Shown here piece after piece: positions 1 through 46,267 of a stretch of DNA of 46,267 bases. Made by a program: the position numbers and the translations under genes. The number at the start of each line of letters is the position of its first letter. The stretch's first letter is position 1. The stretch covers positions 1 through 46,267 of the forward strand of contig JADHUT010000005.1 of assembly GCA_016784385.1 (NCBI GenBank), read 5' to 3'. The DNA is from Candidatus Microgenomates bacterium. Its GTDB lineage: Bacteria > Patescibacteriota > Microgenomatia > UBA8517. The notes under the pieces were generated by a model. That model did no database searches. It was not told where the DNA came from and was given only the letters and a program-made list of their open reading frames with translations.

Positions 1-2
1 AG

Positions 3-356
3 GTTCTTAAAGAGATTGGTAAACTTTCAAAGACTAACAAGAAGTATTACCAAGACAGTATTGATGTGTATAAACTTTCTCAAAATGCACATGAGACTTA
101 CAGAAAAGCAAACAAAGACAGCAAGAGAAACTTGTTAAAACTTGCATTTGGTGAACTTCTGTTAGATGAAGGAAAACTTCAGTACTCGTACTCTAAAACA
201 TTTGAGTTACTTCAAAAAGCTGTAAGCACAACCAATAGTTCGAAAATACCAGAAAATGAGTTTATGAAGTTAAAAATTTTCGAACAACCCAAAAAGGCCG
301 AAAACGTGGGAGTAACTCAAGGATTTTATCCTCAGAGTTACCTTGTGCGGGAGTGA
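3..356 (+). CDS. C-terminal part of a probable large serine recombinase (5'-truncated by the window edge)
   Basis: The frame is open from base 3 (VLKEIGKLSKTNKKYYQDSIDVYKLSQNAHETYRKANKDSKRNLLKLAFGELLLDEGKL...). The KRxLLxLxFxxLxL tail resembles the end of tRNA-associated serine recombinases, and the stop lies inside the antisense 3' end of tRNA-Asp. The catalytic domain is not visible. Confidence 0.55.
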   Translation, partial: VLKEIGKLSKTNKKYYQDSIDVYKLSQNAHETYRKANKDSKRNLLKLAFGELLLDEGKLQYSYSKTFELLQKAVSTTNSSKIPENEFMKLKIFEQPKKAENVGVTQGFYPQSYLVRE

Positions 357-613
357 CGAGACTCGAACTCGCAACCTCTTCCGTGCAACTTATCCTTCTG
401 TTACCAAAAGGGCTGGACTATCTCATCAACCTAATAAGGTTGCCAGGTATATAGTCTCTACACATTTACGAAATTTAAAAAAATTTCGATTTAGCTCGGG
501 ATTGCCCTTAAAAAAGGGTTTCCCCGAATTAGCCTGGTTTTTCCTCATAACATTACTGTCATGGGCTGCCATATTTGACAGGGAAGCACTCTAACCAATT
601 GAGCTACACCCCC
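348..613 (-). tRNA. tRNA-Asp(GUC), intron-containing; exons 613-578 and 385-348
   Basis: Joined exons give GGGGGTGTAGCTCAATTGGTTAGAGTGCTTCCCTGT^CACGGAAGAGGTTGCGAGTTCGAGTCTCGTCACTCCCG: a 74-nt cloverleaf with anticodon arm CTTCC-CTGTCAC-GGAAG and discriminator G73. No encoded CCA. Confidence 0.95.
386..577 (-). ncRNA. Group I self-splicing intron, 192 nt, no ORF, inserted at anticodon position 35/36
   Basis: P1 CUGU^CA/UGGCAG with a U.G pair at the splice site; P2 CAUGACA-GUAA-UGUUAUG; P3 CCAGG/CCUGG; P4 UUCGGG/CCCGAG; P7 GAGACUA/UAGUCC; P8 CAACCU/AGGUUG; P9 CCUUUUG-GUAA-CAGAAGG; terminal omega-G at 386. Confidence 0.93.
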
Positions 614-694
614 ACGCATTTTTAGTATTTCAAACTACGTTGAATAATTTGCATCAAACAAATAGTCAACCTACAATAGATTATATAACAAATC

Positions 695-2419
695 ATGCTT
701 ACTTCCAAGAACATGACAAACAGGCAAATTGCAGAACTTTTGATTGACGTTGCAGCTGCACATCAACTTGTAGATCCTAAAACATATAAATTTCAAATAA
801 TTGCATATAACCGTGCAGCAAGCTCAGTAGAACATGCCACAAGTGAACTTAAAGACCTTTGGGATGACGGAAAATTAGATAGTGTCCCTGGCATAGGAAA
901 ATCGATTGCAGGCCATTTGAGTGAAATATTTAGTACTGGAAAGTCACGCCATTTCGAACAAATTTCAAAAGGAATTCCTGTGGAAGTCTTTAAACTAATG
1001 GAGTTGCCCGGTATTGGAATTAAAACTGCGATTAAAATGGTCAAAGAAGAATCAAAGACTGAGATAAAAAAGAAACTAGATGAAGTGAATAAGATCCGAA
1101 ATAAAAACAAAAGACATTTATTACCATACGCCCAGAAAATTGCCTCTGAGCTCACCAAGTGGCTTTTAGACGACCTAAACTGCAAAAATGTACAAGTATT
1201 GGGGTCACTGCGTAGAAAAGTTGCCACAATTGGAGATATTGATATTGCGGTAGCTACAAATAACCCAGTAAAAACCATAGAACATTTTGTTAATTTTCCA
1301 AAGTTGCAAAAAATAATTGAAAAGGGTGATAAAACTGCCTCAATCCTGGTTCCCGGGGGAGTTTCTGTAGATCTATTAGTTAGCAGTGTAGATAGCTTTG
1401 GCTCAGCCCTACAGCACTTCACAGGCAGTAAATTCCACAATATTGCTCTTCGTGAATATGCCAACAAACTTGGATATTCGCTGTCTGAATATGGAATAAA
1501 AAAGAAAAAATCAAAAAAGGAAACATCCGCCTCCACTGTAAACAAATTTCGCGACGAGAAGTCCTTTTACAACTTTTTAAAGCTTGACTATATTGAACCG
1601 GAAATCAGGGAAGGGACAGATGAAATTAAAGCGTCCATGAATCACACTTTGCCAAAATTAGTTGAAGTAGGGGACTTAAAAGGGGATTTACATATTCATT
1701 CAAATTATGACATCGAAACAAGCCATGACCTAGGACTTTCCTCCATGAAAGATCTTGTGAAAAAAGCAAATGAGCTTAAATACGAATACTTGGCAATGTC
1801 AGAACACAATCCAAGTAAGTCAAAGCATACTGAAGCCCAAATTGTGGATATTCTAAAAAGAAAGCGTGAAAAGGTAGAACAATTAAATTACTCATTATCT
1901 AAAACAAAAAATAATAGCGTAAAAAAAGTGTTCAATAGCCTCGAAATTGACATAATGCCAGATGGGTTATTACCGGTTTCCGGTGTTGGACTGCAAACTC
2001 TTGATTTTGCAATTGTTTCAGTACACTCCAGTTTTAGACTAAAAAGAAATGAAATGACCAAAAGAGTACTTAGTGCACTCGCCCACCCCAAGGTATTAAT
2101 TTTTGCCCACCCTGTGGCTCGAAAAATTAACCAACGAGAAGGAATTGATCTTAACTGGGAGCAAATTTTTGAATTTTGCGTGAAAAATAATAAGATACTA
2201 GAAATTAATTCAAGTCCTGCAAGGCTTGATCTACCTGATTTACTAGTGAGAGATGCAGTTAACGCTGGAGTTAAAATGTCTATAAATACAGATTCCCACC
2301 ATTTAGACCACATGGATGGTATTGGTAATGGAGTTTCAGTAGCCAGAAGGGGTTGGTGTGAAAAAAAAGACATAATAAATACAATGAGTCTTGAAAAATT
2401 CAAAGAAGTGATACAATAA
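695..2419 (+). CDS. polX: DNA polymerase X with C-terminal PHP domain (start may be ATG 713)
   Basis: HhH motifs (VPGIG, LPGIG); GSLRR...GDIDI catalytic motif; FTGS and SEYG; PHP residues DLHIHS, AHP, NTDSH. Confidence 0.92.
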   Translation: MLTSKNMTNRQIAELLIDVAAAHQLVDPKTYKFQIIAYNRAASSVEHATSELKDLWDDGKLDSVPGIGKSIAGHLSEIFSTGKSRHFEQISKGIPVEVFKLMELPGIGIKTAIKMVKEESKTEIKKKLDEVNKIRNKNKRHLLPYAQKIASELTKWLLDDLNCKNVQVLGSLRRKVATIGDIDIAVATNNPVKTIEHFVNFPKLQKIIEKGDKTASILVPGGVSVDLLVSSVDSFGSALQHFTGSKFHNIALREYANKLGYSLSEYGIKKKKSKKETSASTVNKFRDEKSFYNFLKLDYIEPEIREGTDEIKASMNHTLPKLVEVGDLKGDLHIHSNYDIETSHDLGLSSMKDLVKKANELKYEYLAMSEHNPSKSKHTEAQIVDILKRKREKVEQLNYSLSKTKNNSVKKVFNSLEIDIMPDGLLPVSGVGLQTLDFAIVSVHSSFRLKRNEMTKRVLSALAHPKVLIFAHPVARKINQREGIDLNWEQIFEFCVKNNKILEINSSPARLDLPDLLVRDAVNAGVKMSINTDSHHLDHMDGIGNGVSVARRGWCEKKDIINTMSLEKFKEVIQ

Positions 2420-2456
2420 TTTAAATTCTAATTAATAGAAGGTTGGTGATTATGAA

Positions 2457-3044
2457 ATGAATATAGGAATTGTAATATTGGTAATAGCAGTAGTAATTGC
2501 TGTATGGATAATTGGTGTATATAACTTTTTTGTTTCTAGTAAAGCCAGAATCAAAGCATCTATCCAAGAAATTGGAAATCAGTTGAAAAGACAATCTAAC
2601 TTAATTCCAAACTTAGAAAATTCTGCAAAAGGATTTTTAAAGCATGAAAAAGCAATTTTCACAAAATTAACTGATGCCAGAAAAGCTGTTGACAGAGCAG
2701 TCAATTCTGGAGATGTAACCCAAATGGGTAATGCGGGTTCAAAACTTTCAGAGATACTACCTAAAATTCAGGTACTTGTAGAAAGTAATCCTGAACTAAA
2801 AGGAGACAAGGTGGTAACCAAGCTCATGGATGAGCTTAGGGACACTACAGATAAAGTAATGTATTCAAGAAGACTGCTAATTGATTTGACAGCTGACTAC
2901 AATGTAAAAAGAGTAACTTTTCCAACAAATATAATTGCAAATGCATTTAAATTTGATGAAATGAAAGGATTGGATACTCCACAAACAGGAGAGCATGTGT
3001 CAGTTTCAAAAACTGAAACTAAATCACCGAAAATCAATCTTTGA
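2457..3044 (+). CDS. lemA: LemA family protein
   Basis: N-terminal TM helix, YN...QLKR..LIPNL and E.NPELK motifs; htpX lies nearby. Confidence 0.92.
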   Translation: MNIGIVILVIAVVIAVWIIGVYNFFVSSKARIKASIQEIGNQLKRQSNLIPNLENSAKGFLKHEKAIFTKLTDARKAVDRAVNSGDVTQMGNAGSKLSEILPKIQVLVESNPELKGDKVVTKLMDELRDTTDKVMYSRRLLIDLTADYNVKRVTFPTNIIANAFKFDEMKGLDTPQTGEHVSVSKTETKSPKINL

Positions 3045-3099
3045 GAACTTTGGTTATTTATCTAATTTGTGATTAATTTGATATGATTGTTGATCTTCT

Positions 3100-4305
3100 A
3101 TGAATAAATCAAGAGTAGTAGCACTGAAGGCCAATAAAAGGATTTTATTTTGGACTAAATTACTAGTAGAAATAAAAGCTCTCAACGCCATAATTACACT
3201 TTTCTATATACAAAGAGGAATAAGTGTAGGTGAAGTATTGTATTTGAGCGTGATTTGGTCAGTAACAGCATTGCTTCTGGAGATACCTTCCGGATATTTT
3301 GCAGACCTGTTTGGGAGAAAAAAGACAATAATATTAGGTGTGCTTTTACACTCTTTGAGCATCTCTCTGATGTTTGTTTCTTTTAGTTTCCCCATGTTTG
3401 CATTGTCTATAGCACTAGCTTCCGCTGGTTATGCTTGTTTTACTGGTACAGATTCTGCTCTTTTGTACGACAGTTTGAAGGAAATTGGAGATGAGAAGTC
3501 TTCATTGAGAGTGTCGGGTAAATATTATTCGGCTTCAAGATTTTCAAAAATATTTATACCGCTTTTGGGTGCAATTTTAGCTAAAAATCTATTTGCCTGG
3601 CAGTTTAATGTATTAATCTCTATAGAACTGATAGGTGCGTTGATTTCGCTAATTCTTGCAAACAAACTAACAGAGCCAAATAAGCACATGGATGTATCTG
3701 AAAAAGAAGAAGGTATGTTTAAGGATAGTTTTAAATTATTTAAAGAAAACAAATTGGTTAGAAAATTTGCATTAAATAAATCATTTGTGTTCATAGGAAT
3801 ATTGATAATTTGGAGAATATACCAACCACACTTGAAAAGTGTTGGGGCAAGCATTATTGTACTGGGAGTCATTTATGCAATTTTTCAGCTTCTAGCTTTT
3901 TTGTCACTGTGGTTGTCTGACAAAATTCAAAAAAGAATAACAGGATATTCTTTTTTTAGCTTACCTGTTTTTATGGGGATAATTTCTATTTTTGTATTTA
4001 TGTTCTCTCAAAATATCTGGTTTTTATCTGTGGCCACAATCTTGTTAATGATTTTAGGAACTGTTCGCGACCCACTTTTTTTTCAACAGATAAACTTGCA
4101 TGTAAAATCATTCAATAGGGCTACAACAATGTCGGTTTTGAATGTTATTAAAAGCATATTTGATATTCCTATTTTGTTGTTGGTTGGATACCTGGCAGAC
4201 ATTGACTTCAAATACGTTTACTTAATGGTTTTAAGTCTCTTTGTATATTCTTTGTTTTTTTTACGCATAGAGAAAAAAGATATACAATTAGTTGACACAA
4301 AATAA
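3100..4305 (+). CDS. MFS transporter
   Basis: About 12 hydrophobic segments; EIPSGYFADLFGRKK (motif A); GTDSALLYDSL. Confidence 0.9.
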   Translation: MNKSRVVALKANKRILFWTKLLVEIKALNAIITLFYIQRGISVGEVLYLSVIWSVTALLLEIPSGYFADLFGRKKTIILGVLLHSLSISLMFVSFSFPMFALSIALASAGYACFTGTDSALLYDSLKEIGDEKSSLRVSGKYYSASRFSKIFIPLLGAILAKNLFAWQFNVLISIELIGALISLILANKLTEPNKHMDVSEKEEGMFKDSFKLFKENKLVRKFALNKSFVFIGILIIWRIYQPHLKSVGASIIVLGVIYAIFQLLAFLSLWLSDKIQKRITGYSFFSLPVFMGIISIFVFMFSQNIWFLSVATILLMILGTVRDPLFFQQINLHVKSFNRATTMSVLNVIKSIFDIPILLLVGYLADIDFKYVYLMVLSLFVYSLFFLRIEKKDIQLVDTK

Positions 4306-4306
4306 A

Positions 4307-5260
4307 ATGAAAAATATTTACGAAGTACAAAAGTCAAATAAAATTAAATCCACAATTGTCGTGGTGTTTTTTGCGCTGTTTGTAGCACTGGCTGTGTATG
4401 TAATCTCTCAGGCTTTTGGGATATATCTTGGATATGAACCAGGAGGACTTGGATTTGTAGGAATTGCTTTGATTATTTCAGGAGTTTCAACCTATGTCAG
4501 CTATTATTTTTCAGATCGCATAGTCCTTGGTATCTCTGGTGCAAGAAAAGCAAATACACAAGAAGACAGACTTTTTACTTCTGTTGTGGAAAATATTTGT
4601 CTTGGAGCTGGTATTCCAAGACCAAAACTGTATGTAATTGAAGACACTGCTCCAAATGCATTTGCAACAGGCAGAGACCCTAAAAACGCAGTAGTTTGTG
4701 CCACAACAGGACTTCTTACAAAACTCACCCGTACCGAACTTGAAGCTGTAATGGCCCATGAGATAAGCCATATAAGAAATTATGATATAAGACTCATGTC
4801 TGTAGTTTCTGTGATGGTAGGCCTAGTTGCTCTATTGGCCGACTTTTTTCTAAGAGCCAGATTTTTTGGCAACCACATGGAATCTGGTGGAGGAAAAAGA
4901 AGTAGTAGTAGTAAAGACAATCAACTGGGTACAATTATTATGATAGTAGGAATTCTTTTTGCGCTTCTTTCTCCACTGGTTGCTAAATTAATTCAACTTT
5001 CAATATCAAGGAGGCGAGAATTTATGGCAGATGCAGGATCTGTGAGTATCACAAGACAACCTTCTGCAATGATTTCAGCTTTAAAAAAGATTTCAAGTGA
5101 CACAGAAGCCTTGGAAGCTGCAAACAAGGCAACTGCACATTTGTATATAATCAATCCATTCAAACAAAAAACTGGAAGAGCCGCAGAAAAGTTTTCTTCA
5201 TTATTCAACACCCACCCGTTAATTGCCGATCGAATCTCAACCCTTCAAAAAATGATGTGA
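4307..5260 (+). CDS. htpX: Zinc metalloprotease HtpX (M48)
   Basis: PNAFATG, HEISH, SRRREFMADAG and THP motifs. ATG 4307 is preferred over TTG 4292. Confidence 0.93.
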   Translation: MKNIYEVQKSNKIKSTIVVVFFALFVALAVYVISQAFGIYLGYEPGGLGFVGIALIISGVSTYVSYYFSDRIVLGISGARKANTQEDRLFTSVVENICLGAGIPRPKLYVIEDTAPNAFATGRDPKNAVVCATTGLLTKLTRTELEAVMAHEISHIRNYDIRLMSVVSVMVGLVALLADFFLRARFFGNHMESGGGKRSSSSKDNQLGTIIMIVGILFALLSPLVAKLIQLSISRRREFMADAGSVSITRQPSAMISALKKISSDTEALEAANKATAHLYIINPFKQKTGRAAEKFSSLFNTHPLIADRISTLQKMM

Positions 5261-5320
5261 ATAGAATATTATAATTATGTATATAGAAATAAGTTACCTA
5301 TACCCAGATCGAAGGATATC

Positions 5321-5677
5321 TTGCCAAAAACCATCTATTTATCACCAAACAATAGAATAACCAGAGTTTTTAGAAAAAATGATACAGGAGACATAAGTGT
5401 GATAGTTTGTGTCTCTCTCGATTGTTTTATTAATGAAAATTGGCATACAATTATTTATTATGATAGTGTGCATGGTGAATTACACAGGCATGAAAAATTC
5501 TCTCTGGACGGTAAAACAGAAACAATTACTACTTTTGGCATTGAACAAAAAGGTTCACAAGAGATGCTAATGAGATGGGCTATCAGAGATATTTCTGACA
5601 AGCATACTTCTTATAAACGAAGATTTTTGAAAAATATTGGGTGTAATAAAGTGGAAGTTTTGTATAATTTGTATTAG
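5321..5677 (+). CDS. Hypothetical protein with YD-x2-HG-x2-H-x-H motif; possible toxin-like first gene of a two-gene module; start uncertain
   Basis: WHTIIYYDSVHGELHRH motif; 118 aa; followed by an 85-aa partner gene. Confidence 0.55.
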   Translation: MPKTIYLSPNNRITRVFRKNDTGDISVIVCVSLDCFINENWHTIIYYDSVHGELHRHEKFSLDGKTETITTFGIEQKGSQEMLMRWAIRDISDKHTSYKRRFLKNIGCNKVEVLYNLY

Positions 5678-5697
5678 CGTGATAATATTTACTTAAT

Positions 5698-5955
5698 ATG
5701 TCAAAGAAAGATCAATTCGATAAAAACATTAAACTACAGCATAAGCTGGGTGACTACATAGCCAAGAATCCAGTCTTACTTAAAAAGTATGGAGAAAGTT
5801 CTTATGTAATGTTTGTTGAAGGAGATAAAAAATTAAATAAGATAAACCTAGAGCTTGTTGAGAGTCTAAAAAATAGAGATAAAAACAAAAGTGTAATCAT
5901 GGCTACATTAACAAAGAATAAAACCAACCCTTGGAAGTTCCAATTTGCCAGTTAA
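5698..5955 (+). CDS. Small protein resembling the DUF5647 family
   Basis: KNI.L...L.DYI..NP..L...D..LN..N pattern recognised by eye; ATG start. Confidence 0.55.
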   Translation: MSKKDQFDKNIKLQHKLGDYIAKNPVLLKKYGESSYVMFVEGDKKLNKINLELVESLKNRDKNKSVIMATLTKNKTNPWKFQFAS

Positions 5956-6009
5956 CAAACATAGCTATATGTTCTTCAAAAATGCACGCGAGTAAGATAT
6001 GATAGGTGC

Positions 6010-6294
6010 ATGATCAAAAAATTGGCGAGTCTTGCAAATCTAAAAGTTAAAAAGAAAGAAGAAGAATACTTTAAAAAACAGTTTGAAGAAACATTAAAAA
6101 TAGTAGAAAAATTTGATAGTCTGGATACTTCCGGTGTTGATGAAACATACATAGTAACTGGAACTAAAAATGTTCTCCGTGAAGACAAAATAGATCCACT
6201 AAACATGTTGACGCAAGACCAAGCCCTTTCTGGTTCCAAAAACACACATAATGGTTATTTTGTAGTTGATGGTGTTTTAAATAATGATTTATAA
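6010..6294 (+). CDS. gatC: Asp/Glu-tRNA amidotransferase subunit C
   Basis: KLASLANL, NVLRED and GYFVV motifs; precedes gatA and gatB. Confidence 0.92.
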   Translation: MIKKLASLANLKVKKKEEEYFKKQFEETLKIVEKFDSLDTSGVDETYIVTGTKNVLREDKIDPLNMLTQDQALSGSKNTHNGYFVVDGVLNNDL

Positions 6295-6308
6295 AAAATA
6301 ACAATATA

Positions 6309-7553
6309 ATGATAGACAAAAAACTAAGCAAAAAACTAAATGTTTTTTTGACAATAGTCGACAAACCTAAAAAAGGGATACCTATTGCCATTAAAGATAA
6401 CTATTTAACAGAGGGAATTAGGACAACTGCAGCAAGCTTTGTTTTAGACGACTATATTCCACAATACAGCGCAACTGTAGTTAAAAAACTTGAACAAAAT
6501 GGATATTGTGTGGTTGGTAAAACCAATCTCGACGCATGGTGTCATGGTAGTTCGACTGAAACTTCAGATTATGGCCCAACACTAAACCCCCATAACACAA
6601 AACACCTGGCAGGTGGCTCATCTGGCGGGTCTGCGGCTGCAGTCGCGTCTGGAATGGTTGACTTTGCAATGGGATCTGAGACTGCTGGTTCTGTAAGAGG
6701 TCCTGCAAGCTGGTGCGGGGTTGTTGGTCTTAAACCTACATATGGAAGAGTTAGTAGGTATGGAGTAATTGCGATGGGTTCTTCTCTGGATTCTCCCGGA
6801 CCTATAACCAAAGACGTAACAGGAGCTGCAAAACTACTTAAAATAATTGCGGGAAAAGATGAATTTGATGCCACAACTTCTGGCAACTTGGTTGATGATT
6901 ATGAATTGGCCTTAACGGGAGATATTAAAGGCCTTAAGGTGGGTCTAGTTGAAAATTATATGCTTTCTGAAATGGATAGTGAAATTGTTAAAAAAACTCT
7001 TAAAGCGGTTGGCTTACTTGAAAAACTAGGAGCTAAGATCACCAAAGTTAAAACCTTGGATCCCACGCACGCAATTGGTGTTTATACAGTGGTTCAGAGA
7101 TCTGAAGTATCATCTAACTTGGCCCGTTTTGACGGTGTGAGATATGGATTTGGAAGAGATAAATTTGGAGAAGAAGCCAAGCGTCGAATAATGCTTGGAA
7201 CACACATACTTTCATCTGGATACCAAGATAGATATTATAAAAAAGCACAAAAAATTAGAACTTTGTTTATTAATGATTTCAATGAACTCTTTAGCGAATT
7301 TGATTGTTTGGTAGGGCCTACTATGCCGTCAACAGCTCCAAAAATTGGAGTTACAAAAAATGCTGCTATGTATGGTGAACTTGCAGACATATTGGCCGAA
7401 CCATCATCCATAGCTGGTCTTCCTGCGATTACTGTTCCTTGTGGAATGGTTAAAGGACTTCCAATTGGACTGCAAATTATCGGCAAACAATTTGAAGAAG
7501 GTAAAATTCTAAATACTGCCTTTGCTTATGAACAAAACAAGAAAGATGATTAA
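6309..7553 (+). CDS. gatA: Asp/Glu-tRNA amidotransferase subunit A (compact form)
   Basis: Amidase signature IAIKD, GGSSGGS, SETAGSVR, GLKPTYGRVSRYG; SSNLARFDGVRYG; RRIMLG. Confidence 0.95.
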   Translation: MIDKKLSKKLNVFLTIVDKPKKGIPIAIKDNYLTEGIRTTAASFVLDDYIPQYSATVVKKLEQNGYCVVGKTNLDAWCHGSSTETSDYGPTLNPHNTKHLAGGSSGGSAAAVASGMVDFAMGSETAGSVRGPASWCGVVGLKPTYGRVSRYGVIAMGSSLDSPGPITKDVTGAAKLLKIIAGKDEFDATTSGNLVDDYELALTGDIKGLKVGLVENYMLSEMDSEIVKKTLKAVGLLEKLGAKITKVKTLDPTHAIGVYTVVQRSEVSSNLARFDGVRYGFGRDKFGEEAKRRIMLGTHILSSGYQDRYYKKAQKIRTLFINDFNELFSEFDCLVGPTMPSTAPKIGVTKNAAMYGELADILAEPSSIAGLPAITVPCGMVKGLPIGLQIIGKQFEEGKILNTAFAYEQNKKDD

Positions 7554-8931
7554 AAACCAAAAAAAATACACACCAGTTATTGGGCTTGAAGTTCATATAG
7601 AACTATCAACTAAATCAAAAATGTTTTGCGGTTGCCCTGCTGATCACTTTGGTAAAAAACCAAATACTCAAACTTGCCCGGTTTGCTTGGGGCTTCCTGG
7701 AGCTTTGCCTGTACCAAATGAACTTGCTATACAAAACTGCGTTAAATTAGGACTTGCCTTAGACTGCAAAATCAACAAATGGAGTAATTTTGACAGAAAA
7801 CACTATTTCTATCCAGATCTTCCTAAGGGCTACCAAATAAGCCAGTATGAAGATCCATTTTGTTATGAAGGGCAATATTTGTTACCAAGCAATACCGACG
7901 GTAGAGACACAGAAAAAAGAATAGGGATAACAAGAGTTCATATGGAAGAGGATACTGCCAAATTGCAACACACCACACTGAATAACCCGTCTGGCGGTGA
8001 AAGCAAAAAAGTATCTTTGGTCGATTTTAATAGAAGCGGTGTTGCTTTAGTAGAACTTGTAACTGAGCCAGACTTTGAGCAAATTGAAGATGTATTAATT
8101 TTCGGAAAAGAACTTCAAACCATTGCTAGATACCTGGGTATTTCTGAAGCTGACATGGAAAAGGGTTCAATGAGACTGGAAGCAAACATCTCGCTTCGAG
8201 AAGAGTCCAGTGACAAAAAAACTCTTCCAAACTACAAAGTAGAACTTAAAAACATTAACTCATACCGCTTTCTAAAAAAAGCAATGCAATATGAGCTGGA
8301 AAGGCAAACCAAACTACTTTTGAAAGGTGAGGTTCCTAGTCAAGAAACAAGAGGTTGGGATGAAGCAAAATCAGTTACTTTTTCCCAAAGATCAAAAGAA
8401 ACTGCAAAAGATTACAGATATTTTCCAGATCCTGATATTCCACCAATTGAATTAACTGACGATCAAATCAAAAAAATTAAATCGCAAATTCCAGAATTAC
8501 CATCCCAAAAGGCCAAGAGGTATAAAAAAGAATTTGATTTTCCTAAAAACTACATAGAGATATTGGTCCAAGATAAACAAAAGTCCCAATACTTTGAAAC
8601 AGCCGCAGCGCTTAAACCGGAACTTGCAAAGCAAATTGCCAGCCTTATGGTTAACAAAAATTTGGACAAAGACTATCCAGAACCAGCAGGATTAATCAAA
8701 AAAATTGTGCAGTTAACAAAAGTTGATTATTCATCCACGGATGACACAACTAGTGCAATTGAAGAAGTAATCAAAAATAATCCTGATGTAGTCAAAAAAT
8801 ATGATGAAGGACAAGGATCAGTAGTTGGATATCTCATAGGCCAAACTCAAAAACTACTCAAAGGAAAAGGTGATCCGAAGAAAATTAGTGACATGTTAAT
8901 AAAAAAACTACAAAAATGGGGCGGAAAATAA
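7546..8931 (+). CDS. gatB: Asp/Glu-tRNA amidotransferase subunit B
   Basis: IGLEVH, CPVCLGLPG, RKHYFYPDLPKGYQISQ, ELKNINS, YRYFPDPD. ATG 7546 overlaps the end of gatA. Confidence 0.96.
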   Translation: MIKNQKKYTPVIGLEVHIELSTKSKMFCGCPADHFGKKPNTQTCPVCLGLPGALPVPNELAIQNCVKLGLALDCKINKWSNFDRKHYFYPDLPKGYQISQYEDPFCYEGQYLLPSNTDGRDTEKRIGITRVHMEEDTAKLQHTTLNNPSGGESKKVSLVDFNRSGVALVELVTEPDFEQIEDVLIFGKELQTIARYLGISEADMEKGSMRLEANISLREESSDKKTLPNYKVELKNINSYRFLKKAMQYELERQTKLLLKGEVPSQETRGWDEAKSVTFSQRSKETAKDYRYFPDPDIPPIELTDDQIKKIKSQIPELPSQKAKRYKKEFDFPKNYIEILVQDKQKSQYFETAAALKPELAKQIASLMVNKNLDKDYPEPAGLIKKIVQLTKVDYSSTDDTTSAIEEVIKNNPDVVKKYDEGQGSVVGYLIGQTQKLLKGKGDPKKISDMLIKKLQKWGGK

Positions 8932-9515
8932 TGGATACATTCGTGTCTAATGAGACTAGCGCTGGCAATAAGTATAGAGGTTTGCCTAGTAAACGTGCCT
9001 TGATGCTTAATAATCGAGAATTAAAAGAAAAATTAGCAAAAGATAGTGTTATGAAGGTCTCCTCAAGGCACGAACTAGAAAAACAGTTTAAGTCAATTGA
9101 AGTAAGCAAGGAACCTGCGGGGCTTTTATTTATAGACATAGACAACTTTAAAGAAGTTAACGATGAGTTTGGACACGGCGTTGGAGACAAAGTGTTGGAA
9201 CTTGTTGGAGAACGTATAATAAATCAAGTTTCAAAAGATATTTTAGTGGGTAGATGGGGAGGAGATGAAATCTTAGTTGTTTTTCCAAAACTTGAAGATG
9301 CATTAGTATTAGAAGAGAGAGCAAATGAGATAAGGAATACGATTAAAAGTAAACCTTTTAAGATGGGAGATGCTGTATTGTTGTCAAGGACGCTGAGTAT
9401 TGGTGCGGCCATAAAAGAAGCAGGAGAAACCACAAAAGATTGGTTAAAAAGAGCGGATGCTTCATTGTATGAAGCAAAAGAGACTGGACGAGACAAGGTT
9501 GTCATGGCAAAATAA
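8931..9515 (+). CDS. Stand-alone GGDEF-domain (diguanylate cyclase-like) protein
   Basis: DIDNFKEVNDEFGHGVGD, RWGGDEI and ADASLYEAKETGRD motifs. TAATG coupling to the gatB stop at 8929-8933; ATG 8916 is an alternative start. Confidence 0.9.
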   Translation: MDTFVSNETSAGNKYRGLPSKRALMLNNRELKEKLAKDSVMKVSSRHELEKQFKSIEVSKEPAGLLFIDIDNFKEVNDEFGHGVGDKVLELVGERIINQVSKDILVGRWGGDEILVVFPKLEDALVLEERANEIRNTIKSKPFKMGDAVLLSRTLSIGAAIKEAGETTKDWLKRADASLYEAKETGRDKVVMAK

Positions 9516-9521
9516 CCATTG

Positions 9522-12500
9522 ATGACTTCTTCTAAATTTACCCACCTTCATGTCCACACAGAATACTCCTTACTTGATGGTCTTTCTAACATAAAAAAGT
9601 TGTTTACTCATGTCAAAAATAATGATATGGACGCAGTTGCCATCACCGACCACGGTGCCATGTATGGAGCAGTTGATTTTTTCAAAGAAGGACAAAAATC
9701 AGGAATAAAACCAATTATTGGATTGGAAGCTTACACAACTGCTTCAATGGAGGAAAAAATTAAAGATAACTACCATTTGACTTTACTGGCTAAAAATTAC
9801 GAAGGATATGTTAATTTAATGAGATTGACTTCTATTGCAAACATGGATGGCTATTATTATCGCCCACGATTCACTAAAGAGATCTTAGAAAAACACAAAA
9901 AGGGAATAATTGTACTGTCAGGTTGTCCTGCTGCAGAAGTACCTCAATACTTAATTAATGGTGAGCTGAAAAAAGCCAAAAAAACTACCCAGTGGTTTCA
10001 AAGTGTGTTTGGTACTGATTACTACATGGAAATACAACGCCACGATTATTCAAATATTATTCCGACTATTTCAAATGAAGAATTGAAAGTTAATTTGCAA
10101 AGAGTTGCAGATAATTCAAAAATTGCTGAAGAAGGTGTAGTTAAACTAAGTCGAGAGTTGGGAATACCACTAGTAGCAACCAATGACGCCCACTATGTAG
10201 AAAAGAGAGATGCCCCTGCACAAGATGCGCTTGTGTGTATTGCTACTGGCAAAAATATTTCAGACATAAAAAGAATGCGCTATATTGATAATCCTGATTT
10301 TTACTTAAAAACTCCTTCTGAAATGGAAGAGCAATTTCCAGACTTTCCAGATGCCTTGGAAAATAGTGTAAAGATAGCCGACAAATGTATCGTAGAAATT
10401 CCACTTGGAAAGTGGTATTTTCCTAAATTTAAACTCCCTAAAGGTAAAACTGATGATGCAGCTTACTTGCGTGAGCTTGTGTATGATCGTATTGCTGACA
10501 GAGTTGGTAAATTAACCAAAGAAGTCAAAGAAAGGGTCGAATACGAGCTAGAAATAATTTGTGGTAAAGGATACGCCGCATATTTTCTAATTGTCATGGA
10601 TATCGTTGATTGGGCAGCTGAAAATGGAATAGTGACAAACACCAGAGGTTCAGCAGCAGGTTCTCTGGTTTCATTTGTGTTAGGAGTTACTACAGTGAAC
10701 CCACTGACATACAACCTGCCGTTTGAGAGGTTTTTAAATCCGTACAGACCATCTCCTCCAGATATTGACTTTGATATTTCTGACAACCGTCGAGAAGATG
10801 TAATTAACTACATGGCCAATAAGTATGGTGTAGAAAAAACTGCTCAAATTTGTACATTTGGTCGAATGCTGGCCCGCGGGGCAGTGCGCGACATGGCAAG
10901 AGTTTTGGGATATGAATATTCAATCGGAGACAAGATATCAAAGTTAATTCCACTTGGTGCTCAGGGCTTTCCAATGACAATACAAAAGGCATTAGATGAA
11001 ACACCTGAACTAAAGCAGTTGTATGACAACGATGCAGATACAAAAAAAATACTTGATTTGTCCCGGGAGGTCGAAGGGTCTGCGAGACACATTTCAGTTC
11101 ATGCTGCAGGACTTGTAATTTCTCCAGGAGAGATTACAAAGTTTACTCCTATTCAAAAAGAACCTAAGGGCAAAAAAACTATCACTCAGTACGAAATGCA
11201 TGCTTGTGAAGATGTTGGCCTTATTAAGTTTGACATACTTGGAATTCGAAACCTGGCAATTTTGGGGTCTGCTATTCAAATTATTAAAGACAGAAGAGGT
11301 AAAACCATAACTCTCCACAACATACCAATAGATGGTAGTAAACATGAGTCTGCAAGAAAAACTTTTGAAATGCTCTCAAGGGGTGAAACTATGGGAACTT
11401 TTCAAATGGGAGGCTCTGGCATGACAAAGTTTTTAAAAGAGCTAAAGCCTGAGCGTGTTGAGGATATTATGGCAATGCTAGCTCTCTACCGCCCAGGCCC
11501 TATTACGGTGATACCTGAATACATTGCAAGAAAAAACAACCCAAAGCTGGTCAAATACTTGGACCCTAGAATGGAGAAATATTTAGATAAAAGCTATGGC
11601 CTTATTGTTTACCAGGACGATTTACTCTTTAGTGCAATTGATCTGGCAGGTTATTCCTGGGAAGAAGCTGATAAATTTAGAAAAGCGGTTGGAAAAAAGA
11701 TTCCTGAGGAAATGGCAGCACAAAAGGAAAAATTTCAAGCTGGAATTGTAGAAAATGGACAAACTAAAAAGTTTGCTGAAGATTTATGGCTTCTTTTTGA
11801 ACCATTCCAATCGTATGGATTTAATAAAGCCCATGCCGCTGCCTATGGAATGGTTGCATACTACACCTCATATCTTAAAGCCAACTACCCCGTAGAGTAC
11901 ATGACAGCACTCCTAACAGCTGAAAGTAATGATTCAGACAAGATAAGCCTGGCTATTAATGAGTGCAGGAAAATGAATATTAAAGTACTTCCCCCTGATA
12001 TAAACCAAAGTGATACTGACTTTACAATAGTAGATGACAAAGATTCTCTAGATAATATGGCTATAAGATTTGGGATATCAGCCATAAAACATGTTGGAGA
12101 AGCTGCAATTGAGGCAATTTTAGAAGCTAGAGAAAAGGAAAATTTTTCAAGTTTAATAGACCTTCTGACCAGATCTGATGGAAGAAGAGTTAATAAAAAA
12201 GTATTAGAAAGCCTAATTAAAGTAGGAGCTCTTTCTGAATTTGGGAAAAGATCACAGTTGCTATCCTCTTTGGACGATTTTAGAGCCAAGATAGTCAAAC
12301 CCAAACACGATAACGGACAAGAGGGGTTATTTTCAGCAGATGTAAATAAAAAAACATCCGGCTTTGTCAGTGACAGTGCACTACTAGACACTACCTTACC
12401 TGAATTTAGTAAAGAGGAACTTGAAAACTTGGAAAGAGAACTACTTGGATTTAGTTTAACTGCAAGACCCTTAGGGGAACTTCTGGGTGATTTAATCTTT

Positions 12501-12992
12501 GAAGCCACCCACAACGTTTCAGATCTTGATCCAGAGTCAAAAAAGAATCAAGTTGTAAAAATTGCAGGGGTAATTAAAGAGGTGAGACAAATTACAACCA
12601 AAAAGAGTGGTGCTGAAATGGCTTTTGTCAAAATTGAAGATCCAACAGGAATAGTAGACCTAGTAGTTTTTCCTAAAATCTATGAAAGCACAAAAGAAGC
12701 ATGGGTGGAAGGAAAACCACTGCTTGTTGAGGGAAAACTAGACAGTCGTGAAGAACAAGTAAATATTTTGGTTGAAAGTATCCAAACAGAGGTGCAAAAA
12801 CAAGCCACAATTAAAATTCCCAAAGAAGTAACACCAGATCAACTAAAAATGCTCAGAGCCGTCTTTGAAGAAAACCCAGGAGACAAAGAAGTAATGTTGT
12901 TTTTTGAAAAAAACAAAAAAAGAGTGAAACCAAAGATGAAGATTAATTGGAGCGAGACCTTGAGTTTACAAATTAAAGATATATTAGATTAA
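9522..12992 (+). CDS. dnaE: DNA polymerase III alpha subunit
   Basis: HLHVHTEYSLLDG, RGSAAGS, PDIDFD, KFDILG and YGFNKAH motifs; C-terminal OB fold. Confidence 0.97.
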   Translation: MTSSKFTHLHVHTEYSLLDGLSNIKKLFTHVKNNDMDAVAITDHGAMYGAVDFFKEGQKSGIKPIIGLEAYTTASMEEKIKDNYHLTLLAKNYEGYVNLMRLTSIANMDGYYYRPRFTKEILEKHKKGIIVLSGCPAAEVPQYLINGELKKAKKTTQWFQSVFGTDYYMEIQRHDYSNIIPTISNEELKVNLQRVADNSKIAEEGVVKLSRELGIPLVATNDAHYVEKRDAPAQDALVCIATGKNISDIKRMRYIDNPDFYLKTPSEMEEQFPDFPDALENSVKIADKCIVEIPLGKWYFPKFKLPKGKTDDAAYLRELVYDRIADRVGKLTKEVKERVEYELEIICGKGYAAYFLIVMDIVDWAAENGIVTNTRGSAAGSLVSFVLGVTTVNPLTYNLPFERFLNPYRPSPPDIDFDISDNRREDVINYMANKYGVEKTAQICTFGRMLARGAVRDMARVLGYEYSIGDKISKLIPLGAQGFPMTIQKALDETPELKQLYDNDADTKKILDLSREVEGSARHISVHAAGLVISPGEITKFTPIQKEPKGKKTITQYEMHACEDVGLIKFDILGIRNLAILGSAIQIIKDRRGKTITLHNIPIDGSKHESARKTFEMLSRGETMGTFQMGGSGMTKFLKELKPERVEDIMAMLALYRPGPITVIPEYIARKNNPKLVKYLDPRMEKYLDKSYGLIVYQDDLLFSAIDLAGYSWEEADKFRKAVGKKIPEEMAAQKEKFQAGIVENGQTKKFAEDLWLLFEPFQSYGFNKAHAAAYGMVAYYTSYLKANYPVEYMTALLTAESNDSDKISLAINECRKMNIKVLPPDINQSDTDFTIVDDKDSLDNMAIRFGISAIKHVGEAAIEAILEAREKENFSSLIDLLTRSDGRRVNKKVLESLIKVGALSEFGKRSQLLSSLDDFRAKIVKPKHDNGQEGLFSADVNKKTSGFVSDSALLDTTLPEFSKEELENLERELLGFSLTARPLGELLGDLIFEATHNVSDLDPESKKNQVVKIAGVIKEVRQITTKKSGAEMAFVKIEDPTGIVDLVVFPKIYESTKEAWVEGKPLLVEGKLDSREEQVNILVESIQTEVQKQATIKIPKEVTPDQLKMLRAVFEENPGDKEVMLFFEKNKKRVKPKMKINWSETLSLQIKDILD

Positions 12993-13008
12993 AAAATAAT
13001 TTTCCAGC

Positions 13009-13037
13009 TTGAGGGTGGTTTGTTCTTCGTATATAAT
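13009..13037 (+). promoter_or_regulatory. Sigma70-type promoter of rplS, probably leaderless
   Basis: TTGAGG-17 bp-TATAAT, ending 8 nt before the ATG; no SD. Confidence 0.65.
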
Positions 13038-13045
13038 ACCCTTCT

Positions 13046-13495
13046 ATGGCATTAACAATTAAACATAAGCAAACCTTAAGCTCTGGAGAGCAAAAAGACG
13101 TTGAGTTTGGTGTAGGAGATAGAATCAGAGTATACCAAAAAATAAAAGAAGGGGATAAAACTCGTGTTGCCTTCTTTGAAGGGATGGTGTTGGGTATCAA
13201 AGGAATTGGCGAGAGAAAAAACTTTTTGGTCAGAAGAATTGGTGAAGCAAGAATTGGTATAGAGAGAATTTTCCCAATTTCCTCACCTACCATTACTGAA
13301 GTTAAAGTCATCAAAAAAGGAACAAAAGGAGCAAGACGTGCAAAACTCTACTACACAAGAGAAAAATCACCTCGTGAAATCGAAGCAATTTATACAAGAA
13401 ACAAAAGAAGAGAGGAAGCACAAACTAAAAAGGTTATAAAAAAGAAAAAGACTAAAATTGTCAAAAAATCTTCAAAAACATCAATTAAAAAATGA
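13046..13495 (+). CDS. rplS: 50S ribosomal protein L19 with Lys-rich C-terminal tail
   Basis: FGVGD.I.V..KIKEG.K.R..FEG, GIERIFP and RRAKLYY motifs. Confidence 0.95.
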   Translation: MALTIKHKQTLSSGEQKDVEFGVGDRIRVYQKIKEGDKTRVAFFEGMVLGIKGIGERKNFLVRRIGEARIGIERIFPISSPTITEVKVIKKGTKGARRAKLYYTREKSPREIEAIYTRNKRREEAQTKKVIKKKKTKIVKKSSKTSIKK

Positions 13496-13830
13496 CCAAG
13501 TTAGAGGCAGGACATGATTTTTCTCAATTTAATGGTAAGAAGTATGTTTTAGAAAAGGGACACATAGAAACACAACAGAAGGATCCTAAGATAGATTTAG
13601 AACACCATACCCATATAGCTGTGAGAATAGGTGTTACTGAATTCTTTGTGGATTCTCAAGGCTACAGACTTCCTTTTGTAGATGCTGCGGGAGAAATTAT
13701 TGTGCAAGATGGAAAAATTGGATTTGGGATAGGAACAACCACCTGCAAAATTAGAACAGATGAGGCTGAAGCCATCAAAAAAGTTAACTCTGTGGCAAAG
13801 GAGTTATTTGGTGAGGATAAAGTATTCTAA
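13492..13830 (+). CDS. Hypothetical protein
   Basis: 112-aa ORF with ATGA overlap on rplS; fills the gap to ruvC. Confidence 0.7.
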   Translation: MTKLEAGHDFSQFNGKKYVLEKGHIETQQKDPKIDLEHHTHIAVRIGVTEFFVDSQGYRLPFVDAAGEIIVQDGKIGFGIGTTTCKIRTDEAEAIKKVNSVAKELFGEDKVF

Positions 13831-13852
13831 TCTTCTGCTATACTCTTTCTAG

Positions 13853-14365
13853 ATGCTTATTTTAGGAATTGACCCCGGTACAGCTACAACTGGTTTTGGG
13901 TTTATAAACATAGTCAAAGGCAAACCTGTTAGTCGTGGTTGGGGTTTAATTGAAACAAATAAAGAAAATAAAACTGAAGTAAGGTTAGAAAGAATTCACA
14001 AAGAAACCCTTAAACTTCTTAAAATCCACAAGCCCGATATATTTGCTATAGAAAAAGTTTTTTTTGCAACTAACGCCAAAACTGCAATTGCGGTAGGGCA
14101 AGCTATTGGTGTCATGCTCTTGGCAGCTTCAAAGACTGGTATTACTGTATTTGAATACGCCCCTGGTACTATTAAAAAAATGGTTACAGGCTCAGGTAGA
14201 GCCAGTAAAAAAGAAGTTCAAGTTGCAGTCAGAAAAATCATGGGAAACCATGTAAAAAGCAAAAAACACAAAAAAACTCATTTTGACAATGCAGCAGACG
14301 CGTTGGCAGTTGCACTAACTCATGCCAGAAAAGAAGGACTTATAAAAGGAGGTGAGGAAAAATGA
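13853..14365 (+). CDS. ruvC: Holliday junction resolvase RuvC
   Basis: ILGIDPG, AIEKVFF, IKKMVTGSGRA.K and DNAADALAVA motifs. Confidence 0.96.
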   Translation: MLILGIDPGTATTGFGFINIVKGKPVSRGWGLIETNKENKTEVRLERIHKETLKLLKIHKPDIFAIEKVFFATNAKTAIAVGQAIGVMLLAASKTGITVFEYAPGTIKKMVTGSGRASKKEVQVAVRKIMGNHVKSKKHKKTHFDNAADALAVALTHARKEGLIKGGEEK

Positions 14366-14634
14366 CTGATGAAAAGAAAAGACCCTTGGGGTTTAAAATT
14401 GGAAAAGTATCCCACTATTACGACAAAATCAGCGTTGCAATAGTTGAACTAACTTCCGGCTTAGCAGTAGGAGACAAAGTTAAATTTGAAAGAGGAGGAG
14501 AGGATATGTTTGAGCAAAAAATAGATTCCATCCAAATCGAGCACAAAAAGGTGGATTCAGCAAGCAGTGGTGATGTGGTAGGATTAAAAGTTAATGAAAC
14601 GCTCAAAGAAGGCACGGAAGTCTACAAAGTCTAG
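14362..14634 (+). CDS. Small translation-factor domain II-like beta-barrel protein (U32 C-terminal-like)
   Basis: IGKVSHYYDKISVA...L.VGD...SIQIEH..V..A..GD.VGLKV; strong SD AGGAGGTG upstream. Confidence 0.75.
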   Translation: MTDEKKRPLGFKIGKVSHYYDKISVAIVELTSGLAVGDKVKFERGGEDMFEQKIDSIQIEHKKVDSASSGDVVGLKVNETLKEGTEVYKV

Positions 14635-15055
14635 GGGGCAAGTTAGTTGGAAACTGGCACCCGACATCAAGAAACGCTCTCATGAGCTTATTTCTCAGTT
14701 TGGTTTAGACTGGATTAGATTTGAGAGAATATTTTTTTACCGCTCCATAGACTCAAAAGCTAAAGCATATGCAAGAACCTGGGGACTTCCCAGGCTTTGG
14801 CAAAGAAGCCTCAAAGTAGAACCTTCCTATATGATTGAAGTTTTAGCAGAACATTTTGACAAATTGGATGAAATGGAACAAGACAAAATAATTTTGCATG
14901 AGCTGAGCCATATCCCAAAAACATTTTCAGGTGCTCTCCTGCCCCATACAAGACACACTAAGGGTAGTTTCCATGACAAGTTGGATATACTCCTTAAGGA
15001 CTATCACAAACAAAAAGGAAAGAAGAGGTTTAGTATGTTTAAGATAAATTTATGA
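14594..15055 (+). CDS. Putative zincin-like metallopeptidase
   Basis: AYARTWGL...Y.IEVL.E.FD.L...ILHELSHIP (HExxH). Confidence 0.75.
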   Translation: MKRSKKARKSTKSRGQVSWKLAPDIKKRSHELISQFGLDWIRFERIFFYRSIDSKAKAYARTWGLPRLWQRSLKVEPSYMIEVLAEHFDKLDEMEQDKIILHELSHIPKTFSGALLPHTRHTKGSFHDKLDILLKDYHKQKGKKRFSMFKINL

Positions 15056-15663
15056 AAATAATAGTACTGCACGGTGATGACACTAAAAGGAGCTATGCGC
15101 GTTTGTCAAAGTTTATTGAGGTGGCAAAAAAAAGAAAATGGGAAATAGTTAACGACAAAGTAGAAGAGACACCATCTCTTTTTGGAACAGAAAAGTTAAT
15201 AATACTCAGAAAATATCAAATATTAGGAAAGCCCGAGTTAAAATTAACAGAAAAAATTCCAGGAACACTAGTTATATACCATGACAAAAATATACCAGTT
15301 ACATTTTTAAAAACTCTCCCCAAGACCACAAAAACAGAAAAATTTGAACTTCCAAAACTTCTTTGGAATTTTCTTGATAACTTAGAAATAAAACAGTTTC
15401 AAAAGGTGGTTGAAACAGAACCAGTTGAAATGGTGTTTGCAATGATTGCAAGAAGGTTTAGAGATTTATATTGGGCAAAGGTAGGAGACCCAAAAATGAG
15501 CCCGTGGCAGCTATCTAAATTAAAAAGACAAGCTGAAAAGTATACAGAAAGACAACTGAAGGAAATAATTGCTGATTTATCTAAAATTGATGTTGATGCC
15601 AAAACTGGAAAAGCTACTCTGAAAGACTCTCTTGACTTACTATTTATGAAAAGGCTAAGCTAA
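15052..15663 (+). CDS. holA: Short DNA polymerase III delta subunit-like protein
   Basis: IIVLHGDD, SLFG.EKLII and C-terminal L..ID..AKTG; about 200 aa. Confidence 0.7.
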   Translation: MKIIVLHGDDTKRSYARLSKFIEVAKKRKWEIVNDKVEETPSLFGTEKLIILRKYQILGKPELKLTEKIPGTLVIYHDKNIPVTFLKTLPKTTKTEKFELPKLLWNFLDNLEIKQFQKVVETEPVEMVFAMIARRFRDLYWAKVGDPKMSPWQLSKLKRQAEKYTERQLKEIIADLSKIDVDAKTGKATLKDSLDLLFMKRLS

Positions 15664-15679
15664 TATTCACTTATAATAT

Positions 15680-17107
15680 ATGAAAACCGTAAAGGATATT
15701 AATCCAGAGATCTTCAGGGGGTATGATATTAGAGCTTTGGTGGACAAAGACTTAAATGAAGATGTTTACTACACACTCGGAAAAGCCTACGCCACTTTTT
15801 TGTACAGAAGAAGAATTAATGAAACAGTGGTTGGTAGAGATATCAGATTAACATCTGAAGCTTATTCAAAAGTTTTTGTTCAAGGGCTTGTGGAGAGCGG
15901 AATTAATGTAATAGATATAGGACTTACACTTGCACAAATTATGTACTTCTCACAATATCATTACCTATCAAAAGGTGGAGCAATGATTACTGCTTCCCAT
16001 AATCCAGCTAACTATAATGGGCTAAAGTTGGCAGTTGGTTTTTCTGACACAATGATGGGTGAGGAGATCCAAGAAATAAGAAAAATTGCCAAATCTGGAA
16101 ATTTCAAATCATTCGATCAAAACGGGACTTATAAAGAGGAAGATGTTTTTGAATACTACCTTAACGATTTGTTTAAGCGAGTTCCTATAAAAGACGCTGG
16201 ATATAAAGTGGTAATAGACACATTAAACGCCACTGCTGGTAAATTTATGCCGGAAGTACTTAGAAGATCTGGTTGTGAGGTATTTGAACAAAATACAAAA
16301 TTAGATGGATCTTTTCCACTTGGTACACCTGACCCAACAGAGAGAAGTGTATTGGAGAGATTAGCAAAAGGAGTAAAAGAACATAACGCGGATTTAGGAT
16401 TTGCCTTTGATTCTGATGGTGACAGAATGGGAGTTGTAGATGGTAATGGAAATTTAATCTGGAATGATATTTTAGTTGCAATATTCGCAATGGATATATT
16501 AGAGTACTTACCAGGAGCCCCTATTGTATTCAACACTCTTTGTTCAAAGGCTACTTCTGATGTTATTACCAACAGTGGAGGAAAGCCTGAAATGTGGCTT
16601 ACTGGTCATAGTTTTATAAAAGCAAGAGTTAAAGAAACCAGAGCGCCTTACGGCGGGGAACTTTCAGGGCACATGTTCTTTATGGATAATTTCTACGGAC
16701 ATGATGATACCGCCATTGCAGTGTTAAGACTTCTTTCATACATGAAAAGAAAAAACAAAACATTGAAACAGATTGTGGATGAATTACCTAAATATGTTTC
16801 TAGTCCTGAAATAAAACTTGGCCTTGCAGATGCAATTAAATTTAAACTAATCGATGAAAAGATTAGTAAAGACGTAAAAGATATATTTCCAAAAGCTGAT
16901 TATGTAGACATAGATGGTTTTAGAGCAGATACAAAAGATGAAATGGTAATTATTAGAGCAAGCCAAAATGGTCCATATATAACTATAAAATTTGAGGCAA
17001 AAACTCAAGAAAAATATGATGAATTAAAGATAAAAATAAAACAGATTTTGACTAAATATAAAGAAATCGATTGGAAATCCGGTGTAAATATCCACGCATT
17101 TGAATAA
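15680..17107 (+). CDS. Phosphomannomutase/phosphoglucomutase
   Basis: IFRGYDIR, TASHNP, FDSDGDR and GGELSGH motifs. Confidence 0.95.
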   Translation: MKTVKDINPEIFRGYDIRALVDKDLNEDVYYTLGKAYATFLYRRRINETVVGRDIRLTSEAYSKVFVQGLVESGINVIDIGLTLAQIMYFSQYHYLSKGGAMITASHNPANYNGLKLAVGFSDTMMGEEIQEIRKIAKSGNFKSFDQNGTYKEEDVFEYYLNDLFKRVPIKDAGYKVVIDTLNATAGKFMPEVLRRSGCEVFEQNTKLDGSFPLGTPDPTERSVLERLAKGVKEHNADLGFAFDSDGDRMGVVDGNGNLIWNDILVAIFAMDILEYLPGAPIVFNTLCSKATSDVITNSGGKPEMWLTGHSFIKARVKETRAPYGGELSGHMFFMDNFYGHDDTAIAVLRLLSYMKRKNKTLKQIVDELPKYVSSPEIKLGLADAIKFKLIDEKISKDVKDIFPKADYVDIDGFRADTKDEMVIIRASQNGPYITIKFEAKTQEKYDELKIKIKQILTKYKEIDWKSGVNIHAFE

Positions 17108-17109
17108 GC

Positions 17110-18135
17110 ATGAATAATAACAAACTTGACTCTATGGGAATTGGAAAGGCACTGCAGCTCTTCCCTGACCAGATAAAAAGAACTTTCAAAGAAAGCCTTG
17201 AGAGTAACCTGGAAAAACTAGATTTTGATTCAGTAGTTATCACAGGAATGGGAGGGTCTTCTAATGCTGGTAAAATGATTGCAAGCTGGCAAGAAGATAC
17301 TAACAATATCCCAATTGTTGTATATAACGACTATGGACTACCCAGTTGGGTAAACAGCAAAACACTCGTAGTGTTGAACAGTTATTCAGGAAACACAGAA
17401 GAAACTATTTCTGCATACGATCCAGCAAAGCAAAAAGACTGTATGGTGGTAGGGTTAACAACTGGTGGCAAGATCGGAGAGCTAATTAGCTCTGGTGAAA
17501 TTAAGGGAGCAATCATCTCAGCAGAAGACACAAATCCAAGCACATACCCTAAAAGTGGTTTAGGGTTATCTCTAGGAGGGCTCATTGGGGTGTTGGTTAA
17601 AGTGGGTTTATTGAACTTTTCAGAAGAAAAACTAAATTCCGCACTGGATGAGTTGGTTGAAATTAGGGCATCTTGGAATGTAGAGGAAATGTCTGGGAAA
17701 CTTGCTGGTTTTACTCCGGTATACTTTGGATCAAGGCAGTTTGTGGGTGCTTTGAATGCAGGGAGAAATGCAACATGTGAAATTGGAAGAGTGTTTACTC
17801 AGTTTTATGATTTTCCTGAGGTAAACCATGTACTTGTTGAAGCCTTACAAATCCCTGAGGAGGTAAAAAGAAATAGGTATCTATTTTTCGAAAGCAAGTT
17901 TGATAACGAAAGAATCAAGCTACGCTATAAAATTACCAAAGAAATTTTCAATGAGATGGGCTTGACATATTTTGACTACCAACTCAAAGGAGTGGACAAA
18001 TTTGTACAAAGCATGGAAATTGCACATTACGCAGCATGGTTAGGATATAACATGTCGATCTTAAGATCTGATGACCCGGGACCTGAGCCTTGGATATTAA
18101 AACTTAAAAAATCCCTTTCCCAACCAGTTCACTAA
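17110..18135 (+). CDS. Bifunctional phosphoglucose/phosphomannose isomerase (SIS domain)
   Basis: GMGGS, SYSGNTEET, TTGG and FPEVNH motifs; C-terminal P...I..LK. Confidence 0.88.
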   Translation: MNNNKLDSMGIGKALQLFPDQIKRTFKESLESNLEKLDFDSVVITGMGGSSNAGKMIASWQEDTNNIPIVVYNDYGLPSWVNSKTLVVLNSYSGNTEETISAYDPAKQKDCMVVGLTTGGKIGELISSGEIKGAIISAEDTNPSTYPKSGLGLSLGGLIGVLVKVGLLNFSEEKLNSALDELVEIRASWNVEEMSGKLAGFTPVYFGSRQFVGALNAGRNATCEIGRVFTQFYDFPEVNHVLVEALQIPEEVKRNRYLFFESKFDNERIKLRYKITKEIFNEMGLTYFDYQLKGVDKFVQSMEIAHYAAWLGYNMSILRSDDPGPEPWILKLKKSLSQPVH

Positions 18136-18151
18136 ATGTTATAGTTAATTC

Positions 18152-18349
18152 ATGGTCTATTCCAAGGGGCAGTTAAAGATTGCTTCAGAGTTTTCAAATG
18201 ATATCGCTAAAGGAGTAATGATTGCTGTTATCTTGGGGCAAGGAATAATTAATATCGATGCTCCTTTTAAAATTTATATAAATCTTTTGTGGTTTTCAAT
18301 CTCGATATTGTTGTTTATATCGGCTATGATATTTAGTAGAAGTTTATGA
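18152..18349 (+). CDS. Small membrane protein with two predicted TM segments (65 aa)
   Basis: Extended -10 TGtTATAGT 6 nt upstream; two hydrophobic segments. Confidence 0.65.
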   Translation: MVYSKGQLKIASEFSNDIAKGVMIAVILGQGIINIDAPFKIYINLLWFSISILLFISAMIFSRSL

Positions 18350-18474
18350 CATATCAATTAAGTGACCAGGCGATAACTGGCATTAACACTATATTTATTA
18401 TGCTTGCAATATTTGGAGTTGCTTTTGTTTATACTTTTGTTAAAGGTGATAAAAAGCGGATAAAAAGAAAATGA
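18346..18474 (+). CDS. Small single-TM peptide, 42 aa (not in ORF track)
   Basis: MTYQLSDQAITGINTIFIMLAIFGVAFVYTFVKGDKKRIKRK; ATGA overlaps at both ends; hydrophobic core with basic tail. Confidence 0.6.
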   Translation: MTYQLSDQAITGINTIFIMLAIFGVAFVYTFVKGDKKRIKRK

Positions 18475-18572
18475 ATATAACATGGGATATATACACTTCA
18501 GGATATGCACTTGGTATTGTTGTGGTGTTGGCATTTATCTCCCTTTATTATCTGAACAAAAATTATAAATAA
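18471..18572 (+). CDS. Small single-TM peptide, 33 aa (not in ORF track)
   Basis: MNITWDIYTSGYALGIVVVLAFISLYYLNKNYK; ATGA overlap upstream; stops 2 nt before the ppsA ATG. Confidence 0.55.
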   Translation: MNITWDIYTSGYALGIVVVLAFISLYYLNKNYK

Positions 18573-18574
18573 TT

Positions 18575-20857
18575 ATGAATAACCTGCCACTCATTGTTGA
18601 TTTTAAAAATATTGATAAAGGTGATCTTTCTTTGGTTGGAGGCAAGGGGGCTAATTTGGGAGAGATGACAAAAGCCAAGTTTCCAGTTCCTGGAGGTTTT
18701 GCTGTAACTGTTCCTTCATATGAGCTGTTTTTAAAAGAAAACGAAATCGCACAAAAGATATACGATATCCTTAAGCCAGTTGATGTTGACGATCCAGCAC
18801 AACTTGAATCAGCTTCAAGAAGGATCCAGAAAATAATTATTTCTTCTAAATTTCCAGTAAGCGTACACAAAGAATTAGTTAATGCTTACAAAAAAATGTC
18901 TGGAAGGTTCAAGCCGGCTTTAGTTGCTGTAAGGTCATCCGCAACTGCTGAAGATTTGCCTGGCATGAGTTTTGCTGGTCAGCAAGCTACTTTTCTTAAC
19001 ATTAAAGGGGAAAACAACCTTCAAGTTGCAGTGAGGGAGTGTTGGGCTAGTCTTTTTACTCCAAGAGCAATTTATTATCGTACTCAAAATAAAATACCCC
19101 ATGAAGGAGTTGGCATATCTGTAATCGTCCAAAAAATGGTGCAAAGTAGCGTATCTGGGACTATGTTTTCCATAGACCCAGTTACCAATTTCAAAGATAG
19201 AATAGTAATTGAAGCTGTCTGGGGGCTTGGAGAAATGATCGTACAGGGTTCAGTGGTACCTGATAGATATGTAGTTCAAAAGGAGACTTTTTCAATTCTT
19301 TCAAAAGAAGTTAACACTCAAAAAATACAACTAATCAAAAGCAATGAAAAAACACTTGAAACAGATGTTCCCAAAAAACTTCGTGACAAAATAAAGCTCA
19401 CTGAAGAAGAGGTGGTTAAGTTGGCAAAACTAGCAGACGGTCTTCAAAAACACTATTACTTTCCACAAGACATTGAGTGGGCAAAGGAAGGTAAAGACCT
19501 TTATATTGTCCAAACCAGACCAGTAACAACCATTAAGGAAACTAAATCATCTAAGACCAAGTCGAAAGGTGAATCCACAGACCATTCAACACCAATTCTT
19601 ACAGGAATACCCGCTTCCCCCGGTATTGGTTCTGGTCATGTAAAAATACTTAAAAGCCCTTCTGAGATAGGAAGAGTTTCTAAAGGTGACATATTGGTGG
19701 CACCCATGACATCTCCAGATTACGTTCCAGCAATGAAAAAGGCTGCAGCCATTGTTACTGACCAAGGAGGTATGACAAGTCACGCTGCAATCGTTTCCAG
19801 AGAAATGGGAACACCTGCAGTAGTGGGTACTAAAATAGCTACAACTACACTGATTGAGGGTGATATTGTGACAGTAAACGGTGAATCAGGCCACATTTTT
19901 ATGGGTGGAAATATAGCTGCAGCTGAAGTATCCAAGAAAAAGGCTGATAAAAAGAAGAAATACAAAAAAAATCTAAAAACTGCTACAAAAATATATGTAA
20001 ATCTGGGAGAGCCTGAGCTCTCTGCAAAGGTATCAAAACAAAATGTTGATGGAGTAGGACTTCTCCGTGCAGAATTCATGATTGCCAATATTGGAATTCA
20101 TCCAAAACAAGCCATAAAATTGCACAAACAAGATGACTTTGTAAATAAATTAGTTAAAGATTTGACTACCTTTTGTAAAAATTTTGGGGAAAGACCTGTC
20201 ATTTATCGAGCTACTGACTTTAAAACCAATGAATATAGATCTTTGGAAGGAGGTAAAACTTGGGAACCAGATGAACCCAACCCAATGCTTGGTTACAGGG
20301 GTGCATTTCGATATGTCGCAGATCCTGAAGTATTTAATTTAGAACTTCGGGCAATCCGCAAGGTTAGGGCTATTCACAAAAACCTACACCTAATGATTCC
20401 ATTTGTTCGCTCTCCTGAAGAGCTTCGACGAGTAAGAAGATTTGTAGAAACTGAAGGTTTCTTTGACGATCCGACTTTCAAATTTTGGATGATGGTTGAG
20501 CTTCCAGTAAACGTAATTTTGTTGGACAAATTCATAGAGGTTGGAATTGATGGAGTTTCAGTTGGTAGTAATGATTTAACAATGCTTCTTCAAGGAACTG
20601 ACAGAGACAATTCAACTGTGGCAAGCGCATTTAATGAAAGATCGCCCGAGGTAATTTGGGCCTTAAAGAGGGTTATCAGAAAGTGTCACAAGGCAGGAAT
20701 CACTGCTTCTATTTGTGGACAAGCAGTTTCTTCATACGATGAATTAGTAGAAATTTTAGTTAAAGCTGGAATTACAAGTCTCTCAGTTAATCCAGATGCA
20801 ATAGATAGGGTTAGAAATGTTGTATATGAAGTTGAGAAGAACATTGGAGTAAAATAA
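18575..20857 (+). CDS. ppsA: Phosphoenolpyruvate synthase
   Basis: GGKGANLGE, VRSSATAED, GGMTSHAAIVSRE, GVGLLRAE, GSNDLT and ICGQ motifs. Confidence 0.95.
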   Translation: MNNLPLIVDFKNIDKGDLSLVGGKGANLGEMTKAKFPVPGGFAVTVPSYELFLKENEIAQKIYDILKPVDVDDPAQLESASRRIQKIIISSKFPVSVHKELVNAYKKMSGRFKPALVAVRSSATAEDLPGMSFAGQQATFLNIKGENNLQVAVRECWASLFTPRAIYYRTQNKIPHEGVGISVIVQKMVQSSVSGTMFSIDPVTNFKDRIVIEAVWGLGEMIVQGSVVPDRYVVQKETFSILSKEVNTQKIQLIKSNEKTLETDVPKKLRDKIKLTEEEVVKLAKLADGLQKHYYFPQDIEWAKEGKDLYIVQTRPVTTIKETKSSKTKSKGESTDHSTPILTGIPASPGIGSGHVKILKSPSEIGRVSKGDILVAPMTSPDYVPAMKKAAAIVTDQGGMTSHAAIVSREMGTPAVVGTKIATTTLIEGDIVTVNGESGHIFMGGNIAAAEVSKKKADKKKKYKKNLKTATKIYVNLGEPELSAKVSKQNVDGVGLLRAEFMIANIGIHPKQAIKLHKQDDFVNKLVKDLTTFCKNFGERPVIYRATDFKTNEYRSLEGGKTWEPDEPNPMLGYRGAFRYVADPEVFNLELRAIRKVRAIHKNLHLMIPFVRSPEELRRVRRFVETEGFFDDPTFKFWMMVELPVNVILLDKFIEVGIDGVSVGSNDLTMLLQGTDRDNSTVASAFNERSPEVIWALKRVIRKCHKAGITASICGQAVSSYDELVEILVKAGITSLSVNPDAIDRVRNVVYEVEKNIGVK

Positions 20858-20917
20858 ACAAAAGCAAATATCTATAAGTAAAACAAGCAAAGTTTGTAGT
20901 ATGTTGCTATAAAAAAT

Positions 20918-22192
20918 ATGAGTACTATAAAAAGAATCTGGGCTAGAGAAATTTTGGATTCTCGTGGAATTCCTACTATCGAGAATTACTGCCAAACAGA
21001 CGATGGAAAAATATCAGTGTCTTCCGTGCCTGCTGGCACGTCAACAGGCACACATGAAGCTGTTGAACTTAGGGATATGGATGAAAAAAGATATCTCGGA
21101 CAAGGTGTTTTAAAGGCGGTTGAAAATATAAATAACGTATTGGGTCCAGCTGTAGTTGGAATGGATCCAATGAAACAAGCTGAAATTGATCAAAAATTAA
21201 TTTCAACAGACGGAACTGAAAATAAATCCAAGTACGGTGCTAACGCAATATTGGCAATTTCAGAAGTAGTTTGTAAAATGGGTAGTCAAGTTTCACAAAA
21301 ACCATTATATAGTTGGATTGATGACCTGGGAGTAACAGTAGGACTAAAACAAGGAGTGAGACTTCCCACACCCCTTCTTAATATGATTAACGGTGGAAAA
21401 CATGGTGCAGGGAACTTAGATTTTCAGGAATTTTGGGTAATACCGGCAATTCACAAAACATTCAAAGAAGGTTTGCAAATTGGAGCGGAGGTATACCAAA
21501 CTATCGGAAAGAATCTCGCCCAACGCGGAGCCATCCACTCTGTGGGGCATGAAGGTGGATATGCTCCAAATTTATTTACTAACGCTGAGGCTTTTGAAGT
21601 GTTTGTTGAGTCAATAAAACAAACTGGGCACGCTCTTGGTAGAGATTTGTTTTTAGGACTAGACGTTGCTGCGGATTCATTTTATAAAGACGGTGAGTAC
21701 CATATTCGTGATAGAACTTCTTCAATGAGTGACGACCAGCTTTTGGAGTTTTACAAACAGCTTAACAACCAATACAAACTTCAAATCATAGAGGATGCCT
21801 TTTTTGAAGATGCCTGGGGAAGTTGGCAAAAACTAACTGCTGAGATGAGCTCTACAACAATTATTGCAGGGGATGATTTATTAGCAACTAACCCAAAGAG
21901 GCTTAAAAAAGCAATTTCGGAAAAAGCTTGTAATGCTGCAATTATTAAACCCAATCAAATTGGATCCATTACAGAAACCTTGCAAGTTATTAAAATAGCA
22001 AGAGATGCTGGTTGGAAAATAATAGTTTCTCACAGATCAGGTGAAACAAACGACAGCTTCATTGCAGATTTTGCAGTTGGTGTTGCGGCAGAATATGCAA
22101 AGTTTGGAGCACCTGCAAGAGGAGAGAGGGTTGCAAAATATAACAGACTATCTACTATTGAGCTTGAAGTAGAATACCTCAAAAATAAATAA
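20918..22192 (+). CDS. eno: Enolase
   Basis: REILDSRG.PT, GANAIL, IKPNQIG, VSHRSGET and ARGERVAKYN motifs. Confidence 0.97.
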   Translation: MSTIKRIWAREILDSRGIPTIENYCQTDDGKISVSSVPAGTSTGTHEAVELRDMDEKRYLGQGVLKAVENINNVLGPAVVGMDPMKQAEIDQKLISTDGTENKSKYGANAILAISEVVCKMGSQVSQKPLYSWIDDLGVTVGLKQGVRLPTPLLNMINGGKHGAGNLDFQEFWVIPAIHKTFKEGLQIGAEVYQTIGKNLAQRGAIHSVGHEGGYAPNLFTNAEAFEVFVESIKQTGHALGRDLFLGLDVAADSFYKDGEYHIRDRTSSMSDDQLLEFYKQLNNQYKLQIIEDAFFEDAWGSWQKLTAEMSSTTIIAGDDLLATNPKRLKKAISEKACNAAIIKPNQIGSITETLQVIKIARDAGWKIIVSHRSGETNDSFIADFAVGVAAEYAKFGAPARGERVAKYNRLSTIELEVEYLKNK

Positions 22193-22195
22193 AGC

Positions 22196-23851
22196 ATGAC
22201 AAAACCCAAATTTGTAATTTTAGCAATACTGGACGGATGGGGACTAACTGCCCCAAGTACTGGTAATGCAATTTCTCAAGCTTCCACCATTAATATGGAT
22301 AAACTTTGGGCTAGCTACCCTCACACGCAGCTAGATGCATCTGGTGAGGCGGTAGGACTAATCAGAGGCCAAGCTGGCAACACTGAAACGGGACACATTA
22401 ACCTGGGTGCTGGAAGAGTGATATATCAAGACTTAGCAAGAATTGGAATGAGTATTGCAGAAGGTACATTTTACAAAAATGAGGCACTTCTTGGAGCCAT
22501 CGAACATGCAAAGAAAAATAATTCTAATCTCCATTTAATGGGGTTGGTTGGTGCTGGTGGCGTGCATAGCAACATTGAGCATTTATTTGCTTTAATTCAT
22601 CTCTGTGCGAAACATAACTTTGATAGGGTATTTTTACACCTTTTCACTGATGGCAGAGATTCACCACCAACTGCTGCAAAAACATACGTACAAAGAATAA
22701 ATGAAATAATACAAAAAGAAAAAGTAGGCACTATTGCCTCCATAATGGGCCGATATTGGGCACTGGATCGAGATTTCAGATGGGAAAGAACCGAAAAAGC
22801 GTATTTGGCACTAACCACTGCAAAGGCAGATTTAGTAAAGTCTTGTGATGAAGCAATTGATGCATCATATAACAGTGGAAAAACTGATGAGTTTATAGAA
22901 CCAGCTCTAATCTCCAATCAAGAGGGTAAACCAGTAGCAATTATAAAAGACAACGACTCAGTAATATTTTTCAATTTTAGAGTAGATAGACCAAGGCAGC
23001 TTACTTCTGCTTTTGTAGTAGAACAGTTTGATAATACACATCTCAAAAAAGAAGTAGATCCGTATTTGGAGAAATACGAAAAAACCCATCTTATTGAAAA
23101 AGTAAAAGTAAACAAACAAATTTTTACAAGAGGAGAAGCTTTAAAAAATTTATATTTTGCCACCATGACAGAATACAGCCCAGCATTGAAGGAAAATGGA
23201 ACTAAAGTTGCATACCCTCCAGAAATTGTTGAAATGCCACTTGGCAGGATAATAGCAGAGAATGGCTCCAAACAACTACATGCTTCTGAAAGTGAAAAAG
23301 AAAGATTTGTGACCTTTTACTTCAATGGCCTACATAATCAAAAATTTGAAGGTGAAGACAGGCTAATTGTCCCATCTCCCAAAGTTGCGACATACGACTT
23401 AATGCCTGAGATGAGTGCAAAAATGCTAACTGAATTAGTAATAAAAAGGCTACAAAGTAATTTAGAATATAAATTTGTAATTATTAATTATGCAAATGTG
23501 GACATGGTGGGCCACACCGGAAATATAGGTGCAGCACTAAAAGCTTGCCAGGTTGCAGATGAAGAAATCGGAAAATTAGCAAATTATGTACTTGCATACA
23601 ACGGAGCCTTGATCATAACTGCAGATCATGGAAACACAGAAGAAATGATTGACCAACACACTGGACAAATTGATACTGAACACAACGCAAACCCTGTCCC
23701 ATTTATTGCAGTGCACAAAGATTTCATGGGTAAATCTCAAACCTTGCAGTCTGGAATTCTGGCAGATGTTGCCCCTTCTATACTTAATTTATTAGGACTA
23801 ACTCCACCAACTCAAATGACAGGAAGGGATTTATTGAAGGGGATAATTTAA
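22196..23851 (+). CDS. gpmI: 2,3-bisphosphoglycerate-independent phosphoglycerate mutase
   Basis: ILDGWG, GNTETGH, FTDGRD, DMVGHTG and TADHGN motifs. Confidence 0.96.
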   Translation: MTKPKFVILAILDGWGLTAPSTGNAISQASTINMDKLWASYPHTQLDASGEAVGLIRGQAGNTETGHINLGAGRVIYQDLARIGMSIAEGTFYKNEALLGAIEHAKKNNSNLHLMGLVGAGGVHSNIEHLFALIHLCAKHNFDRVFLHLFTDGRDSPPTAAKTYVQRINEIIQKEKVGTIASIMGRYWALDRDFRWERTEKAYLALTTAKADLVKSCDEAIDASYNSGKTDEFIEPALISNQEGKPVAIIKDNDSVIFFNFRVDRPRQLTSAFVVEQFDNTHLKKEVDPYLEKYEKTHLIEKVKVNKQIFTRGEALKNLYFATMTEYSPALKENGTKVAYPPEIVEMPLGRIIAENGSKQLHASESEKERFVTFYFNGLHNQKFEGEDRLIVPSPKVATYDLMPEMSAKMLTELVIKRLQSNLEYKFVIINYANVDMVGHTGNIGAALKACQVADEEIGKLANYVLAYNGALIITADHGNTEEMIDQHTGQIDTEHNANPVPFIAVHKDFMGKSQTLQSGILADVAPSILNLLGLTPPTQMTGRDLLKGII

Positions 23852-24477
23852 TATTGTCCGTATTTGCGGATGAGGCCAACCACTCTTCCTTGAATCTTGA
23901 CGTTTTTTACAAAAAGAGGTTGCATTGCAGCGTTAGCTGGTTCTAATCTAATTCTTGTAGCTTCTTTGTAAAATCTCTTTAAGGTAGCCATTCCATTACT
24001 TAGAAGTGCTACTACTATTTCACCATTAGTTGCGTCTTCTGTTTGTTCACAAATAACAAAGTCTCCGTCATCAATATGGTCTTCAATCATTGATTGTCCT
24101 CTGACTTGAAGTACATATACCCTTTTCTTGCCTGTGGCGAAATTGGGAGGAATGGAGGTAGTTGCATTTGGATCAGTGTGTGGTTCAATTGGAGAACCTG
24201 CTGCAATAAACCCGAGAATTGGAACTGTAATACCATCATTCCCTAAATTTACATCAGACTTCAACTCATATTTTCGCAGTCTTCCTGAAGTTTTACTAAT
24301 TAGACCTTTTTTAATTAGTCCTTGCATATGTTCATGCACTGTTGCCAAAGATGAAACACCAATAGCATCAGCAATTTGTCTGAGTGTTGGAGCAAAGCCA
24401 GTAGCTTCTATGTGTTGTTCAAGAAAGCCCAACACTTGCGCTTGTCTTTTGTATATTACTGGAGCTACTGTTCCCAT
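23848..24477 (-). CDS. lexA: SOS repressor LexA
   Basis: wHTH (PTLRQIA...SSLATVHEH), Ala-Gly cleavage site IAAGSP, catalytic GQSM and ATLKR. ATG 24477. Confidence 0.96.
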   Translation of the reverse strand: MGTVAPVIYKRQAQVLGFLEQHIEATGFAPTLRQIADAIGVSSLATVHEHMQGLIKKGLISKTSGRLRKYELKSDVNLGNDGITVPILGFIAAGSPIEPHTDPNATTSIPPNFATGKKRVYVLQVRGQSMIEDHIDDGDFVICEQTEDATNGEIVVALLSNGMATLKRFYKEATRIRLEPANAAMQPLFVKNVKIQGRVVGLIRKYGQY

Positions 24478-24484
24478 ATAAAAT

Positions 24485-24513
24485 ATAATACGAATGATCA
24501 CCAAACATGTCAA
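24485..24513 (-). promoter_or_regulatory. lexA promoter (leaderless) with candidate LexA operator in the spacer
   Basis: Minus strand TTGACA (24513-24508)-17 bp-TATTAT (24490-24485), ending 7 nt before the ATG. Confidence 0.8.
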
Positions 24514-24551
24514 CTATATCTTAATAGAACAAAACACGAAGTTCTGTGGGG

Positions 24552-24778
24552 TTAATAAGTTCTTCCTATGGTGGGAGTTCTGTTCTTTACACAACTACCG
24601 CAAGGTAAATCTTGTTTTGTTGCTGGATGGCCAGTTTCTTCAATAAATGTTTCCTCTGACAGAGAACTTCCTGAAATCTCTTTTGCTGTCTCCAACAAGG
24701 ATTTGTCTGTAGGTACTACAGACCACAGATGTAGCGAGTAACCTTTTTTATCAGATAGGTGACTACCTCTTTTGACAT
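24552..24778 (-). pseudogene. Frameshifted small ORF (75 aa if shifted -1 at A_AAA_AAG); contains a CxxC
   Basis: MSKEVVTYLIKK in frame 0 stops after 20 aa; the -1 frame continues GYSLHLWSVVPTDKSLLETAKEISG...LPCGSCVKNRTPTIGRTY*. Confidence 0.45.
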
Positions 24779-24807
24779 ATATGGATGTTATAATACTCTA
24801 ACTTTTC

Positions 24808-26856
24808 ATGAAATTCAAATTACAAAGTAAATACAAATTAATTCCTGAGCAAAAACGGGCAGTAGACTCTTTGGTTCAAAACATAAAAAATGATGTTAAG
24901 TATCAAACCTTGCTGGGTGTAACTGGTTCTGGTAAAACCCTCACCACAGCTCATGTAATCGAAAAATTAAATAGACCCACACTTATTATTTCTCACAACA
25001 AAACTCTTGCCGCTCAGTTGTATCAAGAAATGAGAGTATTGTTTCCCAAAAATGCAGTGTCTTACTTTGTTTCGTATTATGACTACTACCAACCAGAAGC
25101 CTACATTCCTTCTACTGACACATACATAGAAAAGGACTCTGACATTAATGAACTTATAGACAAGCTTCGTTTGGCTGCAACCACTAACCTTCTAACCCGA
25201 AAAGATAGTATTGTTATTGCCTCAGTCTCTTGTATCTACAACATAGGTTCTCCAATAGAATACGGAAAATTTGTGTTTGAGTTTAGTGAGGGTATGAAGG
25301 TGGAACGAAAACAAATATTGGATAGATTAATTGATCTTCAATATGAACGAAGCGAGTTTGGTTTCCATAGGGGAACATTTAGGGTTAGGGGCAATGTAAT
25401 AGATATTTATCCAGCATATCAGGATGTTGCCTTTAGAATAGATGTTAATGACGGTCACATCATCTCAGTAATTAACATAAACCCGGTCACTGGCGAAAAG
25501 ACCCAAAACAACAGTGGTGAAAATTATGTTCTGTACCCTGCAAAACATTTTATGACAGATCCAAGGAGTCATAAGTTTGCATTTATTCAAATGAAAAAAG
25601 ATTTAGACATGCAAGTAGCCCAACTTAAAAAAAGAGGCAAAGTTTTGGAAGCCCATCGAATAGCTCAAAGAGTAAATTACGATATTGAAATGATTAATGA
25701 ACTGGGTTATGTCAAGGGCATTGAAAACTACTCCAGATATTTTGATGGAAGGAGTCCCGGCGATCCACCATATTCCTTACTTGATTTTTACAATATTCCA
25801 TACAAAAAGGATTGGTTGGTAATTGCAGATGAATCTCACATGACTTTCCCTCAAATCAGGGGGATGTATGCCGGAGACCAATCAAGAAAAAAAACCTTGA
25901 TTGATTATGGGTTCAGACTTCCCTCAGCCTTGGACAATAGACCTTTAACTTTTCCAGAGTTTATGAGAAAGATTCCTAATTTTATTGCACTTAGCGCAAC
26001 ACCAAATGAGTTTGAACTGTCGCTTAGCTCAACTGACAAGAAAAATAATGGCGTGGTAGAACAACTTACTCGTCCCACTGGAATTCCTGACCCTAAAGTT
26101 GTCATTAAGCCCACTAAAAACCAAGTTTCAGATTGTATTGCAGAAATTAAATACGAAGTAAAACACGGCAGAAGAGTATTGGTAACAACACTAACTAAAA
26201 AAACTGCTGAAGATCTAGCTAATTATATAGAAGAACAAGATAAAAAGACGGGAGGAACTGCCCTCAAAGTTGCATACTTACACTCTGACGTTAAAACGCT
26301 CGATAGAACTGATATATTAGACAATCTAAGGAGAGGGAAATATGATGTGTTGGTAGGTATTAATTTACTTCGAGAGGGCTTAGATTTGCCTGAGGTGGGT
26401 CTAGTTTCCATATTGGACGCCGACAAAGAAGGATTCCTGCGATCCCAAACCAGCCTGATCCAAACAATGGGAAGAGCTGCAAGACATGTGGAAGGAAGAG
26501 TAATCATGTATGCAGACAGAGTGACAAATAGTATGGAGAGAGCATTAAGTGAGGTTAAGAGAAGAAGAAAATATCAACTTGCTGTAAACAAAAAATATAA
26601 TATCACTCCAAAAACAATCTCAAAGCCAATTAGAGAGAAACTTGTTGAAATGGAAGGTGAAACAAAAACTGAAATTGCACTTGGATTTGGTGCAAAAACA
26701 TATGCACATTTACCAGACATTAAATCTGATTCATTAACCCCCATGGATAAAAAGAGACTAGTCAAAAACTTGAAAAAAGAAATGATTCTAGTAGCTCGCG
26801 ACCTTAACTTTGAACTAGCTGCTCAAATTAGAGACAAGATTAAGCAGCTAGAATAA
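24808..26856 (+). CDS. uvrB: Excinuclease ABC subunit B
   Basis: GVTGSGKT, FVSYYDYYQPEAY, DESH, GINLLREGLDLPEV, QTMGRAAR; C-terminal UVR domain. Confidence 0.98.
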   Translation: MKFKLQSKYKLIPEQKRAVDSLVQNIKNDVKYQTLLGVTGSGKTLTTAHVIEKLNRPTLIISHNKTLAAQLYQEMRVLFPKNAVSYFVSYYDYYQPEAYIPSTDTYIEKDSDINELIDKLRLAATTNLLTRKDSIVIASVSCIYNIGSPIEYGKFVFEFSEGMKVERKQILDRLIDLQYERSEFGFHRGTFRVRGNVIDIYPAYQDVAFRIDVNDGHIISVININPVTGEKTQNNSGENYVLYPAKHFMTDPRSHKFAFIQMKKDLDMQVAQLKKRGKVLEAHRIAQRVNYDIEMINELGYVKGIENYSRYFDGRSPGDPPYSLLDFYNIPYKKDWLVIADESHMTFPQIRGMYAGDQSRKKTLIDYGFRLPSALDNRPLTFPEFMRKIPNFIALSATPNEFELSLSSTDKKNNGVVEQLTRPTGIPDPKVVIKPTKNQVSDCIAEIKYEVKHGRRVLVTTLTKKTAEDLANYIEEQDKKTGGTALKVAYLHSDVKTLDRTDILDNLRRGKYDVLVGINLLREGLDLPEVGLVSILDADKEGFLRSQTSLIQTMGRAARHVEGRVIMYADRVTNSMERALSEVKRRRKYQLAVNKKYNITPKTISKPIREKLVEMEGETKTEIALGFGAKTYAHLPDIKSDSLTPMDKKRLVKNLKKEMILVARDLNFELAAQIRDKIKQLE

Positions 26857-27595
26857 AATGTGCTATCGCCAAAAATATTCTGTATACCCCAAACCCAGTG
26901 AAATCGTGGGAAGCAACAAATTTAATCAAAAATTTAATAGTAAACAGAGCAGTCACAAATGCACCTACTAGTCCAACCAAAAGCAAACAAACTTCAGTTT
27001 GTGTAAAAGAAAAACTAGTTTTCATCAAATCTAGTGTGGTTGCACCAAACATGGTGGGAATAGCCAAGAGAAATGAAAATTCAGTAGCACGCTTTCTGTC
27101 CATTCCCACAAACATACCACCAAAAATAGTAGCCATGGCCCGGCTTACTCCAGGAACCATTGCAAAGCTCTGAAATATTCCTATCAATAAATAATGTTTC
27201 GCTTCAAACTTTGCAATTTTTTTACCATTGAAATACTTTTCAAAAAAAATCATTACTATTCCACCCAGCAACAAACTCCAAACAACAACCAAAGAGTTGC
27301 CCAATAAACTTGCTTTTATATAGTCGTAAAAGACAAGACCAATTACTATACTTGGAGCAAAGGCAATTGCGATATTTTTCCAAAGAGGGAAATTTCCCCA
27401 AAGTTTTTTCCAGTACAGTACAACTACTGCCAAAATGGCACCTAGTTGGATTATTATCTCAAAACTTTTAAGAAACTCGCTGCCTGGAATACGAAGAAGT
27501 TCACCGGTTAATATTAAATGACCGGTTGAGCTAATGGGTAAAAACTCTGAAAAACCTTCAACTATTGAGAGTATTATTGATTGGAGTATATTCAT
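26840..27595 (-). CDS. uppP: Undecaprenyl-diphosphate phosphatase
   Basis: VEGFSEFLPISSTGH, IQLGAIL, PGVSR, EFSFLLAIP and FGVYR motifs. Confidence 0.95.
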   Translation of the reverse strand: MNILQSIILSIVEGFSEFLPISSTGHLILTGELLRIPGSEFLKSFEIIIQLGAILAVVVLYWKKLWGNFPLWKNIAIAFAPSIVIGLVFYDYIKASLLGNSLVVVWSLLLGGIVMIFFEKYFNGKKIAKFEAKHYLLIGIFQSFAMVPGVSRAMATIFGGMFVGMDRKRATEFSFLLAIPTMFGATTLDLMKTSFSFTQTEVCLLLVGLVGAFVTALFTIKFLIKFVASHDFTGFGVYRIFLAIAHFILAA

Positions 27596-27711
27596 AGATT
27601 ATTAATCCAAGTATATCATTTATTGTGATATACTCATCTTTCCACTGGGAATCCAGCGGGATTTTGCTATGGATAATTTTATTAAAGTTAAGTCCACAAT
27701 GTAAAAACAAT

Positions 27712-30636
27712 ATGAGTAATGATTTCATTAAAGTCAGAGGAGCAAGACAACATAATTTAAAAAATGTTGATCTTGATGTTCCTAAAAACAAACTCTCTGT
27801 ACTAACTGGAGTATCAGGTAGTGGTAAAAGCTCATTTGCATTCGACACCATTTATGCAGAAGGTCAAAGAAGATATGTAGAAAGCCTTTCTACCTATGCA
27901 AGACAGTTTTTGGGAATCATGGAAAAACCAGATGTGGACAGCATTGAAGGCCTTTCTCCTGCAATTTCAATTGATCAAAAAACTACTAGTAGAAATCCTC
28001 GCTCTACCGTTGGAACTATTACAGAGGTATATGATTATTTAAGACTACTGTATGCTCGTGTAGGCCACCCACACTGTCCTATTTGTGGTTCTGAGATATC
28101 TGCGCAATCATTAGAACAAATTGTAGATAAAGCAATTGATACAATCAAAAAAAACACAAAAACACACAAAAAAGGATGGTTTTTTATTCTCTCTCCTGTT
28201 GTAAAAGACAGAAAAGGTGAGTTCTCTTCTCTTTTTGACAATTTGAAGGCAAAAGGATTTATTAAAGTAAGAGTGGATGGAGTTATAAAGGATCTGCACG
28301 ACGACTTTGTACTGATAAAGACAAATAAACACTCAATTGAGGTAGTAGTAGACAAGGTATCAGTTTCAGTTAAAGACACAAACAATAAAGTGTTTTTAGA
28401 CAACTTGAGATCACGCCTTTTTGATTCTTTCTCTCAAGCTCTAAACCTTGCTGACGGCTACGCTATTTTGACTGAAATAGGAGACACTGGCTTTACAATT
28501 CCTGAGTTTCCAAAAAAGTTTGATGATCATCTTTTTTCTGAAAAGTTTTCCTGTCCAAAAGACAATTTATCTCTACCTGAGATAGAACCTAGAAGTTTTT
28601 CTTTCAATTCTCCCCACGGAGCATGTTCTGACTGCACCGGGCTTGGTAAGCTTAAAAAGGTAGATGAAAAACTAATCATTTCTCCAACACTTTCCATACT
28701 GGAAGGTGCGATCTTGCCATTTTCGACAATGTTTGAAACAGACACCTGGTATAGCCGCCTTATCTTAGCAGTTTGTGAAGCCCACAAAATAAATCCAAAG
28801 ATGCCGTTTGAAAAACTGACGGAAGCTCAAGTTAAGTTGATCCTCTTTGGAACTGGTAAAAGAGAATACATAGTAGATGGAACTAATAAATCCGGAAAAC
28901 TAACCTCCATTAGGTGGGCATTTAGGGGAATTGTCAACGAGCTGCACCGTAGACACCGTGAGTCTTCTTCTGATTGGGTACGCTCTGAAGTTGAAAAGTA
29001 TATGAGAGAAGTTACTTGCGCAACTTGTTTGGGCGCTAGACTTAAAAAGGAAAGTCTTGCAACTACAATAGACAACTTGAGTATTTCTGAAATCACTAAA
29101 AAATCCATTACACAGCTACTTGACTGGATAAATAGTAGTAACACATTTTTAAATTCAAGGGAACTCAATATTGCAAAGCTTATCTTAAAAGAAATTGAAG
29201 GTAGACTTAAATTTCTTTGCTCAGTTGGCTTGGAATACCTAACTTTGGATAGAGTAGCAGGAACTCTGTCGGGTGGTGAAGCACAAAGAATAAGACTGGC
29301 AAGTCAAATTGGATCAGGCCTTACAGGGGTACTATATGTACTAGATGAACCAACCATTGGACTTCATCAAAAAGACAATAAAAAGCTAATAGATACACTA
29401 AAGCATCTCAGAGACTTAGGTAATACAGTAGTGGTTGTGGAGCATGACAAGGATTTAATGGAAAATGCTGACTTTATAGCAGACTTTGGCCCACTTGCAG
29501 GCAAATTGGGAGGGAAAGTGGTAGCATTTGGAACAAAAGAGATAATAAAAAAATCCAAAAATTCCCTTACTGGAAAGTACTTGTCAGGCAAGCGAAAAAT
29601 AAATGTAACAACTCCTCAAAACCTTTTTCCAATGAGGGAGCTCTCAGATGAAAACCAAATTTTAAAAATAAAGGGTGTAACTCAATTTAATTTGAAAAAT
29701 GTATCAGTTGAGTTTCCTTTGGGTAAGTTTATTTGTATAACAGGAGTCTCTGGTTCTGGAAAGTCCACTCTTCTTGTTGAAACCCTCTACCCGGCACTCC
29801 AAAACGAATTCATTTCACTGTTTAAAGGAGAAGTAGGAGAACACACTGGCATTGAAGGCATTGAAAACATAGACAAAACCATTCTAATTGACCAAAGCCC
29901 AATAGGTAGAACTCCGCGCTCTAACCCTGCTACCTACACTAAACTATTTGATCTAGTAAGAGATGTGTATGCTGCAACTAGAGAGGCAAGAGTTAATGGA
30001 TACAAGAAAGGTCAATTTTCTTTCAATCTAAAAGGGGGAAGATGTGAAGCATGTGAGGGACAAGGCCAAACAAAAATTGAAATGCAGTTTATGAGTGATA
30101 TTTGGGTGGACTGTGAAGTTTGCAAAGCCAAAAGATATAACAACCAAACCCTAGAAATTACATACAGAGGGAAAAACATATCTGAAGTACTAGATATGAC
30201 AGTTACCGAAGCTTTGGAATTTTTCCATGCTCACCATCCAATCACTGAAAAGCTGCAAACACTAAAAGACGTTGGTATGGGCTATATGCAACTAGGCCAA
30301 CCTGCAACAACTCTCTCAGGTGGAGAAGCCCAAAGAGTAAAACTTGCAACAGAGCTTGCAAAAAGACAAACCGGAAAAACTTTCTATATTTTAGATGAGC
30401 CAACAACAGGCCTTCATTTTGCAGACATAGAAAGACTATTGAAAGTATTAAAGCTTTTGGTATCTAAAGGAAACACAGTGTGTGTAATTGAACACAATCT
30501 GGATGTTGTCAAAAATGCAGATTATATAATTGACTTAGGACCCGGTGGAGGAGAGGCTGGTGGGGAAGTAATTGCAACAGGAACTCCGCTAGAGCTCAAA
30601 AATAATATAAATTCAGTGACTGGGAAGTATTTATAA
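27712..30636 (+). CDS. uvrA: Excinuclease ABC subunit A
   Basis: GARQHNLK, two GVSGSGKS, two LSGGEAQR, zinc-finger CxxC pairs. ATG 27712 (MSNDFI) is the likely start. Confidence 0.98.
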   Translation: MSNDFIKVRGARQHNLKNVDLDVPKNKLSVLTGVSGSGKSSFAFDTIYAEGQRRYVESLSTYARQFLGIMEKPDVDSIEGLSPAISIDQKTTSRNPRSTVGTITEVYDYLRLLYARVGHPHCPICGSEISAQSLEQIVDKAIDTIKKNTKTHKKGWFFILSPVVKDRKGEFSSLFDNLKAKGFIKVRVDGVIKDLHDDFVLIKTNKHSIEVVVDKVSVSVKDTNNKVFLDNLRSRLFDSFSQALNLADGYAILTEIGDTGFTIPEFPKKFDDHLFSEKFSCPKDNLSLPEIEPRSFSFNSPHGACSDCTGLGKLKKVDEKLIISPTLSILEGAILPFSTMFETDTWYSRLILAVCEAHKINPKMPFEKLTEAQVKLILFGTGKREYIVDGTNKSGKLTSIRWAFRGIVNELHRRHRESSSDWVRSEVEKYMREVTCATCLGARLKKESLATTIDNLSISEITKKSITQLLDWINSSNTFLNSRELNIAKLILKEIEGRLKFLCSVGLEYLTLDRVAGTLSGGEAQRIRLASQIGSGLTGVLYVLDEPTIGLHQKDNKKLIDTLKHLRDLGNTVVVVEHDKDLMENADFIADFGPLAGKLGGKVVAFGTKEIIKKSKNSLTGKYLSGKRKINVTTPQNLFPMRELSDENQILKIKGVTQFNLKNVSVEFPLGKFICITGVSGSGKSTLLVETLYPALQNEFISLFKGEVGEHTGIEGIENIDKTILIDQSPIGRTPRSNPATYTKLFDLVRDVYAATREARVNGYKKGQFSFNLKGGRCEACEGQGQTKIEMQFMSDIWVDCEVCKAKRYNNQTLEITYRGKNISEVLDMTVTEALEFFHAHHPITEKLQTLKDVGMGYMQLGQPATTLSGGEAQRVKLATELAKRQTGKTFYILDEPTTGLHFADIERLLKVLKLLVSKGNTVCVIEHNLDVVKNADYIIDLGPGGGEAGGEVIATGTPLELKNNINSVTGKYL

Positions 30637-30923
30637 CTTGGAGTCTATTCTCAAAACTTTGTCAACCTTGTCGATTCGTTCATTTGTATCGTCATAATGT
30701 TGTTCTGTCAATACAACTGCTTCTCTGGTTTTTTTAAATTCCCCATCAATTTATCTTGACTGTCTAAATACACCTTCGTTGTTGGGAGATATTTAATTTT
30801 TTTAGTCAATTCTTTACGAAGCTCGTTCGCGCTCGTATCGATCATATTACCAATCTGTGGCATAAGTATCTCTTGAAACTGTGCTAAAGTGAGAGTAGAT
30901 TTACCATTTGTAGTTTTTGTCAT
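30631..30923 (-). pseudogene. Small coiled-coil protein interrupted by a -1 frameshift (frame-0 product 30708-30923)
   Basis: After ...DKLMG the -1 frame reads KKTREAVVLTEQHYDDTNERIDKVDKVLRIDSKL*, ending in the TTATAA shared with the uvrA stop. Shift zone GGGGAATTTAAAAAAA at 30744-30729. Confidence 0.55.
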
Positions 30924-31008
30924 ACTTTTTTTACTTCATGAAACCATTTTAGTCAAGAATATTTACCCCCATGGCATAGAAGTGATAGGTTTTGTATACT
31001 AGAATACA

Positions 31009-32865
31009 ATGAAAAAGTTTTTTTTGTTTTTTTGTACTTTTCTTTTTTTGTTTTCAGGTTTGACTAGTGGTGTAAGTGCTGATGGTGAGTTCAACACAGA
31101 CTTTGATGTAACATACACAGTTTCTGAAACTGGAGTTACTACAGTTTCTAATCAAGTTACTCTTACTAATATTTTTTCAAATTTATACGCTTCTTCATAC
31201 AGTATTGTTCTGGATAGTATGGCACCTTCCAATATACGGTCATTCGACGGTAATGGGGCTGTATACAATGTAAAAACAACTGTAGATGGCACAAAAACTA
31301 CCATTTCTGTTTCTTTTCCTGATAATTTAGTAGGAAAGGACAAATCAAGAACATTTTGGGTCAACTATGATGAACCATCATTCGCTGTTCGAACTGGAGA
31401 AGTTTGGGAAGTATCAATCCCTAGGCTTTCTGAATCTTCTTCCTTTTCTTCATACTTTGTAACTCTTTCAGTTCCATCTTCTTTTGGTCAAGAAGCATAT
31501 TTATCTCCTAGACCTCGTCAAAGATCAACTAATGGGGGAATGCAGGAGTTTAAATTTAATATAGAAGATGTAGCCTCCACGGGAATTGTGGCAGGATTTG
31601 GCCAATTCCAAGTTTTTTCATTTACACTTTACTATCATCTGGAAAATCCACTTACAAGGACTGCCACAACTGAGGTTGCCCTTCCTCCTGATACTGCATT
31701 TCAACGAATGTACTACCATAATCTAAATCCAAAACCCAAAAGTATTCATGTGGACACAGACGGAAATTGGATAGCAACTTATGAAATGAAAGCTAGGGAA
31801 AGAATTGATGTCGTGGCCAAAGGTTCTGTACAAATTTTTTCCACACTTCGTAATTTTCCGAAACCTACCATTGAGACATTAAATAAAAACCTGCAAAGTA
31901 CCCCGTATTGGCAAAGCTCAGATCCAACAATAATGTCTTTAGCAACTAGGCTTAAAACTCCAAAAGCCATATATGACTATGTGACAAATACATTTACGTA
32001 TGACTATTCAAGAGTTAGACCAAATGTGGAAAGATTAGGGGCAATCAGTGCTCTGGAGCAACCATCTATTGCTATTTGTATGGAATATACAGACTCGTTC
32101 ATTGCTCTCGCTCGTGCAGCTGGCATCCCGGCTCGAGAAATAAATGGTTATGCATATACAGAAAATCCTGAAATTCAACCTCTCTCATTGGTTAATGATG
32201 TACTACATGCCTGGCCAGAATACTATGATTCCACCAGGGGAGCATGGATTCCAATTGACCCTACTTGGGGTTCAACTACAGGGGGAGTTGATTATTTCAA
32301 CAAACTAGATCTTCGCCATTTCACTTTTGTTATACATGGAGAGCAAGACTCTCAACCATACTCTCCTGGGTCATACAAACTAGGTACTAATCCACAAAAG
32401 GATGTATTTGTTTCTTTTGGAAGCTTACCTGAAGAACGAAATTCAAAACCAACAGTGACTGCACAAGTTGGAGGTTGGATCCCATTTCTACCTAATAAGT
32501 TAAAACTTAAAATAGATAATCCAGGACCTGTTGCTCTTTATTCAGTTACTCCAACAATTCTTTTTGATCAAAGTGCTACAGAAAGCAAACTTTTCATTGA
32601 GAGTTTGTTGCCTTTCCAAACTTACGAAATATCTCTCGATATTCCATTTTCATTTTTAGGAACTAACACTCCAGAAAAAGTAACAGTCTTGGTGGAAGGG
32701 GAATCAGTTACAGTTCCTACCAATAAAAACCAGGTAGTTATATATAATTTGCTTTTTATATTCTTCTCCACAATACTTGTTCTTCTAACATTTCTTTTTA
32801 GACTTAAAAAATGGAAGGTAAACTTCAATGGCTTAAAAGCCATTTTGTTTAGTGTCAAGAAATGA
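31009..32865 (+). CDS. Exported, membrane-anchored transglutaminase-like protein
   Basis: Signal peptide; Cys-His-Asp triad (AICMEYTD, HAWPEY, IDPTWG); RAAGIPAR; C-terminal TM. Confidence 0.88.
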   Translation: MKKFFLFFCTFLFLFSGLTSGVSADGEFNTDFDVTYTVSETGVTTVSNQVTLTNIFSNLYASSYSIVLDSMAPSNIRSFDGNGAVYNVKTTVDGTKTTISVSFPDNLVGKDKSRTFWVNYDEPSFAVRTGEVWEVSIPRLSESSSFSSYFVTLSVPSSFGQEAYLSPRPRQRSTNGGMQEFKFNIEDVASTGIVAGFGQFQVFSFTLYYHLENPLTRTATTEVALPPDTAFQRMYYHNLNPKPKSIHVDTDGNWIATYEMKARERIDVVAKGSVQIFSTLRNFPKPTIETLNKNLQSTPYWQSSDPTIMSLATRLKTPKAIYDYVTNTFTYDYSRVRPNVERLGAISALEQPSIAICMEYTDSFIALARAAGIPAREINGYAYTENPEIQPLSLVNDVLHAWPEYYDSTRGAWIPIDPTWGSTTGGVDYFNKLDLRHFTFVIHGEQDSQPYSPGSYKLGTNPQKDVFVSFGSLPEERNSKPTVTAQVGGWIPFLPNKLKLKIDNPGPVALYSVTPTILFDQSATESKLFIESLLPFQTYEISLDIPFSFLGTNTPEKVTVLVEGESVTVPTNKNQVVIYNLLFIFFSTILVLLTFLFRLKKWKVNFNGLKAILFSVKK

Positions 32866-34220
32866 TTCAAGTTTCACTAGATAAATACACCAACATTACC
32901 AAACTTTCGAAAATCAAAATAGACAAAAAAGTATTTTCTAAGCTCCCTCAAACTCCCGGTGTATACATTTTTTGGAAAAAAGTTGCTCGAAAAAAAGATA
33001 TTCCCATATATATTGGTAAATCAGTTAACTTAAAATCTCGTCTATCTAGCTACTTGGCAGTTCATTTGGGGCCAAAAACTAAAAAAATGGTCAAGGAAGC
33101 TGAGAGCATTTCTATTATTAAAGTATTTTCGGAACTTGAGTCACTCCTTTTGGAAGCTAGATTAATCAGAAAATTCAAGCCATTTTATAATATTATCGCA
33201 AAGGACGACAAACGACCCCTTTATATAGTGATTACAAAAGATGAGTTTCCAAGAGTTTTGTCTGCAAGGAGACCTAAAAAAAATGAATTTAGAGCTGAGT
33301 TTGGTCCTTTCCCTGCAGGAAAGAATGTAAAAACTATATTGAGGTTAATCAGAAAAATATTTCCATATAGTGATCACCTAACCAGTAAAAACAAACTTAG
33401 AAGTAAGCCTTGTATATATAGCCAGATTGGTCTTTGTGACCCTTGTCCAAACACCATTTCAAGTGCAACGGAAAAAACAAAATACAAACAAAACATTAAA
33501 AACACAAAAAGACTGCTGCAGGGAAAGTTTAGCGGTGTTCAGAAGGACTTAAACACTGCTATGAAAAAATTATCAAAGGAAAAAAAGTATGAAGAGGCAG
33601 GGAAGTTGAGGGATCAACTTAAAGCATTAAATTACATTACCCAACCTCAAATACCAACGGGTGAGTTTTTGAAAAATCCAAATTTAGAACAAGACGTCAG
33701 AAGTGAAGAAATAAAAAGCCTGAGTAGCATGTTGGCTTGTGGAGGGTTAAAGCCAAAAACCCTGCAGAGAATAGAATGCTTTGACATTGCACATATTGCC
33801 GGGGTTAACCCAACAGCCTCAATGGTAGTTGCAATTAATGGTCAAATGGAAAATTCGAAATACAGACACTTCAAAATTAAGCAAAAAAAGACCCAAAGCG
33901 ACTTTGACTCCATGGTCGAAGTAGCCAAAAGAAGAAGAAATAATATAGCCAAATGGGGGACTCCTGATTTAATAGTAGTTGATGGGGGATTGGCACAAGT
34001 AAAAGCGTTCAATCAAATTTTTATGGAACCTTTGCAAAAGAAAAAAATTCCTGTTGTGGGGATAGCAAAACATCCTGATAGATTAATATTTTCTGAAGGC
34101 AAAAAGGTCAAGCTTACTGGGTCAACTCTGCGCTTAACTCAAAGACTTCGTGACGAAGCACATAGGTTTGCAAGAAGGTATCACCACCTTCTGATGAAGA
34201 AGTCTTTATATGCTAGCTAA
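32862..34220 (+). CDS. uvrC: Excinuclease ABC subunit C-like protein lacking the C-terminal HhH domain
   Basis: GIY-YIG (PGVYIF...YIGKS.NL), UVR (YEEAGKLRD) and RNase H-like (RIECFDIAH, PDLIVVDGG, RDEAHRFA) domains. Confidence 0.9.
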   Translation: MIQVSLDKYTNITKLSKIKIDKKVFSKLPQTPGVYIFWKKVARKKDIPIYIGKSVNLKSRLSSYLAVHLGPKTKKMVKEAESISIIKVFSELESLLLEARLIRKFKPFYNIIAKDDKRPLYIVITKDEFPRVLSARRPKKNEFRAEFGPFPAGKNVKTILRLIRKIFPYSDHLTSKNKLRSKPCIYSQIGLCDPCPNTISSATEKTKYKQNIKNTKRLLQGKFSGVQKDLNTAMKKLSKEKKYEEAGKLRDQLKALNYITQPQIPTGEFLKNPNLEQDVRSEEIKSLSSMLACGGLKPKTLQRIECFDIAHIAGVNPTASMVVAINGQMENSKYRHFKIKQKKTQSDFDSMVEVAKRRRNNIAKWGTPDLIVVDGGLAQVKAFNQIFMEPLQKKKIPVVGIAKHPDRLIFSEGKKVKLTGSTLRLTQRLRDEAHRFARRYHHLLMKKSLYAS

Positions 34221-34248
34221 TTTTGACATCATGTATTATAATAATGCT

Positions 34249-34300
34249 GGGAATGGAGCTATTCTGTTCGCAAAAAGGACCGAAAGGTCCTGTTTTGTTT
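34249..34300 (+). ncRNA. Candidate small two-hairpin RNA convergent with the DUF3800-like gene
   Basis: TATAAT at 34237-34242; hairpin GGAAUG-GAGC-UAUUCU (34250-34265); hairpin AGGACC-GAAA-GGUCCU (34276-34291); U-rich tail. Confidence 0.45.
34271..34300. terminator. Intrinsic terminator-like hairpin, potentially bidirectional
   Basis: caaaaAGGACC-gaaa-GGTCCTgttttgttt between convergent uvrC and DUF3800-like genes. Confidence 0.7.
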
Positions 34301-35144
34301 TATGGGATTAAGTTTACATTTTTACTCAGCAATTTATTCTTTAAATCCCTTTCAAAAGAAATAAAATGATCACTACGAGAATTATGATCTGAAACAACAG
34401 CATCATAAGTTGGATATAAAACCATATCTGCGATTTGTGTACCTAAATAATCTTGTTTCTTGGGAACTATAAATAAATCCAGGATCTGATTTCTTATCTC
34501 ACTTGGCTTAATAGAACCAACCCTGTTCTTGTAAATCATTTTGAAAGCGTTTCTTAATTCTGAATCTTCTCTTTGTCCTCTAGCTTCAGCTACAATTATT
34601 CCCCTCGCTTGAATCCTGTTGTTGGTTATAAATTTAAAAAAATTCCCCACCATTTGTCTTAGACAAAGAAGGTACAAATTATAATCAACAACTGAACTCT
34701 TTGGAAATAAGTTAGAGCCGATTTTTTTTATTTTAACAACAACTCCTTCTTTATTAAAAATTCCATATTTTTTTATTAACTCGTGCTTGTCAACAAAAAT
34801 TACATCAAATTTATAGTTTCCTGTCCTGACAAAGGAGGATAAAGAGGATTTTAACTCAAATTCTTTTTCAAATTTCTATTTAAATCTGAATAATTATCTC
34901 TTGTGTTTAAAATATCTACATAATGAAAAATTAAATTATTCTTTTTGGGATAATATTTCTTTTTTATTCTCTCAGATCTGGATATTAGATCATACAAACC
35001 AGAAGATGGGACAATAACTCCAGAAATCCCAAAGTGAAAATGTTTTTCTTTTGTGAAAATATCTTCTTTACTAAATTTAAGCATTTCGTTTAAATTTGGT
35101 GCATATATTTCGTCTAAAAACATAAAATAAAGATTGTCTGTCAT
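34300..35144 (-). pseudogene. DUF3800-like protein split by one -1 frameshift (track ORFs 34851-35159 and 34300-34677 are one gene)
   Basis: N-terminal FLDE, internal FH and EARG, C-terminal QIAD. The frames join at TTG AAA AAG (A5 at 34868-34864), and the -1 frame is open to 34300. ATG 35144 lies 6 nt after TATAAT. Confidence 0.8.
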
Positions 35145-35201
35145 AAAATGATTATACAATAGAATCTTGACAGCAAGGCCTGCATGGCTAATAATTAAGC
35201 T

Positions 35202-35603
35202 GTGAAGAGAATACTAAGACATTTCACAATAGACACAGTTTCACTGTATTTGGCTTCTTCAATTGCGTCAGGTCTTGTTTTTGAAAAAGGTATTGAAACG
35301 ATTGTCTTTGCAGGATTGGGTTTAACACTAGCCTCATTAATTGCAAAACCAATAATAAATGTGCTCATGCTTCCTATTAATTTGATTTCATTTGGACTGT
35401 TTCGTTGGGTTTCATCTGCAATTGCTTTGTACTTGGTAACTTTGGTGGTTGATGGATTTCAAATTGTTAAATTCCATTTTGGAGGGTTTAGTAGTGTTTG
35501 GTTTGATCTTCCAAATTTTACCTTTGAGGGAGTAGCAGCAATTATTTCATTTTCACTACTTCTATCTCTCATAGCCAGCTTTATATATTGGCTTGTTAAG
35601 TAA
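35202..35603 (+). CDS. 4-TMS phage holin superfamily IV / YvlD-like membrane protein
   Basis: KPIINVLMLPINLISFGLF.WV motif; TTGACA-17 bp-AATAAT directly upstream. Confidence 0.8.
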   Translation: MKRILRHFTIDTVSLYLASSIASGLVFEKGIETIVFAGLGLTLASLIAKPIINVLMLPINLISFGLFRWVSSAIALYLVTLVVDGFQIVKFHFGGFSSVWFDLPNFTFEGVAAIISFSLLLSLIASFIYWLVK

Positions 35604-35629
35604 CACTTGAGGTATAATACTCTTTAAGT

Positions 35630-35833
35630 ATGAAAAATTTTGTAATCATAGCTCAAATTGTTTGTGCAATACTTCTAGTCATTTTTGTACTACTTCAAGT
35701 TAGAGGAACTGGATTTGGTAGAGGCTCCACAGCTTCATTTACCAGGCGTGGTGCTGAAAGGTTAATTTTTAAACTTACCTTTGTAGTTACTGCCATATTT
35801 TTAATTCTTTCAATTACAAACTTGTTTATATAA
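35630..35833 (+). CDS. secG: Preprotein translocase subunit SecG
   Basis: VLLQVRGTGFG...TRRGAE.L between two TM helices. Confidence 0.9.
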   Translation: MKNFVIIAQIVCAILLVIFVLLQVRGTGFGRGSTASFTRRGAERLIFKLTFVVTAIFLILSITNLFI

Positions 35834-35839
35834 AAATCT

Positions 35840-37144
35840 GTGTATTCACCTAGATACATAACCAGACTTATCCAAGCTTTCTTTAAACGCTTTAAAGCTA
35901 TTATCTTTTTTAGTATATTTGTTGGTGCAGTATTTTTTTTGATCTTAAACCTCATCCTTCCATCCATTATTGCAAAAAGTGTTGAAAAAATTGGAATTAG
36001 TGGTAAATACTCTACAGACAATCTCCCAGAAGAAATATTAACCCTTATTTCTGATGGTCTAACAACAGTAGACGAAAACGGTGCAGTAACTCCCAACCTT
36101 GCCTCATCATGGGAGAGCCTGGATGGAGGTAAAACATGGATTTTTACACTAGATACTACCAAGACTTGGCAAGATGGTAAGAATATTAGTACAGAGTCAG
36201 TTGTGTATGAGTTTACAGATGCCCAGGTAAACATAATTGATGAAAAAACTATTGAATTCAAACTTCAAACCCCTTTTTCTGCATTCCCAGTAGTAGTTTC
36301 TAAGCCTGTTTTTAAAAAAGGTCTTCTTGGAACTGGAGAGTGGAAAGTTAAAAAAGTTTCATTAATAGGGGGATATGTTAACAAGTTAACTATGCAAGAT
36401 AGCTTGGGCAACAAAAAAATATTTAGTTTTTATCCAACTGAAAGCAGGCTAAAACTTGGTTTCAAACTGGGAGAAGTTTCCACACTTCAAAACCTTTTTA
36501 ATCCAAAGCCATTTGATGAGTGGAAAACTACCGAGGTGCAAAAAAATGTATCAACCAATCACTTTGTTGGAATATTTTTTAATACCTTGGACGAACTTTT
36601 GTCTGAAAAAATAGTAAGACAAGCCCTAAACTATGCTACGGACAAAAACAATTTTGACACCACACGAGCATTGGGGCCAATTTCTCCAACATCATGGGGA
36701 TATAACCCACAAGTAAAACCCTACACACAAGACATAGAAAGAGCAAAGGAATTATTAAATTCTGACGAGGAAATAAAAATAGTTCTTTCTACAAGCTCTT
36801 CACTACTTCCACAAGCTGAAAAAATTAAGGATGATTGGCAGAAAATCGGAGTAACTGCCCAAATACAGGTTGTTAGTGGTGTTCCACAAAACTATCAAGC
36901 ATTCCTGGCTACAGTAGATATACCAAAAGATCCTGACCAGTATGTTTTGTGGCATTCTACACAGCAAACCAACATATCAAAATATCAAAATCCAAGAATA
37001 GACAAACTATTGGAAGATGGAAGAATAGAACAAGATCTTGAAACAAGAAAAAAAATATACCTAGATTTTCAAAGGTTTTTAGTTGAAGATTCTCCTGCAA
37101 TATTCCTGTATCACCCCAGTTTCTATACTGTGACAAGAAAGTGA
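35840..37144 (+). CDS. ABC transporter substrate-binding protein, family 5; no permease or ATPase in the window
   Basis: GLT...P.LA.SW...GKTW.F.L...WQDG, VRQAL.YA, NISKYQNP.ID.LLE.GR and PAIFLY motifs. Confidence 0.88.
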   Translation: MYSPRYITRLIQAFFKRFKAIIFFSIFVGAVFFLILNLILPSIIAKSVEKIGISGKYSTDNLPEEILTLISDGLTTVDENGAVTPNLASSWESLDGGKTWIFTLDTTKTWQDGKNISTESVVYEFTDAQVNIIDEKTIEFKLQTPFSAFPVVVSKPVFKKGLLGTGEWKVKKVSLIGGYVNKLTMQDSLGNKKIFSFYPTESRLKLGFKLGEVSTLQNLFNPKPFDEWKTTEVQKNVSTNHFVGIFFNTLDELLSEKIVRQALNYATDKNNFDTTRALGPISPTSWGYNPQVKPYTQDIERAKELLNSDEEIKIVLSTSSSLLPQAEKIKDDWQKIGVTAQIQVVSGVPQNYQAFLATVDIPKDPDQYVLWHSTQQTNISKYQNPRIDKLLEDGRIEQDLETRKKIYLDFQRFLVEDSPAIFLYHPSFYTVTRK

Positions 37145-37181
37145 TTGATATCTTGCAGGCAAATGACTTTAAGTTGAGAAT

Positions 37182-37712
37182 ATGAATTACTACACTCTAA
37201 AAATAGGAAATATTACTAGAAAATTACCAATTGTTTTTTTACGAAATAATTTAAGGATAGCTTCAGTAAATTTATTGGGTGACACTGAACTTGTAGAAAT
37301 AATTGCTAAAAAACTACTAAATAAACTTAAACAAATAGACTTTGACTACTTTGTTGGGCCAGAAGTAAAAGTAGTTCCTCTGCTGCATGAACTATCAAGA
37401 CTTTCTAAAAATAATAGATACGTTGTCTGCAGGAAAAATATACATGGATACATGGTTTCACCCATTAAGACAAATTTAAAAAGCCCTCTTGTTATTAATG
37501 GCTCAGATGCCGAACTCTTAAAAGGAAAAAGGGTAGTAATTGTTGATGACGTAGTGACAACGGGGTCAACTTTCTACTCAGTAGAGAAACTTATGGAACT
37601 AGTAAACACTAAAGTTGTTGCAAAAATAGCAGTTTTTAAACAAGGAGATAATTTACATCCTAGCAATAAAAATACTATATTTATCTCTTCTTTACCAACT
37701 TTTACTTCTTGA
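37182..37712 (+). CDS. Type I phosphoribosyltransferase (adenine PRTase-like)
   Basis: PRPP-binding loop VVIVDDVVTTGST; PEVK..PL.H and RK motifs. Confidence 0.88.
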   Translation: MNYYTLKIGNITRKLPIVFLRNNLRIASVNLLGDTELVEIIAKKLLNKLKQIDFDYFVGPEVKVVPLLHELSRLSKNNRYVVCRKNIHGYMVSPIKTNLKSPLVINGSDAELLKGKRVVIVDDVVTTGSTFYSVEKLMELVNTKVVAKIAVFKQGDNLHPSNKNTIFISSLPTFTS

Positions 37713-37834
37713 CGAGTTATAAGTTAATCTAGTAAATTGTAAATACATCTAAAAGAGCTTGTGGATGCCGCGAGCAAATTTTTTAATAAAATGGCAGAAT
37801 ATATATTATATTTTAAATGTAAGTTTACTTATTG

Positions 37835-37859
37835 ACTCGAGATCTCTCGAGTTTTTTTT
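37835..37859 (+). terminator. Intrinsic terminator
   Basis: ACTCGAG-atct-CTCGAGT running into a T8 tract. Confidence 0.75.
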
Positions 37860-37891
37860 ATGCAAAAAATAACTAGAAACGAGGTGGTTAA

Positions 37892-38104
37892 TTGATGAAA
37901 CAAGAAAAAAATGATTGTTATAACCCAGGAGATTTATCACTTCCAAAGGATTACATAATAATACCAAGAGAAAAAGTATTGATTATACAGAGCAATCAAG
38001 CAATGCTCACAAACCCTAGAGGCTTTGACAGGATAGAAAGCTTGGATTTAGAAACATATTCTAGAGAAGATGAAAAACAAGCTATCGCAGAAACAACAAT
38101 CTAA
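37892..38104 (+). CDS. Hypothetical protein
   Basis: 70-aa ORF with SD GAGGTGG at 37881-37887 (start TTG 37892 or ATG 37895). Confidence 0.6.
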   Translation: MMKQEKNDCYNPGDLSLPKDYIIIPREKVLIIQSNQAMLTNPRGFDRIESLDLETYSREDEKQAIAETTI

Positions 38105-38116
38105 ATCAAATATATA

Positions 38117-38317
38117 ATGACAGAAACACCACATTTTCAAATAGGACACATGTGCGCAGGATGTGCAGTATCTAACAGACTACATACAGGTTGTGTAGCA
38201 AATGGAAATGTTGTTGTCATGAAAAATAATCAAAGCAAAGATTTTGACAATAACCCTTTGGTAGAACAACTTCCTAGAGAATTTCAAAAGAAGATTATTT
38301 CTACTACATCCTCTTGA
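38117..38317 (+). CDS. Hypothetical protein with CxxC
   Basis: 66 aa, contains MCAGC...GC; 12 nt after the preceding ORF. Confidence 0.5.
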   Translation: MTETPHFQIGHMCAGCAVSNRLHTGCVANGNVVVMKNNQSKDFDNNPLVEQLPREFQKKIISTTSS

Positions 38318-38335
38318 AATATATAAATATTTTTG

Positions 38336-38409
38336 GGTGGCTGAGGAGAATTGAACTCCCGACCTTTCCCTCCACAGGGGAACGCTCTGCCAACTGAGCT
38401 ACAACCACC
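38336..38409 (-). tRNA. tRNA-His(GUG) with encoded G-1
   Basis: GGTGGTTGTAGCTCAGTTGGCAGAGCG-TTCCC-CTGTGGA-GGGAA-AGGTCGGGAGTTCAATTCTCCTCAGCCACC; G-1:C73 pair. Confidence 0.95.
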
Positions 38410-38426
38410 AAACAATTACTGTTGTG

Positions 38427-38497
38427 AGCAGGTAGAGGGAATCGAACCCTCATTTACTGCTTGGAAAGCAGTAGTTCTGCCATTAAACTATACCTGC
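38427..38497 (-). tRNA. tRNA-Gly(UCC)
   Basis: GCAGGTA...ACTGC-TTTCCAA-GCAGT...GAGGGTTCGATTCCCTC-TACCTGC-T. Confidence 0.95.
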
Positions 38498-38528
38498 ATT
38501 CAAAGTAAAGCCAAGCTCTACTTTTCTG

Positions 38529-38602
38529 TCGGGGTGCCCGGGCTCGAACCGGGGACCTCACCGTCCCAAACGGCGCACTCTACCAAACTGAGCTACACCC
38601 CG
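38529..38602 (-). tRNA. tRNA-Pro(UGG)
   Basis: CGGGGTG...CGCCG-TTTGGGA-CGGTG...GGTTCGAGCC...CACCCCG-A. Confidence 0.95.
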
Positions 38603-38633
38603 TAAATATCAAAGATTATTATAACATTACTTG

Positions 38634-38717
38634 TGTCGGAGAGAGGATTCGAACCTCCACGCCATATAATGACAAAGGCTCTTAAGGCCTTCGCGTCTAC
38701 CATTCCGCCACTCCGAC
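38634..38717 (-). tRNA. tRNA-Leu(UAA)
   Basis: GTCGGAG...AAGGC-CTTAAGA-GCCTT; long variable arm; GGAGGTTCGAATCCTCT; A73. Confidence 0.95.
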
Positions 38718-38748
38718 ATATATTACTATTATATCAAAATTGAGTAAA

Positions 38749-40365
38749 TTATGTTGTTTTTACTGACTTCAGAAATTCCACAAAAATTGGGTGGGGGGTT
38801 GTGGGCCTACTTTTATATTCAGGGTGAAACTGTACCCCAACAAAGAATTTTTTTCCTGGAAGTTCAATTACTTCTACCAGTTTTCCATTTGGAGACATTC
38901 CACTAAACACCATTCCATTTTTTTCAAATTGTTTTTTGAATTTATTATTAAATTCATATCTATGTCTGTGTCTTTCTGATATAACTTTAGAATTATAAAT
39001 TTTGTATAGTTTTGAATTCTTTTTTATTTTGCAAGGGTATGCACCAAGTCTAATTGTCCCTCCATATTTTTTGTCTTTTATTAATTTTACTTGATCTGCC
39101 ATTGTATGAATCACTGGATACTTTGTTTTTGGATTTACTTCCATAGAGTTTGCACTTTTTAGACCTAACACATTTCTGCCATATTCAATGACAGCCATTT
39201 GCATACCAAAACAAAGCCCTAAAAACGGTAAATCGTTTTCACGAGCGTACTTAATCGCTTTTATTTTCCCCTCCACACCACGTTTTCCCCAACCTTGTGG
39301 AATTATTATTCCATTTAACTCTTTCATTGTTTTTTTGAAATTCTTTGTTTTTTCTAAAGCTTCTGAATCTATCCATATGATTTCGGAGTCAATTCCAAGT
39401 TTCCAACCAGCGTGCTTGATAGCTTCTACTACACACACATAACTGTCAGAAAGTACGTAATCTCCAGTCTTTTGATACTTACCAATTACTCCAATCTTGG
39501 TTTTTTTGGAAGTACTATTAATTTTTTTAACTAAAGCATTCCACTCGCCAAGGTCTTGTTTTTGTTTTTTCAGCCCCAACTTTTTTAAAATATTTACATC
39601 AAAATTTTGTTTTTTCAAAACCAAGGGAACTTCATATATACTTTCTACATCAGGGGCTGCAATAATATCCTCCATTTTAACTCCAGACGCTAGTGCAATT
39701 TTTTCTTTTCTTTTTTCATCAATCCAAATTTCGGACCTTGCAACTATAAAGTCAGGGGAAAGGCCCAGTGAATTAAGTTGGCTTACAGATTGCTGGAGTG
39801 GTTTACTTTTAAGCTCTCCAATAGAAGGAGGTGCTGGCAAATAACCTACATGAACTAATATTGTATCGTCTGGGCTTTCCAGTTTTAATCTCCTTACGCT
39901 TTCAAAAAAAAGTAGTCCTTCATATTCACCGACAGTTCCACCAAGCTCAACAATTACTACGTCGGACTTACTAGACAATCCTGCCTGTTTCCATTTATTA
40001 ATAATTTCAGGAGGGATATGGTGGTATGGTTCAACACATTTGCCTCCATAATCCAAAGCCCTTTCTTTATCCAGCACAAGCCTGTAAAGCTGACCATTTG
40101 TTGTATAGTTGGAGCGGGTTAAATCAATATCTAAAAATCGTTCGTAATGACCCAAATCTTGATCTGTTTCTAATCCATCATCAGTAACAAATACTTCACC
40201 ATGCTCAATTGGGTTCATTGTTCCTGCATCTTCATTAAGATACATGTCACACTTCATTGCAGTTACCTTAATTCCGCGAGATTTAAGAAGAAGACCTATT
40301 GAGGCAGCTGTTATGCCTTTACCAAGGCCTGACAGTACTCCACCTGAAACTATTATGAATTTCAA
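38749..40365 (-). CDS. pyrG: CTP synthase
   Basis: GGVLSGLGKG, DAGTMNP.EHGEVFV, GGTVG, GLCFGMQ, ERHRHRYE and QFHPE motifs. Confidence 0.97.
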   Translation of the reverse strand: MKFIIVSGGVLSGLGKGITAASIGLLLKSRGIKVTAMKCDMYLNEDAGTMNPIEHGEVFVTDDGLETDQDLGHYERFLDIDLTRSNYTTNGQLYRLVLDKERALDYGGKCVEPYHHIPPEIINKWKQAGLSSKSDVVIVELGGTVGEYEGLLFFESVRRLKLESPDDTILVHVGYLPAPPSIGELKSKPLQQSVSQLNSLGLSPDFIVARSEIWIDEKRKEKIALASGVKMEDIIAAPDVESIYEVPLVLKKQNFDVNILKKLGLKKQKQDLGEWNALVKKINSTSKKTKIGVIGKYQKTGDYVLSDSYVCVVEAIKHAGWKLGIDSEIIWIDSEALEKTKNFKKTMKELNGIIIPQGWGKRGVEGKIKAIKYARENDLPFLGLCFGMQMAVIEYGRNVLGLKSANSMEVNPKTKYPVIHTMADQVKLIKDKKYGGTIRLGAYPCKIKKNSKLYKIYNSKVISERHRHRYEFNNKFKKQFEKNGMVFSGMSPNGKLVEVIELPGKKFFVGVQFHPEYKSRPTTPHPIFVEFLKSVKTT

Positions 40366-40414
40366 TATGAAGATATTTATACCATGAAACTGATAAAAAT
40401 GTAAGGAAGTTTTG

Positions 40415-40486
40415 TGCGCCTAGAGAGAGTCGAACTCCCATTTTCCGTTCCGAAGACGGACGCTCTATCCATTGAGCTATAGGCGC
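40415..40486 (-). tRNA. tRNA-Arg(UCG)
   Basis: GCGCCTA...TCCGT-CTTCGGA-ACGGA...TAGGCGC-A. Confidence 0.95.
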
Positions 40487-40592
40487 ATGCGTACTCTTAA
40501 TATCCTTCCAAATTATACCTTAATACACAAATAATTACCTACACCAGGGGTGTTATTATAAAACTAAAGAGGTCTATATATAAACAAATGGG

Positions 40593-40910
40593 TTAATTTT
40601 CTTCCAAAAGTATGGTTTCTAGATTTGCTGCACGTTCCTGGTATTCTGAAATCTTTTGTAATTTATGTGCATGTTTATCTACTTTTGCTTTCAAATCTTC
40701 TTTACATCCTCTTGGTATGAGGTTTGCCCAGCATCTATTCCTGCCCCCATATCCATCACAATCGACTGTTGTTGTTACTAAATTACCATCAATATCATAG
40801 GAATTAGCTATAGATGCCCCATTTCCTCTACAGGTACCTATTTTTATAACTTGTTTTTCAACACCATCAGGTAAATCGTTGGTTATAATAATTGTTACTG
40901 GAATTTCCAT
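40593..40910 (-). CDS. Hypothetical protein (4 Cys)
   Basis: 105-aa ATG ORF filling the intergenic space; no recognised family. Confidence 0.6.
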   Translation of the reverse strand: MEIPVTIIITNDLPDGVEKQVIKIGTCRGNGASIANSYDIDGNLVTTTVDCDGYGGRNRCWANLIPRGCKEDLKAKVDKHAHKLQKISEYQERAANLETILLEEN

Positions 40911-40947
40911 ATTTATATTTTTATCATCTCAAAAGTCAACTTCAACT

Positions 40948-41406
40948 TCACATTTTATTAACATCTAAAACTCCTTTTATTGCAAGGTTCTCATAACCTA
41001 TGATCGCTTTTTCAGGAAGTTCTCCTGCTTCCCGAACTCTATTTATTATCTCAACTACTTCTCCAGAATAAGTTTTTACACCTTCTGCAAAGATATTTAC
41101 ATGTGATACATATGAAATACTAAACTTACCTTCTCTTGCTCCTTTTCTTGTTCCCTTAACACGAAAAAGTTTTCCTTCACTATCTACTTTAATCACTGTT
41201 GCAACTTTGCACCACTCACCAGCTACTTTCATTTTTTTATCTATAAGTTCTATTGGGCACGTATCACGATCTGTACAAGCTACACACATTGAAGCAATCT
41301 GATCTTCAAACGTATTCTCAAGTTCGACAGGTTTGTCTTTAAAGCCGTTTTCCTGTGCAAAATTTTCTAAAAAGTTTTTCTTTGCTAGATTATTTCTTTC
41401 TTTCAT
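40948..41406 (-). CDS. Hypothetical protein (CxxC-x5-C...WC)
   Basis: 152-aa ATG ORF with TATAAT/TATACT just upstream. Confidence 0.65.
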   Translation of the reverse strand: MKERNNLAKKNFLENFAQENGFKDKPVELENTFEDQIASMCVACTDRDTCPIELIDKKMKVAGEWCKVATVIKVDSEGKLFRVKGTRKGAREGKFSISYVSHVNIFAEGVKTYSGEVVEIINRVREAGELPEKAIIGYENLAIKGVLDVNKM

Positions 41407-41511
41407 ATCAATGCAGTAGTATATTATAAGATAGTTTTATTGTCAATAATTACACACTCTCAAAACACACTTTGGGTGAGTGGAATTAATCCTGTTATAA
41501 TACACTCTATT

Positions 41512-42582
41512 ATGCTAACAATTGCTCAACAAATTGAAGAAATTGAGGCTGTAATCCGAAAAACTCCTCATCACAAGGCTACCAATGCTTTCATTGGCAA
41601 TATGCGAGCTAAAATTTCAAAGTTAAAAGACAAAGAAGCTGTGGCATCTAAAAAAGGTGGGGGAGGGGGAGGGATGGGTTATTCTGTAAAAAAACAAGGT
41701 GATGCAACTATTGCTTTAGTTGGTCCCCCTTCTGCGGGGAAATCAACTCTCATCAACAAAATTACAAACACCAAGAGTAAAGTAGCCGCCTATGCCTTTA
41801 CCACAGTTACAGTAATCCCTGGAATGCTTAAGTACAATGATGCATATATCCAGATCTTGGATATCCCCGGATTAATACAGGGGGCATCAATTGGGAAAGG
41901 GAGGGGGAAAGAAGTTCTTTCTGTTGCAAGGGGGGCAGACCTATTGGTAATTATGACTGATATAAAAAGACCAAAAGCTATAAATAAACTAGTAAATGAG
42001 CTTGAAGGGGCTGGTATTAGGATAAACAAGGTTGAACCAAAAGTAAGAATTGAAAAAATGATGGGTGGGGGAGTATCGGTAACGTCTAATATAAAACAAG
42101 ACTTTGATAATGAAACAATAAAATCTGTTGCTTCTGAGTTTGGATTCAAAAATGGCAATATAGCTTTAAAAGAAAAACTAACAATAGACCAACTAGTAGA
42201 CAGTTTTTCAAGAAGAATAGTATACAAAAAGGCTATTTTTGTAGTCAATAAAGCAGACACAGATATAGAAAAGAAAAACAGTGACTATTTGTATATATCA
42301 GCAGAAAACGGAACTGGAATTGAAAACTTCATTCAAACCATTTGGAATGAACTTGATCTGGTAAAAATCTACCTTGTTAGACGCGATCAAGAACCAAGCC
42401 AAGAGAATCCAATCATAATGAAAAAACACAACACTCTCCAAGATGTTGCAGACAGTATTGGGACTGAATTTGCCTCAGGTAAAAAACTTGCAAAAGTGTG
42501 GGGGAATGGCTCTAAATTTCCAGGACAAGAACTACCGCTGAGCTCAAATGTTGTTGAAGGAATGCAAATCAGGTTTATATAG
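41512..42582 (+). CDS. DRG-family (Obg superfamily) GTPase with TGS domain
   Basis: N-terminal TPHHKAT..IG..RAK.SKL; VKKQGDA.IALVG.PSAGKST; YAFTT; DIPG; NKAD; C-terminal AKVWG..SKFPGQ. Confidence 0.92.
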   Translation: MLTIAQQIEEIEAVIRKTPHHKATNAFIGNMRAKISKLKDKEAVASKKGGGGGGMGYSVKKQGDATIALVGPPSAGKSTLINKITNTKSKVAAYAFTTVTVIPGMLKYNDAYIQILDIPGLIQGASIGKGRGKEVLSVARGADLLVIMTDIKRPKAINKLVNELEGAGIRINKVEPKVRIEKMMGGGVSVTSNIKQDFDNETIKSVASEFGFKNGNIALKEKLTIDQLVDSFSRRIVYKKAIFVVNKADTDIEKKNSDYLYISAENGTGIENFIQTIWNELDLVKIYLVRRDQEPSQENPIIMKKHNTLQDVADSIGTEFASGKKLAKVWGNGSKFPGQELPLSSNVVEGMQIRFI

Positions 42583-42642
42583 CTTCTTCAGCAACTGGTA
42601 ATTATTCTTTTGCCGATGGACAATTATCAATACAAGGTCTGG

Positions 42643-43212
42643 TTAGAACTTTGGCTCGTTTCCAGGGTTCCATTTAATATTACATCCCGAGCTAGGCTTT
42701 TGATTCTTTAATATAGTTTTTTTATTTAAAACAGCATCTATGGCATCTTTTAAATGTTTCCCAGTAGGATGACCTCCTCCTGGACGGGTATCATCAAATT
42801 GGCCACGATAAACTAATTTCTTGTTTTCATCAAATACGTAAAAGTCTGGAGTACAAGCCGCTTGATATAATTTGGCCACATCTTGAGATTTGTCTACCAA
42901 ATAGGGGAAAGAGAAACAATATTTAGCGGCCTGTTGCACCATACCCCCTAGATCATCATCAGGATCATACCTTGGGTCATTGCTATTTATAGCAATGACA
43001 GCAACACTTTTTTTCATATATTTTGAGGCCAGGGACGCAAACTCTCGCTCTAGATGTTTAACGTATGGACAGTGAACACAGATGAAAGCAATGAGATAGG
43101 CCTTAGAATCTTTAAAATCATTTATTGAAACAAATTCACCATTTAAATTAGGTAAAGAAAAATCAGGTGCGGCAGTTCCTAAAGGGAGCATGCTAGATAA
43201 TGTAAGTGACAT
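42643..43212 (-). CDS. Thioredoxin-like AhpC/TSA (PRX-like1) protein
   Basis: APDFSLP, FICVHCPYV, AINSND, A.CTPDF.VFD, YRGQFDD and GCNIKW motifs. Confidence 0.92.
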   Translation of the reverse strand: MSLTLSSMLPLGTAAPDFSLPNLNGEFVSINDFKDSKAYLIAFICVHCPYVKHLEREFASLASKYMKKSVAVIAINSNDPRYDPDDDLGGMVQQAAKYCFSFPYLVDKSQDVAKLYQAACTPDFYVFDENKKLVYRGQFDDTRPGGGHPTGKHLKDAIDAVLNKKTILKNQKPSSGCNIKWNPGNEPKF

Positions 43213-43430
43213 AGTAAACTTATCCTACCATAAAAATTAATCAGTCGATGTTTAACCTACAGATGTCATGGACTTAACTAAAAAGAGAGTTATAAAGAAA
43301 GAGGTTTATTCACGGAATTTTTACAAAGAAGACAAAAAAATAAACAATTAAATTATCCCAGTCTTTTAAGTTTAATATTCAAACGATGTGTACCACATAT
43401 ACCAGTTTATGGGCTGGCACTATTTCTGGC

Positions 43431-43452
43431 CAGAAGTCTCTTTGTGTGATCC
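43431..43452 (+). repeat. 22-bp direct repeat, copy 1 (distal att)
   Basis: CAGAAGTCTCTTTGTGTGATCC, identical to 45272-45293. Confidence 0.92.
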
Positions 43453-43587
43453 TAAGCATACCGAATCCGAACCAGATTATAAATGAACTCATAGACCTAT
43501 TCAAAACTTTCTTACCTGACATGTGTAGCCTTGGCTATACATATACAACATAGGCTCCGTATAGGTATTTGAACCGTCTATTCGTAT

Positions 43588-45057
43588 TTAATTAAACTTT
43601 GCTGTTTCTGGAGGAGGACTAGATTCATCAAGTACATATTTTACTTTACTGTCTGGGTTAACGATTATTTCAGTAGACGGGTAATGTGTCACACCAAGTT
43701 GTCGTAGCTTATTTGCATACTCAACACTAGATGTACACGAGTCCAGTGATTGCATAATCTTTGAAACTGGTTCAGTATTTTCCGTGCCGTATTTAAACCA
43801 TTTATCCATTGTAACGAGTTTAATATGTTCAAAGAGTTCATATGCTTTATAAGTTCCTCTGTCATTATATTCAGGCTCTTCTGCCCATTCACCATCGTCA
43901 CCATATGGATTAAAACGCAATTCTCCATCCTCTTTTTTAACTATTCCACGATAGGTTTTTGGTGTAGACACCATTACTCTTCTATTTCTACCATCTCTTT
44001 TAGCTGTAACCCATTTATCTTCAGTATCTTCTAAACGAAATATCAATTCGTTGTTTTCATTCTTTGTTACATATAATCTTATTTCTCCACTCTCACTACC
44101 AACCCTGTCAGTGGAAAATGGTCGTTTTCCTTCAATAATCTCAACATCTCGGTTATCTCGTAAAATTGAAATTATTTCAATCTCTTTACCTTCTACGTCA
44201 CGGAGTAGGCGATCAAAGAAACCAACTTGTGCAGGATTATTTATTTTCTTTACAGCTTCTTTTGCTTCAGCATATTTTTTCGAACTTAATTCACTTAACT
44301 TACTTACGAGATTTGATTTTATTTGACTGTGTACTTGCCAAATTTTCTCTTTTACAAAGTGTTTTAACAGTTCCTTATCAGAGAATACTTGGGTTGATAA
44401 CTCCGAATTTCTATCTAGGTCTCCAACTACAATGACGTTTCCTACTGATTGAGCCATCATCATTGCACCAAGAAGCCCAACACCGCCACCTTGTATGTCT
44501 TTAGGTACGCGAACTCCCCAACAGCGTTGATCATTTAATGTCATTGTTTCTGGATTGCTTTTCAATAGTTTCATAAGCGTGTAAATATTCTTACGGTAAG
44601 GTTCTGGGTCAGCTGTTTTGTCACCGTCTAATTCTAAAATTCTTGCATTTGAAACAATGCCATTTATCAATGATTGCATTTCTTCTGATTGCTTTATTTC
44701 GTTGTTTTTTTCTTCCGAAATAACACCCAACATAGACAATCGAATCTCATCCTCTTCATCTTTGGATAAAATATCTTTATTTTTCCATTGATTGACTTCC
44801 GCTGTATCTACTGGTGGCGGTGCTGTATTACAAAACATTTCTAAAGCTTCTGGTTGCAAAGAGTCTCCAAATCGCATTTCTCGAAAAGCAAAATCAGTCA
44901 ATGTTTCTTCTGGGCTAATTAAACCACCATCTCTTAAATCTTTCTCTGACAAATGTACATATGATTGACTTGCGAGCATGTCATATATCAATTTTTCTGC
45001 CGATTTACGATATAAATCGTTATTTGGAGGTTCAATATCTACAGATGCTTCTGCCAT
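43588..45057 (-). CDS. Hypothetical 489-aa protein (island cargo)
   Basis: Long acidic ORF; TATAAT 9 nt before the ATG; one Gly-rich hydrophobic stretch (GGGVGLLGAMMMA); no family recognised. Confidence 0.8.
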   Translation of the reverse strand: MAEASVDIEPPNNDLYRKSAEKLIYDMLASQSYVHLSEKDLRDGGLISPEETLTDFAFREMRFGDSLQPEALEMFCNTAPPPVDTAEVNQWKNKDILSKDEEDEIRLSMLGVISEEKNNEIKQSEEMQSLINGIVSNARILELDGDKTADPEPYRKNIYTLMKLLKSNPETMTLNDQRCWGVRVPKDIQGGGVGLLGAMMMAQSVGNVIVVGDLDRNSELSTQVFSDKELLKHFVKEKIWQVHSQIKSNLVSKLSELSSKKYAEAKEAVKKINNPAQVGFFDRLLRDVEGKEIEIISILRDNRDVEIIEGKRPFSTDRVGSESGEIRLYVTKNENNELIFRLEDTEDKWVTAKRDGRNRRVMVSTPKTYRGIVKKEDGELRFNPYGDDGEWAEEPEYNDRGTYKAYELFEHIKLVTMDKWFKYGTENTEPVSKIMQSLDSCTSSVEYANKLRQLGVTHYPSTEIIVNPDSKVKYVLDESSPPPETAKFN

Positions 45058-45271
45058 ACAAATATCATTATAAGCGATATTAGTATAAACACATAGTTTT
45101 TATTAAAGACAATTTGAAATTATAAGATGTAGTTGACGAAAGTTCTTCATATAATAAATTGAAAGTACTGAAGAATACAAAAAAAACGGCTACAGCCGTG
45201 TGGCTGTCGGAAATTTTTGCGATTTAGTTTGCAATTTGAAAAAAACAAAAAAGGAGTTCTCGCCGGCACAG

Positions 45272-45293
45272 CAGAAGTCTCTTTGTGTGATCC
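45272..45293 (+). repeat. 22-bp direct repeat, copy 2 (tRNA-proximal att)
   Basis: Covers the last 6 nt of tRNA-Lys plus 16 nt of 3' trailer. Confidence 0.92.
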
Positions 45294-45359
45294 CAGAAGG
45301 ATTCGAACCTTCGACCTTATCCTTAAGAGGGATCTGCTCTACCACTGAGCTATGGGATC
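45288..45359 (-). tRNA. tRNA-Lys(CUU)
   Basis: GATCCCA-TAGCTCAGTGGTAGAGCA-GATCC-CTCTTAA-GGATA...GAAGGTTCGAATCCTTC-TGGGATC-A. Confidence 0.94.
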
Positions 45360-45378
45360 AAATTGTATCAATTTGGAA

Positions 45379-45411
45379 TCATATGGTTCTCGCAAAGCGA
45401 GGTTCATATGA
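45379..45411. repeat. REP-like imperfect palindrome
   Basis: TCATATG-gtt-CTCGC-aaa-GCGAG-gtt-CATATGA. Confidence 0.6.
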
Positions 45412-45455
45412 GACCTCTTCTGTATTTTATCAAATTTTTTAGATTATTGTATTTG

Positions 45456-45527
45456 TGCGCCTACCAGGAATCGAACCTGGAATTACTCCTTAGAAGGGAG
45501 TTGGTATATCCGTTTACCTATAGGCGC
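45456..45527 (-). tRNA. tRNA-Arg(UCU)
   Basis: GCGCCTA...ACTCC-CTTCTAA-GGAGT...CCAGGTTCGATTCCTGG-TAGGCGC-A. Confidence 0.95.
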
Positions 45528-45587
45528 TTAAAAAGCGTATATATCAGATTTTGCTGTTATGAGCGCATAAAAAAACAGAAAGATAAT

Positions 45588-45598
45588 TGGAGCGGGTA
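45588..45598 (-). repeat. Duplicated 3' end of tRNA-Gly(GCC), including CCA
   Basis: Minus strand TACCCGCTCCA; GAGCGGGTA occurs at both 45590-45598 and 45629-45637. Confidence 0.7.
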
Positions 45599-45629
45599 AG
45601 AAACTTGACCCACTCCTCACTTCGCTCAG

Positions 45630-45700
45630 AGCGGGTAGAGGGAATCGAACCCTCGTATCCTGATTGGCAACCAGGTGTATTACCATTGTACTATACCCGC
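45630..45700 (-). tRNA. tRNA-Gly(GCC)
   Basis: GCGGGTA...CCTGG-TTGCCAA-TCAGG...GAGGGTTCGATTCCCTC-TACCCGC-T. Confidence 0.95.
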
Positions 45701-45746
45701 AAAATACACAAATTATATTACTCAAATATATGACTTTATGCCCTAT

Positions 45747-45822
45747 TGGTGCTGAGAGCAAGAATCGAACTTGCATGGCGTGTTCTTCAGACACGTGTCA
45801 TGACCAACTAGACTATCTCAGC
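45747..45822 (-). tRNA. tRNA-Phe(GAA), the only tRNA here with encoded CCA
   Basis: GCTGAGA...CGTGT-CTGAAGA-ACACG...GCAAGTTCGATTCTTGC-TCTCAGC-ACCA. Confidence 0.94.
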
Positions 45823-45870
45823 GAGTCTTACGAAATGAGACAAGCTACGCTTATCTCAGCATGTACTCAT

Positions 45871-46014
45871 TTATGTCAACAATTTTACTATCAAAAAAGC
45901 AATTCCAATTAAAAACATTGCTAATATAATTTTTCCAAAAAACTTTAATTCTGGAACTGTTATAAACGATGTCCAAACTTTTTTTAAAATTTGCTTTACT
46001 TGACCATCTTCCAT
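45871..46014 (-). CDS. Small membrane protein, 47 aa (not in ORF track)
   Basis: MEDGQVKQILKKVWTSFITVPELKFFGKIILAMFLIGIAFLIVKLLT; amphipathic N-terminus plus a TM helix; fills most of the Val-Phe spacer. Confidence 0.55.
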   Translation of the reverse strand: MEDGQVKQILKKVWTSFITVPELKFFGKIILAMFLIGIAFLIVKLLT

Positions 46015-46015
46015 G

Positions 46016-46088
46016 TGCTCGCTGAGGGGCTCGAACCCCCGACCTTTCGGATGTAAACCGAGCGCTCTACCAACTGAGCTAAGCGAGC
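46016..46088 (-). tRNA. tRNA-Val(UAC)
   Basis: GCTCGCT-TAGCTCAGTTGGTAGAGCG-CTCGG-TTTACAT-CCGAA...GGGGGTTCGAGCCCCTC-AGCGAGC-A. Confidence 0.95.
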
Positions 46089-46267
46089 ATCTATACTATT
46101 TTAACACATTTATACACAATTTCAGATATGTGCTGTAATTATACACTTCGCGCGAACCTACTTTGAACAGAACTAAGGAAGCCGCCCCGCCACCGCTCGC
46201 TGACGCTCGCCACCCCACAAAAAAGTTTTCTTATCAATTTTTTATTTTGCGCGCGACCGATTTTTCC

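Follow-up and report, generated by a model that had tools for sequence, protein, structure and literature searches.

The window analyzed here is a stretch of 46,267 nt, positions 1 to 46,267 of contig JADHUT010000005.1 from the Candidatus Microgenomates bacterium assembly GCA_016784385.1. At 613-348 on its minus strand lies a tRNA-Asp(GUC) gene, whose 266-nt precursor body (348..613) is split after U35 by an insert of 192 nt. The 36-nt 5' exon (578..613, minus strand; tRNA positions 1-35) opens at 613 with the acceptor strand GGGGGUG, proceeds via an ordinary D arm into the anticodon stem, whose 5' half it supplies, and closes with C32 U33 G34 U35, the last of which, U578, is the -1 U of the insert. 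The insert itself (386..577, minus strand) ends in G386, the terminal (omega) G. The 38-nt 3' exon (348..385, minus strand; tRNA positions 36-73) begins with C36 A37 C38 and supplies the 3' half of the anticodon stem, a variable region of 5 nt, a T arm with a UUCGAGU loop and the closing acceptor strand; its 3' end is the discriminator G348, CCA being absent from the gene sequence.

When the exons are joined by script, they form a regular cloverleaf of 74 nt that ARAGORN names tRNA-Asp(gtc), with an anticodon loop reading C U G U / C A C across the junction. This bears out the original prediction that ligation would rebuild a GUC anticodon. The interrupted gene escapes ARAGORN in both its default and its intron mode, as had been anticipated for tRNA finders in general. 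Its neighbours are a gene for a PolX-type polymerase and an ORF without a Pfam match. A promoter-like site, TTGGAA-17-TATAAT (680..708, minus strand), lies approximately 67 nt upstream of the tRNA 5' end and agrees with the consensus at 10 of 12 positions, a designation that reflects this consensus match only. The window is present in marine and estuary metagenome runs from several studies.

Anatomy and covariation of the insert

A search of the whole window with the Rfam group I model RF00028 detected the insert at 95.5 bits (E 1.7e-23; gathering score 50). This alignment assigned P1 and P2 to a fortuitous hairpin that precedes the tRNA and extends to 665, and it rendered the 5' exon as an insertion; when 380-586 was searched alone, the score was 88.4 bits and P1, with its conserved -1 U, was aligned to C-U-G-U578 and the guide GGCAG. 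The model stops at 394, the end of P9, leaving the final 8 nt and the terminal G outside it; that RF00028 does not model the terminal G has been noted before (Williams 2020; bioRxiv 10.1101/2020.01.27.920355). The predicted fold of the precursor reaches -94.5 kcal/mol, as against -67.5 +/- 4.8 for shuffled sequences (z -5.6), with none of 200 shuffles being as good. The sole internal ORF is of 48 aa and lacks a Pfam match, in keeping with the earlier statement that no homing endonuclease is encoded.

Introns of subgroup IC3 are recognized by lying in a tRNA anticodon loop and by a minimal architecture devoid of P2.1, P5abc and P9.1-type extensions. The insert displays just such a layout, with an anticodon-loop site, none of these extensions, and all of its 192 nt taken up by P1-P9 together with P6a and P9.0; its putative placement in IC3 rests on this resemblance. 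Taking the model scores together with the anatomy and covariation described below, we regard it as very probable that the insert is a true group I intron, as had been proposed, of an Azoarcus-like (IC3-type) and ORF-less kind, separating U35 from C36 in the sole tRNA-Asp(GUC) gene of a small marine CPR genome with Woesebacteria/Microgenomates relatives.

We placed the helices by hand on the 192-nt intron (all coordinates on the minus strand). The P1 hairpin (566..581) pairs the exon bases C581 U580 G579 U578 with the internal guide G569 C568 A567 G566, with the U578.G569 wobble at the splice site; these exon pairs are identical in 34 of the 34 introns aligned. A 2-bp extension (C577-G570 and A576-U571) lengthens P1, so that 581-576 pair with 571-566 overall; alternatively, C385 and A384 of the 3' exon can take G570 and U571 as partners in a P10 of 2 bp. 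P2 (546..563) is a 7-bp hairpin capped by a GUAA tetraloop (556-553). The 5' strand of P3 (533..537) pairs with its 3' strand at 447-443 (443..447). P4 joins 527-522 with 501-496 (496..527) and encloses P5, a 5-bp hairpin with a UUUU loop at 518-505, with an A-rich J4/5 and J5/4 between the two. P6 (495-494 with 463-462; 462..495) is extended by the 8-bp P6a hairpin (488-469). The 5' strand of P7 (451..458), with a bulged A457, pairs with 421-415 (3' strand 415..421); this is presumably the guanosine-binding helix, in pseudoknot with P3. The 6-bp P8 hairpin occupies 427..442 and the 7-bp P9, again with a GUAA tetraloop (404-401), 394..411. Finally, the 3-bp P9.0 (387..414) pairs A414 G413 C412 with G389 U388 U387 and puts G386 beside P7. 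Thus, all the elements originally described, namely the P1-P9 core, the U.G pair, the GUAA loops on P2 and P9 and the terminal G, find their place.

This anatomy could be evaluated against homologues, for which 60 relatives were searched at the DNA level and 401 genomes of the class with a strict pattern. The resulting alignment comprises 34 distinct introns (11 from tRNA-Asp and 23 from tRNA-Asn), each with nine exon bases on either side, and was made with MAFFT without structural input. It leaves out the ORF-bearing 520-nt Asn intron of the relative G015, a G070 copy cut short where its contig stops, two Asp introns that surfaced later (G382 and G488) and the 17 loci of the collection scan described below. 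In this alignment, 90.1% of the 1978 cells of a 62-pair model can pair, as opposed to 34.2-49.4% when the 3' partners are slid by one to three columns. Changes on both sides, i.e., compensatory changes, occur in 40 of the 62 pairs, and none of 500 shuffles matches any of the five measures used. Related sequences without a structure could also beat such shuffles, a weakness from which the slid control is free.

The covarying helices are P2, P3, P5, P6a, P8, P9 and P9.0. Every pair changes on both sides in P2 (7/7), P5 (5/5) and P6a (8/8), as do all five aligned pairs of P8; in P9, 97% of the cells are paired and six of the seven pairs covary, and in P3, 99.4% of the cells are paired and three of the five pairs covary. 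P9.0 is of 3 bp in 20 of the 34 introns, with differing sequences. Other elements are constant: the U.G splice-site pair, the terminal G and the seven P7 pairs are identical in all 34 introns (the terminal G also in 17/17 collection loci), the pairs of P6 never vary, and P4 is nearly invariant, with three of its six pairs never varying. The search pattern that retrieved 29 of the loci prescribes CCTGT, GCAG and CTAATTCGGGGAA, so that P1 and the 5' strand of P4 were in part bound to come out as invariant; this does not touch the variable helices. A GNRA loop caps P2 in 33 of the 34 introns and P9 in 31.

Among the aligned introns, the Asp versions (n=11) span 183-229 nt and the Asn versions (n=23) 174-242 nt. 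The insert had been singled out for being smaller than the Azoarcus model intron, which is given as 205 nt in the available text of PMC13168695. At 192 nt it is indeed the shorter; yet the same holds for 24 of the 34 aligned introns, and 13 of the other 33 are shorter than 192 nt, the shortest being of 174 nt. Hence, small size is a trait of the family and not a peculiarity of this Asp copy. The family offers many natural group I ribozymes below the size of the Azoarcus model, with built-in sequence variation, on which folding and structure could be studied in minimal form; the use of its 174-200-nt members as minimal ribozymes may deserve further attention.

Interrupted tRNA genes in the genome and its relatives

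The genome comprises 695,930 bases in 31 contigs, with 36% G+C, 95.7% completeness and 0.24% contamination. Default ARAGORN reports 40 tRNAs of 18 isotypes, the only absent isotypes being Asp and Asn; no tRNA-Asp figures among the 41 above-cut-off RF00005 hits in the genome, and a blastn search of the genome with the spliced tRNA-Asp matches only its two halves. A relaxed ARAGORN run proposed an 'Asp(gtc)' on a different contig (C8), which we rejected as it lacks RF00005 support and is one of 308 calls that are mostly noise. Equally false is a 1176-nt 'intron' overlapping the tmRNA from the intron-mode run, in which only 30 tRNAs were called.

Across the genome, RF00028 marks five places, including the tRNA-Asp intron. 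A sister intron of 198 nt follows U35 of tRNA-Asn(GUU) (contig C23, 271-2), and a third, of 193 nt, follows U33 of a CAU tRNA (C23:39364-39626), the fMet.2Ug position of classical fMet introns; the two further loci, on contig C9, fall inside the 23S rRNA gene as delineated by an LSU rRNA model search. As only the spliced RNA has the GUC anticodon, all decoding of GAU and GAC should depend on splicing, and as no uninterrupted tRNA for Asp or Asn was found, the decoding of both Asp and Asn codons depends on intron removal, as far as the draft genome allows. The conditional claim that translation would hinge on splicing were this the only tRNA-Asp gene is upheld to the same extent. In terms of annotation, standard finders report no tRNA-Asp and no tRNA-Asn for the genome, and a reader could take the genes for lost or the genome for incomplete, when both genes are hidden by introns. 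With the CAU tRNA included, three key tRNAs of a 0.7-Mb genome may require RNA catalysis, which would merit a closer look.

To chart the phyletic spread of the interrupted tRNA-Asp, a collection with one genome per species (185,579 species) was scanned with a pattern consisting of the P7 3' strand, a gap of 15-45 nt, a G and the exact Asp 3' exon. This yielded 17 loci, all of which (17/17) are complete interrupted tRNA-Asp genes whose ends are intact; their introns measure 183-229 nt, with 12 below 205 nt. One of the loci lies in the complete chromosome CP011214.1 of a Woesebacteria genome. By title, six belong to Candidatus Woesebacteria, one to the Microgenomates group and two to the Patescibacteria group; the remaining eight are third-party assemblies labelled 'uncultured Gammaproteobacteria', which we take for a default label. 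The strict pattern finds the family in 23 of the 401 genomes of the class, counting the source genome, with no match for a reversed-pattern control. These matches lie mostly in tRNA-Asn and are spread over many families of the class, and the Asp-type ones all belong to the source genome's own family. There were no matches to the family pattern in viral contigs.

The sample from that family comprised 120 relatives. Of these, 33 have the Asp anticodon arm uninterrupted and identical in sequence, and at least 12 have an interrupted tRNA-Asp; neither exact pattern matched in the other 75. The count of interrupted genes combines seven genomes from a tally, whose second gap of 100-130 nt was too tight and missed five known cases, with those five, which came from other searches (G023, G026, G409, G170 and G350). 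Not one of the 120 has both the interrupted and the uninterrupted form, and both states occur within each of six genera (g13, g20, g24, g27, g60 and g69). This patchy alternation within genera points to repeated gain or precise loss of the Asp intron.

Proposed splicing and its precedents

Based on the above anatomy, the following course of splicing can be proposed. The gene would be transcribed as a single precursor, in which P1 would form between C32 U33 G34 U35 and the internal guide GCAG and set the U.G wobble at the splice site. P7 would hold an external guanosine for the attack after U578, P9.0 and the short P10 would carry the terminal G386 and the 3' exon to the P7 site, and joining of the exons would restore CUGUCAC as the anticodon loop. 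The tetraloops of P2 and P9, both GUAA, should find their docking sites in P8 and P5, in the manner of the Azoarcus tetraloops, for which receptors in P8 and P5 are described in the available text of PMC2813881; according to the accessible part of PMC2275092, the natural IC3 receptor has a somewhat stronger preference for GUAA than for GAAA.

The core is so reduced that it may be a true group I ribozyme that is inefficient alone and needs a protein helper in the cell, either an RNA chaperone or a recruited RNA-binding protein. The peripheral domains have been stripped, P10 is of only 2 bp and P5 of only 5 bp, and dependence on proteins has precedent, both in introns such as those helped by CYT-18 (covered in the available text of the review PMC3984707) and in the many organellar introns that need helpers. 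We nevertheless consider such a requirement rather unlikely: the Azoarcus intron, which is similarly minimal, is an efficient self-splicer in vitro at 37 C (PMC13168695, available text), both tetraloops and P9.0 are present and conserved, and the flanking polymerase gene and Pfam-less ORF provide no candidate cofactor beside the tRNA. The intron is presumed to act without protein assistance.

Two further explanations would deny the locus a working intron altogether. Were it a decaying pseudogene with a splicing-dead intron, the cell would obtain its tRNA-Asp from a gene outside the assembly. Short tRNA-bearing contigs are often lost, and a second tRNA-Asp could indeed lie on unassembled DNA, given a draft of 31 contigs at 95.7% completeness. 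Against this, all core elements are intact and equal to the family consensus, and the exons form a perfect cloverleaf; moreover, the lack of overlap between the 33 uninterrupted and at least 12 interrupted genomes among the 120 family relatives indicates that the two forms replace each other rather than coexist, making decay very unlikely. That the insert arose as a chimera of the assembly, or where two contigs were wrongly joined, was entertained only because the source is a metagenome-assembled genome, and no point in its support was found. A contig from run X6 (record 16, 679 nt, window 325-1003), from an independent sample and study, fully spans the interrupted gene without a differing letter, which means that the gene is not an artefact of the assembly of one data set. 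A contig from run X1, of another study (record 4, 346-3000), likewise covers the entire gene with no differing letter, and homologous interrupted genes exist in 17 other species-level genomes, among them the complete CP011214.1. We accordingly give a chimera practically no credence.

The public records offer a few observations on transcripts. No RNA run is on record among the runs containing the locus, and no contig joins U578 to C385 in two runs that are labelled metatranscriptomic and flagged 'probably DNA'. A joint of 376 to 589 was considered as a spliced product and rejected, as 20 other letters form a different anticodon stem, marking it as another organism's uninterrupted tRNA-Asp. A 220-nt contig of run X8 covers 393-612 with a word depth above that of its neighbours, although contigs cannot rank expression.

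A close precedent is the Azoarcus intron, to which the Asp intron is likened here by its features. Both interrupt the anticodon loop of a bacterial tRNA, are compact and ORF-less, and have a minimal P1-P9 core without large peripheral domains and GNRA loops on P2 and P9. In contrast, the Azoarcus intron is hosted by tRNA-Ile2 after the fifth loop nucleotide (Ile2.5Ug), has GAAA loops, and self-splices, whereas the present one is hosted by tRNA-Asp after the fourth (35/36), has GUAA loops, is 13 nt shorter and is predicted to splice. The introns of cyanobacterial and plastid tRNA-Leu(UAA) and tRNA-fMet (Leu.3Ug and fMet.2Ug) are likewise IC3-type anticodon-loop introns that have the -1 U and the terminal G; their distribution is also patchy and tRNA finders overlook them, but they differ in isotype, loop position and phylum. 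Close as well are the 35/36 introns in tRNA-Asn(GUU) of the same class, which share the core, the P1 target CUGU and the position, are of similar size (174-242 nt), and are 74-80% identical to the Asp intron over the aligned columns; they differ in their host tRNA and in a 3' exon that starts with UAA versus CAC in Asp.

Williams (2020) lists four previously known settings of such introns, Leu.3Ug, Arg.5Ug, fMet.2Ug and Ile2.5Ug, all of them IC3, in agreement with the original remark that the classic cases occur in Leu, fMet, Ile and Arg tRNAs at other loop positions. That survey of the GenBank assemblies of January 2017 added 17 new tRNA intron settings, with no splicing experiment, and put the frequency of interrupted tRNA genes at 0.49 per genome for metagenomic assemblies of unnamed phyla. 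In its nomenclature, the Asp intron would be 'Asp.4Ug', which denotes an intron that follows the fourth loop nucleotide and has a U at -1 and a G at its end. The strings 'Asp', 'Asn' and '4Ug' do not occur in the running text, the isotype list being given in the images of Table 1 and Figure 3; CP011214.1, which carries an intron of the Asp.4Ug type, would have been admissible under the survey's input rules. In circularized, mostly CPR genomes, group I introns made some tRNAs hard to detect, as stated in the available text of Lui et al., 2021 (PMC8172020), and tRNAscan-SE 2.0 is not designed for such introns, with only fMet and Ile2 cases mentioned in the accessible part of its description (PMC8450103). 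The searchable text of the literature yielded no paper that names a group I intron in a bacterial tRNA-Asp or tRNA-Asn, and none that tests the splicing of a CPR tRNA intron. The caveat in the original prediction that the class may not be new was well placed: the Asp intron is apparently a further, already catalogued member of a tRNA-intron family common in these bacteria, and it leaves the knowledge of group I tRNA introns as a kind of element unchanged.

Origin and mobility of the Asp intron

In a maximum-likelihood tree of the 34 introns without their exons, the Asp intron of the source genome is the sister of the same genome's Asn intron (support 88/92; 85/88 after the long branch Asn_G351 is dropped). 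The pair is nested inside a clade of mostly Asn introns, and seven other Asp introns form a clade of their own. The P9 loop points in the same direction, being GUAA in the source Asp intron and in 18 of the 23 Asn introns, as against GAAA in seven, AAAA in two and no P9 loop in one of the 10 other Asp introns. Seven intron columns, amounting to about four independent characters, divide the Asp-type from the Asn-type majority; the source Asp intron matches its genomic Asn partner at all seven, five of the states being Asn-type, and in the 10 other Asp introns, Asn-type states never outnumber Asp-type ones. Monophyly of the Asp introns as a whole is not rejected by an AU test (p 0.406), and a switch of host from Asn to Asp therefore stays a hypothesis.

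Given these sequence relationships, there is a somewhat less than even chance that the source Asp intron is a copy of the genome's own tRNA-Asn intron, made by switch or gene conversion without an endonuclease gene, instead of a vertically inherited Asp-type intron. Such a switch could have proceeded by reverse splicing or recombination at the C-U-G-U loop common to both tRNAs, with the same internal guide being used, and the fit of P10 and P9.0 to the new 3' exon would be incomplete. In that event, the four tRNAs with G34-U35 would be exchangeable targets, a single set, for a family of the smallest natural group I ribozymes (174-200 nt), and three key tRNAs (Asp, Asn and the probable initiator) of the 0.7-Mb genome would be hostage to RNA catalysis. 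More generally, the alternating presence and absence of the intron, the signs of an Asn/Asp switch and the HNH-like genes of some relatives make this family a usable system for the spread of ORF-less introns.

The HNH-like protein of these relatives, when used as a query, has no match in the source genome. The intron in the tRNA-Asn of G015 contains an ORF for such a protein of 108 aa, and G003 encodes a homologue of 111 aa just upstream of its interrupted tRNA-Asn; with 19.9 and 20.3 bits, both fall just below the Pfam HNH cut-off of 21.4 bits.

Additional group I introns and matches in the genome

The 192-nt intron of tRNA-Asp has a sister in the same draft genome, a 198-nt intron that likewise follows U35, in this case in tRNA-Asn(GUU) (contig C23:2-271, minus strand; positions 31-246 of the extracted locus L003). 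This interrupted gene, which sits at the end of its contig, is the single tRNA-Asn(GUU) gene found in the genome. The two introns are 78.9% identical over 190 aligned columns, and, by eye, the P6a hairpin of the Asn intron is about the same as that of the Asp intron.

A further group I intron, of 193 nt and scoring 89.1 bits, splits a tRNA with a CAU anticodon on the same contig (C23:39364-39626, plus strand; locus L002); it lies after U33, the classical fMet.2Ug position. The acceptor stem of this tRNA is reminiscent of an initiator tRNA such as E. coli tRNA-fMet, but the tRNA displays a U1-A72 pair, and three G-C pairs are absent from its anticodon stem. By elimination, the sequences suggest that the split gene may encode the initiator, because the sole other CAU tRNA of the genome has a G1-C72 pair and a tRNA-Ile(UAU) is also present. 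The remaining two group I matches of the genome both fall within the 23S rRNA gene, which is extended to approximately 5.3 kb (contig C9:15673-20979, minus strand; loci L004 and L005). One of these (C9:18745-19061) scores 53.7 bits against the 50-bit cut-off of the Rfam group I model RF00028, and the other (C9:17841-18118) falls under it at 32.8 bits.

HNH-like and recombinase-like ORFs in relatives

The interrupted tRNA-Asn genes of two relatives are each accompanied by a small ORF that is HNH-like and carries the motif CxxC...CANCH. In the genome G015, the ORF is inside a 520-nt tRNA-Asn intron (L016:1175-1501; Pfam HNH 19.9 bits), and in G003 it is free-standing, directly upstream of the interrupted gene (L013:1135-1470; 20.3 bits); both score just below the Pfam cut-off of 21.4 bits. 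A search of the window's own genome with the relatives' HNH-like protein as the query found no homologue. Directly downstream of the interrupted G015 tRNA-Asn lies a 440-aa ORF (L016:1695-3017, minus strand), a putative large serine recombinase judging by its resemblance, by eye, to such proteins.

The tRNA-Asp locus and its surroundings

Run on the whole window, the Rfam group I model aligns its first two helices, P1 and P2, with a fortuitous hairpin in the leader of the tRNA (620-665, minus strand) and reports 394-665, against 386-577 for the true intron; its coordinates are unfit as intron ends. A 220-nt contig from a run labelled metatranscriptomic, and flagged as probably DNA, spans window positions 393-612, that is, the 5' exon and almost the entire intron. 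Its word depth of 33.7, versus 3-9 for neighbouring contigs of the same run, is only a hint at a possible abundance of the tRNA-Asp precursor, or of the intron once excised, as contigs cannot rank expression.

Ten uninterrupted tRNA genes are grouped at 38335-46088 (minus strand) in three sets, namely His, Gly, Pro, Leu; Arg; and Lys, Arg, Gly, Phe, Val; the interrupted tRNA-Asp is therefore separate from the main tRNA clusters of the genome. Transcribed in the opposite direction to tRNA-Asp is the gene for a family-X DNA polymerase of 574 aa that includes a PHP domain (695-2419, plus strand; DNA_pol_B_thumb 70.4 bits, HHH_8, PHP); the promoter-like site of tRNA-Asp overlaps the start of this divergent gene.

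Follow-up and report, generated by a model that had tools for sequence, protein, structure and literature searches.

A recombinase-less one-gene cassette at a tRNA-Lys gene of a Microgenomates genome, probably derived from a tRNA-targeting serine-recombinase element

The window, the whole 46,267-nt stretch of DNA that was analysed, contains an intact tRNA-Lys(CTT) gene on the minus strand, which was placed at 45287..45359 by ARAGORN and at 45288-45359 by Rfam (72.8 bits). A perfect direct repeat of 22 nt was observed at this gene, with the proximal copy at 45272..45293, beginning 6–7 nt inside the intact tRNA, and the distal copy, an exact match, at 43431..43452. The inserted segment of 1.84 kb between the two copies harbors one gene (43588..45057, minus strand), which encodes a protein of 489 aa, is oriented in the same direction as the tRNA and is the only ORF of ≥100 aa inside the cassette. 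The first part of the cassette, segment H (45124..45271, minus strand), carries a terminator-like hairpin followed by a T8 run (45186-45207) directly past the tRNA, and the other end carries a mimic of the tRNA T-arm (GGTTCGGATTC... on the minus strand, 43453..43473) next to the distal copy. Outside the cassette, the distal copy is followed by a further arm, X_old (43378..43430, minus strand), and then by an AhpC/TSA gene. A previous sequence-only reading had described a perfect 22-bp repeat flanking one 489-aa gene and a small tRNA share of the repeat (6 of 22 nt), and the exact repeat with its single intervening ORF agrees with that description; because the tRNA boundaries come from ARAGORN and Rfam, the 22 nt are divided here into 6–7 nt of the tRNA-Lys(CTT) end and 15–16 nt of trailer. 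The T-arm mimic after the left copy and the GCYGGCAC words before both copies (43414-43421 and 45262-45269), which it had also reported, are present in the sequence, the latter at differing offsets to the repeat.

The 22-mer was found genome-wide in just these two copies within 695,930 bases, with ≤3 mismatches allowed, both of them forward and none reversed, and when the window was shuffled 100 times with its dinucleotides preserved, no match to the repeat arose. Both copies are spanned with 0 differences by Logan contigs (20,999 nt and 28,201 nt) of runs X1 and X4, either of which is possibly the source sample, and the sequences from the two runs are identical across about 5 kb; the join is thus not confined to this assembly, which speaks against the assembly artefact that had been named earlier as a refuting case. 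The identity of the repeat ends abruptly, the 200 nt past each copy on the trailer side aligning no better than shuffles, and therefore both a simple tandem duplication and an origin of segment H as a diverged X arm were rejected. A chance repeat, a local tandem duplication or an artefact would be favored by the shortness of the repeat and by nothing further, and with the shuffles, the unrelated flanks, the position of the repeat against the tRNA end and the independent contigs spanning both copies all pointing the other way, such an origin is practically negligible. Neither the empty-site joint (skipping 43453-45293) nor the circle joint was found in the contigs of runs X1, X4, X10 and X12, the joints listed in them being cross-matches among tRNA genes; contigs of this kind cannot show rare forms, so the absent joints say nothing about mobility. 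Cognate sites were searched as well, with 0 matches to the 22-mer in JGI metagenome contigs, 0 matches to its 18-nt part in IMG/VR, and matches with ≤3 mismatches in 0 of the 138 other genomes of the order. The arms of the repeat sites showed no folding beyond that of shuffled sequences (z 0.26 and 1.83), and a structured-RNA reading of them, together with an early idea of a covarying hairpin, was dropped on that account.

The 489-aa protein belongs to no family in Pfam, PHROGs or PADLOC, while HMMER retrieved homologues comprising 36 cluster representatives, and a Pfam domain was detected in 0 of 30 members of this family. A sequence-profile comparison with the PDB returned nothing under E 0.1. 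The AlphaFold2 model (pLDDT 85.3, pTM 0.75) predicts a confident fold that is yet unmatched, since Foldseek (best E 0.17 in the PDB and 0.081 in BFVD) and VIA-align (top Z just 4.6) gave no fold match, and usable matches were absent from the ESM Atlas. No homologues were confirmed in metagenome contigs. A homologue with 39% identity is carried by a MAG contig with the label Gammaproteobacteria (L058), and a scan of the eight ORFs adjoining it revealed no tRNA and no recombinase. The TATAAT located 9–14 nt upstream of the ATG corresponds to the −10 box previously ascribed to the gene, although a simple promoter scan did not detect a −35/−10 pair there. No recombinase or remnant of one was detected in the cassette, as the 489-aa gene is without Resolvase, Recombinase and Zn-ribbon domains, and tblastn of ten large serine recombinases (LSRs) against 43000-45450 returned no gene body; the sole LSR match in or near the cassette was to the antisense-tRNA tail of the LSR on contig C18. 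An internal inverted attP was also absent, with no reverse 22-mer genome-wide at ≤3 mismatches and no matching inverted repeat in 42000-46267. Because no LSR remnant lies in or beside the cassette, the loss of an LSR gene is inferred, not seen.

The genome (0.70 Mb) contains four complete LSR genes, on contigs C13, C18, C23 and C25, as well as partial ones, with four Resolvase matches, and the paralogues share about 50% identity; the one on contig C13 encodes Resolvase, Recombinase and Zn_ribbon_recom domains. These genes are each convergent with a tRNA and abut its 3′ end, so the earlier guess of a serine recombinase is now backed from outside the window. The recombinase ORF crosses the junction into the tRNA antisense and ends inside or past the tRNA in 12 of the 14 loci examined, and since the ORF runs across the recombination site, integration exchanges the recombinase tail. 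The proposal that attP lies within the 3′ end of the recombinase gene, with the C-terminus being swapped on integration, thus describes the family but not the tRNA-Lys locus, which has no recombinase or remnant. Complete elements have the architecture attL, inverted attP (adjoining the recombinase start), attR, with a shared core of 4–5 nt in all seven elements for which the three sites were found. LSR homologues adjoining tRNAs were obtained from 24 of the 41 genomes searched (own genome counted), and no fewer than seven LSR loci or scars linked to tRNAs occur in this one genome of 0.7 Mb, with no LSR at tRNA-Lys at 95.7% genome completeness. A second recombinase-less one-gene cassette of the same layout was observed at tRNA-Trp on contig C7, where a decayed second copy of itself comes after it. 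The distance from the tRNA-Lys end to the end of the GTPase gene is about 70 nt in the genome G003, and in G004 the same gap is occupied by a 6.7-kb element with a broken LSR; by this comparison, the tRNA-Lys end is an insertion hotspot. No description of the tRNA-targeting LSR family was found in the literature searched, a scope that left most subscription journals outside.

Both repeat copies show the asymmetric site geometry of this family, the proximal one being B-type with a real T-arm and the distal one P-type with a mimic displaced by 5 nt. The GTTCGA motif of the tRNA-Lys T-arm (GGTTCGAATCC) ends 9 nt before the repeat, and judging from its sequence this T-arm would provide the junction (attL) with its left half-site, of B type. 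The proximal copy consists of the 6–7 nt tRNA end, corresponding to the crossover core, and of 15–16 nt whose beginning resembles a P′ arm (ACAAAGAG...), the P′-type arm being reduced to its first 16 nt. Its ACAAAG(G/A)G start is common to the arms of the LSR elements on contigs C18 and C25, and the longer motif GTTCGA-N13-CACACAAAG(G/A)G is shared between the C18 LSR site and the site in the window. The mimic, which represents the P-type left half-site of the distal site, has a core, GAATCCGAACC, at 43463-43473 that matches the T-arm at 9 of 11 positions, and the distance from the end of its GTTCGG motif to the repeat is 14 nt vs 9 nt in the tRNA, giving a shift of +5. A shift of +4 or +5 was observed in seven of seven LSR elements and also in the C7 cassette, and matches the 5-bp shift of the ZD motif between attP and attB of serine integrases that is described in PMC3783163. 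An nhmmer profile of the T-arm mimics recovered the five sites of this genome on which it was trained, plus one weak C7 site, while the copy in the window was undetected at E ≤ 10, the assignment of this copy being made because of its spacing and its 9/11 match to the T-arm.

The flank beyond the distal copy also resembles the family. Counted from 43452, X_old is identical without gaps at 45 of 75 nt to the arm after tRNA-Glu at the end of C13, and at 41 of 75 nt to the C18 arm. The null for such arm matches is 23.4 ± 2.6; among 20,000 random windows of the genome one reached 45, among 20,000 shuffles none did, and 34 other tRNA trailers used as negative controls score 24–35 (of 75) against LSR arms. 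X_old is, to judge by this P′-type similarity, the scar of an earlier LSR element, which upholds the earlier suggestion that the target derived from a prior insertion. On the tRNA side, the first 148 nt of the cassette (segment H) show homology with the beginning of the C13 LSR element's cargo arc, with 78.9% identity to C13:1941-2060 over 128 columns (E 8e-20).

Tyrosine-integrase islands are usually recognized by direct repeats at the 3′ ends of tRNAs, and three tyrosine-recombinase loci are present in the genome, so the cassette could be imagined as the remnant of such an island or as the product of one of the genome's tyrosine recombinases acting in trans. However, only 6–7 of the 22 nt of the repeat belong to the tRNA, the flanks fit arms and spacing of LSR type, and the window is without a tyrosine recombinase or integrase gene, the three loci being located on other contigs, which makes this route very improbable.

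The repeat copies lie in two plus-strand ORFs (43386-43553, 55 aa; 45200-45442, 80 aa), in both of which they read QKSLCVI, and neither ORF matched any family. The sequence-only reading had seen in this a frame kept in register; the open frames with QKSLCVI stand, but the significance attached to them does not, because identical repeat DNA trivially reads identically. That the two ORFs are functional relics of a recombinase C-terminus, held in register with the frame under selection, would accord with the LSR ORFs of the family, which do cross the recombination site, and with the tail of the C18 LSR, which in this frame reads SLCV across its own arm (44.8% identity, 29 aa, E 0.009). Nothing recombinase-like lies upstream of either ORF, however, and the tails of the paralogues are unaligned past about residue 471 (alignments end at 471–496 of 518), and we regard selection on this frame as scarcely credible.

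Two other junctions in the window belong to LSR elements. By its match to the C-terminal portion of an LSR frame of 548 aa in G002 (31% identity, E 2.9e-9), the plus-strand frame at 3..353 is the 3′ part of a divergent LSR gene, which is truncated at the contig start and continues into an intron-bearing tRNA; the Group I intron in this tRNA lies at 394-665. At the other end, 46089..46267 (minus strand), upstream of tRNA-Val, was recognized from sequence and core match as an attR-type end (Z, with the T-arm mimic GGTTCGCGCG and core GCAC) of another LSR element. It resembles LSR-upstream DNA of G033, and its depth is 174–617 vs 34–45 in runs X1 and X4. Its attL is probably the tRNA-Leu(GAG) located where contig C25 ends, as suggested by sequence and by synteny, the element being located between Leu(GAG) and Val(TAC) in G003 while the same gap is empty in G021. 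The junctions proposed earlier at 3-356 and about 46128 are therefore LSR-element ends; that at 45588, in the trailer of tRNA-Gly(GCC), is not LSR-like, having been rejected as an LSR arm with 27/75.

Taken together, we consider it likely, with a probability of roughly 0.7, that the cassette descends from a tRNA-targeting LSR element, is without the recombinase and sits stacked against an older scar. The identification of the repeat as an att-type boundary of a serine-recombinase element is supported by the site geometry, and the homology of segment H to the C13 cargo arc points in the same direction. An LSR would have used its zinc-ribbon domain to bind the GTTCGA motif in the T-arm as well as that in the mimic, and strand exchange within GGATCAC at the tRNA tip would have rebuilt the tRNA 3′ end and, in a tandem accretion, inserted the element between the tRNA and the older scar. 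On this view, two parts would account for the 22-nt identity: the short crossover core, and about 16 nt of right half-site shared by the new element and the old one, whose target specificity would have been the same. The recombinase arc and the internal inverted attP might have been deleted later, or might have been missing already at insertion, leaving the tRNA terminator, a self-standing 489-aa gene and two att-type sites. Against the LSR derivation, the shared block of 22 nt far exceeds the 4–5 nt between attL and attR of complete elements, the inverted attP is missing, the mimic profile is silent at E ≤ 10, and the GC content of the cassette is the same as that of its flanks. Insertion into an older attL-type site is, moreover, not the canonical LSR reaction as presented in PMC3783163. 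At present the cassette is most likely a fixed remnant, movable only with a matching LSR in trans.

The cassette might instead be an active non-autonomous unit, similar to a CIME or a pseudo-SCC element, with minimal att half-sites and moved in trans by a resident LSR paralogue. The site pair looks complete with correct B/P geometry, and the right arm (about 19–20 nt from the likely crossover) is roughly as long as an LSR half-site by the site sizes given in PMC3783163. The two one-gene cassettes in one 0.7-Mb genome, the decayed self-copy trailing that at tRNA-Trp, the site motif shared with C18, and the cargo-gene homologue of G230, which adjoins another tRNA-end scar, are also consistent with activity. 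Nevertheless, the lack of an LSR at tRNA-Lys and of the 22-mer or its 18-nt part anywhere else in the DNA searched, including the other genomes of the order, argues against it, and present activity is rather unlikely.

Comparison with known systems places the locus among recombinase-less derivatives. The parent elements resemble those of large serine integrases (Listeria A118/LI, phiC31, Bxb1, SPbeta) in encoding Resolvase + Recombinase + Zn-ribbon proteins, in their very short crossover core, and in a recognition motif that is displaced outward by 4–5 bp in the site on the element relative to that of the host, as for attP/attB in PMC3783163. The family differs from these integrases in targeting the extreme tRNA 3′ end, in a recombinase ORF that crosses attL into the tRNA, and in the inverted spare attP kept by complete elements, while the unit in the window is without any recombinase. 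Archaeal integrases of SSV1 type have attP inside the int gene, target tRNA genes and alter the gene upon integration. The family shares with them a recombination site within the recombinase gene and a tRNA gene as target, but the SSV1-type enzymes are tyrosine recombinases whose gene is split in two, whereas here a serine recombinase exchanges only a non-conserved tail. Recombinase-less derivatives are represented by CIMEs, formed by accretion at ICESt1/ICESt3 sites, and by ccr-less SCC-like cassettes at rlmH. As in these, att-type sites were found on both sides of the cassette with no recombinase between them, next to the scar of another element and with related autonomous elements in the genome; unlike them, the sites are of LSR type at a tRNA tip, the unit has a single gene and 1.8 kb, and mobilisation in trans is hypothetical here. 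Integron gene cassettes (IntI/attC) are likewise small, often single-gene, recombinase-less units at a fixed dock, but the window has no IntI, attI or attC-like folded site, and its sites form a direct repeat of serine-recombinase type.

CPR bacteria have tiny genomes, and their gene gain is poorly understood. The tRNA-Lys locus contributes the derivative, recombinase-less form of this LSR element family, and indicates that recombinase-less one-gene units persist at tRNA-linked LSR sites with intact-looking recombination sites. The outward mimic shift of 4–5 nt provides a simple sequence rule that separates host-type from element-type half-sites in the family, and may link the T-arm of tRNAs to the motif that the zinc ribbon of serine integrases recognizes. 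A tentative and rather doubtful extension is a two-tier system, in which tRNA 3′ ends of these ultra-small bacteria would be docks for autonomous LSR elements and also for minimal one-gene cassettes, reduced to a B/P-type pair of half-sites and shuffled in trans by resident LSR paralogues, the acting enzyme perhaps being of the C18 type, whose site shares GTTCGA-N13-CACACAAAGRG. If the cassettes are active, the tRNA ends of this lineage would be cassette docks, as in the integron-like idea first proposed for the locus, and the two tiers would amount to a serine-recombinase analogue of integron/SCC cassette traffic in genomes of about 0.7 Mb; with movement in trans, LSRs and short sites at tRNA tips would make up a natural cassette-exchange system.

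A perfect 22-nt direct repeat (43431-43452 and 45272-45293, no mismatches between the copies) flanks a single ORF of 489 aa on the minus strand (43588-45057), as the sequence-only reading had described. The proximal copy runs into tRNA-Lys(CTT), located on the minus strand at 45287-45359 by tRNA search and at 45288-45359 by Rfam (72.8 bits); since the tRNA ends at 45287/45288, 6-7 nt of the repeat belong to the tip of the tRNA and the other 15-16 nt to its trailer. It occurs only twice in the genome, on the same strand, even when three mismatches are allowed, and no repeat match arose in 100 shuffles of the window, and the trailer-side flanks past the 22 nt could not be aligned. In two public runs, either of which may be the source sample, contigs (20,999 and 28,201 nt) span both copies with no differences. 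The genome, with 695,930 bases in 31 contigs and a completeness rated at 95.7%, has the look of a candidate-phyla-radiation (CPR) bacterium, and the window is one entire contig (C22; 46,267 bases, GC about 35%).

A word-index search gave three homologues of the 489-aa protein (50, 50 and 39% identity), and a full HMMER search returned 36 cluster representatives, mostly of about 490 aa, with no Pfam domain in any of 30 family members. The protein's AlphaFold2 model is confident (pLDDT 85.3, pTM 0.75) and matched none of the solved or viral predicted structures. The gene is absent from the 40 relatives searched, and among 400 further genomes of the class a profile detected it in just one (G230), where 133 nt separate the 490-aa homologue from the 3′ end of tRNA-Pro(CGG). 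There, at about 11430-11650 of locus L061 (G230:C2), an 18-nt direct repeat of the tRNA end, its copies about 105 nt apart, surrounds a GC-rich stretch, and the homologue follows directly beyond it. The 39%-identical homologue (locus L058, 7974-9464) comes from a MAG labelled Gammaproteobacteria (contig of 166 kb); most of the ORFs around it match no Pfam family, and MreB and a C-methyltransferase domain are nearby. Either the cargo family extends beyond CPR bacteria or this contig is misbinned.

No recombinase gene or fragment was found between or beside the repeat copies. The sole protein match was a weak one between the tail of the large serine recombinase (LSR) on contig C18 of the same genome and 45260-45346 (44.8% over 29 aa, E 0.009), which reflects the antisense T-arm and a common ACAAAG word. 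Two short plus-strand ORFs reading QKSLCVI are present, as had been stated, and the frame noted there is the one that LSR ORFs use, as the C18-tail match shows. No Pfam family was matched by either short ORF.

In a DNA-level search, 45124-45249, within the first part of the cassette (segment H, 45124-45271), matched C13:1941-2060 at 79% identity. This stretch adjoins an LSR gene on the minus strand (C13:66-1622), a 518-aa ORF whose product carries Resolvase (E 8.6e-20), Recombinase (E 9.4e-14) and zinc-ribbon recombinase (E 2.8e-11) domains and whose final codons run antisense through tRNA-Gln (C13:55-126). By tblastn, C25, C23 and C18 each hold one more full paralogue (about 50% identity), and the C13 end holds a partial one; a Pfam Resolvase search of the genome returned the same four complete genes. 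The genes on C13, C23 and C25 and the partial one are convergent with, and abut the 3′ ends of, tRNA-Gln(CTG), tRNA-Ile(TAT), tRNA-Leu(TAG) and tRNA-Glu(CTC), respectively; the C18 gene abuts a T-arm-like fragment where ARAGORN calls no tRNA, and no LSR in this genome adjoins tRNA-Lys. We also observed that C13:1-139 and C19:1-139 overlap by 139 nt in reverse complement, ending inside the LSR arm 13 nt past tRNA-Gln; the assembly forks here, and the third branch, possibly an empty site or a variant element, lies outside the bin.

LSR homologues (E ≤ 1e-20) were present in 24 of the 41 genomes searched, own genome counted, and a tRNA in 21 of 30 fetched loci. Of 14 loci examined, 12 have a recombinase ORF that terminates 13-371 nt into or past the tRNA; in the two others the gene is broken by a stop codon. 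No description of such a tRNA-targeting family was found in the literature covered, outside which most subscription journals fall. Self-comparison of the genome's own loci and of nine relatives' loci, followed by base-by-base reading, revealed a constant three-site plan in complete elements. Site a1 consists of the tRNA T-arm, a short core and an X arm of about 100 nt, which in antisense encodes the recombinase tail; a2, inverted and directly upstream of the recombinase start, carries a GC-rich segment (Z), a T-arm mimic (T*), core and X in that order; and a3, past a cargo arc of 1.2-10 kb, has Z, T* and core, followed by unrelated host DNA. Sites a1 and a3 have only 4-5 nt in common in all seven elements with all three sites found (own C13 and C23; loci L046, L049, L050, L051 and L052 of other genomes), which is consistent with a serine-type crossover in which a1 is attL and a3 attR; a2 would then be a complete spare attP in inverted orientation. 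Because of this full inverted attP upstream, each complete LSR gene lies between inverted repeats of 76-116 nt (C13:120-234/1677-1792, 85-89% identity; C23:33076-33172/34609-34706, C25:1-109/1557-1665 and C18:12698-12773/14292-14367, each 96-100%); no inverted attP is present at the tRNA-Lys cassette. Empty sites were also seen in comparisons with relatives: 30 nt separate tRNA-Pro(TGG) from tRNA-Gly(TCC) in the window versus 3.9 kb with an element in G033, and the Leu(GAG)-Val(TAC) gap holds an element in G003 and is empty in G021. At locus L048 (G003:C14, 9648-9721), ARAGORN reports a CTA-anticodon tRNA (Pyl by its label) where the window and G021 have tRNA-Arg(TCT); its 3′ part is similar to tRNA-Arg(TCG), and it may be suppressor-like or a miscall.

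The distance from the end of the GTTCGA-like motif to the repeat start is 9-13 nt for the real T-arm and 14-17 nt for T*, a shift of +4 or +5 in seven of seven elements. For the Listeria LI integrase, the zinc-ribbon-domain motif is 5 bp closer to the centre in attB than in attP (PMC3783163); the element-side motif of the present family is likewise farther out, by 4-5 nt, suggesting that the T-arm acts as a B-type and T* as a P-type half-site. The window's proximal site runs T-arm, repeat, segment H. Ahead of its distal copy stands GGTTCGGATTC, with a motif-to-repeat distance of 14 nt versus 9 nt for the tRNA, a shift of +5 and thus the geometry of the LSR family. A T* sequence profile did not detect this mimic at E ≤ 10, and its assignment therefore rests on the spacing and a 9/11 match to the T-arm. 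The trailer part of the repeat begins ACAAAGAG, resembling the C18 and C25 arms. Segment H holds a hairpin and T8 predicted to terminate the tRNA transcript, and its counterpart in C13 forms the start of the cargo arc, directly past Z.

Arms were scored over the first 75 nt outward from the repeat start, the first 22 nt being the repeat itself. The distal flank gave 45/75 ungapped identities to the X arm behind tRNA-Glu on C13 and 41/75 to the C18 arm, against 23.4 ± 2.6 for random genome windows; a score of 45 was reached by one of 20,000 random windows and by none of 20,000 shuffles. Among 39 tRNA trailers scored alike, five reached at least 38 (the four recombinase-linked tRNAs and tRNA-Trp on C7) and the other 34 gave 24-35. 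These matches, set against the null and the trailers, mark the DNA beyond the cassette as an LSR-type arm, the scar of an earlier element, in agreement with the suggestion that the target derived from a previous insertion. An AhpC/TSA gene now follows it.

Scanning all 40 tRNAs for direct end repeats gave two of at least 20 nt, at tRNA-Lys and at tRNA-Trp on C7. The latter marks a second recombinase-less cassette (C7:22151-22969) with a perfect 20-nt repeat and a 76-aa ORF that is coiled-coil-like and not LSR-like. Z and T* stand before its distal copy (motif shift +4), and the arms after both copies are 72% identical over 172 columns, with a decayed second arm and ORF end; one small cassette seems to be stacked twice here. 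The space separating tRNA-Lys from the convergent GTPase gene is an insertion hotspot, about 70 nt long in G003 (with a duplicated T-arm fragment), 6.7 kb in G004 (with a broken LSR element) and 2.7 kb in the window. In G004 (L053, G004:C19, 1836-4332), the LSR at tRNA-Lys(CTT) is broken by a TAA stop, and the inverted site upstream of it has a core and arm of tRNA-Ile type, like own C23, rather than tRNA-Lys; two sites flanking an LSR can therefore differ in specificity.

Both window ends are LSR-element ends as well, which bears out the junctions suspected at 3-356 and 46128. The plus-strand ORF at 3-353, cut by the contig start, encodes the last 117 aa of an LSR that is divergent (its match to a 548-aa LSR frame of G002 has 31% identity, E 2.9e-9) and stops at the tip of an intron-bearing tRNA (350-665, minus strand; group I intron 394-665, Rfam RF00028, 95.5 bits) that ARAGORN does not call. 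A paralogue of this tRNA lies at the start of C23 (14-266; 78% identity over 257 columns). The other end (46267-46089, minus strand) has Z, then a T-arm mimic, then the core GCAC directly upstream of tRNA-Val; it matches the C25 end, which bears the tip of tRNA-Leu(GAG) and an X-like arm. Contig depth over 46130-46267 was 174-617 versus 34-45 elsewhere in the contig (4-14x; runs X1 and X4); this GC-rich Z of an attR-type site resembles LSR-upstream DNA in G033 and G025 and is probably common to several elements or organisms, which would be the reason for the contig end.

The sequence-only reading further suggested that the cassette is mobilised in trans. Contigs of four runs from four studies carry the same arrangement with no alternative joint; since such contigs drop rare forms, this is equally compatible with excision and with its absence. 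The repeat has no other occurrence in JGI metagenome contigs, IMG/VR (18-nt part) or 138 other genomes of the order (up to three mismatches). Active mobilisation in trans is a possible but unlikely alternative. Insertion beside an attL-type scar is not a canonical LSR reaction (PMC3783163), so more than one order of events is possible for the stacking. The 22-nt identity is best read as a short core plus a right half-site common to two elements of the same specificity. Overall, with a probability of roughly 0.7, the segment derives from the tRNA-targeting LSR family, without a recombinase of its own, and is stacked on the scar of an older element.
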